The position numbers were made by a program, and so were the translations under genes. A stretch of DNA of 63,441 nucleotides, the filler included, from Ministeria vibrans ATCC 50519 (lineage: Eukaryota; Protista; Filasterea): the NCBI GenBank assembly GCA_943704425.1. It is 8 parts of 8 records of this genome, joined end to end, with 100 filler letters (N's around TTAATTAATTAA, not from the genome) between each part and the next. Parts side by side here need not be neighbours in the genome. Positions count along the whole stretch, not along the records: positions 55,069 to 57,012 come from CALSCP010002693.1; 7 more parts are not named here. One strand, 5' to 3'. The notes under the pieces were generated by a model that saw nothing but the letters and a program-made list of their open reading frames with translations, was not told where the DNA came from and did no database searches. Below, piece by piece: positions 1-63,441 of the stretch (position 1 is its first letter; every line of letters begins with the position of its first letter).

Positions 1-70
1 CCCCCCCCTCCCTCTTAATCGCCTTGTTTCTCCCTCCCTCTCTCACACGTCATCCCTCTCTCATGCGTAC

Positions 71-4559
<4,489 letters not shown>

Positions 4560-4628
4560 GGACAAATTGAGAAGAAAAAAAAGTGTGTGAAAGTAATGAA
4601 TAATAATTATAATCATTATTTAGTTTAT

Positions 4629-5924
4629 TCACCGCCTCGATTGGGCCATTCGGGCGTCTCTTTCGCGCTCCCATTCGTTCACTTGAGCTTGGTTAAGGAA
4701 CTTTTGCTTCTCTATGAAGCCATTCTTGTTGTGAAACTCAAGATCTTCGGCAATGCCTTCGCGGTTCTTGAACGCGTCCCAATCCAGATTCGATTTGGTA
4801 ATGGTACTCATCTTCTGCTTGCGTTCCATTGTGTTCAACAATGCATCCACTCCACCCGCATCTTTTCGCCTAATCAAAAACAGGCAGAGGGACAAACAAA
4901 AGTATCAACAACACACCCCATATCAAATTCTACACACTTTTGCTTTTCTTCGCGTCTCGCAGCTGACTTTGCGGCCGACGAATCCGCATCGACCACGTCG
5001 GTCACCCTACAAAAACACGGAAAACAACAATATTAGAAACTTTCATACTAATAATAATTATTAATTGTAAAAATTAATAATAAAAATAATATAAAAATAA
5101 TAATAATAATAATAATAATTAATAATAATTATTAATATTATTGAATGTGTGTCGTACGTGACTGTTTCGCCGGCAAAGTCATACTCACGTTTGACGACCA
5201 CTTTGCCCGCACTCTCGTCGCCCGTCTTCTTTTCGTTCGCAAGGATCTCTTGGGCGCTTTTGCTCTCCTTCAGCGAAGGAGGAAAGAACTGCAACAACAG
5301 TGGTGAGTGCGCAGCAAAGCCCATTGAATCATTCCGTCTCACTGCAAATGGCTTTTTCCCTTTTGACTTTTTCGCCGGCGCCTTCTTGATAACTTTACAC
5401 ATTTGAGCCAAAGAGAGGTTTGCCTGCAACGAATCATGAGTCGCGCAGAGTCAAAGATGGCATCAAAATCAAACAGACCGGCGCGGTGGATTTGCTGCTG
5501 GCGTCCTCCTGTGGCGCGGGCGGCGACGGCTGTGGCGCGACAGGGGCCGTGTTGGGCGCGACAGGGGCGGCCGTGTCGGTCGTTGTGGTTGCAGAGCGCT
5601 CTGAGGGCTCCTTTGGCGGCGGTGCGCTGTCGTCTTCGTCGTCGGTCAACGCAATTCCCCCGGCACGCCTGCAACCATCCCACGCATCAGCCCGTGCCGG
5701 CGCACTCCTTGCTATCAAGACACTCACCTTCTTTGGCGCTTCTTGGCTGGTGCTTTCCGGCGCGTAGTCGCACGCCGTTTCTTACTGCGACTGTCACTGT
5801 CACTCTCACTACGGCTATCGCTCTGGCTCTGGTCTGCCGCGTCTTCATTGTACGACTTGGGATCTGCCCCTGGCACGTAGTCGTTGTCGTCCGAATCGGA
5901 CGTGTCGCCCCCAGATGAAGACAT
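4629..5924 (-). CDS. CFDP1: BCNT-C domain protein (CFDP1/Swc5, SWR1/SRCAP complex)
   Basis: Acidic N-terminus SDSDDNDYVP, internal REYDFAGETV, and C-terminal KMSTITKSNLDWDAFKNREGIAEDLEFHNKNGFIEKQKFL, matching the BCNT-C motif. Confidence 0.9.
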
Positions 5925-6172
5925 GAAATTTGTGTATTAAATATTTGGAATCAGATCAAATCTAAAATGCACAATAATTCCAATATTCATTCTCTTATTT
6001 CTCTATTTCTTTATAATTAGAATATTTTTTTAAAAAAATTGTGCATTACATATCAACCAAGGTGCGCATCAAAATTATCGAGTGTGATCTCAGTCTCTCT
6101 CTCCCTCCTCCTCTTCCTGCTCCTCCTCCTCTCCCTCCTTTCCCTCTCCCTCTTCCTCTCCCCAAACTTGGC

Positions 6173-9100
6173 TCAGTGCTCCGAGAGAAGAAACGACGGT
6201 CCTGCGGCGTTGGGCGTGGGTGACGCTGACTTCTCGGCGCGCTTCACATCAATGCTCTTTCGGCGTGGCGGCAGTGTCTTCGCTAGATCCTCCTCGAGAT
6301 CAAGCAACGACGCGGCCGACGTGCGAGGCGTAATGCGTGCAATGGAGCCGCGGTGCTGGGGCGCCTCGCTGCCCTTGTTGGGTGCCTGCACACAAATGGT
6401 GGGCGAGTCGATCGACGTGTCGACCAACGACGTATCCACATCGGTGCGCACATGCAAGGCAACGGAACGCCCCACCGTCTCAACCGCTGCACACTCGTCT
6501 TCGGACGACAGACTCGACCCGTCCAGATCATCGTCGTCATCCAGATCATCGTCGCTGTGCTCGCCTGCCGCAACAGCCAGTCGCAGCTTCTCCTGTACCG
6601 CCGGGTCCTTCTCCGCCTGCTCCTCCATAATCTTAAACTCGGCATAGTTGGTCCGAAGTGACTCGGTAATGTCCGCCGTGTCCGTCAGCAGCGTTGCGAG
6701 ACAGTCAAACAGCGGTCGCGCCATAAAATCGATGAAGTTGCACGTTGTCTTGGCTGCATTAGTCTTCTCGCGGTCCATAAACGGTGCCACAGCGTGTCCC
6801 AACTTCTTTTCCATGTCCCCCTGCACAAGCGAATAATATCATACGTGAGACACCATAATTATATAATTTACTATAATTATAACTATAATTATATTATAAT
6901 CATAATGTATACATACATATATATTCACTCGCTCTCACACGAAAACAATGTGTGGCTTTTACCTGACTGAAAAACTCTCGACCAAGCTTGATGGACCACT
7001 CGTAAGCAATGGGAAATGGCTTGCACACATTGCTGATGTCGCTGCACTTGATGAGCACCTGTTGTAGCAGTTCGCGGTCCTGCTTGTTCTTGTGGTCAAA
7101 CTGCGTCTTCACGCGCCCTTCAAATTTGGCCAGCACCTGACAATCACGAAGAAGGGGAACGATAAACGAAAATTAGAAATTAATTAATCATAAAAATAAT
7201 AATAAGAATAGAGACGACAAAAGGAGACCACAACACAAATACAAAATTAATGTGGAACAATGCACACCTCAAAGTGATGGGCCATGTCGGTGGCCAGAAT
7301 ACTGGCAATGATGACAGCACGCGTCTCCCGGTACTCCTCGTCCGTCAGGTTGGCAAGAACGTTGTTGTCGCTCTCCTGCAGTGTGAGGAACGTCGTCACT
7401 GCGTGGTGGTTCTCAAGCACAGACTACATAGAAACACGAGAGGAGGGAGAGAGAAACAAACAAAGTGATAGAGAGGAGAAAGAAACAAAGTGATAGAGGA
7501 GAAAGAGACAAAGTGATAGAGAGAGATACGGTGTCAAATAGTCGTTTTTCTTCGCTTCTCTTCTCTTCTCTTTCAACGGTACTTTGTCGTTGTGGAGCAA
7601 CGCCAATTTCGTCTTGTTGTTAATCTCAAATGCATTGTTCGTTCCCGGATGGTCCACGTCTGAAAAGGTGAACCGCACATTCAACACCAACGTTTCGTGC
7701 GATTCCTTGCATTACCGTGACACAGTGCTGCAATGAGCATGGCAAGCAGCTCAACCGAACTGAACATGGAGCCGGCGTTGGAGCGATTGAGGAGCGTGTG
7801 AAGGGTTTGGAGGACGTCAAACCCGTGTTTAAAGTTATGGTAGGGGTTGCGGCGGTAGCGGGCACGGATGGCGCGTGACAGCGACGAGAGACGGTCGGGA
7901 TGGATGGAGAAGCGCTGAAGCAAATTGTACGATGCAAAAATGTCGTGAATGAGCGGAATGAGTTGCGGTTCAGTGTAGGCAAAGGGTGAGAAAGAGAGCG
8001 ACGCCAGATCCTGGTCAAGCGACGCGCACGACACGGCACTGCTACCAGCGCCACTGCTCGCACTACGACTGGCAACCCTGTGCGCCACTGATCCTGTTGT
8101 AGACCGAGAAGTCGCGACTGCCCCTACCCCACAATTGCTCAGACTGCTGTTGCTGCTGTTGCTGCTCGCCCCTGCCGACGGTAATTTCATATGTCCCGTT
8201 GTCGATCGACTTCGCTCCGCTCTCGGAGAGCCTACACCACCAAACAAAAATGCAATAATAAATCAATATTATTAAGTATTTTATTTTCGTATTGTGTAGT
8301 AACGTGTTGCTTACGTTGCGGTCGACGGACGGATCGACGTATATGACTCTTGGCGGGAGTAGACGTGCCGTTGAAAGCGTGCTCGGCCATGAGCCACGAG
8401 CGTGTCACCGAATCAAACTGTGACTCGTCCTGCTTCACCTGATACAAATTGCCCCGCGACAGTGCATCCAAGACTGTCGTCAACTCGTCGCGCAACGCTC
8501 GATCCAGTTGATCGTCGGCCACTAGCGACTGCAACTTGCTTGTCACACTCTGAATGGGTGTCTCCACCGACTTGGAGGCATGGTGTCCCACGAGCGACAG
8601 TCCGCCCTTCCCGGCACGCTGCAATCGAGCCCGCAGCGTCGTCAGACTCCGCGCCTGTTCGCTGTTGGCTGCCCGTTGTTGTGCCAGCTCAATTTCAAGT
8701 CGCCCAGCGTGCGCACGCAAAGCCTGCCAAACATTCATCATTAAAAGAAGAAGAATAATAATAAAATAAGAAGAAGAATACAAAATATTAAAAGTAGAAG
8801 AGACGAAAATAAAAAAAAATAAGAGTAATAATTAATACGAAAAAATAACGTTAAAGTATTACCGTGATCTCCTTGGCAATGTCACTGCTGCTCGAGCGAC
8901 CGGAGCGCGCCGGCGGATTCACAAACCACACGTCCAAGAGGATCTCCTTGAGCTTCGCCCACAGCTTCTGCTCGTCGACCGGTTCCTTCAGCAGCTCTAC
9001 AGCGATGCAAGTTCGCGTGAGAATTAATCAGAAACAACTCAATGCAAGGTTGAGATNNNNNNNNNNCAGTGTTACCCCCTTTCTATCGTCCTTCCTCTCG

Positions 9101-9659
9101 TCCGTCTCGACTTCGCTGCTCACGTTCCCCAATGGTCAGAGAGAAGAATGGCAAGAGAAAGTCACCAATAAGGGGCAATGTGCGAAGCGAGTCGATGTCG
9201 CGGATGGCGGTGGCGAGGGCGCGGGCTGCGGGCGGCGAGTGGGCGGGCGATCGTGACGAAGACTTCTTCGACGCAAACGTCACAGCCAGGTCGGTCGGGA
9301 CCGTCGCATCGGCACTGCACACCACCAGGTCCCATGGGGGCTGTCGCGACGCCACAAGCGCCTTGAGCAGCGTCGTCGTGTCCGGGACGATCTCAACTAA
9401 ACACAGAGAACCCAAAAACGCGTTGAGTGAGTGAGTCAGCAAGCGGGCTGCCAAACGCAACGCCGCTCGTCTCATCGACGCTACTGCTCGCACCACCCGC
9501 AGTGAAGGTGGAGCAGGTGGCGGGCGGGCCTGTTGTTGTTTTCTTGACGACTGTACCTTTATAGATTGATAACGCCCTCTGCAGCGTCTCCCCATAGCTC
9601 GATGGGTTGACCACAATGGCAATTGAGTTCTTGATCCCACATGCCGTCTCGCCTGACAT
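6173..9659 (-). CDS. Class I 3',5'-cyclic nucleotide phosphodiesterase with N-terminal receiver-like domain and coiled coil
   Basis: Catalytic motifs NPYHNFKHGFDV, ALCH|DVDHPGTNN, VLENHH, ILATDMAHHF, IKCSDISN and EFFSQ|GDMEK...FIDF. N-terminal exons resemble a REC fold. A small N gap lies at 9057-9067. Confidence 0.9.
7452..7526. repeat. AACAAAGTGATAGAG minisatellite in a PDE intron
   Basis: Three ~23-bp units. The same motif recurs in NXF1, ELMO and TOM1-like introns. Confidence 0.85.
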
Positions 9660-10238
9660 TTCGATAGCGAGAGGCCAGAGATTAAAATTTAACATTTTGA
9701 ATATTTTATATTCTTCAATTTTGCAATTTTTTCGAGTGTGTTTTGAGTTTCGATGCCGTTCTCCCGGCCAAAAGAGCTTAGGACTGACCTTCAACATCAG
9801 ACGTCGCGAGAAGACGAAATGCGAAAGGCGCTCGGCTTCGGTACACCAATCAGTGTCAAGTTGCATCCCATTGCATCTGTGTTTCGCCCCATTCTCTGCA
9901 AGCCCCATGCACGATCGACCGTCACTGCCAATAAAACACATTGCTGCACTGTCTCAAGTACCCCCCTTGCCCCCGACACATCTCTCTTCTGTTTGAAACA
10001 CACTTGAAACACCCAAAATTGAACATCATTCTCCTCTCATTGAACTCTCAGTCTCTCCTCCCTTCAAAGTTCATCATGATGTCCTCGTTCGACACTACAC
10101 TCTCTTGCACGTGACATGCATGCCTTCTCTTTCTACCGCTCATTAATGCATTGCCTGTCGTTTCACGTCATTTTCCAAAAAAAAAATACGAAAATTCCAT
10201 GACGTAAACGTTTTCTTCTCACCTTCCCCTCAATGCAG

Positions 10239-12891
10239 ACGACGACGACGTGGGTGACGTGTCGGACAGCGACGACGAGATGTGTTCAGGTGGTCACGGA
10301 GGGAATGCGCGAGGGGGCGGCGTGCCTACGGTTCCACTGGCGCAACTGAACGCTACGAAGGAGCTGCTGGAGAAGGAGCAACTGCGGCGAAAGGAGGCCA
10401 TTCGCCACGCTCAGGTGCCTTTTCACGGTCCACCGTGCCCCGTGGACGTTGATCATGACACAACACTCACACATGATGATGATGATGTACGATCTTCTTC
10501 TTTCTGCAGGAATGGGAGACGAAGGCAACGAAGATGCAGACGCTCGTCAAGACCGTACAGCGCAACAGCAAGACGCAGCTCAAGATTCTCCAGGGTACTT
10601 TTCAGCAGCAATTGGAGGACAAAGATCAAATGATTGGGCACCTCACATCGCTGGTGAACGAAATCGGGCGCGACGATCAAGACGACAACGACGACGACGA
10701 CGACGCTGCCGGCGCCGGGCGCACCAAGGCTCTCTCTGACATTGCCAAGGGCGCCTCGGACGGCATCATGAGCATGGTGCAGGCACTTGAAGCAGCGCAA
10801 CGTGACAAGCGCACGCTCTCCGAGCAACTTGCTCACGCCAAGGGTGCAACAAGCAACGAGCGCGACGACGCGCTGGGCGAGATTGAGGACCTGCGAACCC
10901 AACTGCAACAGGCACGCGAACAACTTCAGTCAGCGACCATCGTCGCCTCGCCACAGCGAGGCACCTCTACTTCGCGCACCAACACACCCCTTCGTGGTGC
11001 AGCAGGCGCGGAAGATCAGTCGTCGACGACGTCGCCCATGAATGGCAAGGTGGTCTACGAGGCTCCGCCCGAGCTGCTCAAGTCACATGCCATTGAACAC
11101 GAACGGCTGCGCACACAGCGGCGCGACGCCGAAGACAAACTGAGAGAGCTCGAACGCAGCAGCGAACGTCAACGACGCGACACGGACGCGCAAATGCGCA
11201 AATTGGAGCGCGAGCTGGAAGCGGCGCGCGCCGCATCCAAGGCGGCAGCGACCACCGTGCAGAGCAGTCTGGCGGTTGACACCGAGAAAATATCGCAACT
11301 GGTGCGCGAACTGTCGTCGAGCGAGAGTCAAGTGACGCGTCTTAAGCAACAGTTGCGTACCAGCGAGGGCAGGGTGAGCGCCGGTGAGAAGGAACTGGCG
11401 GCGCGACAGACGACAGTTGAGCAATTGCGTCGCGAAATGGCACAGCTGGAGAAGAAGGCACTAGAGAGTGGTCCAGCGGCGGCAAAGGAGGCGGCGGAGG
11501 CGGCGAAACGCACCGCGCAGACCGAGATCGACGCACTCGCTGGGAAACTACGCGATGCTCACAAAGAGGTGGAAGCAAAGAGCAAGAACGTGGACGAGCT
11601 GAGCGCACAAGTGGAGAGTGTGCAGAGTGCGCTGAAGCGAGCGGAAAAGAACGCATCCGAGAGTCAGGGACAGGTGGCATCGAGCGAAAAGGAACGCAGT
11701 GCCATGGCGACACGACATGCCAGCGAGTTGAAGCAACTCGAGCAAGAGAGTGCACGTGTGCGCAGCGAGCTCGAGCGAGATCTGCGTGAGACAGAGACGC
11801 GTCTGAATGCGCGAGTCAAAGGTTCCGAGAGTGCCATGCAGGCGCTCAAGCGCAGTGTGGCGAATGTGCAGCGACCATGGGAGGCTGTGCGTGGCGGCTA
11901 TGGAACGCTGCGCGACGACGTGGTAGGGCTGCGGCGCATGATGCAGAGCGAAATTGACGACGCAAAGATGATGTTGTCGGTGGCGGTGACAGAGATGGAC
12001 TCGCTCAACAAACTGCTCGTGCTCAAGTACCGCAAAGAAATGCAGCAACGCAAGCGCTACCACAACGAACTGGTTGAGCTCAAGGGCAACATCCGCGTGT
12101 TCTGTCGCGTGCGGCCGCGCGTCAAGAGTGACGGAGACACGCCCTTTGTCGTGAGCCTTGACGAGATGGACGACACCAAGATGACGGTGCAGAGCAAGGG
12201 ACTGCCCAAGCAGTTTGAGATGGATCGCGTGTTTGGTCCGCATTCGCAGCAGACGGATGTCTTCAAGGAGGTTCGCGAGCTTGTCATCTCCTGTGTCGAC
12301 GGGTACAATACTATATTTCTTTCGAGAATTATCATTTGATTTGGGTGGGGGTCCGTGTGTTTTGGCTTGCAATGTGTATGCAGCTAGAGAGTGTATTTTT
12401 CATCTCTTTTTGCTATTTCATTTTGTAGATACAATGTGTGCATCTTTGCGTACGGACAAACAGGGTACGCACAAGATAAAAAGTCTGCATTAAGTTGTAC
12501 CCAATTTGATTTACTGTGCTCTTCCTGTGCTCGCGTGTACGTAGGTCTGGTAAAACGCACACAATGGAAGGGCCCGACAGCGACCCGGGAATCAATAAGC
12601 GGGCACTCGAGGCGCTGTTTGAGCTGGCAGCCGAACGCAAGGGCGACTTTGACTTTGCGATCAGTGTGTCCATGGTCGAAATTTACAACGAGCAGGTATG
12701 CGGATGTCTTTCGCTGTCTGTACATTACTGGTGTATTTAAATTTTCCATTTCAATGAGAAGGTGCGTGATCTGATGCAATCAGGCTCAAAGAATCTCGAC
12801 ATCAAACAAGGACCAGAGGTATGTATAAAATATTATATAATAATACTACTAATGAAATATAAGACGCATTAAAGTTATTATTGTTATTGTA

Positions 12892-12948
<57 letters not shown>

Positions 12949-13791
12949 GTTAACTTTTAATTATTACATGGATGAGATTCTGATTTTACGCCTTATCCTA
13001 CTTTGTTGTCGTCAGGGAAACCACGTGCCCGGTCTGACGCTGTCGGCTGTCGCAACAGCTGACGATGTGCGAAGAGTGTTTGTGACGGGCCACAAGAACC
13101 GCGCCGTTGCATCGACCAACATGAACGAGCACAGTTCCCGCTCTCACTCTGTCCTCAGCATTTATGTCTCTGCGACAAACAAAGAGAATGGACAAGTCAC
13201 AAAGGGTATGACTTTTTTTTTTCTTGAAAATATGTCAATATGATTCAGTTTATATTAAATAATTATTGTTGTTATTAATTATTACGTATTATTAATTATT
13301 CATCATTTTCTCGATAGGAAAACTGAACATGGTTGACCTGGCGGGAAGCGAGCGGGTGAACAAAAGCGAAGCGCAGGGGGATCGGCTGAAGGAGACGCAA
13401 AATATCAACAAATCACTGTCGTCGCTGGGTGATGTCATCCACTCGCTGATCAACAAGCGCGCTCACGTGCCCTACCGCAACTCAAAGCTTACTTATCTCC
13501 TTCAGGACTCACTTGGTCAGTTTCAGTCTTTCCCATCAGCATACATCACCTCTCATGCGTAAAACCCCTCTTTTCATATTTTGCTCCCTAGGTGGCGACT
13601 CGAAAACGCTGATGATTGTGCAGGTGAGTCCGGCCGAGTACAATGGGCCCGAGACGCTGTGTTCGCTCAATTTTGCCTCGCGTGTGCGATCGGTGGAACT
13701 GGGAATGGCCACGAAGAAGAACGAGAGTGCCGAGGTGGCGCAGCTCAAGGCGAGAGTCAAGGAACTCGAGACGGCCGCCAAACGAAGATGA
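10239..13791 (+). CDS. Kinesin-14 (C-terminal motor, KIFC3-like); true start codon not located
   Basis: Long coiled coil, then [23 protein letters not shown] neck, P-loop YGQTG|[47 protein letters not shown]. Confidence 0.95.
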
Positions 13792-13854
13792 GAACAAATT
13801 GAACCTTATTTTGCTATTATACTATTACGTCTTTATAAATTTTATTAATGATAA

Positions 13855-14120
13855 CGCCACCACACACACACACACAAAAAAACGCCAGACCGCCTTGTAA
13901 ACTCAGTTAAAACCTTCGTAACATGAAAAGTGGCAGATTCGATATGCATGTATCGAGAGACAATTGCGATTTTTGTAAGCCATACCGCTACCCACTTGCA
14001 AGGAGAATGAAGCTTTTAAATATTCATTAATTAATCATGAAGATGTCAGTCGGCAGGCCAACTTGGGAGGATAAAGGCAAAACCGTCGATGTTGTCGAAG
14101 CAGTCCGGTCGAACATGCAG
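13855..14120. repeat. Dispersed degenerate repeat, copy D (family also at ~30667, ~31699, ~32298)
   Basis: CCAGACCGCCTTGTAAACTCA...GTAACATG...GCCATACC aligns by eye with the 32298 copy (CCAGACCGCCTTGCAAACTCA...GTAACATG...GCCATACC). Confidence 0.7.
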
Positions 14121-14281
14121 GAGCATTGCGGATTGACCCCATATGGGAATATTCATTTTCAAAAATAATATTTTCACTTCATTTATTCTATCGTCGTCTT
14201 TTTTATTCAGACACCTTCCTATCTAGTAGACATCGAACTTTTCTGCTCCAGTCTTGCGTTTTTTGGCTTCTTCCGTTTGAT

Positions 14282-15262
14282 ATGGCTGATTTCGTGGAAG
14301 CTCAACGTTTTCATCATCAACAGACTCGACTGGCACTGCAGCAACGCTTTGTGCCGTACCTTCGCATCTGGAACACCTGCTATATTCGTGCACAACGACG
14401 TGTCTACCTCCGTGAGGTGTCCGTCTTGCAGCCGCAGCTCAGCGACAGGAAGATCAGTCAAGTGCCACGCACTCGTCCGCCGTCTTCCACGCGTCACATC
14501 GACCCCAACACACAGCTGCAACAGAACCAACTCCCACAGTTGCAACACCTTCACTCTCTTGCATCCACCCCAGCCTTCTTTAGCAACATACCCGACAGCT
14601 GGCTCATCAACAATGCGAAAATCGAAAAACGCGCGCAATTAATTATTCCTAATAATTTATTCGCTCAACCTCTCTGTTGCTCGTCGGGCTGTAACGAGAT
14701 TGCCACCATGATCAACTTTCCTTGCAAACATGTTGTCTACTGCAAGTCCTGTAGCCAGGAGCGCCGGTCTTTGTGCGGCGTGTGTTTTGGCGGAGTTGAC
14801 AGCGAAATTACAGACCTTATCTCAGAGCGACACGAACCCCCGGTGCGCGAGTGCACTATCTGTCGCGACACAATGCTCTCAACGAACATGGTACGTGTAA
14901 GTACCACGTGCCACCATGAGTTTTGTCGCGTGTGCCTTGCCCGCCTTGCGCTCAACACCAAAAACACACAGACTGCTCGTTGTCCCGCACAACGATGTGC
15001 CTCCCTCCTGGATCAACGGTGTGTCGAAACACTCTGCGAGGCCGGACTTGTTCACTCTCATCTTGTCGATCGCTGGGCAACAATGCTGCGACCCAACGAC
15101 CAGACGCTGTTCTGTCCCTGGCCGCGCTGTTCCGCTCTCCTCGCTAAAGTACCACAATCCAGACGCACCCACACCTGTCCTGTGTGCTCCCAGCACATTT
15201 GCTCCATGTGCGAGGGGAAAGCCAATGGCGATGATGGCACATGTACATTTTGTAAATCTTGA
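14282..15262 (+). CDS. Intronless RING-HC + RING1 + IBR zinc-finger protein (RBR E3-ligase-like, no RING2)
   Basis: PCKHVVYCKSC...CGVC, then CTIC...CHHEFCRVC...CPAQRC, then FCPWPRC...CPVCSQHICSMC. The stop follows shortly after the IBR. Confidence 0.8.
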   Translation: MADFVEAQRFHHQQTRLALQQRFVPYLRIWNTCYIRAQRRVYLREVSVLQPQLSDRKISQVPRTRPPSSTRHIDPNTQLQQNQLPQLQHLHSLASTPAFFSNIPDSWLINNAKIEKRAQLIIPNNLFAQPLCCSSGCNEIATMINFPCKHVVYCKSCSQERRSLCGVCFGGVDSEITDLISERHEPPVRECTICRDTMLSTNMVRVSTTCHHEFCRVCLARLALNTKNTQTARCPAQRCASLLDQRCVETLCEAGLVHSHLVDRWATMLRPNDQTLFCPWPRCSALLAKVPQSRRTHTCPVCSQHICSMCEGKANGDDGTCTFCKS

Positions 15263-15500
15263 GTGAAAGTGACACAATCTGGGTTTTGCTTTTAATACTA
15301 ATAATAACTGTTTGCTTTTCGATCTATTTTCAAGCATACGCTTCAGGTGGAATTTGGCCCTGAGACTAAAAAAAAAAAAAAAAAAAAAAANNNNNNGACC
15401 CGGGATCTCTACTAAAAAGACTAAAGACGTAATATAAATAATTATAACTCTAATTATTTTTCAACTCCACAGTTGAGCGCACGTTGCACTGCAGTTGAAG

Positions 15501-17011
15501 ATGTCAGACTCGTCAGAATTCGAGTTGTACGCGCAACGGCATGAGGTCTACGACATCATGCAATCCATGATGCAGGTCACTTGAAAATCTCCATGGCAAC
15601 CACTCTTTCACTCCTCCTATGCTCAACCGCGAGTGAAATGCCACTGCGATAGTCTATAAATTCAACCAAATTCTCTCTCTTTCTCTATTATCTGTAGGAA
15701 CTTCTGAAAGAACGCCCAGGCGACCCGCTGACCTTTATGCAGCAATTTCTGTTGCGTCCATTGAACCGAATCTGCGCGGTCCTCCACGGCCTTCCTGCCA
15801 AAGAGCTCGCTCCTCTCGTAGGCAAACTGGAATGGGCACAGCCATTTCTCACGTATCCCATGCATGGATCACTCACACATCGCACTATTTCCTATATACA
15901 GGCTCAGCAAGTCAGTGATTCGTTGAATTTGGTCCATGTCAATGCCGAAACGCTTCTCCCTTTCAGGTCCGGCGCAGAAGCAACGCCTGGAACAGACGAA
16001 CTTGTGTGTCATCTTGTGAAGCAGCGAGTCGACGAAAGCGACGCACAAAAACGCGGATGGTTATTGACGTTTGGGTCGGTTTCCTTGACGCGCTCACTTT
16101 GTCTTGCTCTACAATCGTCGGGTGTTCTCCCGACCCACTTTGTCAGCCTGTCCAACGACAACGCCGACCACGAGTGTCACGAGAGCTTTCGTAGCGTTCT
16201 TCAACAAAGCAAACCCTCAGCGGAGGCGGTGCGCCAAGTTCTCTGTACGCGCGCGCCGTCCAAGGCGCCCCACTCTTTTCGTGTTGTCCTGTACGGCTCT
16301 CCTGGAAGTGGCCGGTCCACCATTGGCAAGTGGCTTGCCGACAAGTACAACCTCGTTTACGGTAGAATTATATCTACAACGCTCGACGACCAAAGTGAAA
16401 TCTACGCCTCAACTCCCTTTTCTTTCTTAGTCTCAAGTGGTCAGCTCATTCGACAGGCGGTGGCGTCGGACTCCGCAGCGTCAAGAGCATACGCAGAGTA
16501 CGTGAGTGAAGGACAGTTGATTCCAGATGAGGCAGCGAGCGAACTCGTGATCAAGCGGCTCGGACAGAGTGACGTTCGCGCGCGAGGGTTTGTGTTGGAT
16601 GGGTTTCCAGCGACGCAAGCACAGGCAGAGGCGCTTGAGAAGAGTGGATTGGGACCTTTGCGTGTAATTGAATTGTCACTGAGTGACGCAGAGGTCCTCG
16701 TGCGGCTTACGGAACGACGTCTGGACTCTAAAACTGGCAAAGAGTACCACGTGAGCCGTGCACCAGCACCATCGGAGAAGGTCGCGCGTCGCTTTGTGCA
16801 GCGACCGGGCGATAATGCACCGTACGTTCAAGAGCGACTCAGCCAACACCATCGGCATCGCACCGCCATCATAGACGGCACATACGGCGGAATGGCCGAG
16901 AAAAATGCCTCGGGACGAGTGCAGTGCGTCGCAGTCGAACACAGGAGCATCCTTGAGGCGTGTGAGGCCGTTGAGGCACTTCTGGTGCGGCCACTGCCCG
17001 TTTCCCACTAA
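15501..17011 (+). CDS. AK8: Adenylate kinase 8-like (two AK domains, ciliary type)
   Basis: N-terminal YAQRHEVYDIMQSMMQ|ELLKERPGDPLTFM, a degenerate first AK domain (RGWLL), and a second with GSPGSGRST, GFVLDGFP and RRLDSKTGKEYH. Confidence 0.8.
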
Positions 17012-17107
17012 AGAAGGGAGCAAGAGAAAAAGAAAACAGGACTTGTACAAGGAGGGAGAAGAGTAAAAAGAAGAAGATAAATAAAAGTGTTTAATTGAAA
17101 TGCCTGC

Positions 17108-19510
17108 TTAAGATTGGGCAGCGGTGGCAAGGGAAGCCTACAAGAGATGAAAAAAGGAGAAAGCAAAAGAGTTTTTCTTCAATGAGTCTGTTCTGTTGCG
17201 AGAGTTTTTTTTTTTTTTTTGTTACTTGTGCCTCAACAAGACGTTGTACCGTCTCCTCGAGAGTGCGTCGACGCTGCGACTCCTCTGCCAACGACCATCC
17301 CAACTACACAAACAAGAGACGTAAACACGTTCACACTATCTCTCTGTGTATGTATCTCTCTCTGTATGGCAACGTACTCGCGACACTTGAGAGCTGAGGA
17401 CACGAACATAGGCCTCGAGACGACGAGCGCGAATTTCATGACGCACCTGAATGACGGCGGGATCAAACGCACGCGCAGCATACCCACGCCACGCAGACTG
17501 AATTCGCACACACGCGTTCCAGTATCGAAGAAACGTCTGCGTTAAAAAACAAAAAAAAAGTGTTTCCTCTTGTGCACACTCGAATTTTAATGGAACTTAT
17601 ACCTTCCAACGTTGACGAGCGCGAAACCCTCTCCAGAGAGTCTGGATTCGAAGGGCAGCGCGATGGCGGAGAATATGAATAGATGCGGAGGAAGACGAAG
17701 ACAAAGAAGAAGAAGTCTTGTGTTGGGTATGGTGGTGGACGGACTCATGAGCGTGATGGCGCAAAGGCGAGAGAGCAGAGGAGGAGGACGCTGGCAAACT
17801 GTCCTGGTCGGCTGTGGCAAGAGCTGCTTCGAGAGAGCGTCGCACTCCGACACGCGCTCCTACTGCACGTGTTGGACTGCTACTACTGTTGGTACTGACG
17901 TGGCTCGAGCTGTCCTTGACAATACTGCTTGACTGTGGTGGTGGTGGTGACACAGGCGCCTCCATCATCATTTCAAGCTCCATGGCGCGCTCATAGGTCA
18001 TGCGCACTTCACGCTCCTCTGTGTCGTGCTCTACTCTCATATCACCGCTCTCGTCATCCTCCACCGACTCCACCAGCACCTTTAGTTGCTCAACTGGCTC
18101 ACTCCCTCTCGAGCATTGCTTATTCAAATAGGCTACCAGTTGGCTGTGTTGTCCGCTTCCAAATGACTCAGCACCCGAGAACAACGCGCGAGCTTCCGAT
18201 CTATAAAAAGTGTATACGATCTAATAATTATACATTTCCCCATTACTTCCTATTGCCGTACCGGTCTTGAAGGGTAACGGCTTGGTCGTCGAGCTCGCGT
18301 AGAGTTGGACAGCAACACACTACGTAGGGTCGGTAGTTGAAGGTTTTGGTCCCGGTGTGCTCGGCCATCTCGAGACACGGATTGCCCGCGAGCGAGAGAC
18401 GCTCAAGTGATGTGAGAAACGATAGAAAGGATGCTTCGTGGAGGTCGTCGATGTCGTTGTCGCTGATGACGAGGGTTGTCAGAGACGAGGGGAGCACGCG
18501 GGGCACACTCAGAAGACGCCGGATGTTGTTTTTCCGTAAGAACAGAGTCTATCAAAATGAAAGTGCACAGACGCGAATAAAGAGCGTATTAATTTACAAC
18601 AACACATTATTTTGCGTCAAATGAGACCGCAAGAGCATTTAGGTTATGAAATATAATAATAACAATAAATTATTATTATTATTATCATCATTATTATTAT
18701 AAAAATTATCTTATGAGTATCTCTATTAATTCTTGTCTTATATTATCAAGAAGACGTGACATTTTAAACCACACTGCTTATGTCCAACGAATGCGTACAA
18801 AACAACGTTTCGTCAAAGAGAATAGTTCTAGCATGCATAATTTTGTACCTTGAGGCGGAAGAGCATCGAGAGGTTTGGTAAGTCCACAATGTGATTGTCG
18901 GAGAAGTCAAGGTATCGCAACATAACATTGGCCTCGAGGCTACCGACACTCGCCAGACGGTTGCCGCTGGCGTCGAGCCAGTCAAGCTGTTCAAGGGCCT
19001 CGATTCCACGCAAGTTTGTGAGTCTATGAATAATCAAAAGTGAAGTGAAAAGTACTTTTGTGAGTTCCAACACAATAATGATAACGGTTTTTTTTATGAA
19101 CTTCTGTTTTCTCTGCGCACCTGTTGTTTCTCACGTCCAGATGACGAATGGTGACGAGAGTATGAATGCCGCGAAGGGACGTGAGGTGGTTGTAGTTGAT
19201 AGAGAGCTAGGAAAGAAGCGAGGGGTCAGAGGGAGAAGTGCGTAGGGAATGGTTTGATCTGAAGTGCCTGTTCCACAGCCGTTGCGCGCCCTAATCCTTC
19301 GCACGACTCGAGTTTGTTATAGTCTAGTTTCAGGCGACGGACGTCGTGCGCGTGTTCAGGCAGTTGGATCGCGCTCAGACCGAGACCTAACACCAAACGG
19401 GGTTTCAAAAGTGCGCGCGCGAAAGAGCCGCCGGAAAGTGACGTCGTTCGCCTACCGTGCCAGTCAAGAACCGACGGAGATTCTGAGGTGTTCAGCGGTG
19501 TGTCAACCAT
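17108..19510 (-). CDS. CEP97: Centrosomal protein CEP97-like (LRRs, LRRcap, IQ motif, coiled coil)
   Basis: LRR exons, LSLAGNPC...FNYRPYVVCCCPTLRELDDQAV, IQ motif AALRIQTLWRGFRARQ, then VRHEIRARRLEAYV coiled coil as in CEP97. Confidence 0.8.
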
Positions 19511-19862
19511 ATCGATATATGAAGATTATTGATATAATATTTATATAATAAAAATATAATTAATAGAGAATCGCTCTAATAACTCATGAGATTTTTCTGA
19601 ATATCTGAAGAAGCCATTATTCATTAACTTGAAATTTCATTTATCCGTATTAATTCTCATTTCTCTCTGATTAAAGAAAAGTAATATAACAAAAAAGAGT
19701 AATAGCCAATACATTAATCATTATACATTTGCTAATTGGTAAAAATTGATTGGAGATGTACTAAAAAAAAAAAAAAAAAAAAAAAAAGACGGGTGTTTGT
19801 TTTTTTTTTAAAAAAAACAACCCCAAAAGAAAAGGGAACAGAGAAATAAGATCGAGAGTTAC

Positions 19863-22800
19863 CTTGAGAGACTGGTAGTCAGAGAGAGCGCGATCGTAGT
19901 CCCAGGCATTGTTCTCAAGGCAGATGCGGGACCAGGGTGAAGACATGCCCGTCGCGAGGGAAAGACGCTGCATGGCAGCCTCCTGCTGTGCGTTACCCAC
20001 AGGAGCTGAGAATGAAAAATGAAAATAAACCCGTTAAAGAGAGAGAGAAAGAGAGAGGGGAGGGAGGGAGAAAGAAAAAATAAAGAGAGAGGAGGGAGAA
20101 AGAAACAAAGTGATAGAGAGAGGAACACGGTGATAGAGAGAAAGAAACAAAGTGATAGAGAGAGGAACAAAGTGATAGAGGGAGGAACACGAGAAAGAAA
20201 CAAAGTGATAGAGAGAGGAACAAAGTGATAGAGAGAGGAACACGAGAAAAAACAAAGTGATAGAGAGAGGAACAAAGTGATAGAGAGAGTGATAGAGCGA
20301 AAGAAACAAAGTGATAGAGAGAGGAATAAAGTGATAAAAAGAGTGATACAAACAAAGATGGGATAAATTAATGGTACAAACGAAGGATAAAAACAAAGTG
20401 ATAGAAATAAAATCAAGTGTGTGAGTGTGTGATTGCGTACCAGCTGCGCCTGCTGCTGCAGATCCAGTCGTAACAGAAGAAGTAGTTGTGGTGGTGGAGG
20501 TGGCAGCAGCAGCTGTACTGCCTAGAGATGTTCCAGTGTGGTTCGTCACAGTCAACTAGAGCAAAAAAAAAAAAAAAAAGTCGGTTAACCCTCCCCCCGC
20601 AAACAGATGTTGAAGTTCAGTGCATGTTTACCTGATCATTCACAATAACGGCGGGCCATCCGTTGACGGCAGACTCGGACGATGCCGCAGACGGCACAAG
20701 GATCCACGTGCGACTGAACGAACGTCGCACGGGATATCGACTCGCTACAAACCCCAAAGAGCGGTACACAGAGTCAAAATATAAGACGTGGGAAAAAAAA
20801 TCAATTCACCTGAAGTGCCTTGCTGAACAACTTCCTCAAAGTGGCCATGAAGACACACGCAGAGCATGTCGGAGGCGCAGAGGAACGCATCCACGACCAG
20901 ACCAGCGGGCGACGAGTCGTGCTTAGTCGCCGGAAGAGACCCAAGAGCACTCATAATGGCATCTTGGCCAATTGCAAGCAGCGCCATCCGTCGGTCCAAC
21001 TGTGACACCTGTCAAAGAAAGTCAAAAAAAGAGAAAAAAAAATCAGTGATATTTCATATAAACTGCAAGTGTGTGCGTGCATGTGTGAGGGAGTGGCCAC
21101 AACACAGAGGAAGTGAGTCAGCAAATCAATGTGTCTCTGTATATATATATATATATATGGCTTGGTGTGTCTCACCCTAAGGGTGTTTCTGCTCATGGCC
21201 ATGTACGCGTCCATGCGCTTAGGCGGCCCGCCCCCTCCGGCGTGTCGCACACGTCCCCGTCCTCCGTCGCCACTGCCCCCCACGGAAAACGTGTTGGCAC
21301 TCGCACTGAACATCGACGTCGCTCCATACGCAAATACCAAATTCGCGCGCTCTTGACTGTGAAACAAGGCAATAATAATTAATCATGGTCGTTGCATCAC
21401 TCACTCGCAGTTTGTGTTACATTCCACCGTAGGCATCCGAGTCAAAAAGAGAGAAGTACCGACTAACCATGGTCGTTACAATGTCCATAAGTGATGGGTC
21501 AATCGACGAGCCAAGCACCGTCGGAAGAACAACCTAACATAGATATAAAAAAAAAATTCAAAGAAAACAAAACAATGATTATAAGAGATGTTAGGCAGAG
21601 TGACAAAAACAATTCAATTCACTTACTCCTTCCCCTGAAGACTCATCAGGAAGATCAAATTTGACAGGCGGCGGAAGAGCAACTCCATCAATGGTCTACA
21701 ACATAAGATACAATAATAAGTATACACCATCAAAAAAATCTCACACACTGTAGTCAAACACACTTACAGCTGCTGAAGAAAAGCGCTTTCTGATCTCACG
21801 AAAAGACGTGGCAGTGTCCGTGACAGCCGACCAGAACGGATTGTTTGCCAGATACAGTACAGACACATTGCTAAGGCCCTAACACACACACACACACACA
21901 CACACACATATGCAAAAAAAAATATTAATAATATTACGTTTTCATTCTTTGATGTCTCATTTTTGCCTTACTCTCAGTGGATCAAGATCACGGAACATCT
22001 TGAGGTCATTTGATTCAAGCGAGAGGGTCTCGAGCGCAGGCACAACGGGCACAATGTTGCCCCAGTCGCGTAGAGATGTCAGCTGGTTGCCCGAGAGCGA
22101 TAGACCGCGCACACTCGGTCCCATGCCACTGCTCTGGATCAAGTGACACAGTTTGTTCACCGTAGTGCGGTTGCGCACGTCGATGCGCACGTCGGCCGGT
22201 TGCATGGCGGCCACGTTGGACAGATCCAGAGTGCCCGTTTGCGCGTCAAAGCGGCTCTGAAGGTACGCCATCATCGCTGCCTCGTAACGTTGCATTCCAC
22301 CATCACCGCCCGATCGTGAACCAGAGCCCGACGCCGATGTTTCTGCTTTACCGCCACCACCACTGCTGCTGCTGCTTCCGCCACCGCGACCTTTTGAGCC
22401 ACGGTGATGCATTTTGAGTTGCAGAACGGCGCCTTGGAAGGCGATACCGGAGAGCCGCTCGAGGGCAATTCCGGAGCGCTGCGAGTCTACCTCGAGCGTA
22501 CCAATGGCACCTGCAATCGAGAGAGTTCCTGCACGAAACGGCTCGGGACAGTTTTGCTGCAGAAATGCAATGAGGTCCTGCTTTTTCATGGACCGTCGAA
22601 TGCCACTGATTGTCACACGCACTGATCCACCGCCAAGCGACGCCGATCCTCCCCCAGGCACGACCGTCGTCACACTGGCACCACCGCCGCGCCGAGACGA
22701 CCCTCCGCCTCCAGACCGGCTAGTGCTGTCCACCATCATACTGTCACCGTCTCGCGACGGTCTGCCATAAGGCGTCGACGTTGCTCGCCTTCTACTGCCG

Positions 22801-23136
22801 CTGCTGCTGCCCCTCCCGCCGTCGCTCCCGCCCATACTCACGTCTCCTTCGCTGTCTCCATGTGTGGCCCCGCGACCTTGGCATCGGCAAAGTATCAGAC
22901 ATCGTTTGACACTTTTGTACTGTTGCTCTTTTGATTCTTTTTTTTTTTTTTTTTCTTTCTTAATCTCTCAGCTCCTTCACACCTCTGCCTCTGGACCGGC
23001 CTCTGGACGATCCACCAGTGGACCCACCCCGCCAGCTCCCCGCTGGGAATCCGCTGGCGCTGTTGCCGCCACTGCCAAAGCTGTCAAATCCACCGCCACT
23101 CGTTGATCCGCCGCGCCCTTTACGCCGTGACGACAT
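19863..23136 (-). CDS. NXF1: Nuclear RNA export factor NXF1/Mex67 (last short exon not resolved)
   Basis: RG-rich N-terminus, RRM-like region, LRR (LDLSN...LSLSGNQL...LSLESN), NTF2-like domain (LPATKHD...RSFSRTWILVP...IVNDQ) and TAP-C (TGMSSPWSRICLENNAWDYDRA). Confidence 0.9.
20095..20410. repeat. AACAAAGTGATAGAGAG minisatellite array in an NXF1 intron
   Basis: More than 10 imperfect tandem units. Confidence 0.9.
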
Positions 23137-23461
23137 CTCTACTGCACTGTGCAAGTCAGTAGGATTCTCGTAAAAAGAGAGAAATATTTATGAATAGAGT
23201 ATAGACTAACGAGTTGACTAAAACTTGAAAGTGAGCGTAGTTTAGACTTTCAAGTTTCAACAACACTTTTTGTTCTCTGCTTCTCCTAAGGTTCAACGCT
23301 TCCCATCAATCATTCTCCGTCTAACCATCAACCACTTCATTCTCCTCTATACAACTTCTCTCCCTCTAGAGTCGCTGTTGGGCACTTTTTCTCATATTTT
23401 TCTTTGTCTTTTTTTTTTTTCGCTCTGCATCTCTTTTTTTTCTCGTTTTTGTCTGTTGCAA

Positions 23462-26400
23462 ATGCCGCGAAAGAGCAAAAGCGACGCTGTGGACAGCTCG
23501 CTGGGCAGCCTTGGGCCCGTGGCACTGTCCAAAGGCGACGATGACGACGGCGCGCCCTCCTTCTACTACGCAGGCGCTCTGACAGACCCGGAAAGCGGTC
23601 AATCGTACAGCCAGCCAAATGTAATCTCTGGAGACTCTCGCAGCGCCGCTGCACTCGACCCACACGCCTACACGCGCCCCCTGACGCTCCCCACCAGCCG
23701 CGCCCCGGCCCCCCCGCGCCCCACGGCCTCTGCGCCCCACGACAAGCCGCAGCAGCCGCCGCTGCGCACTGCGGCCGCCGAGAGCGCTCGCGTGCCCGAC
23801 GACTACGAATACAACGTCCTCTCGTCCACTGCCACCGTCTTGCACGACCCACACCGTCCCGCTGCGCTTTCCGTCAATAACTCGGCCAATCAATTTGCTG
23901 ACTCTAAACCGTTTGCTCTGCAACTCACAAATTCTCGCAACACTCCCGCCGCGACCAACCAGGCCATCGCCGCTCCTCGCTCTGGTCCCGTCGCCCCCGT
24001 CAAGCTGCCTAGTGCCCCGGTCCCGCTTGCGCGCCAACTGGAGACGTCGCCAACGCCTCAAATGAAAATTCAAATGGAGACACAGCCTCCCCTTCACCAT
24101 CCCTCCAACACCGCCTCCTACAACCCCTCTTCGCAACAACAACCACAGCAACAGCAGCCACAGCAGTCTGCACGACACCACATCCAGTTGCAGGCAGCCG
24201 CTTCGTCCTCCCTCGACGACGACGTCCGCTCACGGCCGTCGGACATGCTACTCAGCGAGAGTCCCCTCTCGGAAAAGTCCTCGTCGTCGTCGGCGCTGCA
24301 ACTCCCACCCGGCTGGGAGGAGGCCTACGACCAGGCGACAGGCAACATCTACTACATTGATCACATCAATAAGGAGACGCATTGGACCCTGCCCGACGAC
24401 CCTGCCCACGATCAGGACGCGTCAAGCTCGGCACGACGGCTCTCAGGCTACTCCGACGTCTCATCGCTTAGTTTCTCTGAGGACCTTGTGCGTGTCACCG
24501 ATGGCAACGTCAGCTCGAGCGCCGAGGGTGCGGGCGGCTACAGCTCCACACGTTCCACCGGTTCCAATACGTCGCGTCGCAAGATGCCCCTGCCCTACGG
24601 CTGGGAGCAGGCCTACGACGAACACGTGCGTCGCTGGTACTTTGTCGACCACAGCACCCAGTCAACGACGTGGGTGGACCCGCGCGACAAGTACACCAAG
24701 CCGCTTACGTTTGCCGAGTGCGTTGGCGACGAGCTTCCCTACGGCTGGGAGATTCGTCAAGACTCAGGCATCGGTCGCTACTTTATTGACCATAACACGC
24801 GCACGACGCAGCTCGAGGACCCACGCGAGACCTGGTACCTGCGCCAACAGTCGATGCTCAAGGACTTCTTGCAGGTGGCACAGGACAACCTTGACCGCAA
24901 GCAGGAGGCACTCGCGACCAAACGAGCGCAGCTCAACGATGCCCAAGCAAAGATCCGCCTGCTCGACAAGCAACTGAAGAACCCACGCCTGACACCAGCC
25001 GCACGCGAGGACGTCATCATGAAGGTGAAGGGCTCGATGAAGCACATTGACAAGCTCAAGCTTGAGATGCAACGCCTCGAAGAGTCGGTGCAGTACGAGA
25101 GCGAGGGTGTCGGTATTCTTGCGGAAGTCGAGCAGCGCATTGGCGACAATCCGCTGCTTTCGGTGGAGCAGGCACGCGACGCAATGCGCGATTTGCAGGC
25201 AATGCGCGAGCAACTCCAACAGCAAAACGACGAAAAGACGGAGCTGCGGCGTAAACTCGATGAGCTCCAAGTCGAGGCGGACAATAGCCGCGCCAAAATT
25301 GACGAGCACTACGAGTACAGCGAACGTGAAAAGACCAAGCTCAAGCACGAGATTGTGCGCTGGCTCGCCGAGAATGTTGTCGACTTTGAGGACCTCAACG
25401 ACGCTCTTTCGGCCAAGATGGACGATCAGCTGCAGGGAGACTCGTTCAACGTTGGCCACACCATGGCGTACGACCTCGAGGGTCTCGCCGAAAGCCTCGT
25501 CGAAGTGTTGCCGGCGCTCAGCCGCATCGAGGCAACCATCAACATGCACGAGGAGGAGAAGGAGCGTCTGCAACAGGAGCTGGAGGATCTCGACGACAAC
25601 TACATTCTCAAGGAGCGTGTCGAGGAGCTGCTGCACATCCACGACAAGGAGCGTCGCGAATTCCAGCGCCTTCTTGCCGAGGTGAGCTCAACAGCCACCG
25701 ACAACAGCGACTTGCAGAGCGTGCTCGAGCAACACGAGCTTGTCGAGCAGATTCTCAAGCGCGAACTCGAGGCGGTCGAGGAGAACTACATCTCCAAGGA
25801 CCACTTCCAGGCGATTGTGCAGCGTCAGGAGCAAGAAAAGGAGCAGCTGCGCAAGGAGCTTGTCGAGGTGAAGCGTCGTCTGTTGGCAAACCCACCGATT
25901 GCGGTGGCCACGCAGGACGCCAGCGCAACCGATCAGTCCTCCAAGACTGTGTCACGACCGCCCGTCACGAAAAAGCTCGTGCGCATCGATGCGCCTCCGC
26001 TCCTCTCCGAAATGAGCGATCTCAGTGACGCACCCACCTCGGGCGTCACGGCGAGTCGCCGGGCGGGTCGCAAGTCGGGCGCCACCTCGGACGCCGATGG
26101 GCCCCCGCGACTGACTGCGACCGAGTGGAGCGACAGCGACGGAGGTGCGGCCCTACAACGACCAGGTGTAAGCGGCGGTGCTACTGCCGGCAACGGCTCG
26201 GAGGGCGAGTACGCGGCGGTTCCTCGACGCACTTCGATTGCCTCAGACGCCGCCAGCTACAACAGTGACTTGGACAGCAGTGTCTCGAGGCAGTCGAGTG
26301 GCGGAGTGTCGCGCAAGCAAACCGGCTATTATTCGCGAGAGTCACCGCGTCGCTTCGACAGCGACGATGACGATGAGGACGACAAGAGCCGCAATGGCGC

Positions 26401-27804
26401 TGATGGAGTCGACGACTACACGACCAAGGGCAAGTCGGTGCCGCGTTCATTGACACGGGGCAGCCGTCATCGTCGCCAGTACCTGTCGACCGACGACGAC
26501 GCCAGCGAGGTGGGCGGCGGTGGTGCCAAAGAGGAGGAGTCCTCGATGCGCATCAACCAAATTCTGGCGACGCTCGAGGGCATGAAGCGAAACAACGAGA
26601 ATGCCAAGAAGGCGTCGGTGAAGCGACAGTCAAGTGGACCCGCGCTCAAGGCGGTTGCAAGTGTCGAGTCGTTGGACGGCACGCGTTCGCCCGGACGCGC
26701 CAACAAGTATTCCCTTAGCCCTCGTCTCAAGGACGATTTTTCTGATACCAAGAGTTTGCCTGCGGGCCATGCTGGTGGCGACGGCTTCAGCGATGCGGGC
26801 TCGGTCAAGAGCACGAGCACGGTGACACGTGCCGAAACAGCCTCGGCAAGTGGTGTTGAGCACAGCAGTGTCGTGAGTGTGCCCCACCGACGTGCATCGA
26901 CATCGCAGATCAGTGGCAACAAGAACAGCAACAACGCGTCGTCGAGCACAGGTGCTCCCGCAAGCTCGGCGGCCACCGGTGCAGGCGACGGCACGGCCAA
27001 TGCTGATCACGATTTCCGCAGTGTTCCATCCTTTCGATCGACTACCGACAGCATTGGTACGCGACTTGATGTGGAGCTTGAGCTGGCGGCAACACGTCGC
27101 GAGTACATGATGCGCGAACAGGAGCTGAATCGACTGCGCGAAGCGACCCGTCGCTACGAACGCGAGCGCCTTGTTCCTTACCCCATGCCGAGCACTCCCG
27201 ACTTTGACTCGGTCTCTCGTGGCTCCTCAAAGTCGCAGGGTTCCGTGAAGTCACGTTCTCGCGTGCCCGCAATCAACCTGACCAGCCAGGCGGGTCAACA
27301 GCAGGATATCAACGTCCAATACCAACCGATGAAAGCGCCTCGTGTTGCCCCTCGACCTCGATCGGTCACTCTCAACGAGATCCGACGACGCGCCTACCCA
27401 GACCGCAATGCCGACGAGATTCTTGCCGACCCTCAAATCAAGACGGCGCTCGAAATTGGCGACGTAAGCATATCAAAAACATAAAAAAAATTATTATGAA
27501 TATTAATTAATAATAATAATAATAATAATAATTTTTTTTTTCTTATTTTTTTGTTGTAATGGTCTTGTAGAACGCCGAGTTGGCGCATGACCGTAACAAA
27601 TGGCGACGCATGTCAATCAAGAAGATCATTTCTATTCGACAAAAGCAGCGCAAAAAGTCGGATCGCATGACGTTTACCGAGAAAATGGCGTACTTCACAA
27701 CGGCGCGCTTTGACGTGGGCTCGTCCGAAAGCGAAGACGATGATGACGGCGACGATGGCACTGCCTCGCAAAGCCAGAGTCAGGCATCTTCGTCGTGGTT
27801 TTAA
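23462..27804 (+). CDS. WWC1: KIBRA/WWC-family Hippo pathway scaffold
   Basis: Tandem WW pair with the KIBRA linker WVDPRDKYTKPLTFAECVGDELPYGWE...QLEDPR...MLKDFLQVAQ, coiled coils, C-terminal RLDVELELAATR and MTFTEKMAYFT. One intron at ~27464-27570. Confidence 0.92.
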
Positions 27805-27890
27805 CAATGAGACCCGATTACAGAGAGAGACAAGAGTGCGGAAAAATATGACAATAATTAATTTTATTAATAGTTTAATAATAAAAAAAA

Positions 27891-27927
<37 letters not shown>

Positions 27928-28718
27928 AACACGCAAGTCTGACGGGCCTCCGTGACAGACGTGAGTGAGTGAGTGAGTCCGTGTGCAACTGTCATGTTCA
28001 AAGTTGCCGAGTGCAACGTTAGTTAATAGTTACGTGACAAGCATCATTGCAGTCTCTTTATGCCCAGGTCCCTCATACGCCAGTGCTCAGTGCTGTGTAC
28101 GCGCCACCAACCTGTATACTCTATACAGTAATAACAGTATACTCACTCTAGTCTCTATACACTATAGGCTTGGTGTAGAGTCTACAGACTCACTCACTCT
28201 ATTGCAGACTGTCCTTTCCAAATCGAATTCAAAGATCCAATTCGAATTTCGAAATTGAAATTCTATATTAACTAATAACTTAACTTAAATTTTTTATTAT
28301 TTATTATTTTACTCATGTCTACCCTTCCGACCTTACATCTGGAACCTTTTCCACACCAGGTATCATCACCTGCCTGGAGAGCGATGAACTGTTGTCACTT
28401 TTTGCTATTTTTTTGAACTTGTCAACTTCTAATTTACTCCTCTGCGCTCCCTTTCGCCCCACCTCTCCCCTGCCGTCCAACGTCGCCAGTGTTGAATGCT
28501 CCATCAGCACCCTTGTCGCAGCTGTCCCTTCTCCTATTTCCTGAGTGTCGCAAACCCTTTTCCAAACATCGCAAAGCCCTTTTTCTCTTCCCCCAGACCT
28601 CCGATCCGCTACCTTTGCAGACCCCCGTCTACGACACCCAAATACGCGTCGGACCACGGACGAATGGGTGCAAATGGCGCCTTTCATCGCCGCAAACCAA
28701 TTCAACCGAGAAAAAAAA

Positions 28719-28818
28719 NNNNNNNNNNNNNNNNNNNNNNNNNNNNNNNNNNNNNNNNNNNNTTAATTAATTAANNNNNNNNNNNNNNNNNNNNNNNNNN
28801 NNNNNNNNNNNNNNNNNN
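28719..28818. other. Artificial contig-joining linker N-TTAATTAATTAA-N (also 51475-51574, 53090-53189, 54969-55068, 57013-57112, 60129-60228, 61797-61896)
   Basis: Identical 100-bp spacer with stops in all six frames, repeated seven times. Confidence 0.97.
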
Positions 28819-28934
28819 TCCTTCTCCAGTCGGTCTTTCGGTGAGTTAAATCATTCTTGTCATTTTATTATTATAATTATTTTAACTATTATTAGTGTTA
28901 AGACGTTTTTGATTTGATATTAATTAATTGATTA

Positions 28935-29125
28935 TTATTTTGATATCATTATTATTGCTGTGCACAAATTAAGTGTCACATAATAATTTTTGATTTGATT
29001 ATTATAATTATTTTGATAGTATTATTATTGTTGTGCACAAGTTAAGTGTCACATATTATTTTTGATTTCATTATTATATTTTGATAATATTATATTGCTG
29101 TGCACAAGTGAAGTGTCACATTATT
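28935..29125. repeat. Three ~70-bp tandem units with core TGTGCACAA-T-AAGTGTCACAT
   Basis: Cores start at ~28959, ~29032 and ~29099, separated by similar AT-rich sequence. Confidence 0.85.
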
Positions 29126-29202
29126 TATTGACAATGCAATGATTCAAATTTATTCTTATTATTATCATTATTATTATTCTTATTCATGCCGTTTTAATTT
29201 TA

Positions 29203-30113
29203 GGTCGACTCTCCTTCTCTATTTTGCCGATGAGACAACGCGCGACATGTGGGAGAGCTACCTCACGGAGGGTGATGCGGCAAACTCGCTGACTCAGTGG
29301 CCAACTGAGAGGCCTGGGTCGGGCGTGCAGGTTGCCGCAGCTGCAGGTACTGAGAAAATTTACATTGTTATCTTTCTTATCATTATTTTGTTTTCTTTTT
29401 TCGGTTTTGAAGAGCCAAAACGTGAACTGCCACCGACCGTGACCTCCCGCGCCCCAAAGCCAGTGGTGTCAACCAAGATGAACGAATACGCACGCCAGCG
29501 AGTTCCCACGCCAATTCCGAAGCTCTACACCTCCGCTCCTGTCGAATGCAGGTGCGGCGCTTCGGAGGACTACTCGGAAATTAGTGCAGCGGCTCAACTT
29601 GCTGCAGTGCGCCAGGCGCGCAGTCTCATCGAGGCACGCGGACGAGCCGCAACTACAGCGCTCACCCCCAAATTTCAATTTATTGAGAAAGGATGTCAGT
29701 CATCTGCAGCCATTTCAGAGGTTTCAGAGACATCCTCCGTTGACCTTGCCATTGCCAATGCAGCACTTGCATGCCGCAGCTCGCGCTGCTTTGTCGACGA
29801 AAAGCCCGCCAGTACGCACTCCAGCCCCGCTGTGTCACGACAGTCCAGCCTGCGGAGCGTGCACGCACCGGCGTCGCGTCATGGCTCTCGGCTGTCGCGC
29901 AAGGGTGGCTCGCAACGTGGACTGGGTCACACCGGCTCGCTGCGCTCCGTCGGCTCTTTCCATCGCACACGCAATGGTAACCCGACCGTGCGACAAGACT
30001 GCGCGACCAAGCTGGTTAGCACAACCACCCTACTTAACAGTGCTGCCGATGGCATTGAGGGAGCCTTTTCTAACTTGCTGCGACTGCCTAGTAACACTTC
30101 GTTTGAAGTGTGA
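29203..30113 (+). CDS. 3' fragment of a gene, possibly the end of a PH domain followed by a low-complexity tail
   Basis: After an acceptor AG, TLLLYFADETTRDMWESYL resembles the last strand and helix of a PH domain. The 5' part is cut by the contig edge. Confidence 0.45.
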
Positions 30114-30666
30114 AAAAAATCAAAATCATTGCTTTCTTTCATGTTTCTACTCCTTCATTTTTTCAACTCATTACAATTATTTTACTAGTAAACTTCATTC
30201 ATCTATTATAATTATCAATCATGACCATTGGTTTTGTTTTTTCATTTCTTTCGCATCAACTTCCCTCAGAAGTATTAAAGAAGTGTGGTTACAAAATTAA
30301 TCAATATAAAAAATATTATATTAATAATTTATTAATAAAATTATGTTATGGTGCTGATCATGACACGAACTAATTATTGGTACTTTCAATGATTTATTTA
30401 TTCTATTATGTATTCTTCTTCTTCTATTTATTCTATTAATTTGGATTATACTTTCGTTATACCCCGGCTGGCTCAGCCAGACACGTGAACGTAGCCGCAG
30501 CGGACAAAGACCAGGGTATACGTACCCGTATGCGCGCCATCTGCAGAACAAATGTACGAGGTAATATAAGACAAACTGATAAAAACACGTGCACATCTAA
30601 CTCCGACACATATATCATTAATTGGCTCTGCATGCACACAGTAACAGTAATAATTTTGATTGGGTT

Positions 30667-30960
30667 CAGTCACCACGTACGCAAAAAGACAGCCTACTGC
30701 ACTTGACCGTCTTGAAAACTCAACCAAAACTCTATGGGTAACATGGGAGATGACAGCTGAAGGTCAGAGTGGAGTCAGAGTGATGTGTCCTTGCTATTCA
30801 TATGCATGATCAGATGCAAGTACGCCATATATACCCTCAGCTAGTGGGGGCTAGCGCTTAGGGGAAGCTTAGGGATATAGTGACACCATGAAAGTGTCTG
30901 TTGGCAAGGTCAAGTGCAAAGTCGAAGTCGTACAGGTTGAAGCAATCGGGTGATCAGTGG
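30667..30960. repeat. Dispersed degenerate repeat, copy A
   Basis: CAGTCACCACG...AACTCAACCAAAACTCTATGGGTAACATGGGAGA aligns with the 32298 copy. The right part resembles 14035-14120. Confidence 0.75.
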
Positions 30961-31698
30961 TCATGCAAGTCCAGGTGGCTACAGCTTCGGGCCGGGCGCT
31001 CCCATTGGCGTGGCGGCTGCAGAGCGGCTGGCGTGTGTATTATAAGAATAATTATAAGGATATGTATGGGATACGTACGTGGGAGGGAGGGGGGGGGGGT
31101 CAGGAGCTCGAGGGTGAATTGATATCACTGGGTGGCATTGGCGGCGACGATGAAAATATAATTATTATTATAATGATAATAATAATAATAATTATTATTA
31201 TTTATTTGGAAGTCCTAGGGCAAAATCTTCATTGTACAAGACAATCTAACCATCCAAAGCGGCTGCTTCACCCCCGCATGAGCCGAAGCGGACATTCCGC
31301 CAGACAATATTATAATAATATTAAATTTATAATAATAATAATTATTATTATATTGTTATCCCGCAAGCTAGGTGGGATAAAATGCTTCATAGTGCGTGCC
31401 ATTGCAGTTGGTTGCGCGCAGTATGAGTGTCTCGGCAAGGGTCTTGCCGACCAGTGATCACGAGTTGAATCGGTATCGAGCACAGTGAAGCAGAAAGTAT
31501 TCCTGGGGCTCTATAGCGGTGGTGGATGTTGTTGACGATGTTATTGTTGACGTTCATTTGTTGTTAGGGGCTGTGGCTTTGAGATAGCTGCGCACGCCCG
31601 ACATTCACCTGAATGTATACGGCCATCGGATCAGCGCGAGTGTTATTAATGTTTATAATTTATATATATTAAATTTATTATAATATTATAATATATGC

Positions 31699-31763
31699 GT
31701 ACCTCTAGGAATTTTCGGTTGAGTTCGTTCGCGGCCTGGCTGTGTTTTCGTGTGGCGGCTGTA
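31699..31763. repeat. Dispersed degenerate repeat, copy B (inverted)
   Basis: Reverse complement TACAGCCGCCACACGAAAACACAGCCAGGCCGC...AACTCAACCGAAAATTCCTAGAGGTA matches 32296-32359. Confidence 0.8.
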
Positions 31764-32297
31764 TAATAATTATGTTCATTGATAATTAATTAAGTAATAA
31801 TAATAATAATTATTATTATTATTTTATGTATACCTGCAAGCCCTGAGCCCCTGACGGCCTGGCCATGGCCATGCATGGCAGCTGGTGGTTGGTACACATG
31901 CACGTGTCCCACCTTCGCCCTCATGCTGGATAGCACTTATCGTAACAGTCTCGGTGTTCTCTCGGTGCCGAATTTCGACGTGCATTATCTCTAGCTAGTC
32001 ACTGCTAGTGGTCTCTGCCTCTCTGGGTTTTGAGTCAGCCCGAGTCTGGGGTTTAGCCTCTCTGGAGACTTGGGATAAAGATAAATCAATTGATAGTGTG
32101 CTTTGCGCTGTTTCCTTGAATTAATGTCGAATAAACTTCCTTTGTCTATCTTCTCGTCTGATCGCGCACCAAACGCCGTTACGGGCGTTAAGTGTTAACA
32201 AACCATTAAACATCAATGTCATATAATATTATTTTAAAATAATTTATTATAATTAGGAAAATAAATAGAAGAATAATAATACAACCCATATATGATA

Positions 32298-32435
32298 CAG
32301 TCACCACGCGAAGACACAGCCAGACCGCCTTGCAAACTCAACCGAAACTCTAGAGGTAACATGGGAGAACAGTGGCGGGTCATAGTGCTGCATCGACGCT
32401 ATCCAGTGAGGCAATCGCAATGGTACGCCATACCA
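32298..32435. repeat. Dispersed degenerate repeat, copy C
   Basis: Best-conserved copy; aligns with A, B and D. Confidence 0.8.
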
Positions 32436-32688
32436 ATTAATAGAGAATCGAGAGCTGTCGTAAACAGACTATATAGAAAACAAAGAGCAGCACAATACTT
32501 CCGCCGTAGACTTCAAGACGAGAATGTCCTGAAAGAAGCCCATAGAGGCATAGACCCACTGATACACCCATGAGAAGAATACACGGAGGCACAGGTAAAT
32601 AATATTAGATTAAATTTATTTATGACGGTTGTACTTGACTATCGTTGTTACCGAACCAATAAATAATAATAATTATTTATCTTGCGCA

Positions 32689-35600
32689 ATGCGTCTGCCT
32701 TCACCTGTCGAAGTGATTGCGGCAGCGCCTGAGCAGCGCGCGACCAGAGCACTGGTGTATCTGGAACGGCTGCAAAGTGCTCTTGACAGCCGTCTCTGCT
32801 CAACGGTACACGCACGGCGCCCCTGCCCCCGCCTCCATCTCACCATGCTCTCTCTCTCCCCACCCCCGGCCGCCCCTCCCTGTAGAAATCCGTCCAGGAA
32901 GACCAGCAGACCGTCGAAGAGGCGCTTCGAGTGTTGTGGCAGTCCAGCCCGGGCCCTGCCCTCCGCCACGCCCTCTCGCGCTGTCTCTGTGATCTGTACA
33001 TCCAAGGAGAGAGCTACAAGGTATCCATCGACCATCTTACAACCAAATTGCACACAAAAGCAAAATCAAACAATCATATCAATCATAAAAAAAAAAAAAA
33101 AAATGGGTTGACGTTTGACTCAAAATATCTCTTTCGCCACAACTTGGTGTACGCGACGTGTTGCCTTGATACAACCTTGGTTGAATACACACTTGCCCGC
33201 GCGCTGAACATGCCCTGTTTCCGCTTTGCTGCAGGCGCAAGCGACAATGGGAGTCTTTCTGGACACGCTCAAGCAGAAGACAAACGACCACGGCGCACCC
33301 GAGCGCCTCTGCATGATGGAGTGTCTGGGCGCAATGCTCTCGAGTGCCCTTGCGCCCAAGCTCAAAAGCAACTACCTCGAGACGATTGGGACGCTCTTGC
33401 GCATCCTCAAGGCATCTTCCGACGTGCGCGTTCGTGTGACGGGCTGCCGTGCACTCGCAGCCGCTCTTGTGGGCGTCAACGACACCAATCCCGCCACACA
33501 CAAGGATATGCACAAGGCGTTGCGTTCGCTCATCACCGACCGCGACCCCCACGTTCGCTGTGCGGCCGCTAGATGTGCCACCGAGCTGTATGCTCGATCG
33601 CCGCGCGCTGGCGCCGCCGAGTCCAGCGACTGCCTCCAACTCACGTCGCGCGCTCTCGACGCACAAAACCCGACACGCGAGAGCCGACGTGCTGCCGCTG
33701 ACATGCTCGCGGCCGCACTGCACGCCGCCCAAAAGGCGTTTGTGCGCGCGGGCGGCGCAGCCGCAACGGTAGGTAGTGGTGGTGGCGCATCGGACACCTC
33801 CTCGATGATGTCGTCGGCACTCTCCGTGGCCGCAGCCGCTTCGGCCGCGAGCAGTGCCTCAAACAATGCCGACGACACACTCGGTGGTTCCGCCAGCTCG
33901 GGTGTGGGCGGGGACTTGTCAGGTGATCCCATGGGCGCTGGCTCAGTCGGCACGGGTGGCAGCTCGGGCGGCAATTCTACTGCTGCAGGTGGTGGTGGCG
34001 GTGGTGGTGGTGGGGGTGGTGGTTCTAGTAGTAACAATAGCGGTGCACCGCGTCTCAAGGATGGTCTGGGTCCTAGTGATGCATTGCAGTTGGTCACGGC
34101 CGCCTTTATTCGAGGCAGTGCCGAGGTGAGGGCGGGTCTCTCGTTGGCGCTCACCTCTTTCTTTGAACTGTCGGGTCCCATGTGGATCCAGCAAAACAGC
34201 TCTACCATTGTGTTGCGTCTCCTCGACCCATTGGGACACGCCAAGATCACTGCAGCGAGTGTACCCGTGGCCCATGCTGCTCGTGTGGCGCTTCATCACG
34301 CCCTCACCACAGCTCTCTCGGCACAGCTCTGCGTCGAGAGTGCACGTCTTGCCGCCGCCAAAGACCTCGGGCGTCTTGTTGGGCGTCTCATGCGCACCAT
34401 GGCAACCGAGCGACCTCGCTCCGAGTCTGTTACTCAGCAGCCAGGCTCGCCCAAGAGCGCTCGCCGCTCCTCCTCCTCCTCCACACCCGGCACGCCCACC
34501 GCTGAACCCGGCACTCCCTTTTCGCTCACGGTTCCATCGTATTCCGCGGCCGACGCTAATGTCACGGCCCACACCATTGCCGTGGCGCTGCACGTTCTTG
34601 CCGACCTTTTACACGATCTGGTGTCTATCGTCGCGCCTTTGCACGACACCATCGTGCCGGCCCTCCTAGACACACTTCACCATCCGCACTCGGTGACACG
34701 ATCGCTTGCCGCGCACTGCCTGCGTGCCTATGCTCTGGCCGTGCCCGAACGCATGAGCTCGCTCGTGTCTCTGCTGCACTCGTCCATTGCGCAACTGTGG
34801 AATATCCCACGTGCTCCCGTTGCGTCGCTCCAGGGCCATGCCCTGGCCCTCGCCACCCTTTTCAGTACGGTGCCTTGCTGTCGCTACTCCTTACCCTCGG
34901 CGCAGTTCGAATCGTCCTTGGGCCTCGTCGAGAAGGTGGTAACGCACTTTGCGACTCGTCTCACCAATGGCGAGGCCTCCGTCGGCGACGACGCATCCGA
35001 CTCGACCGAGACACGCGTTGGACTCGCTTGGACCATTCTTGCAGGCATTGTTGGTGCCGGCACCGCCTCGGTGCGCCCACTCCTGCCGCGCATCCTAGCC
35101 TTGTGGAAGCTCGGTTCGCCCGCGCTCTCGACGACGGCCAAGGCGCGCCCCCAAGAGACCGCGGGGGGTCGTGCGGGTCTCATTGCCTTTCGCTTTCGTG
35201 GCGGCGCTCTTACCTCGATCCTCTCGCTGGCACACGCCTCAAGCACGCTTGCCAACGACTCGGTTGTGCTGAAGAGCATTGTGTCTCACGCCAATGCCGC
35301 CATGGTCGCGGCAAGCGTCGCCGGAAAAGGACCCACCGCTCTGCGTGAGGTCGTGCTGCGTCTGCGACACACCACCACCGCCATTTACGGTCTGCTGAAC
35401 CCCACAGCATACGACACGGCTCACACCAGTCTGGTGCGTGGTGTCGTCGCCGATCTTACCCTCAGCACTGTCTCGGGCGACCTCACCACGCGCCAGCTGC
35501 TCAGCGAGCAGTATCAACATGGTGTGCCGAGCGACACCGCCGCGCTGAGCCACATTGACGACATTGTCTGTGGTTCGCAGGTGGACGCACTTGCTCCCGA

Positions 35601-38600
35601 GCACACTGCCACACACGACGAATCCATCGACTACGACCCACTTGCACTCGTCACTAGCGCGCCCACATCTCGACATGAGGCACGCACTCTTCCGACGTCA
35701 TTGCCCACCGAGACAGCACTGGTCGCTAGCAGTGCCCACCTCTTTGGCGTCCTTTTCCCGCACCTGTCGGCCAAGCACCGTCGTCAGCTGCTGGAACACC
35801 TTGACGGCACCTTGCGCAAACTCAAGGTGGGTAGTGCCCGCCAGATTGCGACACAGATCAATGTACTCACGGCGACGTTGGGCGCACTGCACGCACTGCG
35901 CGCACGGCAGGTACCGCTTGGACCGGCCAACGTGGTCGACAAGGCCGTCGAATTGGTGTTTGGGTGCATTGGGAGTCGTGACGATGCCGTTCGCTGCGCA
36001 GCCGCCGAGGCCGCCGGTCGCATTGCACATGTCGCCCAGGAGCAGGCAGCCGATGTCATTGCGCGTCGATGTTTGGACTCGTTGCGCACCGATCGGGATC
36101 CTCTGGCACGCTCGGGTCACTCTCTTGCCCTCGGCTGTGTTCACCAACAGGTGGGTTCAAGCATTGGTTCGCGTCATTTGAAGCCGTCGCTCGCCTTGTT
36201 GCATGCGCTTGCGACCGATCCTTCGCCTGTCGTCCAAGCCTGGGCTCTCCATGGTCTGGCCCTCGTAGTGGCTGGTGCCACCAACAGCCGTGATGGCGGC
36301 GGCGGTGGTGGTGGTGGTAAAAACGCGGGCTCGTCGGGAGCAGGAGGAGGGAGTGGTGGCGGTGGTGGTGGTGGCGGTGGTGGCGGTGGTGGAAATGGCC
36401 TGGGCAATGCCAACATCCAGCTGTTGCACCGTGTCCTTCTGAGCGAAACTCACTTTGTACAGATGGATCCGTTGCTCGCGAGCTGTGTTGGTCGCGTGCT
36501 TAATGCCGTGGCGGCCGCTCAGGGTCCCGATCTGGCCATGGACGAGGAGGGTCGACGTGCACTCAATGCCGTCGCCTATCAACTTCAGGCGCCCAGTGCG
36601 CCCAACGACGTGCGTGCGCTTGCTGTTTACTACGAGCAGCAGGTGATGCTGTTTGCTGCCGGTATGTACCGCCCCACCGAAGTGCAAGTGGCCGCGGCGG
36701 TCGCCGGCTGTCACATGGCTGCGCCGTCGTTGCGTCGTGCCAATGCCGCTATATTGCGCCAAATGGCACAGCAACACCCCAATTTAGTGGTGAACAAACG
36801 CATTGGACTTGTACACGTCGAGTCGATGTTTGTCGCGCATGCCTCTGCTCTTCACGACCCCATTACATGCGCGGATATTAACGAGGCGCTCGATAGTCTT
36901 TTGTCGACCACGGCAACCGAATTTCCCACTCGCTGGCTCACCGTCTGTCGTGCCATTATTACCGGCGAAGGCATTAGCTATGTCCCACCCTCGAAGCACT
37001 CGAATGCTGGTGAGGACGCTGCGGCGGGAGCGGCTGCAGCAGCCGCAGCCGCGGCTGCGGCGATTGCTGCGGCTACTGCTGCTGCTGCTGCTGCTGCCAC
37101 GACTTCAACGGGTGATGCTATTGGTGGTGGAATTCCGTTGCCGGATGGTATTGCAGCTGCTGCAGGTTCAGGTGGTGGTGGTAGTGGTGGGGCCGGTGAG
37201 GACGAGGACAATGCGTCTTTTGTAGGTGGTGGTGGACGCGGGGGAGACGGGGGTGTGCACGTAGTCCCTGGCTGGCAGGCCCGCACGCGAGCTGTCGAGT
37301 GTCTGCGCACGGTGATTCGGGAATGTCGTGAGTGTGGAAACAAGGAGACGCGTCGCGCACATTTTGACTTGGCGCTGGCGCGGGAGATGCAGAAAAAGCG
37401 TTCCAAGGCGGAATTTGTCGCGTTGAAGCTGACCGACTGGATTGCGGTGAGTTTCACTGCGTCGACAGCGACGGTGGACGCGTTGCGCGCGGTGGGACTG
37501 CGTCTTCTGGGGTCACTTGTCGAAGGGTTTGCGGGTGTGTCGGATCCCGATGCAGACGAAGGCACGCCTTTGCTAGAGCTGTGTCAGGCGCAAGTGATGG
37601 CGGCGCTACGACCGGCGTTTGCCGCGGGTGCGTGTCAGCCATTTGTGCTTGCCGCTGCTGCCAATGCGTGTGCGTCGTGGGTGTGTTGTCGAGCGACGGA
37701 CGACCCGCGTCGTGCCTATCAGTTGCTCGGGGTGCTTTTTGATGCGACATTGACGGAGCCACCGGAGCGGTCAAAAGGAAGTGGTGCGCTGGCGGCGGAC
37801 GAGGAAGAGATGACGACGGTCGAGGCATTGTGTGTGTTTGGCAAGACGGCGCTTACCGAGGTGCGTCTGGCGGTGAGTCACGCTTGGGCGCGCGTGCGAC
37901 AGACGGGCAAACAATGTGGTGTGGAGGTTTTGGTGGAGGCAGGTCAGTCGCGTCTGGCGGCACTTGTGGGGCAGTGGAGTGCGATTGTGCACGACTATGC
38001 AGTACTGTCGCTGCCGGCCGACCAAGCACCCGTGGGCGCCACCGGCCGTTTGTACGCGGCCGGCGGCGAAGAGTACGGACGACCGCTGTTCGCGGCGGCC
38101 TGGCTTGACTCGCTTGCAGCACTGGCGACGCTTTCGGACGAAGGTGCCTACCAGCAGGTCTTCTGGGCGTCGTCGGTGCTTGCGCCCGACGGGGGCAGTC
38201 AAGTAGTGAGCGAACGCAGCGATGATTTCCGCCTCTTTTTTGGGTTGCTTGTGCGCGAACTTTTGCAAGGGCGTGATGTCTCGGTGGTACGACAGTGTCT
38301 GCGCTCTTTGGCGCTGCTCTTTCAGAGGCAGAGGGAGACGTCGGAGGGGGAAGAAGGTGCGGCGGACCACACGGGACTGTCTACCGACGAGTTTGTTGAG
38401 CACGCGACGATGCTGCGTCAGGTGCTCGTGTCGTACACGGACGCTGAGGTGCACATTGAGTTACTTCAGGTTCTCCAGCGACTGTGCGTGGACAGCGACG
38501 GCCTTGCGACGCGCGACAGGCCGCACGAGCGCATTGACGCCGCCGCGCTCACGTGTCTGCGCGTGCTTGCCGTTCACGTTCCCTTGCTTTTTGCCGACGA

Positions 38601-39621
38601 CCAATTGTCGGCGACGACGTCTGTGACGCCGCACGATCTGGCTGCGACCTGGTCGGCGGGCACGCGCGATGTTCTTGTGCAGTCGACCTTGTTCCTCGGT
38701 GAGCTTGTGCGTCTCTCGCGCGCTTCCTCCGTTCTCTCCACCACCCTCTATTGTGTGCTCTGGCTCATGCGAGCGGACGCTGCGACCCTTGCCAGTCCCT
38801 GTGTGCGCACGCTGCGCCAGTGTCTTGCCGTGGCGGTGGCCGCCGAGCACACGTCGGCCCTGGCTGCATCCGTGCGCAGTGTTATTGCAGCACTCGGCGC
38901 GGCTACGTCAGGGCCCGACCGTTCGGCTCACCTGGCGGTTCTCGGTCTTTTTGCCATTCATGCGCCCGCCTCCACGTGGACGAGCCACGCCGATTTGGGC
39001 AGCGCTCTTGTTGCGGCCGTGCGACAGTGTCTGGCGGACGACGCGCTGCGTGTCACAGTCGTGCGAACTCTCTTGTCGCTATTGCAGCAGAGCACAAGTA
39101 ACTCCGGCACCGGCCACAACGAGATGGCACTGTCGTTTGTGCGCAGTCTTACTGTCGACGTGGTGATTGGCATGCAGCGGTTGACGGAGCCCGGGATGAA
39201 TGTGATGGCCCTGAGCGACACGGACCTGGCCTTTGTCAGCGAATGTGTGCGCTTACTTGATGAATTGGCGACGCGCGACGTGGCGACGACGAGCGGTGAA
39301 GCGGGTGGAGAGGTTCGTATGGCCATTGTGACGCTAGTCGCATTGCTGGTGCGCTGTCTGACGGTGACCAAGGAGGCGCCTGCGTCGGCCACAGCGGCTC
39401 GTCGGTTGCACCAGCTTGCCGTGCAAACACTCATTGCGGTGGGTCCCCGTCACGCTACGTCGTTCAAGGCGGCAGTGTCAGCCCTTGCGCCCGCCTTCAA
39501 GCTCACGCTCGAGTCGGCCATTCGTGACCACATGGCTGTGGGGGCGCGCAAGGCCGCTGCAACTGCGCCCACCCAGCCGTCCATTCAGCTTAAGATGGAT
39601 TTCAGTAATTTTGCAAAGTGA
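32689..39621 (+). CDS. HEATR5: HEAT repeat-containing protein 5 (HEATR5/Laa1/SWEETIE, AP-1 accessory)
   Basis: N-terminal SSPGPALRHALSRCLCDLY, internal ARSGHSLALGCVH, VQAWALHGL, PGWQARTRAVECL, QAQVMAALRPAF and C-terminal PSIQLKMDFSNF. Two short 5' introns, then a ~6.4-kb exon. Confidence 0.92.
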
Positions 39622-39909
39622 AAATAATAATAATAGTAATTATTACTATTATATTACGACTAACTCCTCGTAATTTACATAAGCTATCGCAACTCTTATA
39701 AATTATCTAATTTATTAAGTTGAAAATTAATATCATTGTCTAAATTCGAGTAATGAATTTTTCTTATTAATTTTTGATTTTATTTATTTTTTCTTCACAT
39801 CTTTGATCTTTCTTACGCATCATCATTCTCGGGCAAATTGGCTTGGTCGAGTGTTTGCCTTGAATCCGTGTGCCCGACCGACGCTCCCAGGGCGTGCAGC
39901 GTGCCCCTG

Positions 39910-42260
39910 ATGCTTCCCATTTGCGTGTCAATCGATCAGGTTCTTCCGCCCAAGTGCCTTCAGAACCCGTAAGAGTGCGTCGCAGTGCCGTCTGGCGTCG
40001 CCCGGGCTGCTGCGGCCGCCCCGTGCGCCCGCCTCACCCCCCCTCCCGCCCCCTAGGCGCTCCTACTCGGTGTATACGGTGACTGTGCGCCGCACAGACT
40101 CTCTCGACGCTCCTGAGTGGAAGCTTCGACGCCGCTACACCCAGTTCCACGCCATCTTTCTGCAGCTGCGCCACATTGAGCCTCAGCCGCGCTTTCCACC
40201 CAAAAAGGTTACTGTCCATTCATTTTTTTCCTTTCGTCTGTTTTTTTGTTTTTTTTTTCTTTTTTCTTTTTTGGCCTTTTTTGACAGTTTCTACCGTTTG
40301 TGACTGTGTTTCTGTTGGCAGCTGTTTGGCAACGCGAGCATTGAGGTGCTGGAAAGGAGGCGCGTGGAGCTGCAGGGCTACCTGCGAAGCCTGCTGGAGC
40401 ACTCGAGTCTGCCGGACTTTGTGACTCTTCTGGACGGTCTGCTGGACCTGGTGAAGCACAATGTGCCCATGCCGACGGCGTACAAGATGCCCCTGCGAGG
40501 TATCTGCACTGTCCACGGCCCCTGCTTCGTCTTCTCCTTCTCCTTTGCGCATATTCCACTATTTTGCACTTTGGACTGACATTCCTACTACTACTATTAG
40601 TGCGAGAGCCGCCGACATTTCGACTTGGTATTGACAGTGCGCGTCTGGGTCGACTGCAGGCTCTCAAGGAGCTCTCTGCGGAAGGAATGAACGTCCACGA
40701 GGTGGGCGAGCACGGTGAGACGTTGTTGCACCATGCGGCGGCGCACGGCCGGCTGTACTGTTGCGAGTGGCTGTTGGAGCAGGGGCTCGATTCAATGGCA
40801 ATGGATCGCGATGGGGACACGCCCATGCACAGTGCGGCGCTGTGGGGCCACCCCGAGTGTCTAGAGGTACTTATTGACGAGCCCGAAGTGGATATGGACG
40901 TGCGGAATCATGCGGGGCGCACGCCCTTGCACCTGTGTGCGCGTCGCAATCGTTTTGTGTGTCTCGAGATGCTGCTCCGGTCGGGCGCTACACCCGCAGT
41001 GCAGTGTAGCGAAGGGCGCACGGCCCTTCACGACGCCGCCGCGCTTGGTAACACGCTGTGTCTTGACTTGCTTGTGGCTGCGGACCGAACGATGTTGAAT
41101 GTGCGCGACGGACGCGGTGAGACCCCCGTTCATTTGGCGTGTGCGTTTGAGCAGAAAGACGCACTTGAGACACTGATCAACTACGAAGCAGACGTGACGT
41201 AAGTGTGACTGAGAGAGAGAGAGAGTGGGTCTCATGGCGTGATTGTTGGTGTTGTGTTGTAGGGTTGTGTCTGACGAGGGTGGCACTGCGGCGCACATTG
41301 CATGCGAGGTGGGGAACATTGCTCTTCTAGAGCTACTTCTGACGCGCGACCGAGACGCACTGACGCGACGCAATGCTGAGAGTGGTGCGTCGTTGTTGCA
41401 CTATGCGGCACTCAGTGACCGGCCCGAGTGTGTACACTGGCTTGTCAGTCAGCGCTCAGTCGATGTGAACGCAGTGACGCTCGAGAATGAGACAGCTGGG
41501 TTTGCCGCAGTCGGTAAGATAAAGAGCGAGAGAGCGACAGATAGTTGAAATGGGAGCTGTAGTGAATGGACATGCGGAGTGTCTTGAGGTGCTGTGTGAG
41601 AGTGGACTCGACCTGTGGCTACAGAACCAGCTGGGGGACACTGTGCTGCATGCGGCGGCGCGGGGAGGACAGCTGGCGTGTGTGGAGGTGCTGTTGCAGC
41701 GGGACGGGACAGTGAGTGGCGGGAGCAGTGACGGTGCGGGGCGCCACAAACGGCTGGTGCACATGCGCAATGCGGAAAAGATGACTGCGCTGCATTGTGC
41801 GGCGACGACGGGGGCACTGCATGCATGCGCGCTGCTGGTCGAGGCCGGGGCGAGTGTTCGTGCGCTGTGTGCAGGGGGACGCACGGCGGCGCAAGTGGCG
41901 GACTCGTTTGGCTTTGACGATTGCTACGAGTGGCTCGTGCGGCAGGAGGAGTTTGATCAGGAAAACTATCGGGCTGAAGATGATTTTGAGAGTGATGCTG
42001 AAACGTTTGAGGAGACCATGTCACGATTGAATCGGAGGAAGGCTGTTGAGGGGGAAGAAAAGGTGATGGAGGTGGAAGAAAAGGAGGAGGAGGAAGAAAA
42101 AGAAGAAGAAGAAGAAGAAAAGGAGGAAGAGGACGAGGAAGATCTGTGTGAACGCGCCAGTGACAAAATGGAAGAAAAAGAGGGTGTAAAGGAGGCTGTG
42201 AGTGATGGAGAGCGCAGGAGAGGGAAAGAAGGGGATGTTGAGAGTGCGCATGCCATGTGA
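39910..42260 (+). CDS. PX domain + ankyrin repeat protein with acidic tail
   Basis: PX: VYTVTV...RRRYTQFHAI...FPPKK|LFGN...LERRRVELQGYL. About ten ankyrin repeats (GETLLHHAA, GDTPMHSAA, GRTPLHLCA...). Confidence 0.88.
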
Positions 42261-42271
42261 GTGCGTGAATG

Positions 42272-42306
<35 letters not shown>

Positions 42307-42852
42307 TATAATAATAATAATAATAATAGTAATAATGATAATAATTTTTTATTATTATTAATTTTCAAGTAAAGTTATACGAGAGAAAAATGTCGTGCTG
42401 TTGTATTATTTAGTAGTCGAAATATCATTGAGCTTTTTGTACTTTCACTGATTTTTTGAGTACATGCACTGCCTTGTAGATTGCAGGAGACCTTGTCTGA
42501 GCAATGAATTGGCAAAGATCTGCGATCGAATTTGTTACAACTAATCGCTAGTTGAGTGTTTTTGAGTGCACTACTTGCAATAATGCACCGCTTCGCTTCG
42601 AAGGCAACAGGAGCAGTATCCAATTAGAGTTTGCAAGTTGTACAAAGAGAACTCGTTTAAGTTTGGATTACTATAATTTGTGGGATCTTGTATCTGGCGT
42701 GTGTCGTCAAGGCACACAACATTGCCAGATACCTTAGTTTCTGATTTGGAAGTCGACAATGATAAAATATAGGTGTTGTAAGAAAGACGCAAAGAGAGAT
42801 ATATAGAGAGAGAAAGAAACAAAGTGGAGAGTAAAAGTGGAGGGAGAGAGAA

Positions 42853-43377
42853 TCACTGGAGGTCAGGGGGACCATTGACGCCCGTGGCATAGTCAAAGTC
42901 GGACGGAGCCGGAGGAACCTCGGGACGGGTGTCGGGCACATCGACATTCTCCAGGTTGAGCATCTGCAGCTTCATTTCCAGGTCAAGCAGCTGTTCGACG
43001 TCATCGAGCGTCGTCTGGCACTCGAGATCCTACCATAATTGTGAAAAAAAGGATTTTATCTTGTCTGAGTACACACACACACACAATATTAAAAATGATA
43101 AAAAAAAAAGTACCTGATTAAGCAGTGCGCGCAGTCCGTCCGTCCACGTCTCAAAGCTCTTCTTGGTAATGGCAACCAAGTCGACTGCCTCTTCATTGTC
43201 CAGCATCAGCGTAAACGTCACTTCCATCACTTCGTCGCTCACCTAAAAACAACGCACACACAATTTATCAGTACACATGTATAGATTGGTCTCGTTTGTG
43301 TTTACTTTATTCTTGCGAGTGGTAAACACTGCACATTCCTTTCCAGTTGTAAAGTAGCGAATGTCAATGATGGGGAC

Positions 43378-43412
<35 letters not shown>

Positions 43413-46400
43413 AAGAAACAAAGTGATAGAGAGAGAGAGAGAAGAAAGAAACAAAGTGATAGAGAGAGAGAGAGGAGAAAGAAACAAAGTGATAGAGAGA
43501 GAGAGAGAGGAGAAAGAAACAAAGTGATAGAGAGAGAGTCGGGGTGAGTGCCAGTCGGTGACTCACTCCGGTTCATAACAATACTTCTTCTCAGGTCTTC
43601 CGACGATGGTTTTTCGCCCTCAATGGACTCGCCCACAAGAATTGTTGTACGGTTCTCGGAGAGACAACAATACGTGGTCGCCGTCTGGTAGAGATTCAGA
43701 GACACAGTGTCAGTCTAGTACAAAAATAGTGTAAATGTGTACGTTTGAAACACCCTTTTTGGTGATTTTGCGAAAGTGTGCTCCGTCGACGAGTTGCTTG
43801 AGACGGTGCTCTTTAATGTCCTCGAGAACCATCAAGCGCACGCGGGAGCGCAGATCACTATCAAGTGTGGAGAGAAAAGTAATGAGTTTTCTCTAATTTT
43901 TTTTGTGTGTGTCTGTGTGTGTTTATATCCATCTTAAGCGAGGCGTACCGGACAGGTGCCGCTTGGGCGTGAATGTCCTCCTTCTCCTTCATGTCCTTGA
44001 GTTGAATCTCCATAATGCGTTCATAGGTGACGCGACGTGCGTCTTCGCCAAACTGTGGCATTGTTCGCGGAAGCTCAACTTGTGTCATAATCGTGTGAAG
44101 CTTACAGAAAGGAATAAGAGAGGTGAGGGAAGGCGAGACTACTACAAAGAAAATGTATTGTTGTTCACCTGTTTCGCAACAACTTTCATGACCTTTGGGA
44201 AGTCCATGTGCGCTGCGTCCATTTCGCGCCAAGTGCGGTAGCACAACAGAAGCGACTGCAAACATGTGTATAGTGAGTGTCGAGTTCAAGTGTGCGTGCG
44301 AGTGTTGCTTTGGCGATTGATACCTGAGAAAAGAACTCCTCAAAGGGGTGTGAGACAGAGAAGAACATGGAGTAGTAGTCGGAAGAGGTCTCTGAGATGG
44401 GTGCGCCAATGTTGAGCAGCTCCAGCTCAAGCTCGACAATGCGCAGTGCTGCCTTGACCAGCGGACACTGGGCTCGCTCACTGCGTGCCGCAATGATCTA
44501 AATGATTGGAAAGGTGAGAGGAAATGTGGCAACCAATGTAACAAAGGGAATGTGATTGAACAAGAAGGAATGATTGAAAGAGAGAGGAGGGAGAAAGAAA
44601 CAAAGTGATAGAGAGAGAGAATTGAGTGGTTGGACGAGAGAATCGTGACACTGTGTGCCTGATTGCGGTACCTTGTGAAAATCGTCTCCGTATGAATTGA
44701 TGAAGTACACAATGCACTTGAGAGTAAGAACTCCCAACGGCTGACGAAACGGTTTGGAACGGTCCTCGTCCTAACATGTAAGAAGAGCAAAGAGTAAATG
44801 AGTCGCACAGCACAGTCACTCGCAGAATTCAAACGTACGTCAAATCCAAGTCTCTCCCACAGCGAAATGGCTTCTACTGCCGCATTGGATTGCGATGGGA
44901 ACCGGCCTAAAACAAGATGGTACGTTTGTGTGTGTGTGTGTGTGTGTGTGAATAAAAGTGACTGAGTATGTCAAATGGTATGAGCTGAGTCGTGAGTCGC
45001 GAGCAGTGTACACAATGTGACTCATATATTTGCACTCAAATAGATGTTTTTTTAGAGTGTACCTGAAGGAGCACTGTCACCAATGCAAGAGACAACCATG
45101 TCTAGATTGGCGCACTGTGCGGCATTGGTAGGGTCAAAGGAGAGGCTTGCTTCGGGAGCAATGAGATTGAATGTCTGCTGTTGAAATACATAGCACTGAT
45201 GCGCCAGTTCGGGTCCAACTCCGCCATCTGTCGCAAGCATCGTCTATATCAAAAGAATGAGGTGTCAGTGGCGTGTGTGCAAGTGTGTGTGTTGAATGAG
45301 GGAGGGGGGGAGAGGGNNNNNNNNNNNNNNNNNNNNNNNNNNNNNNNNNNNNNNNNNNNNNNNNNNNNNNNNNNNNNNNNNNNNNNNNNNNNNNNNNNNN
45401 NNNNNNNNNNNNNNNNNNNNNNNNNNNNNNNNNNNNNNNNNNNNNNNNNNNNNNNNNNNNNNNNNNNNNNNNNNNNNNNNNNNNNNNNNNNNNNNNNNNN
45501 NNNNNNNNNNNNNNNNNNNNNNNNNNNNNNNNNNNNNNNNNNNNNNNNNNNNNNNNNNNNNNNNNNNNNNNNNNNNNNNNNNNNNNNNNNNNNNNNNNNN
45601 NNNNNNNNNNNNNNNNNNNNNNNNNNNNNNNNNNNNNNNNNNNNNNNNNNNNNNNNNNNNNNNNNNNNNNNNNNNNNNNNNNNNNNNNNNNNNNNNNNNN
45701 NNNNNNNNNNNNNNNNNNNNNNNNNNNNNNNNNNNNNNNNNNNNNNNNNNNNNNNNNNNNNNNNNNNNNNNNNNNNNNNNNNNNNNNNNNNNNNNNNNNN
45801 NNNNNNNNNNNNNNNNNNNNNNNNNNNNNNNNNNNNNNNNNNNNNNNNNNNNNNNNNNNNNNNNNNNNNNNNNNNNNNNNNNNNNNNNNNNNNNNNNNNN
45901 NNNNNNNNNNNNNNNNNNNNNNNNNNNNNNNNNNNNNNNNNNNNNNNNNNNNNNNNNNNNNNNNNNNNNNNNNNNNNNNNNNNNNNNNNNNNNNNNNNNN
46001 NNNNNNNNNNNNNNNNNNNNNNNNNNNNNNNNNNNNNNNNNNNNNNNNNNNNNNNNNNNNNNNNNNNNNNNNNNNNNNNNNNNNNNNNNNNNNNNNNNNN
46101 NNNNNNNNNNNNNNNNNNNNNNNNNNNNNNNNNNNNNNNNNNNNNNNGGCCTATTACGAGCGCAGCGGCTTTGAAGCACGCGTGAGCCAGCGTCGCCGCT
46201 CGGATTTTTCTCACTTCTTCTGTGACAAAACTGTTAGTATCTTCGCAGTAGAGGACGTGGTCCTCGGGCGAGGAGGTGACGCCGTGCTTCTGGCAGACGG
46301 CAACGACGTGTTCGATGAGCGGGCGGCTCTGATCGAGTTCATAGAAGACGGCCGTCGCATCCACGCCGTTGTTGGAGTACTTAATGGCCACTTTGACGAC

Positions 46401-46448
46401 CCTCGAGTCGCGCTGGCGGGGCGGTATTAACTGAGGAGCCCCTGCCAT
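42853..46448 (-). CDS. ELMO: Engulfment and cell motility protein (ELMO/CED-12), interrupted by the N gap 45317-46147
   Basis: N-terminal VVKVAIK...ELDQSRPL, ELAHQCYVFQ, HPFEEFFS, split PH domain (VDLVA...ETWTDGLRALL) and C-terminal LEMKLQMLNLENV...VPPAPSDFDY. Confidence 0.92.
43380..43538. repeat. (GA)n plus AAACAAAGTGATAGAG minisatellite in an ELMO intron
   Basis: Four tandem units; a single further unit lies at ~44590-44620. Confidence 0.85.
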
Positions 46449-47416
46449 GCCAACCTGTGCAGACAGAGCGACGCAACGAGTGGGTTGAGCGGATACTCTC
46501 ATTCCATTTTATTTTGGTCATTGTTCGTTTCAATGGAAGTGGACAAATGAGGTCGGTTGGACAGGACGCGCCAGGGAGCAGGGTGTTGAGGCATATGAGG
46601 AGGCAAGAGAGGTGATGCGGAAGGCAGGGGGCGTCCAGGAGAGACTCAAAGGAGAGACTCAAAGGGAGAGACAAACACAAGAACGACTGGGCAAAGCAAA
46701 ACAACAACACGGGGGGCACGGCACGGAGAGAGGGGGCTGAAGGAGGGGAGGGTAGAGGCGGATAGCCCTGGCGTGGGTCGCTGCAGGCGCACAAGAAAGA
46801 TCACAGAGAGTTCAAACCACTATTTTGATATCAAGCAACTCAACCGGGCGAAGAGGGGTCTACTGAGTTATGTTGAGGCTGGAGAGTGGGGTAGGGGTGG
46901 AAGAGAGGGCTGCCGCGGCCGAGTGAGAGCAAAAAAGGGACTTTTGGGTTTTCGTTGGTTTTGTGTTGTGTGGAGTGTTTTTCAGTGTCGCTACCAAAGG
47001 AGGTGGTGCATCTGCCATGGTGGGTGGATTTGCAGGTTGTTGCATAAACGGGTTCAATAAAATTTTAATTGTTTTTTGTTCATTGTTGTGACTTATGAAT
47101 TGTGATCTCCCAAAGAATTATTTTGTCGGAATGAATGTATAAAAATGGAGTAAAGCGAAAGTGAAGCGAAAAGAGGGGCTCTCTTTGTGTAATGTGGCTC
47201 ATGTGGATCTCAGCAGGAGTTTAGTCTGTGCAAGTGACACGATGCGGCCTGGTGGTTGTCTTTGCGGAGGTTGCGGTGATGATGAGACAATAATAATAAT
47301 AATAATAATAATGAATAATAATAATGAATAATAATAATAATTTGACTCATTTTTCTATTATTATTATTTTTATTACTATTAGTTATTATTATTATATAAA
47401 TAGTTTGTACAACCAA

Positions 47417-50400
47417 TCATTGCGCATCGCTGGCACGCGCAAACACGTCCGTCACACAGTAGTGCTCTCTCAGACGATCTACCACCCTCAAAAGAGACTC
47501 CCCCCCGAAAAAGTCGCGTTCGCCAGAGCTCTCTTCCAACAGCACCTCACGAAAGTGGCCAATTTCACTCATGTACTCCTGAACAAACTCAACTACAACA
47601 GAATAACAATAAAAATTACATTATTATTATTATTATTATTATTATTATAATTATTATTATTGTTTCACAGATCGTTTTTTTTTTCGTGTGAGCTTACCTT
47701 CCGTTCCATTGGGATTCTCTTCTCTCCAACGCACAAACATGTTCGGTCGATGAGCCTCCTGATCGCGCACAAACCGCGCCACGTCATGTGCAATCGCAGC
47801 CTATACGTAATAAAACACACAAACACACAATAAAATATTAGAATTATTATTACACCCAATAATTTTCGTTCGTGCGCCTTTTTCGCTGTACCTCAAGCTC
47901 AAAGTAGGCACCGAGAGACAGAAGGTAATCAAGGCGGGGTTGGGAGAGTGCGGCTGCGTCTACGAGAAGGGCGTCGCAGAGGAAAAAGACGGAAAATTGG
48001 AAGGTCTTGATGCGACGAGGTGCAAAGTCGTCGTACGGTGCATCGGGAGTGTTGGCAGCAATGGCGTCAGCGACAGCGTATTGCTCGTGCTCAAGTGCCT
48101 GGGCTAGCGGGCTGTCGTCCAAGCTGACGCACTGGCGCACGCGGTACTCAAAGAGCTCTAGTAGTGACCAGGTGAGCGAAAGACCGGTCACGAGGACCGC
48201 TGTATTTTCGTCGTGGGAAGCACCACAGGTGGAATGATCTGCGGTGGGTTCGGTGATGGAACGAATGGTGCGCATGACAAAGTGACGACGAAGGCGTGCC
48301 TGGACAAGCGTGGACGAGCTGAACGACGGCGATGCATTGTTGGTGGTGGTGGTGTCGGGTGAGGGAGACGACAGACGCGTCGAGTGGTGGTGGTGCGGCG
48401 AGTGGGTCTCGAGTGCACTGCTGTTACTGTTCGTGGTGCGGTCGACGCGGCACTCCCGAAGAGCATCGACAAAGCGACGCACTGCGGCGTGGTGGTGAAG
48501 GGCAAGGCGCGCGAGCAAAAGGTTGATGAGAATGGAGACGGTCTTGAGACGGTTCACAAGCTGCTGTTGCTGCGCGGGCGAGACGACTGTGAGTGACGTG
48601 TGGGGCCGCACTCGGATGTTGCCCAGTGCCTCAAATACGCCCGTGAGCCAGGCATGTGCCTTCTCACCAAACAACTGGTGGTGCAAGGTGGTGCGCCGAT
48701 CTGCGTCAAAGGTCATGTACACGGGCGAGGGGGTGAGCGTCTCAAAGGCAACGTTGAACGTGAGACTCGGCAGTTTGTCGCCACTGTCAAAGAGCAACAT
48801 GGAGGGTGAAGCGAGCGGGAGTGACTCGATGGTCGTCGACGACAGTCGTCCACCACCACTGCCACTCCCAGTGTGCTGATGGCTACGCAGCAGCTGATGC
48901 GCCTGCATGTACTCCTTGGCAGCAGCAATGCTTGTACGTCCCACCGCCGTCATCCATGCGACCACTTCGGCGACGGCGTGCGATGGCGTGCCTGCGGCCA
49001 CTGCAATGTTGCGTGCATGCAGTGACATGTGCCCGCGACGAATCCCCTCGGTGGTGAGCGCACGCAGAGCGGCAAAATTTTGCGCAAGACCGACACACAC
49101 AAGAATTTGAGCGAGTTGCGCAGCCGTCGGGTTGCCCATCAGCCCCAGTGTGTACGCGTACTGGCCACTGGTTCGCACGGCACCACCAAACACGCCCACG
49201 GCGACGGGCAGCGACAACTCGCCACAAAGTGTTGCCCCGTCGTCCTCGAGCCAGTACTCGGTGAGGGGCCCATAAAAACCATGAGTGCGCACGGCGTGGG
49301 CATGGGCGGCGCCCTCCAGCGCACGCCAGTCCTGACCCGCCGCCACACAGACCGCGTCAATGCCATTCATCACACCTTTGTTGTAAGTCGAGGCGCGATA
49401 TTCGTCGGCACACGCCCAGGCATACCCCTCGAGCACAAGCTCGGCCACTCGCTTGCCACTGTGACCCTTGTATGCGAGACGCTCGACAGGCATCCGAAAT
49501 TGCGCAGTGGCCATGCGCTCGTCACAGAGGTTACTCAAAATGCGACAGGCAGCACGACCACCCGTGAGTCGTTCTAGCTCACCCGAGAGTTCCTCGGCGA
49601 CCGCCGTCACCACATTCGCACCCATGATGTCGCCCACGTCAATGTGCAAATGGACTACAAGAAAGGGGTCTGCCGTGGCTGCTGCTTCTGCTGCTGCTGC
49701 TGCTGCTGCTCTTCGTCGTCGACCTGCAGGGCGCTGCTCCACAATGCGTGCAGTGATGTCCACAAGGCCACCGCCGCGTCGCTTCGTGCTGGCGCACACT
49801 GCATCGCCGCGGGCCATGAGATCATCGCGCGCTGACTCGACCGCCCGTTGCGCCTGCTCAATGCGCGCGCGAGGCACATCCGCCACCATGACCTGCCCCA
49901 CCATGATGTTGCGTGCCGAATGGGTGGCAGTGAAGCCCCCGCCGACGGCGTCGACGAGCTTGGCAACGCCGCTGACGGCCGCGATCACCGACGGCTCCTC
50001 CACCGCCATCGGGATGGGGTGCGCCGCGCCATTGATGCGGAAGTGCAGCGCCAGGCCCAGCGGCACGCCCACGTTGCCCACACAGTTCTCGATCATGTTG
50101 TCTGCGACCTCCGTCGGCTCCGGCACTTCCAGCAGATTCAGATCGAGGTGAGGAAAGGCAAGCTCGAGTAGAGCCTGGATAGAGAATTATAAAAAAAAAA
50201 AAATGATCAAGACACGAAAGATGTGAGTCAATGGGACGCGGAAGCGGCGGAGAGGGGGACGCATGGGTGAGGGGACGGGATGGGGGGTGTGATGGGCGAA
50301 AGATGGGGTGGAATGAGGGCGTGTGGGAGGGGCAGGGAGTGAGACAAGGCGCGACTGAGTCAGCGCAACGACACTCGTCACTCGTCACTCGTCACTCGTC

Positions 50401-50505
50401 ACTCGTCACTCGTCATTCCCCTCTGCATGCGCGCACCTGGCGTTCAACAATCGTTTTGCGAAAGAATCCGCTCCAGAGCGCCTGCTCTGGATGCGAGGAT
50501 GTCAT
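47417..50505 (-). CDS. Class II HMG-CoA reductase fused to a ~400-aa C-terminal helical domain
   Basis: WSGFFRKTIVER, MIENCVG, PMAVEEPSVIAA, DIMGAN, NKGVMNGID, GQDWRA, GLAQNFAALRAL and GIRRGHMSLHA are class II (MvaA-type) motifs. No membrane anchor. Spliceosomal introns present. Confidence 0.92.
50370..50416. repeat. (CACTCGT)n heptamer tandem in HMGR intron 1
   Basis: About six copies, directly visible. Confidence 0.9.
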
Positions 50506-50999
50506 TTGGGGGGAGAGGAGAGCGCGAGTGAGGCAGAGTAAAAAATCGATAGTGATAAAATTAATGATTATTATAATTCTCGATCGGGTCAATCTTGAGA
50601 TTGAATTATTATTATAATAAATGGGTTGTATTCTTCTTCTAAATCTTCTTCTAATAATTATGGGTTGTATTCTCCTTCTAATAATTAATAATTATTATGG
50701 AAATGTCTTCTTGACTTCTTCTTAATAACAATTACTATTGACTTTGATTGTTATAACTTTCACTCTTAATCACTCGAACATTTAAAACAAGTAATTAATA
50801 AAGTGACGATTGTAGGACAAACTCGTAGTCTGGCAATTGGCAATGAAAAGGGTTTCAGTCGCTTTCAAACTGTACACACAAAATAATTAATGCAATTTTA
50901 CTGCGCTCTAGGAGAACTCACTCAGAATTCGAAATTCACATAATATATTTTCTTATTTTTCTGATTCGTTTCATTATGTTTCTTATTCTTGTGTACTAA

Positions 51000-51474
51000 T
51001 CACTTTGCATTCTTTGCGCTGAGTCGTTTTTCCTTGCGCAGTCTCGCTCGTTCCTCGTACGACAAATTCTCATCAAACGCACTCTACACAAGGATGATAT
51101 AATACGATGTGGTTAGAGTTGTGAAAATGTTGGAATATCCATAGTAACACAAACAGAGAGGATTGATTGTGGCAAAAATTTGGAACATCCCAAAAAAAAT
51201 CTACTCGACGTGTTTCGGCGAAACAGAACCACCATTGGAATTCGATGGGTTCGTGAACAGACGTGAGAGTACAGGAGTCGGAACTGTGATTTGAAAATGA
51301 CGAGGTTTGCGTGTGTATAAAAATATTCATACCGTGTCTGCCGCAACAGCCTTCTCCTCTGACGCAGGTTCTGCTTCAGCAGCACCTTCCTCCTTAGCGT
51401 CCTCGGCAGCAGGCGCCTCCTCCTCGGCCGCAGGTTCCTCCGCTGTTTCCACAGCTGCCGCCTCCTCCTCGGCA
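51000..51474 (-). CDS. 3' fragment of an unidentified Glu/Ala-rich protein
   Basis: AEEEAAAVETAEEPAAEEE... exon, then a probable last exon LSYEERARLRKEKRLSAKNAK*. Cut by the contig edge. Confidence 0.5.
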
Positions 51475-51574
51475 NNNNNNNNNNNNNNNNNNNNNNNNNN
51501 NNNNNNNNNNNNNNNNNNTTAATTAATTAANNNNNNNNNNNNNNNNNNNNNNNNNNNNNNNNNNNNNNNNNNNN

Positions 51575-51669
<95 letters not shown>

Positions 51670-51707
51670 TGTGTGTGCATGTAAGTATGTGAAAGTCTCA
51701 CTCACGT

Positions 51708-52947
51708 ACCTGGGAGAGTCACCGTTGTATCGTCGACGGGCGTACATATCCAGCCAGTGCGACGTAGACGGTACAGGTACACTACGCCATCCCATTTCAA
51801 GCATCATTTCATCTGAGAGACAAGCACAAGAGAGTGAGTATTCAAGTTGAGATTGTGAGGTTTGCCTTACACATCACAGGATTCTGTTCAATAGCCTAAA
51901 ACGCATATAAAAACGCACAGGCACACAGACAAAAAAAAAATTAGTATTCATGCCATGCCATATTGCGAGTGTATTGAACCTCCATAGTAATTCCGGTGCC
52001 AATCATAGTGCCATTGGCTGCGTGAAAATCGATGGCTGGCTGAGCGCTCACATGATCCAGCTGTCCGTACAGACTGCGCTGACCTCCTGGTGTAGGGGAA
52101 GGAGCACGAGGAGTGGGTGGGTGTTCAAATGGGGGGGGGGGAAAGGAAATAAAAGTGGAAGATGTCGTTGTTGTATGGGTGTATGTGATGTGGAGACAAA
52201 TGTCTTGAATGTGAATTGTGCGCTCATTGCATCATATATTGGGTAGGTCTGTGAATACCGTAGTTGTGGAGCATGTTCCAAATGAAGGGTTTCTTTCCAT
52301 ACTATATCCAAGTGGTTGTACAAGTGTCAAAGAGAACAGTTTGTTGATGATACGGATCTGAGTTTGTGTACCTTGCGCCAAAGAGGACTCTGCTCTGAAT
52401 TAAGATCGAGAATAATCATTTTGTCGTCAGGAACACCTCCCAAGTACGCATCAATGTTCGCTTATATCGCGCACACACAGAAACAACCATTAGAATTGGG
52501 TTAGACAGAGTGAGAGAAGTGTCCTGGTTTGACTTGCTGTCTCACCCTGATTCCAAAAGCCCGAGTGGAATAACCAGCCCTGCATTAGCCTGAAGGAAAA
52601 AACAGGTAAGCGTGACAGTGATGTGTGATGAATGCTCTGATTCTACAGTGTCGCACCAGACAGCATTGGGGTCCGCAGCTTTCATGGAGGCATACACAGC
52701 AGCACTCATCTTGCTAAGGTAGACTGGGTCCGACGAGGACGGGTCCATCTAAGCCAAAGCAACGAAAATAGCATCAGTTGCACAAAAACAAACGCATCTT
52801 AGTGTGCCTCGTTGAATGTGTCTGCGTTGTACACCGAGTCCACTCCAAATTCGTCGCGCATTTTGTTGATGAAGCGGGCTCCAATATCAGGAAACAAGGG
52901 GTCAAGAGGCTGCAGAAGATAGTCTTGCGTATACGTCGAGTTGAACC
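51708..52947 (-). CDS. NAGLU: Alpha-N-acetylglucosaminidase (GH89), internal fragment
   Basis: YNADTFNE|MDP, DPNAVW|LMQGWLF, MIILDL, KPFIWNMLHNYG, MIGTGITME, IEQNPV, YARRRY. Confidence 0.92.
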
Positions 52948-52976
52948 TGTAATAGAAAACAAAGTGTGTCGACGGC

Positions 52977-53072
<96 letters not shown>

Positions 53073-53189
53073 AGTAAGAATGATGATGANNNNNNNNNNN
53101 NNNNNNNNNNNNNNNNNNNNNNNNNNNNNNNNNTTAATTAATTAANNNNNNNNNNNNNNNNNNNNNNNNNNNNNNNNNNNNNNNNNNNN

Positions 53190-53271
<82 letters not shown>

Positions 53272-53468
53272 GGCTGCTCAGCGGTCCAAGGGACATGCAT
53301 GGCCGCCTGTTCAGCCACTATAGTCGCCCCAACGCCATAACGTTTTCTACGAAAAATAAAATACTACAACTTCTTCCAATCTAATATTTTTCTAATTAAT
53401 ATAAACCTCTTCTTCAAAGTAAATTTTGCACTCAAAAACAAAACAAACCCAAACGAAGAGCACCACCA

Positions 53469-54876
53469 TCAAAACAGGTAAAGAATTCCGCCGGTGACCA
53501 TAATCTTCCCATCGTCGGCAAGTCGCGCCAGTCCCGCATCAACATCGCGCACCATCTGCTCCCGCACCTCTGGCGATGCATCCTCAGCGGCAAACTCAGC
53601 AATGCGCTCTCGCACCAGCTCCGTCTCAATGCTCTGTCGTCGCTCATGCGCTGCCAACGCAAGCAGAGCCTGTCGAAACAACGCATAGCGCTCCTCCGTC
53701 AGCGTTGCTTCCTTGGGGACAAGTTCCTCCTCAGCATCGTCCATCGGCACTTCTTCTTCTTCTTCCTCTTCTTCCTCATCCTCCTCCTCTTCTCCTTCCG
53801 ACTCGTACGCAAAGGGATCGTCAGTCTTGCGCTTCTTTGTTCCCTTCTTCTTCGTCGTCTTCTTCGTCGGCGATGCCTTGCGAGGTGAGCCCTTCTTCGA
53901 CTGCGGCGAGCCGGTCGTCGACGCTGCCTTTCCCTTGCTTGGTGTACTCGTCGCACTTGTCCTCTTTGCTGGCGTCACAGACTTCTTTTCAGGAGACTGA
54001 GAAAAGAGGGAGTAAGTAACGGTCACGCTAATGGCCATCAGAGCTATGCTTATACTAGTTAGTACCTTTGACTTGGCTGGAGTGCGCTTCTTGGGTGTAT
54101 CATCGTCATCATCGTCATCTTCCTCGTCATCGTCATCGTCGTCTTGATCCTACACCACAGCAAAGAGAGACAGACCAAAAAAGTGTGCGCTTGGTGTGAG
54201 TGAAGAAAGTAACAAAAAAAAGAGTGCTTCGTACTCTCTTGCGTTTGCCAGACGGAAGTTTCTTGGTGAGCAGGTCTGAATTGAACAATGCTTCGTACAG
54301 AATCCGCACTGCCTCCTCCGCGTCAGCCTTGAGAACCTACGCAATACAAACCACACATTTAAGCTCACTCACTCTCTTGAAAACGTGACGAGACCTTTTT
54401 GCTGAGACGAGCCTTTGCGACTGCAGTTGCGATACGGATAATGGTCTCAAGCGAACGAGCAGTGATGGGCAGTGACTTCTCGCCAAGTCGGTCGCTCGAG
54501 CGCAGGTCAGAGTACGTCGCAGAGATGAGCTTGCATGCCTGAAAGACAATCAATCCATCAATCCACCATCAATCAGTCTCAGTTGTGTTACTTCTTCTGT
54601 GAGTTTGGGTTTTGTCTGCTGCTTGGCAAAAAACAGGTACTTCTTCAAGAACGCAATGGTCAACAGTTTCTACAAAACAACGGTACGCACAATACAAATT
54701 AGAAACACAACAGAGTGATCGAGAGACACACTGACCGGTCGCGACTGCTTCTTTCCCTTTTCGGCTTTCATATTCCCGTGAAGCATTGGGTTGAATGGCT
54801 CCCACGGTGACGTGACCTTGTTGGCAGCAGCCATTGCAGCCGCTTCCTCTCGCTCGTCCGTGACCATCATATTGCT
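53469..54876 (-). CDS. MCM3: DNA replication licensing factor MCM3, 3' fragment
   Basis: FNPMLHG, FLKKYL, LPITARSLETIIRIATAVAKARLS and winged-helix end DGKIMVTGGILYLF*. Confidence 0.9.
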
Positions 54877-54878
54877 CT

Positions 54879-54968
<90 letters not shown>

Positions 54969-55068
54969 NNNNNNNNNNNNNNNNNNNNNNNNNNNNNNNN
55001 NNNNNNNNNNNNTTAATTAATTAANNNNNNNNNNNNNNNNNNNNNNNNNNNNNNNNNNNNNNNNNNNN

Positions 55069-56154
55069 TTGATGAGATGGGGCAGATGCGTCGTGATGGA
55101 GTGGTACGGCTGCTGCAGCCAATGGATGAGCGTGTGGCTCTTTGGTCGTCGCGCCGTGTGCGGCGGCTGTTGTCACGGTCGTGCTCTCCGATGGCTCTGG
55201 GTCTGCTCTGTGACGTTTTGTTGGTGCGCGAAGAGTTTCACGCCAAGACGGAGGTTTTGCACGTCAAGGCACATGTGACGGATCGTGTTCGGACGCGTGA
55301 GGAGGAGTGGGACGAGCGTGCTGATGGGATTGCTCGCGGTGGTCTTGAGCGTTTGCGTGGCAATATGGAAGGGAACAATGAGTATTTGGCAGAGCTGGCA
55401 ATGCGTTGGGACTGGTGTGCGTTACTGGGGTCGACGCCAATCAGTGGCGTGTGCATTCGCTTGGGTTGCGATGGCCGGGACCGTCGAGTGGAGCGCGCGG
55501 ATGCCGGAGCGGCCAATCAGGTGCCTGTTGATAGGGCTGGTGCTACTGCCGGTCTAGATTTGCAGGATCATAATGCAAAACGACTGTTGAAGGACGTGCA
55601 ACGTGATCGACTGTGGCGTGCGATGTCGGGCCATGTGCACCAGGGCAAGGTCGTTCGGGAGTCTGGTCATGAGTGGGTCAGGAGTGTGACAAGTAAGGTG
55701 GAGTGGAACGTCCGTCGTTTTCTTGTGCGTCTATGCTGTGGTCGATTGCCATGCGCTGCGGTGCAAAAAGGAGCGGAAGCTACGGGACTCAGCGTTGTGT
55801 CCTGAATGTGGCGACGAAAATGAAGATGTGGACCACATGTTTGCGTGCACTGCATCTGGGGTTAGTGCTATAGAGCGCGCCCGGGGCGTACTACAGGCAG
55901 GCTTTCAAGAATGGTTGCAGGATGCGTCACAGGATGGTGCGAATGCGCAGGTTGCACTGTGGCTTGTGCCGTTTCAAGTGATGCGTCCATCGGTTCTTGT
56001 GTCAGGAATGTGGCCACAAGCGGTGCTGGAGCGTTTCAGTGAGAGTGAGCGTGTTCGTCTGAAGAAGATGGCGTCAAATGTTGTGAAAGACATGGTGACG
56101 TGGTATGAGATGTGGGCCAAACGAAGATTTTCTGTTGCGGCAGATAGAGTCTGA
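55069..56154 (+). mobile_element. 3' part of a non-LTR (LINE-like) retrotransposon ORF2: RNase H C-terminus + CCHC zinc knuckle, frameshifted
   Basis: VLHVKAH...EGNNEYLAELA (RNase H), RLCCGRLP, then in another frame CPECGDENEDVDHMFAC. Intronless. Confidence 0.75.
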
Positions 56155-56918
56155 GTTTGTTGCTAATGTCGGACGGTGGGACTGTGGCGGTGGATGCTGG
56201 CATGGTAGTGGCAGTGTTGGCTGGCCAAGGTGGTGGTGGTGGCGTTTGGTTGGGTGTTCTTGGTTGCAATGGAGCACTTGAAGAACGGCGTTGGCTATGT
56301 CGACGCCGCCGTTCGTTCCCATAGGGATCCTTTGTTTTTGCCAGTAGAGGTTGTCGTCGTAGGTGACAATGTTGTTTTCAAGCACAGGTTTGAGCAAGTC
56401 TTGAATGACGACGCCAACACGGCCAAGAGAGGAGTCGGCGATTTTGGCAATTGTGGTCTGCATGAGCTGCCACGAGAGTGACGGGTAGAGAGCCTCCACG
56501 TCTGCTGTGGCAATGATGACGTCGTTGGGCACGACAAGAGTTTCAAGACGAGCCACAAGCTGCGCCGAGTTGCGCAGGACTGTGTGACAGTCAGTGTCGG
56601 CGAGCGCACCGTTATAAGCAGTGTAGTTATTGTGGACCACGGTGGCATTGTTGATTGCGTGCTCTCGCAGGAGAAGACCGAGGAGAGTAGACGGGTGGCT
56701 GGAGACGTACGAGTGGGCTGCTGCGATGGGCCTGCCAGCCCAAGGATGCTTGTGAACTTTGGGAATAATGCAGAAGCGTGGCAAGCGGAATGAGGCAAGC
56801 TTGTTCTCTGAGTGCCTTTTGATGAACATTGAGATGTTACTGCGAAGTTCGTCTGCGTGAAGCGCTGGAAGGCACCGTAGGAAGGTCGTATTGGTGTACA
56901 ACCTACAGACACGAGTCC
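56140..56918 (-). mobile_element. Penelope-like element (PLE) reverse transcriptase, 5'-truncated and cut before YxDD
   Basis: PRFCIIPKVHK...GRPIAA, ATADVEALYPSL and YWQKQRIPMGTN...IAN are PLE-type RT motifs 1-2, A and B'. The frame is open up to the telomeric array with no ATG. Confidence 0.88.
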
Positions 56919-57012
56919 AGGGTTAGGGTTAGGGTTAGGGTTAGGGTTAGGGTTAGGGTTAGGGTTAGGGTTAGGGTTAGGGTTAGGGTTAGGGTTAGGG
57001 TTAGGGTTAGGG
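56919..57012 (+). repeat. Telomeric (TTAGGG)n array at contig end
   Basis: About 15 perfect units running into the contig edge, G-rich strand pointing outward. Confidence 0.95.
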
Positions 57013-57112
57013 NNNNNNNNNNNNNNNNNNNNNNNNNNNNNNNNNNNNNNNNNNNNTTAATTAATTAANNNNNNNNNNNNNNNNNNNNNNNNNNNNNNNN
57101 NNNNNNNNNNNN

Positions 57113-57203
<91 letters not shown>

Positions 57204-57212
57204 CACCCTTAC

Positions 57213-57944
57213 TTGGCATAGTAGGGTCGCTGGGCATAAAACTGAACAGGTGAGGTGGTGTTGAGGCGAGACGCAACAAACGCGTACATGGCAGCTGCAT
57301 TGCACTGCGTGGCTCCATTGCACAAGACCAACTGCTTGCCCGTCGTGACGGCATTGCCAACTTCGTCGTGGAACTCGCGAATGGCCGCCGCCAATGGCGC
57401 AATGGGGTCGTTTGCGTCGACAAACTGGTAGGCTGTTCTGTTTCCCAACAACGGTTGAGTTGGATGAATTTGACCATGCCAATGAGTCCTACCGATAGTT
57501 GGAGGGCACCTTGGTACAGGGCGAACCCTGTTCTTCCTCCCAGAACTCCTGGAACAGCATCGGGTCGCCCCCCTGCGACTCGAGAACGCAATCTTTCTTC
57601 ACCTCCTTACAAAATTCGCCCGCGTAGCAGCCAAAGCAGTCGCGCGCTGGAGATGCAAGACGTTTTTAGTCAGATTTCTCAAATGTGGAAGCCAGTGTGA
57701 GGGGCGCGTGAGCAAGTGCGCCGGTGGGTGAGTGAAAGCGAGCAGAGTGTGTTGACATCGAGAAGCAATTCAACCATCTGCTCCACACCCCATCCTTACC
57801 CTTGTAGCCAAGACACCTCTTCAAGAGAGGGTCCCAAGTACCGCCAGGCAGACAGGGATCCGGCCATTTTTGCATGGAGCAGACGTCCAAGTCAGCCAAT
57901 GCCAGACTCAACAGAAGAAGAAAGATGACGCCCACGGCACGCAT
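57213..57944 (-). CDS. Alliinase / tryptophan aminotransferase (TAA1/TAR)-like PLP enzyme with signal peptide and EGF-like domain, 5' fragment
   Basis: MRAVGVIFLLLLSLALA signal, CFGCYAGEFC...C...GGDPMLFQEFW, LAAAIREFHDEVGNAVTTGKQLVLCNGATQ and AQRPYY follow the order of plant alliinase/TAR motifs. Confidence 0.85.
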
Positions 57945-59111
57945 TGGAACAGGCTGTCTACGTACAGATGTATATGCCAACGTGTCTCACACAGATGTCA
58001 CAGAAAGAAAGAGTATCAATTTACGACGACTGACGTCTGTCTTATCTCTAATCGGAAGAGAATAGGCGCCAGCCAACTTCCGATTTCCAAAACTCTTAAC
58101 ACAAAGTATTCATAATTCACTATGAGATCTGTCTGAGATCAGTACTTTTGTCTCCTGCTGCATCTCAAGGTACCGATAATCACCCGCCTTGGTCGGTCGG
58201 CGTGACTAGCCCAGAGTGAATAATTCCGCTCGTCGTGTGTCTGCAGAGCACCAACAAAAAGGAAAAAAACGATAACGTTCACACCTCGCTTAAAAAGACG
58301 CTTTCTCATGCTCGCGAGATGGTGCAGTGAATACAGCGTCATACGTTCTCCTGTTCAACAAAACGCGCGCTCGAACTCTTGCTGGAGTGGCCCAATGCAG
58401 AGCGATAAGAAAAAAAGAATGTTGTGAAATGCGGGAAGGGCGCTGTAAACTGACGGAGGGCGTCGTGTCGGGCGCCAGCCAGCAGCAATCTAGCCGTGCT
58501 GGGCTACTGTAATCCTCCGTGATCCGCTCCAACCACTCGCACAGCGCTCTCTCTTTTTTTTTTTTTTTTTTTTTTTTTTGTGGTGGCGTTTTTTCGCGTG
58601 TTATAATTGCTAAATAGGAGAGAATTGCGCGTATGATTGCAAGGAAAGTGTCGCGGATACGGTACCAAAGCGTATTGTGTTGGGGAACAGCATGTTGCTG
58701 TGGCAAATAAGGACGCCATCAAATGGTCACACGGCCAGAAAGACACATTCAGGAGAAAAAAAAAAAAAGAAGAATTGATTCTCTCCTGAATCGCCGTCTG
58801 AAAATGGTTTGCCGAGCGCCATAAGACAAGAGTACCCTGTTTATGAGCGTGTCGTTCATGAGCGTGTCCTTCGAGACGCTTCCTTTTTTGAAACGCATTG
58901 GATGTTTTCTTTATTATTAATTTTGCTATGGCGTTTGGAGGGCGCTCCGGTCCAGTTTGAAGGCACCTTGCTTCGTGTCGCTTTGTTGTTTTGATATGTA
59001 TGCCTATCTCTATCATGGACACTGTGGGTTGCGAATTCGGCTGTAAACCGGGCGTTATTGCAATAGAAGGTCTTATCTTTTTCGTTTGTTTTTTTTTTTA
59101 GACAACATACC

Positions 59112-59637
59112 ATGTTCAAGCTCCTGATTGTTGCCGCTCTGCTGGCGATCGCAAACGCTACCGTTACTCCCCAGGTTACCTCAACGAGCTTCTATGCCGC
59201 CCGTCTGGACTTCTACTGCTACGGTGAGTAATATTATTACTATGAAGGACCGCCTCCTACACGGCAACCTTTCTCCAACCTTTCTCCAACAGCCTTGCAA
59301 GCCCTAAGAACATAGCCAAACAGAGCCCGAACCCCGAATATTTACCTTTGCTTTGTTTCGATTAGGTGGTGATCCGCTTACGACCACTACGCTCAGCGGC
59401 ATTCAGACGCAGGCAGGCGCCCTTCAGGCCGACACGTCGTACATCAGCCTCAAGTGCACCGCGACCAGCACTGATCGCTACTACTGCGTTCTGCACGGTG
59501 CCGCCACTGACTCAACAAACATGGGTGCTCTGGCCACTATTATGGCGCAGCGCAACGTCGGTGACACCGCTACCGAGGGTTCTGTCACATGCATCACTCT
59601 CAAGAAATCCACAACGAGCTTCACCGCTAACCCCTAA
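59112..59637 (+). CDS. Small secreted Thr/Ala-rich orphan protein (~127 aa, 4 Cys, one intron 59224-59365)
   Basis: Signal peptide MFKLLIVAALLAIANA, a phase-1 GTGAGT...TAG intron restoring the frame, C-ending codon bias and a double TAA stop. Confidence 0.75.
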
Positions 59638-60228
59638 TAAAATCTTGGGCTAATCCCAGCTTTTGGAGGAGAAAGACATAAAGACTTTATAATAATAATA
59701 GTAGCTAATTTGAACTAATTGCGCCCAATCGGCAATTAGAATGCCATTGCTCATATGATTATAACTGGAGGAGAAAAGTTGAACAAAGTCTGTCAGAGAC
59801 GCCGAGTTCATACGAACTAAAATTAACAAAGGACTCAACTCTGACTAGGCTGTAACAACTAGCAGATCACGAGTCAGTAGTCACAGCTGTGAGCTGTCTA
59901 ACGGCGTCTAACGGCTAACCTGTAAACAAACTATATATTATATATATTTTTATAAAACTGTGTTTGAAACTAAATAAAGTTTATTATTATTATTATTATT
60001 ATTATTAAGCTATTATTACTGTGCGCTACGCATGAAAAAACCCTAACTTTGAAAACGAGTCTGAAACTCCTCCATTGAATAGGGTTGAGGTTGATGATCA
60101 GAGCCTTATGGAAGAAACCCGCCAGAAANNNNNNNNNNNNNNNNNNNNNNNNNNNNNNNNNNNNNNNNNNNNTTAATTAATTAANNNNNNNNNNNNNNNN
60201 NNNNNNNNNNNNNNNNNNNNNNNNNNNN

Positions 60229-61796
60229 AAACGACATTTCCAAAAATGTGGTCATGGTGTTTTCTATTAATGGCGGCACAATAGCGCTCGTGAAATCCTT
60301 CAAAGGACACAACGAGTAAGACGGAGAAAAAAGAAATAAATGAATTCAATGAGACACGTTCTTAATGTAGAGCGGTGAGTTCTGTGGCAGTGTCTCAAGA
60401 CGGCAACACCATCTTCAGCGGTTCCTTTGACAAAACGGTGAAATTGTGGACAAGAATGAAGAGTACACCGCTCGAGTTGTTTACGATTCCCGCGTAAGAA
60501 CACTAATAATAATAATGATGATAAATTTGATAATAATAATACTTATTTTTATTATTATTCATAAAAATAATAATAAAATATTATAATAATTATTATGATT
60601 ATTATTATTATGATTATTATTATTACTGTCATTTTTCGCCGTCATGATTATTGTGTTAAAATAATTATTCTCTTCAGGTCTACATGCTGTGCTAATGTGG
60701 ATTACCAGGTTGCTTTCTCTCTGGCTGGAGACAGGCTGTATGCACACTGTAAATGTGGGACCTTCAAATCCTTCACTTCCATTTGCCAATTTTATAAGAT
60801 GTAGACTATCTTTTGAAACATGCGGAATAATTATTAATGAGAGTTTATTTTTGTTTTGTTTTTTTTTGTTGTAATAGAGATTACAACAACGCCTTTCTGG
60901 TTGCCTTCATGCGAGGTTCTGTGCATGCTCGCACGATCAAGGTGCCCTCGTTTGGGGCAGCAATGGCCGGTAAGACCTCTCTATTCCGCGCACTGCTCGA
61001 AGTGGATCTGTCGCCAAAGAGTGATCGGACGGAGGAAATAGAGCGATCGCGAATCCATATTATCATGCAGTTGAAGAAGAATCAGCGTGTGTTTAAGGCT
61101 GTACATATGCCCCCAACAACGCGCTGCCTCGCCGGCCGCAGTAGCGGTCACGAGGCCAACGTTGGACGGCCAGCGCCACGAGTACAGCGCGCTGAGTCGT
61201 CCACATCATCAACATCAGCATCATCATCAGCATCAACATCAACATCAACATCAACATCAACATCAACATCAGCATCAGCATCAGCATCAGCACTTCCATC
61301 ATCATCAGCATCAAAAGCGCTACAACCCGGATCTGAAGAGTCCTTTTGTGGGTGGTTCAAGCGCGTGATGACTCGCTGGCCATGGTGGCGATCAGCTCCG
61401 GCACAAGATGATCTGTCCTCTTCACGCCCATCACCGTCCTCGTCCAATCACGCCCCCGATGCACTACCGAAAGTTATGTGCGACGTTCGCACTTTGTTGC
61501 TCAATTCTAAACTGCGGGAAGATTGTATTAATATTGAGCTTGACGCATTTGACTTGGTCGGTACGTACAGGGAGTGAAACCAAGTTCAATACTATATAAT
61601 TTATGTTTGTTCTCTGTTTACATAGGAGATGATAGGTTTGACTCGCTTTCGAGTCTCTTTATGAGCTCCAAGTCCGCCTACTTGCTCGTCTTTGATCTGT
61701 CCGTCATGCACGATCCCGACCAAGCTCAGCGTCAGTACGCCTACCTGGCCAAGTGGGCCCACGCCATCGCGCATCAAAATCTTTCTTCCAACGAGG
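60229..61796 (+). CDS. WD40-repeat + Roc-like P-loop GTPase (Roco-like), internal fragment
   Basis: WD40 VAVSQDGNTIFSGSFDKTVKLW, G1 GAAMAGKTSLFRAL, G2 Thr (DRT), G3 FDLV|G, then LFMSSKSAYLLVFDLS...YLAKWAHAI as in Roc domains. Confidence 0.7.
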
Positions 61797-61947
61797 NNNN
61801 NNNNNNNNNNNNNNNNNNNNNNNNNNNNNNNNNNNNNNNNTTAATTAATTAANNNNNNNNNNNNNNNNNNNNNNNNNNNNNNNNNNNNNNNNNNNNAAAA
61901 AAAAAAAAAAAAAAGGCAAAATGGCAAAGGAGGAAGGAAAGCGGTAC

Positions 61948-62131
61948 CTTCGACACGGTCAGGCGGACCGCTATCAAAGCGGCCGGCGCCCCCGCCGCCG
62001 CGGCCACCGCCAAATCCGCCGCGTCCACCGCCACCACCGCCGCGAAATCCTCCTCGGCCGCCAGGCGAGCCGCGGCCGCCTCCACGACCGCCACCTGGTG
62101 ATCCGCGTCCTCCTCCTCTTCCACGAAACAT
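61948..62131 (-). CDS. GAR1: H/ACA RNP subunit GAR1, first exon
   Basis: RGG-rich N-terminus ending FDSGPPDRVE followed by a GT donor. Confidence 0.8.
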
Positions 62132-62294
62132 GTTCTTGTTTAGTAGACGAGTATTTTCTGTTTGATCATTTGGGATCGAAAGTCAAAAAGTAAGTTGTAA
62201 AGAAACTATCAGATAAAAAAATATAATATTATAATTATATATATATATATTTTTACGCCTCCGCTCGTGAGCTCTCCCATCGCCACCGTTGCTG

Positions 62295-63317
62295 ATGGGG
62301 ATGGACTGCAGCATGGTTGCACTCCTGTGTGTGTGCGGCGCAGCGGCTGCTCTGCCGCATTCGACAGCGAACTTGACACGACGCTCAACCGCCCTTGGAG
62401 ACCACTCCAAACGCCCCATAGAAGTCGTGGTATGCCCGCATTGCAGTGCAGACACTCCACTTGCCCCTCCCGCCTCACTCCGCTCTCTCTCTCTCTTTTT
62501 TTCTTCTTCTTTTTTTTCTCTTTTTTTCCTTCGCTCCCCAGCGCGTCCTCTACGCCCTCGGCGGCCTCTACTGCTTCCTGTTCATTGTCGCATGTACGCA
62601 GCTTGTGCGTGTGCGCATCAGAAGACCCGACCTGGGCGGCACATCAACGCAGAAGGTTCGCAAGTTTGTTTGTCGTCGACGCACCACTCTCTGTTTTGAT
62701 TCTCTCCTTCGCTCTTGCAGGTCTTTCTGCTGCTCAACGCCTTCTTCCTGCTCATCAGGACCATCTTCTTCCTCCTCACACCCGACCTTGCCGGGCGCTT
62801 CTTCAACGTCGACTTTCAGGTCTTTTTGTCGAAAACCTACAACTTCCCCTTTGCTCATTTCTCTTGTCTTTTCTCTATTTGTTCTATCACGTTGTCTCTC
62901 TCTGCATCTCTTTGTCCTCTCTCTCTCTTTATTCTCTCTATCTCCCTGTCTTCTTTTCTATCACTTTTTTTCTCTCTCTTCTATCGCTTTGTTTCTCTCG
63001 CCTCTCTCTCTTCTCTCTTCTATAGGACCCCGTCTTTGCTGTTCTCGCTGACCTGCCCGCTAACCTATTCATCACCACATACACCTTGTTGGCCCTGTTC
63101 TGGCTCGAAGTGCTTGCCTACACCAAACAGGAGCCGAGAATAAAGCGACACAAGTACCGGGCCGTCTATGCCGTGTCCAATCTCGCCATGTATCTCATTC
63201 AGGTACGGCCGCTCCATCATGGGTGCTTGCTTTCTCAATTGTTCTGACTTATGTTTTTCAAAAGATTATCATCTGGCTGTGCATTGCGTTTCTCTCGCAA
63301 GACCAAAAGCTATTAGG
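62295..63317 (+). CDS. TOM1/THH1 (DUF1084)/GPR137-like multipass membrane protein, 5' part
   Basis: Spliced product: LGGLYCFLFIVACTQLVRV...STQK|VFLLLN...IRTIFF...LADLPANLFITTYTLLALFWLEV...NLAMYLIQ|IIIW. Confidence 0.8.
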
Positions 63318-63392
63318 TACAATAATATTGATTGCCATTCCTAAATTATTGTTATTTTTTATCATTCTGTTCCTCTCTCTATTTTGTTTCCT

Positions 63393-63441
63393 GTATCACT
63401 TTGTTTCCTCTATCACTTTGTTTCCTCTATCACTTTGTTTC
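63393..63441. repeat. TATCACTTTGTTTCCTC minisatellite (reverse complement of the intronic family) in a + strand gene intron
   Basis: Three 17-bp units at the window end. Confidence 0.85.

Follow-up and report, generated by a model that had tools for sequence, protein, structure and literature searches.

A probable relic of an endonuclease-deficient Penelope-like element capped by telomeric repeats in Ministeria vibrans

A window of 63,441 nucleotides from the genome assembly of Ministeria vibrans ATCC 50519 (GCA_943704425.1) has been considered, which consists of eight parts joined end to end, and the analysis presented here has been carried out on the piece located at positions 55069-57012, a contig of 1944 bp (CALSCP010002693.1). 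The 3' part of a non-LTR (LINE-type) element on the plus strand, an internal fragment of a Penelope-like element (PLE) on the minus strand and a telomeric array follow one another in this contig (Table 1). The array extends to the right edge of the piece with the G-strand on the plus strand, the orientation expected of a right-hand chromosome end, and the edge at position 57012 is probably a true chromosome terminus. Interstitial telomere repeats are present elsewhere in the same genome, in the sequences L002 and L008 described below.

Table 1. Features found in the 1944-bp contig (positions are those of the window).
Feature	Position	Strand	Description and evidence
Non-LTR (LINE-type) element, 3' part	55069..56272	+	98.8% identity to positions 2906-4109 of Tara scaffold L008
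LINE/PLE joint	56272..56273	.	3'-truncated plus-strand LINE meets 3'-truncated PLE; at most 1 base (A) shared
PLE ORF2 internal fragment	56273..56921	-	Codons 191-407, reverse transcriptase (RT) fingers/palm motifs 1 to B; phmmer and blastn
Telomere/PLE junction	56919..56921	.	AGG fits both; blastn homology to L001 up to 56921, array from 56919
Telomeric array	56919..57012	+	TRF: 15.7 TTAGGG units, period 6, 100% matches, score 188

Translation of the minus strand from position 57012 yielded repeat codons ridden with stops (alternating prolines and stops) and then an open frame from 56922 to the stop codon at 56074-56076, in which the motifs of the original prediction, PWTRVCRLYTNTTF, PKVHK, GRPI, TADVEALYPSL and PMGTN, were found. 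The TRF array and the translation of 56074-57012 therefore agree with the initial description of (CCCTAA)n running into an open RT frame. At the boundary, the plus strand reads GTCCAGG and then GTTAGGG, with three bases shared, and the AGG common to the PLE end and to the repeat is compatible with telomerase extending the end of a cDNA.

The phmmer comparison aligned residues 2-215 of the fragment with residues 192-405 of the metagenomic protein P0001 (95% identity, E 2e-130), and blastn gave a gap-free match of 649 bp with 96.5-96.9% identity to seven PLE contigs (L001-L007). This homology breaks off abruptly at 56273, and the part of the open frame beyond it (56272-56077) is antisense to the 3'UTR of the neighboring LINE, open by chance and non-coding, so that the RT range first proposed (56140-57012) stands for 56273-56921 and has to be given up for 56140-56272. 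By itself, the fragment, being too short and too divergent, produced no RVT_1 match in Pfam (sub-threshold noise was the sole output), nothing meaningful by phmmer against the PDB sequences, and an unusable single-sequence AF2 model (pLDDT 32). Its identification as an RT is therefore taken from its full-length relatives, as the fragment alone is without a Pfam match. Motif C, the DKN motif, the hammerhead ribozyme and the 3' repeats, which are absent from the fragment, can likewise be attributed to it through these relatives; the GxKF and DKN motifs sit upstream of the truncation point of this copy and hence outside the window.

In comparison with the family consensus, the window copy differs at 20 of 649 positions (3.1% divergence), with 18 transitions and with 10 synonymous and 10 non-synonymous codon changes. 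These private substitutions are spread over 56331-56865, to within about 60 nt of both joints, and one of them replaces by arginine the invariant glycine G388 of motif B; neither indels nor stops were found. Full copies of the element differ from each other at 0-6 positions across the same stretch. The 20 differences and the G388R change, set against this small variation, show the window copy to be a dead relic whose insertion is not recent, and the decay already noted for this copy was thus borne out by the divergence and by the loss of the invariant glycine. Its description as a 5'-truncated copy was correct with regard to the 5' end, which is cut at the telomere repeats, but the 3' end is also cut, at 56272/56273.

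A phmmer scan of 1.84 billion representative proteins revealed 625 relatives of the window fragment, P0001 (665 aa) among them. The contigs L001-L007 (3.3-3.9 kb), obtained from Logan assemblies and from ENA marine metagenome assemblies, code for P0001 and its cluster mate P0152; they are the full-length copies whose search had been proposed. Metagenomes of marine, seawater, algal and Tara origin contain these same sequences, and the host is common enough to show in Tara Oceans and in other seawater metagenomes. On each of the seven contigs, the family unit of about 3.6 kb has ORF1 (385 aa) upstream of ORF2 (665 aa), and the intact two-ORF copies diverge by 0-0.9%.

An alignment of 74 relatives revealed that D147, K148, K245, H247, R254, D331, D432 and D433 are invariant, while N149-L150-G151 and, upstream of it, the consensus GLKFIP are nearly so. 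The GxKF/Y and DKG motifs diagnose PLEs (PMC8557442), DKN being the Coprina form of the DKG motif (PMC13159263), and the GLKFIP and DKN sequences of ORF2 match these diagnostic motifs. The RT motifs of P0001 comprise K245/H247, R254-P-I, D331, QxxGxxMG and YVDD at 430-433, and its thumb ends in RGYP, after which only about 109 aa follow. Relatives of P0001 reach the RVT_1 gathering score, and the 20 proteins scanned with Pfam displayed RVT_1 alone or nothing. These motifs, the hammerhead motif and the TERT-like fold of the full copies described below support the assignment of the minus-strand frame to a PLE RT.

The endonuclease was searched for by 20 single-protein Pfam scans, a regular expression and a count of tail lengths. 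GIY-YIG was not detected in P0001 even at E 10, nor in any of the 20 scanned proteins (P0001 and 19 relatives, all the longest ones included), and the GIY...YIG pattern was matched by none of 152 proteins. The tail after the thumb has a median length of 100 aa across the relatives. ORF2 of the full copies is, by its domain content, endonuclease-deficient, and the endonuclease status that could not be seen in the window copy is thus visible in its relatives.

A candidate minimal type-I hammerhead ribozyme was located in the 3'UTR of the PLE, about 160 nt past the ORF2 stop (L002, 3459-3497). Its design includes CUGAAGA, a bulged A, a helix II of 6 bp closed by G10.1-C11.1, GAAA, the palindrome CG followed by U-U, and a helix I of 4 bp, with a helix III of the minimal palindromic ACGU type; cleavage is predicted after GAAACGUU. 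A descriptor of this design, written after the candidate had been seen, matched once per copy, in the sense strand only, and gave 0 matches in 2000 shuffles. The same design was found at the same place in a relative with 30% RT identity (P0153, contigs L010 and L011), whose helices I and II have different sequences and co-vary relative to those of L002. Rfam scans of L001 and of the 3' region of L002 failed to retrieve the hammerhead and gave nothing beyond a weak miRNA-like hairpin. Minimal hammerheads of PLEs are characterized by a bulged base after A9, the G10.1-C11.1 pair and a palindromic 15.2-16.2 (PMC4209133), traits fitted by the bulge, the pair and the palindrome of the candidate. The check for hammerheads in full-length copies returned one putative ribozyme for each copy.

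Terminal CCCTAA repeats, reverse-complementary to the telomere repeat, begin about 145 nt downstream of the hammerhead. The (CCCTAA)n run at the 3' end comprises about 11 units in L002 (3642-3708), while L007 terminates in a minimum of 4; adjoining tandem PLE copies are separated by about 2 units. Five contigs of about 3.63 kb are circularly permuted, with terminal overlaps of 30-55 nt, as corresponds to head-to-tail units and to the tandem or pseudo-LTR arrangement of PLEs, and L002 begins with the terminal part of a PLE copy that precedes it. In the relative L010, two CCCTAA units are found just before ORF1 and another two at the ORF2 stop.

Among mobile elements, the closest kin of telomerase are the PLEs without endonuclease, which are therefore relevant to the question of its origin. 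The alignment-based AF2 model of P0001 (pLDDT 87.9, pTM 0.89) has been compared with the PDB by Foldseek, and its seven best matches were all telomerase RTs. With VIA-align the eleven best rows were likewise all TERTs (Z 16.5-19.2, 320-403 residues, model range 1-577), whereas the R2, LINE-1 and group II RTs reached Z 14-16 and aligned from about residue 150 only. A sequence profile against the PDB placed TERT at E 5e-5, with generic, retron and group II RTs ranking higher. The affinity of ORF2 to TERT is therefore structural evidence, derived from a predicted model, and is to be distinguished from phylogeny.

On the plus strand, the window holds the C-terminal part of the LINE ORF (cut by the left edge), its stop codon at 56152-56154 and the first 118 nt, approximately, of a 3'UTR of about 475 nt. 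In comparison with each of four runs, the window copy carries a 1-nt insertion near 55765, and the resulting frameshift accounts for the presence of two overlapping plus-strand ORFs. Like the PLE fragment, both ORFs gave nothing above sub-threshold noise in Pfam (DddA-like, zf-RVT 0.23), and phmmer of the plus-strand ORF against the PDB sequences produced nothing meaningful. In scaffold L008 the ORF reaches 1324 aa, although cut at its 5' end, and contains RVT_1 (E 1e-16) and zf-RVT in Pfam. The neighbor is a non-LTR retrotransposon associated with telomeres. Complete copies (L008 and L009) run about 355 nt beyond 56272, to a 3' end in CATGTCTCGG, and are followed directly by TTAGGG.

The relative arrangement of both elements has been found again in an independent contig. 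Past the (CCCTAA)11 run, L002 contains the reverse complement of the LINE 3' end (98.9% identity), and its order is consequently LINE sense, (TTAGGG)11 and a full PLE antisense, the same order and polarity as in the window. Among the loose contig ends of run X1, LINE copies are broken at 55892 and 55976 and continue as TTAGGG, and TTAGGG precedes 5'-truncated copies at 56019 and 56181. In all the telomere junctions seen, the G-strand is co-linear with the LINE sense strand and the PLE is antisense, in agreement with the single polarity anticipated for copies abutting TTAGGG. A 5'-truncated PLE copy capped by telomeric repeats, with its 5' end towards the array, was seen once, in the window. 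With regard to the LINE/PLE joint, the loose contig ends at 56273 in runs X1, X2, X6 and X8 go on as PLE ORF2 before this position and as LINE 3'UTR behind it, and the consensus of each element runs on through the joint in other copies.

Taken together, we consider it very probable that 56273-56921 holds an internal part, no longer functional, of a PLE of the Athena/Coprina type, which lacks an endonuclease; the fragment is antisense to the G-strand, and its 5' break is capped directly by TTAGGG. The original prediction of such an element, 5'-truncated and telomere-capped, is upheld in these respects, given the lack of GIY-YIG in the full copies and their CCCTAA 3' ends. PLEs without endonuclease prime on exposed chromosome 3' ends, either deprotected telomeres or breaks, and telomeric repeats then cap the truncated 5' end (PMC3846280). 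Terminal priming and telomerase healing may also be proposed for the present family, by analogy with these elements. The CCCUAA run of the PLE RNA could pair with an exposed G-overhang, or priming could take place on a bare eroded end; the 3'-OH of the chromosome itself would prime reverse transcription, so that the cDNA would extend the G-strand; an early stop of synthesis would leave the 5' truncation at codon 191; and telomerase would add TTAGGG to the end of the cDNA, here ending in AGG.

The 3' truncation of the window copy is not produced by simple priming through the 3' CCCUAA run, and two origins of the 56272/56273 joint are possible. A later deletion of about 1.5 kb in a layout like that of L002 would remove the end of the LINE 3'UTR, the repeat block and the 3' part of the PLE. 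Alternatively, the joint could derive from internal priming on the PLE RNA at an end eroded into the LINE. A wider and speculative proposal, which we regard as clearly unlikely, is that two retroelement families of opposite coding polarity build up mosaic chromosome ends in this marine protist, a very abundant LINE that resides in TTAGGG arrays and an endonuclease-less PLE added onto ends, with telomerase repeats between them, and that priming of the PLE can also take place within its RNA where ends have eroded into non-telomeric DNA. If this were true, the 56272/3 joint would record the retroelement-mediated healing of a bare end, beyond deprotected telomeres.

Other explanations of the locus concern the place of the array, the assembly and the class of the RT. 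It is possible, if somewhat unlikely, that the element has been correctly identified but that the piece does not end a chromosome, the TTAGGG array being a short interstitial block with stacked subtelomeric elements around it, in which the contig happens to stop. The same species has internal blocks of this kind (in L002 some 11 units separate LINE and PLE, L008 has 3, and tandem PLEs are about 2 units apart), and the 3.1% divergence of the fragment implies that the junction is not recent. However, the window array is longer and perfect (15.7 units, 100%), whereas the internal block of L002 includes variant units, and its orientation is that of a true end; an interstitial block would in any case still record a former chromosome end. 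We find it quite improbable that assembly has joined three high-copy repeats (LINE, PLE and telomere repeat) into a chimeric 1944-bp contig whose junctions are absent from the genome. All three parts of the contig are indeed repeats, neither junction is spanned by any Logan contig in four runs, and the PLE part is covered in those contigs by consensus copies only, at 20 differences. The window variant is also absent from every indexed run, where the word share of about 0.58 corresponds to the LINE part alone. Nevertheless, this absence is expected because Logan contigs drop rare variants, and the order of LINE followed by antisense PLE, with its polarity, is independently present in L002. Consensus-type copies are abundant (depth of about 242 in X1), and a chimera built from such abundant reads would carry consensus bases, so the private substitutions, which reach to within about 60 nt of both joints, speak against it.

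That the minus-strand RT belongs to another class, either a telomere-specific LINE (HeT-A/TART, SART/TRAS), a DIRS/LTR element or the TERT gene of the host, appears extremely improbable. The fragment is without a Pfam match and TERT is outranked by generic, retron and group II RTs in the PDB sequence profile, as could be invoked in its favor, but the GxKF and DKN motifs N-terminal of the RT and the hammerhead motif are present, neither an endonuclease (APE or REL) nor a domain of the RNase H or integrase kind was found, and TERT is the best match by fold, including the N-terminal 150 aa. The host TERT gene was rejected as a candidate because the element is multi-copy, with an ORF1 and tandem units. 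A telomere-specific LINE was likewise rejected for the minus-strand RT, in view of the PLE motifs and the TERT-like fold, LINE-1 and R2 scoring lower and aligning from about residue 150 only.

Endonuclease-deficient PLEs are sporadically distributed in animals, fungi, protists and plants (PMC3846280, PMC8557442, PMC13159263), and the hosts of Coprina include a diatom (PMC13159263). The novelty initially suggested for a unicellular protist lineage is accordingly overstated or untestable, as these elements were already known from protists (PMC3846280, PMC8557442, PMC13159263). The present locus is of interest because a PLE and a telomere-associated LINE are found together in one subtelomere.

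[quoted passage not shown] They are, in contrast, non-LTR elements of the jockey clade in a host without telomerase, whereas here the RT is of the PLE/TERT-like type and the copies have telomerase repeats as caps and as spacers. The neighboring plus-strand LINE, unlike the minus-strand RT, is of the kind of HeT-A/TART and SART/TRAS, telomere-specific non-LTR elements that have a LINE-type RT and, in most cases, an APE endonuclease or gag. TERT is the best structural match to ORF2, with the region N-terminal of the RT included, and it extends chromosome 3' ends, as proposed for the PLE. They differ in that the PLE is multi-copy and mobile, with an ORF1 and only 11-16% identity to TERT, and in that TERT uses a short template while the PLE would copy its own RNA.

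The Coprina elements are endonuclease-deficient PLEs of fungi, Selaginella, the kuruma shrimp and the diatom Phaeodactylum. They share with the present family the lack of GIY-YIG, the DKN variant, RT motifs 1-7 and the thumb, as well as telomeric repeats on both sides of the copies, Coprina being located at chromosome ends. Classical Coprina elements have one ORF, in contrast to the two of the present family, but Coprina-1_Alen also has two, the first with a coil (PMC13159263). A large helix III has been reported for the hammerheads of PLEs from fungi and protists (PMC4209133), in contrast to the putative minimal palindromic ACGU type described here. The Athena elements of bdelloid rotifers resemble the family in their two ORFs, 5'-truncated copies capped by telomeres and head-to-tail arrays, and in short reverse-complement telomere repeats with a hammerhead in the 3' region (PMC8557442, PMC3846280), which also has a small palindromic helix III (PMC4209133). 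The repeat is that of rotifers in Athena and TTAGGG here, and in the present family about 145 nt lie between the candidate hammerhead and the terminal repeats. By its features the family can be set beside both groups, sharing the two ORFs and the palindromic helix III with Athena and the DKN motif with Coprina. It constitutes a further endonuclease-deficient PLE, for which the mechanism already proposed for Athena and Coprina would hold, and the gain is incremental; to these systems it adds a well-preserved example, with intact two-ORF copies, a minimal hammerhead and CCCTAA ends.

The plus-strand neighbour of the Penelope-like element (PLE) fragment, a non-LTR retrotransposon (LINE), looks like a telomere-repeat-associated element of opposite polarity to the PLE. 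The complete LINE 3' end (...CATGTCTCGG) directly adjoins TTAGGG in the same register in three independent contigs, and in run X1 further LINE copies were found interrupted with TTAGGG as the continuation or with TTAGGG ahead of them. Contig depth was about 4-10 times as great for the LINE as for the PLE. In the Tara Oceans scaffold L008, three TTAGGG units are followed by a stretch of about 290 nt (positions 4486-4776) that is unrelated to LINE or PLE and ends in an 18-nt T run; this stretch may be a third subtelomeric component.

The plus strand of window 55069-57012 showed a strong G-over-C skew (0.17-0.53 in each 200-nt window). The sense strand of the LINE is G-rich, whereas that of the PLE is C-rich, and therefore the G-rich strand points to the telomere along this whole piece.

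Features of the LINE and of PLE copies in the window and in related contigs
Feature	Position	Strand or location	Basis
Non-LTR retrotransposon, RVT_1 + zf-RVT	window 55069-56272; L008 16-4485; L009	window + strand	domain content
CCCTAA units, PLE family	L001 3366-3379 and 259-269
CCCTAA units, relative at 30% RT identity	L010 5-17 and 2902-2914
Long imperfect inverted repeat (hairpin)	L002 3314-3390	directly after ORF2 stop, upstream of hammerhead

The PLE fragment of the window (56273-56921) is a private variant with 20 substitutions, absent from all 24 listed runs, the likely source run among them; at these 20 sites an identical consensus was found in the four runs compared.

In the 3'UTR of the full PLE copy L002, the hairpin gave no more than a weak, miRNA-like Rfam score (E 0.72). 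The relative P0003 (L012, a circularly permuted contig with a 30-nt overlap) carries in its 3'UTR a hammerhead-like stretch, CUGAAGA...GAAA-GUAC-U-C, with one additional base preceding GAAA; this stretch was not matched by the minimal hammerhead descriptor built for the PLE 3'UTR.

About two CCCTAA units are located in ORF2, either internally or at its end, and recur shortly upstream of the ORF1 start (L001, L010). Both sites are common to the PLE family and to a relative whose RT identity is only 30%, and these units may constitute a conserved pairing site for G-overhangs.
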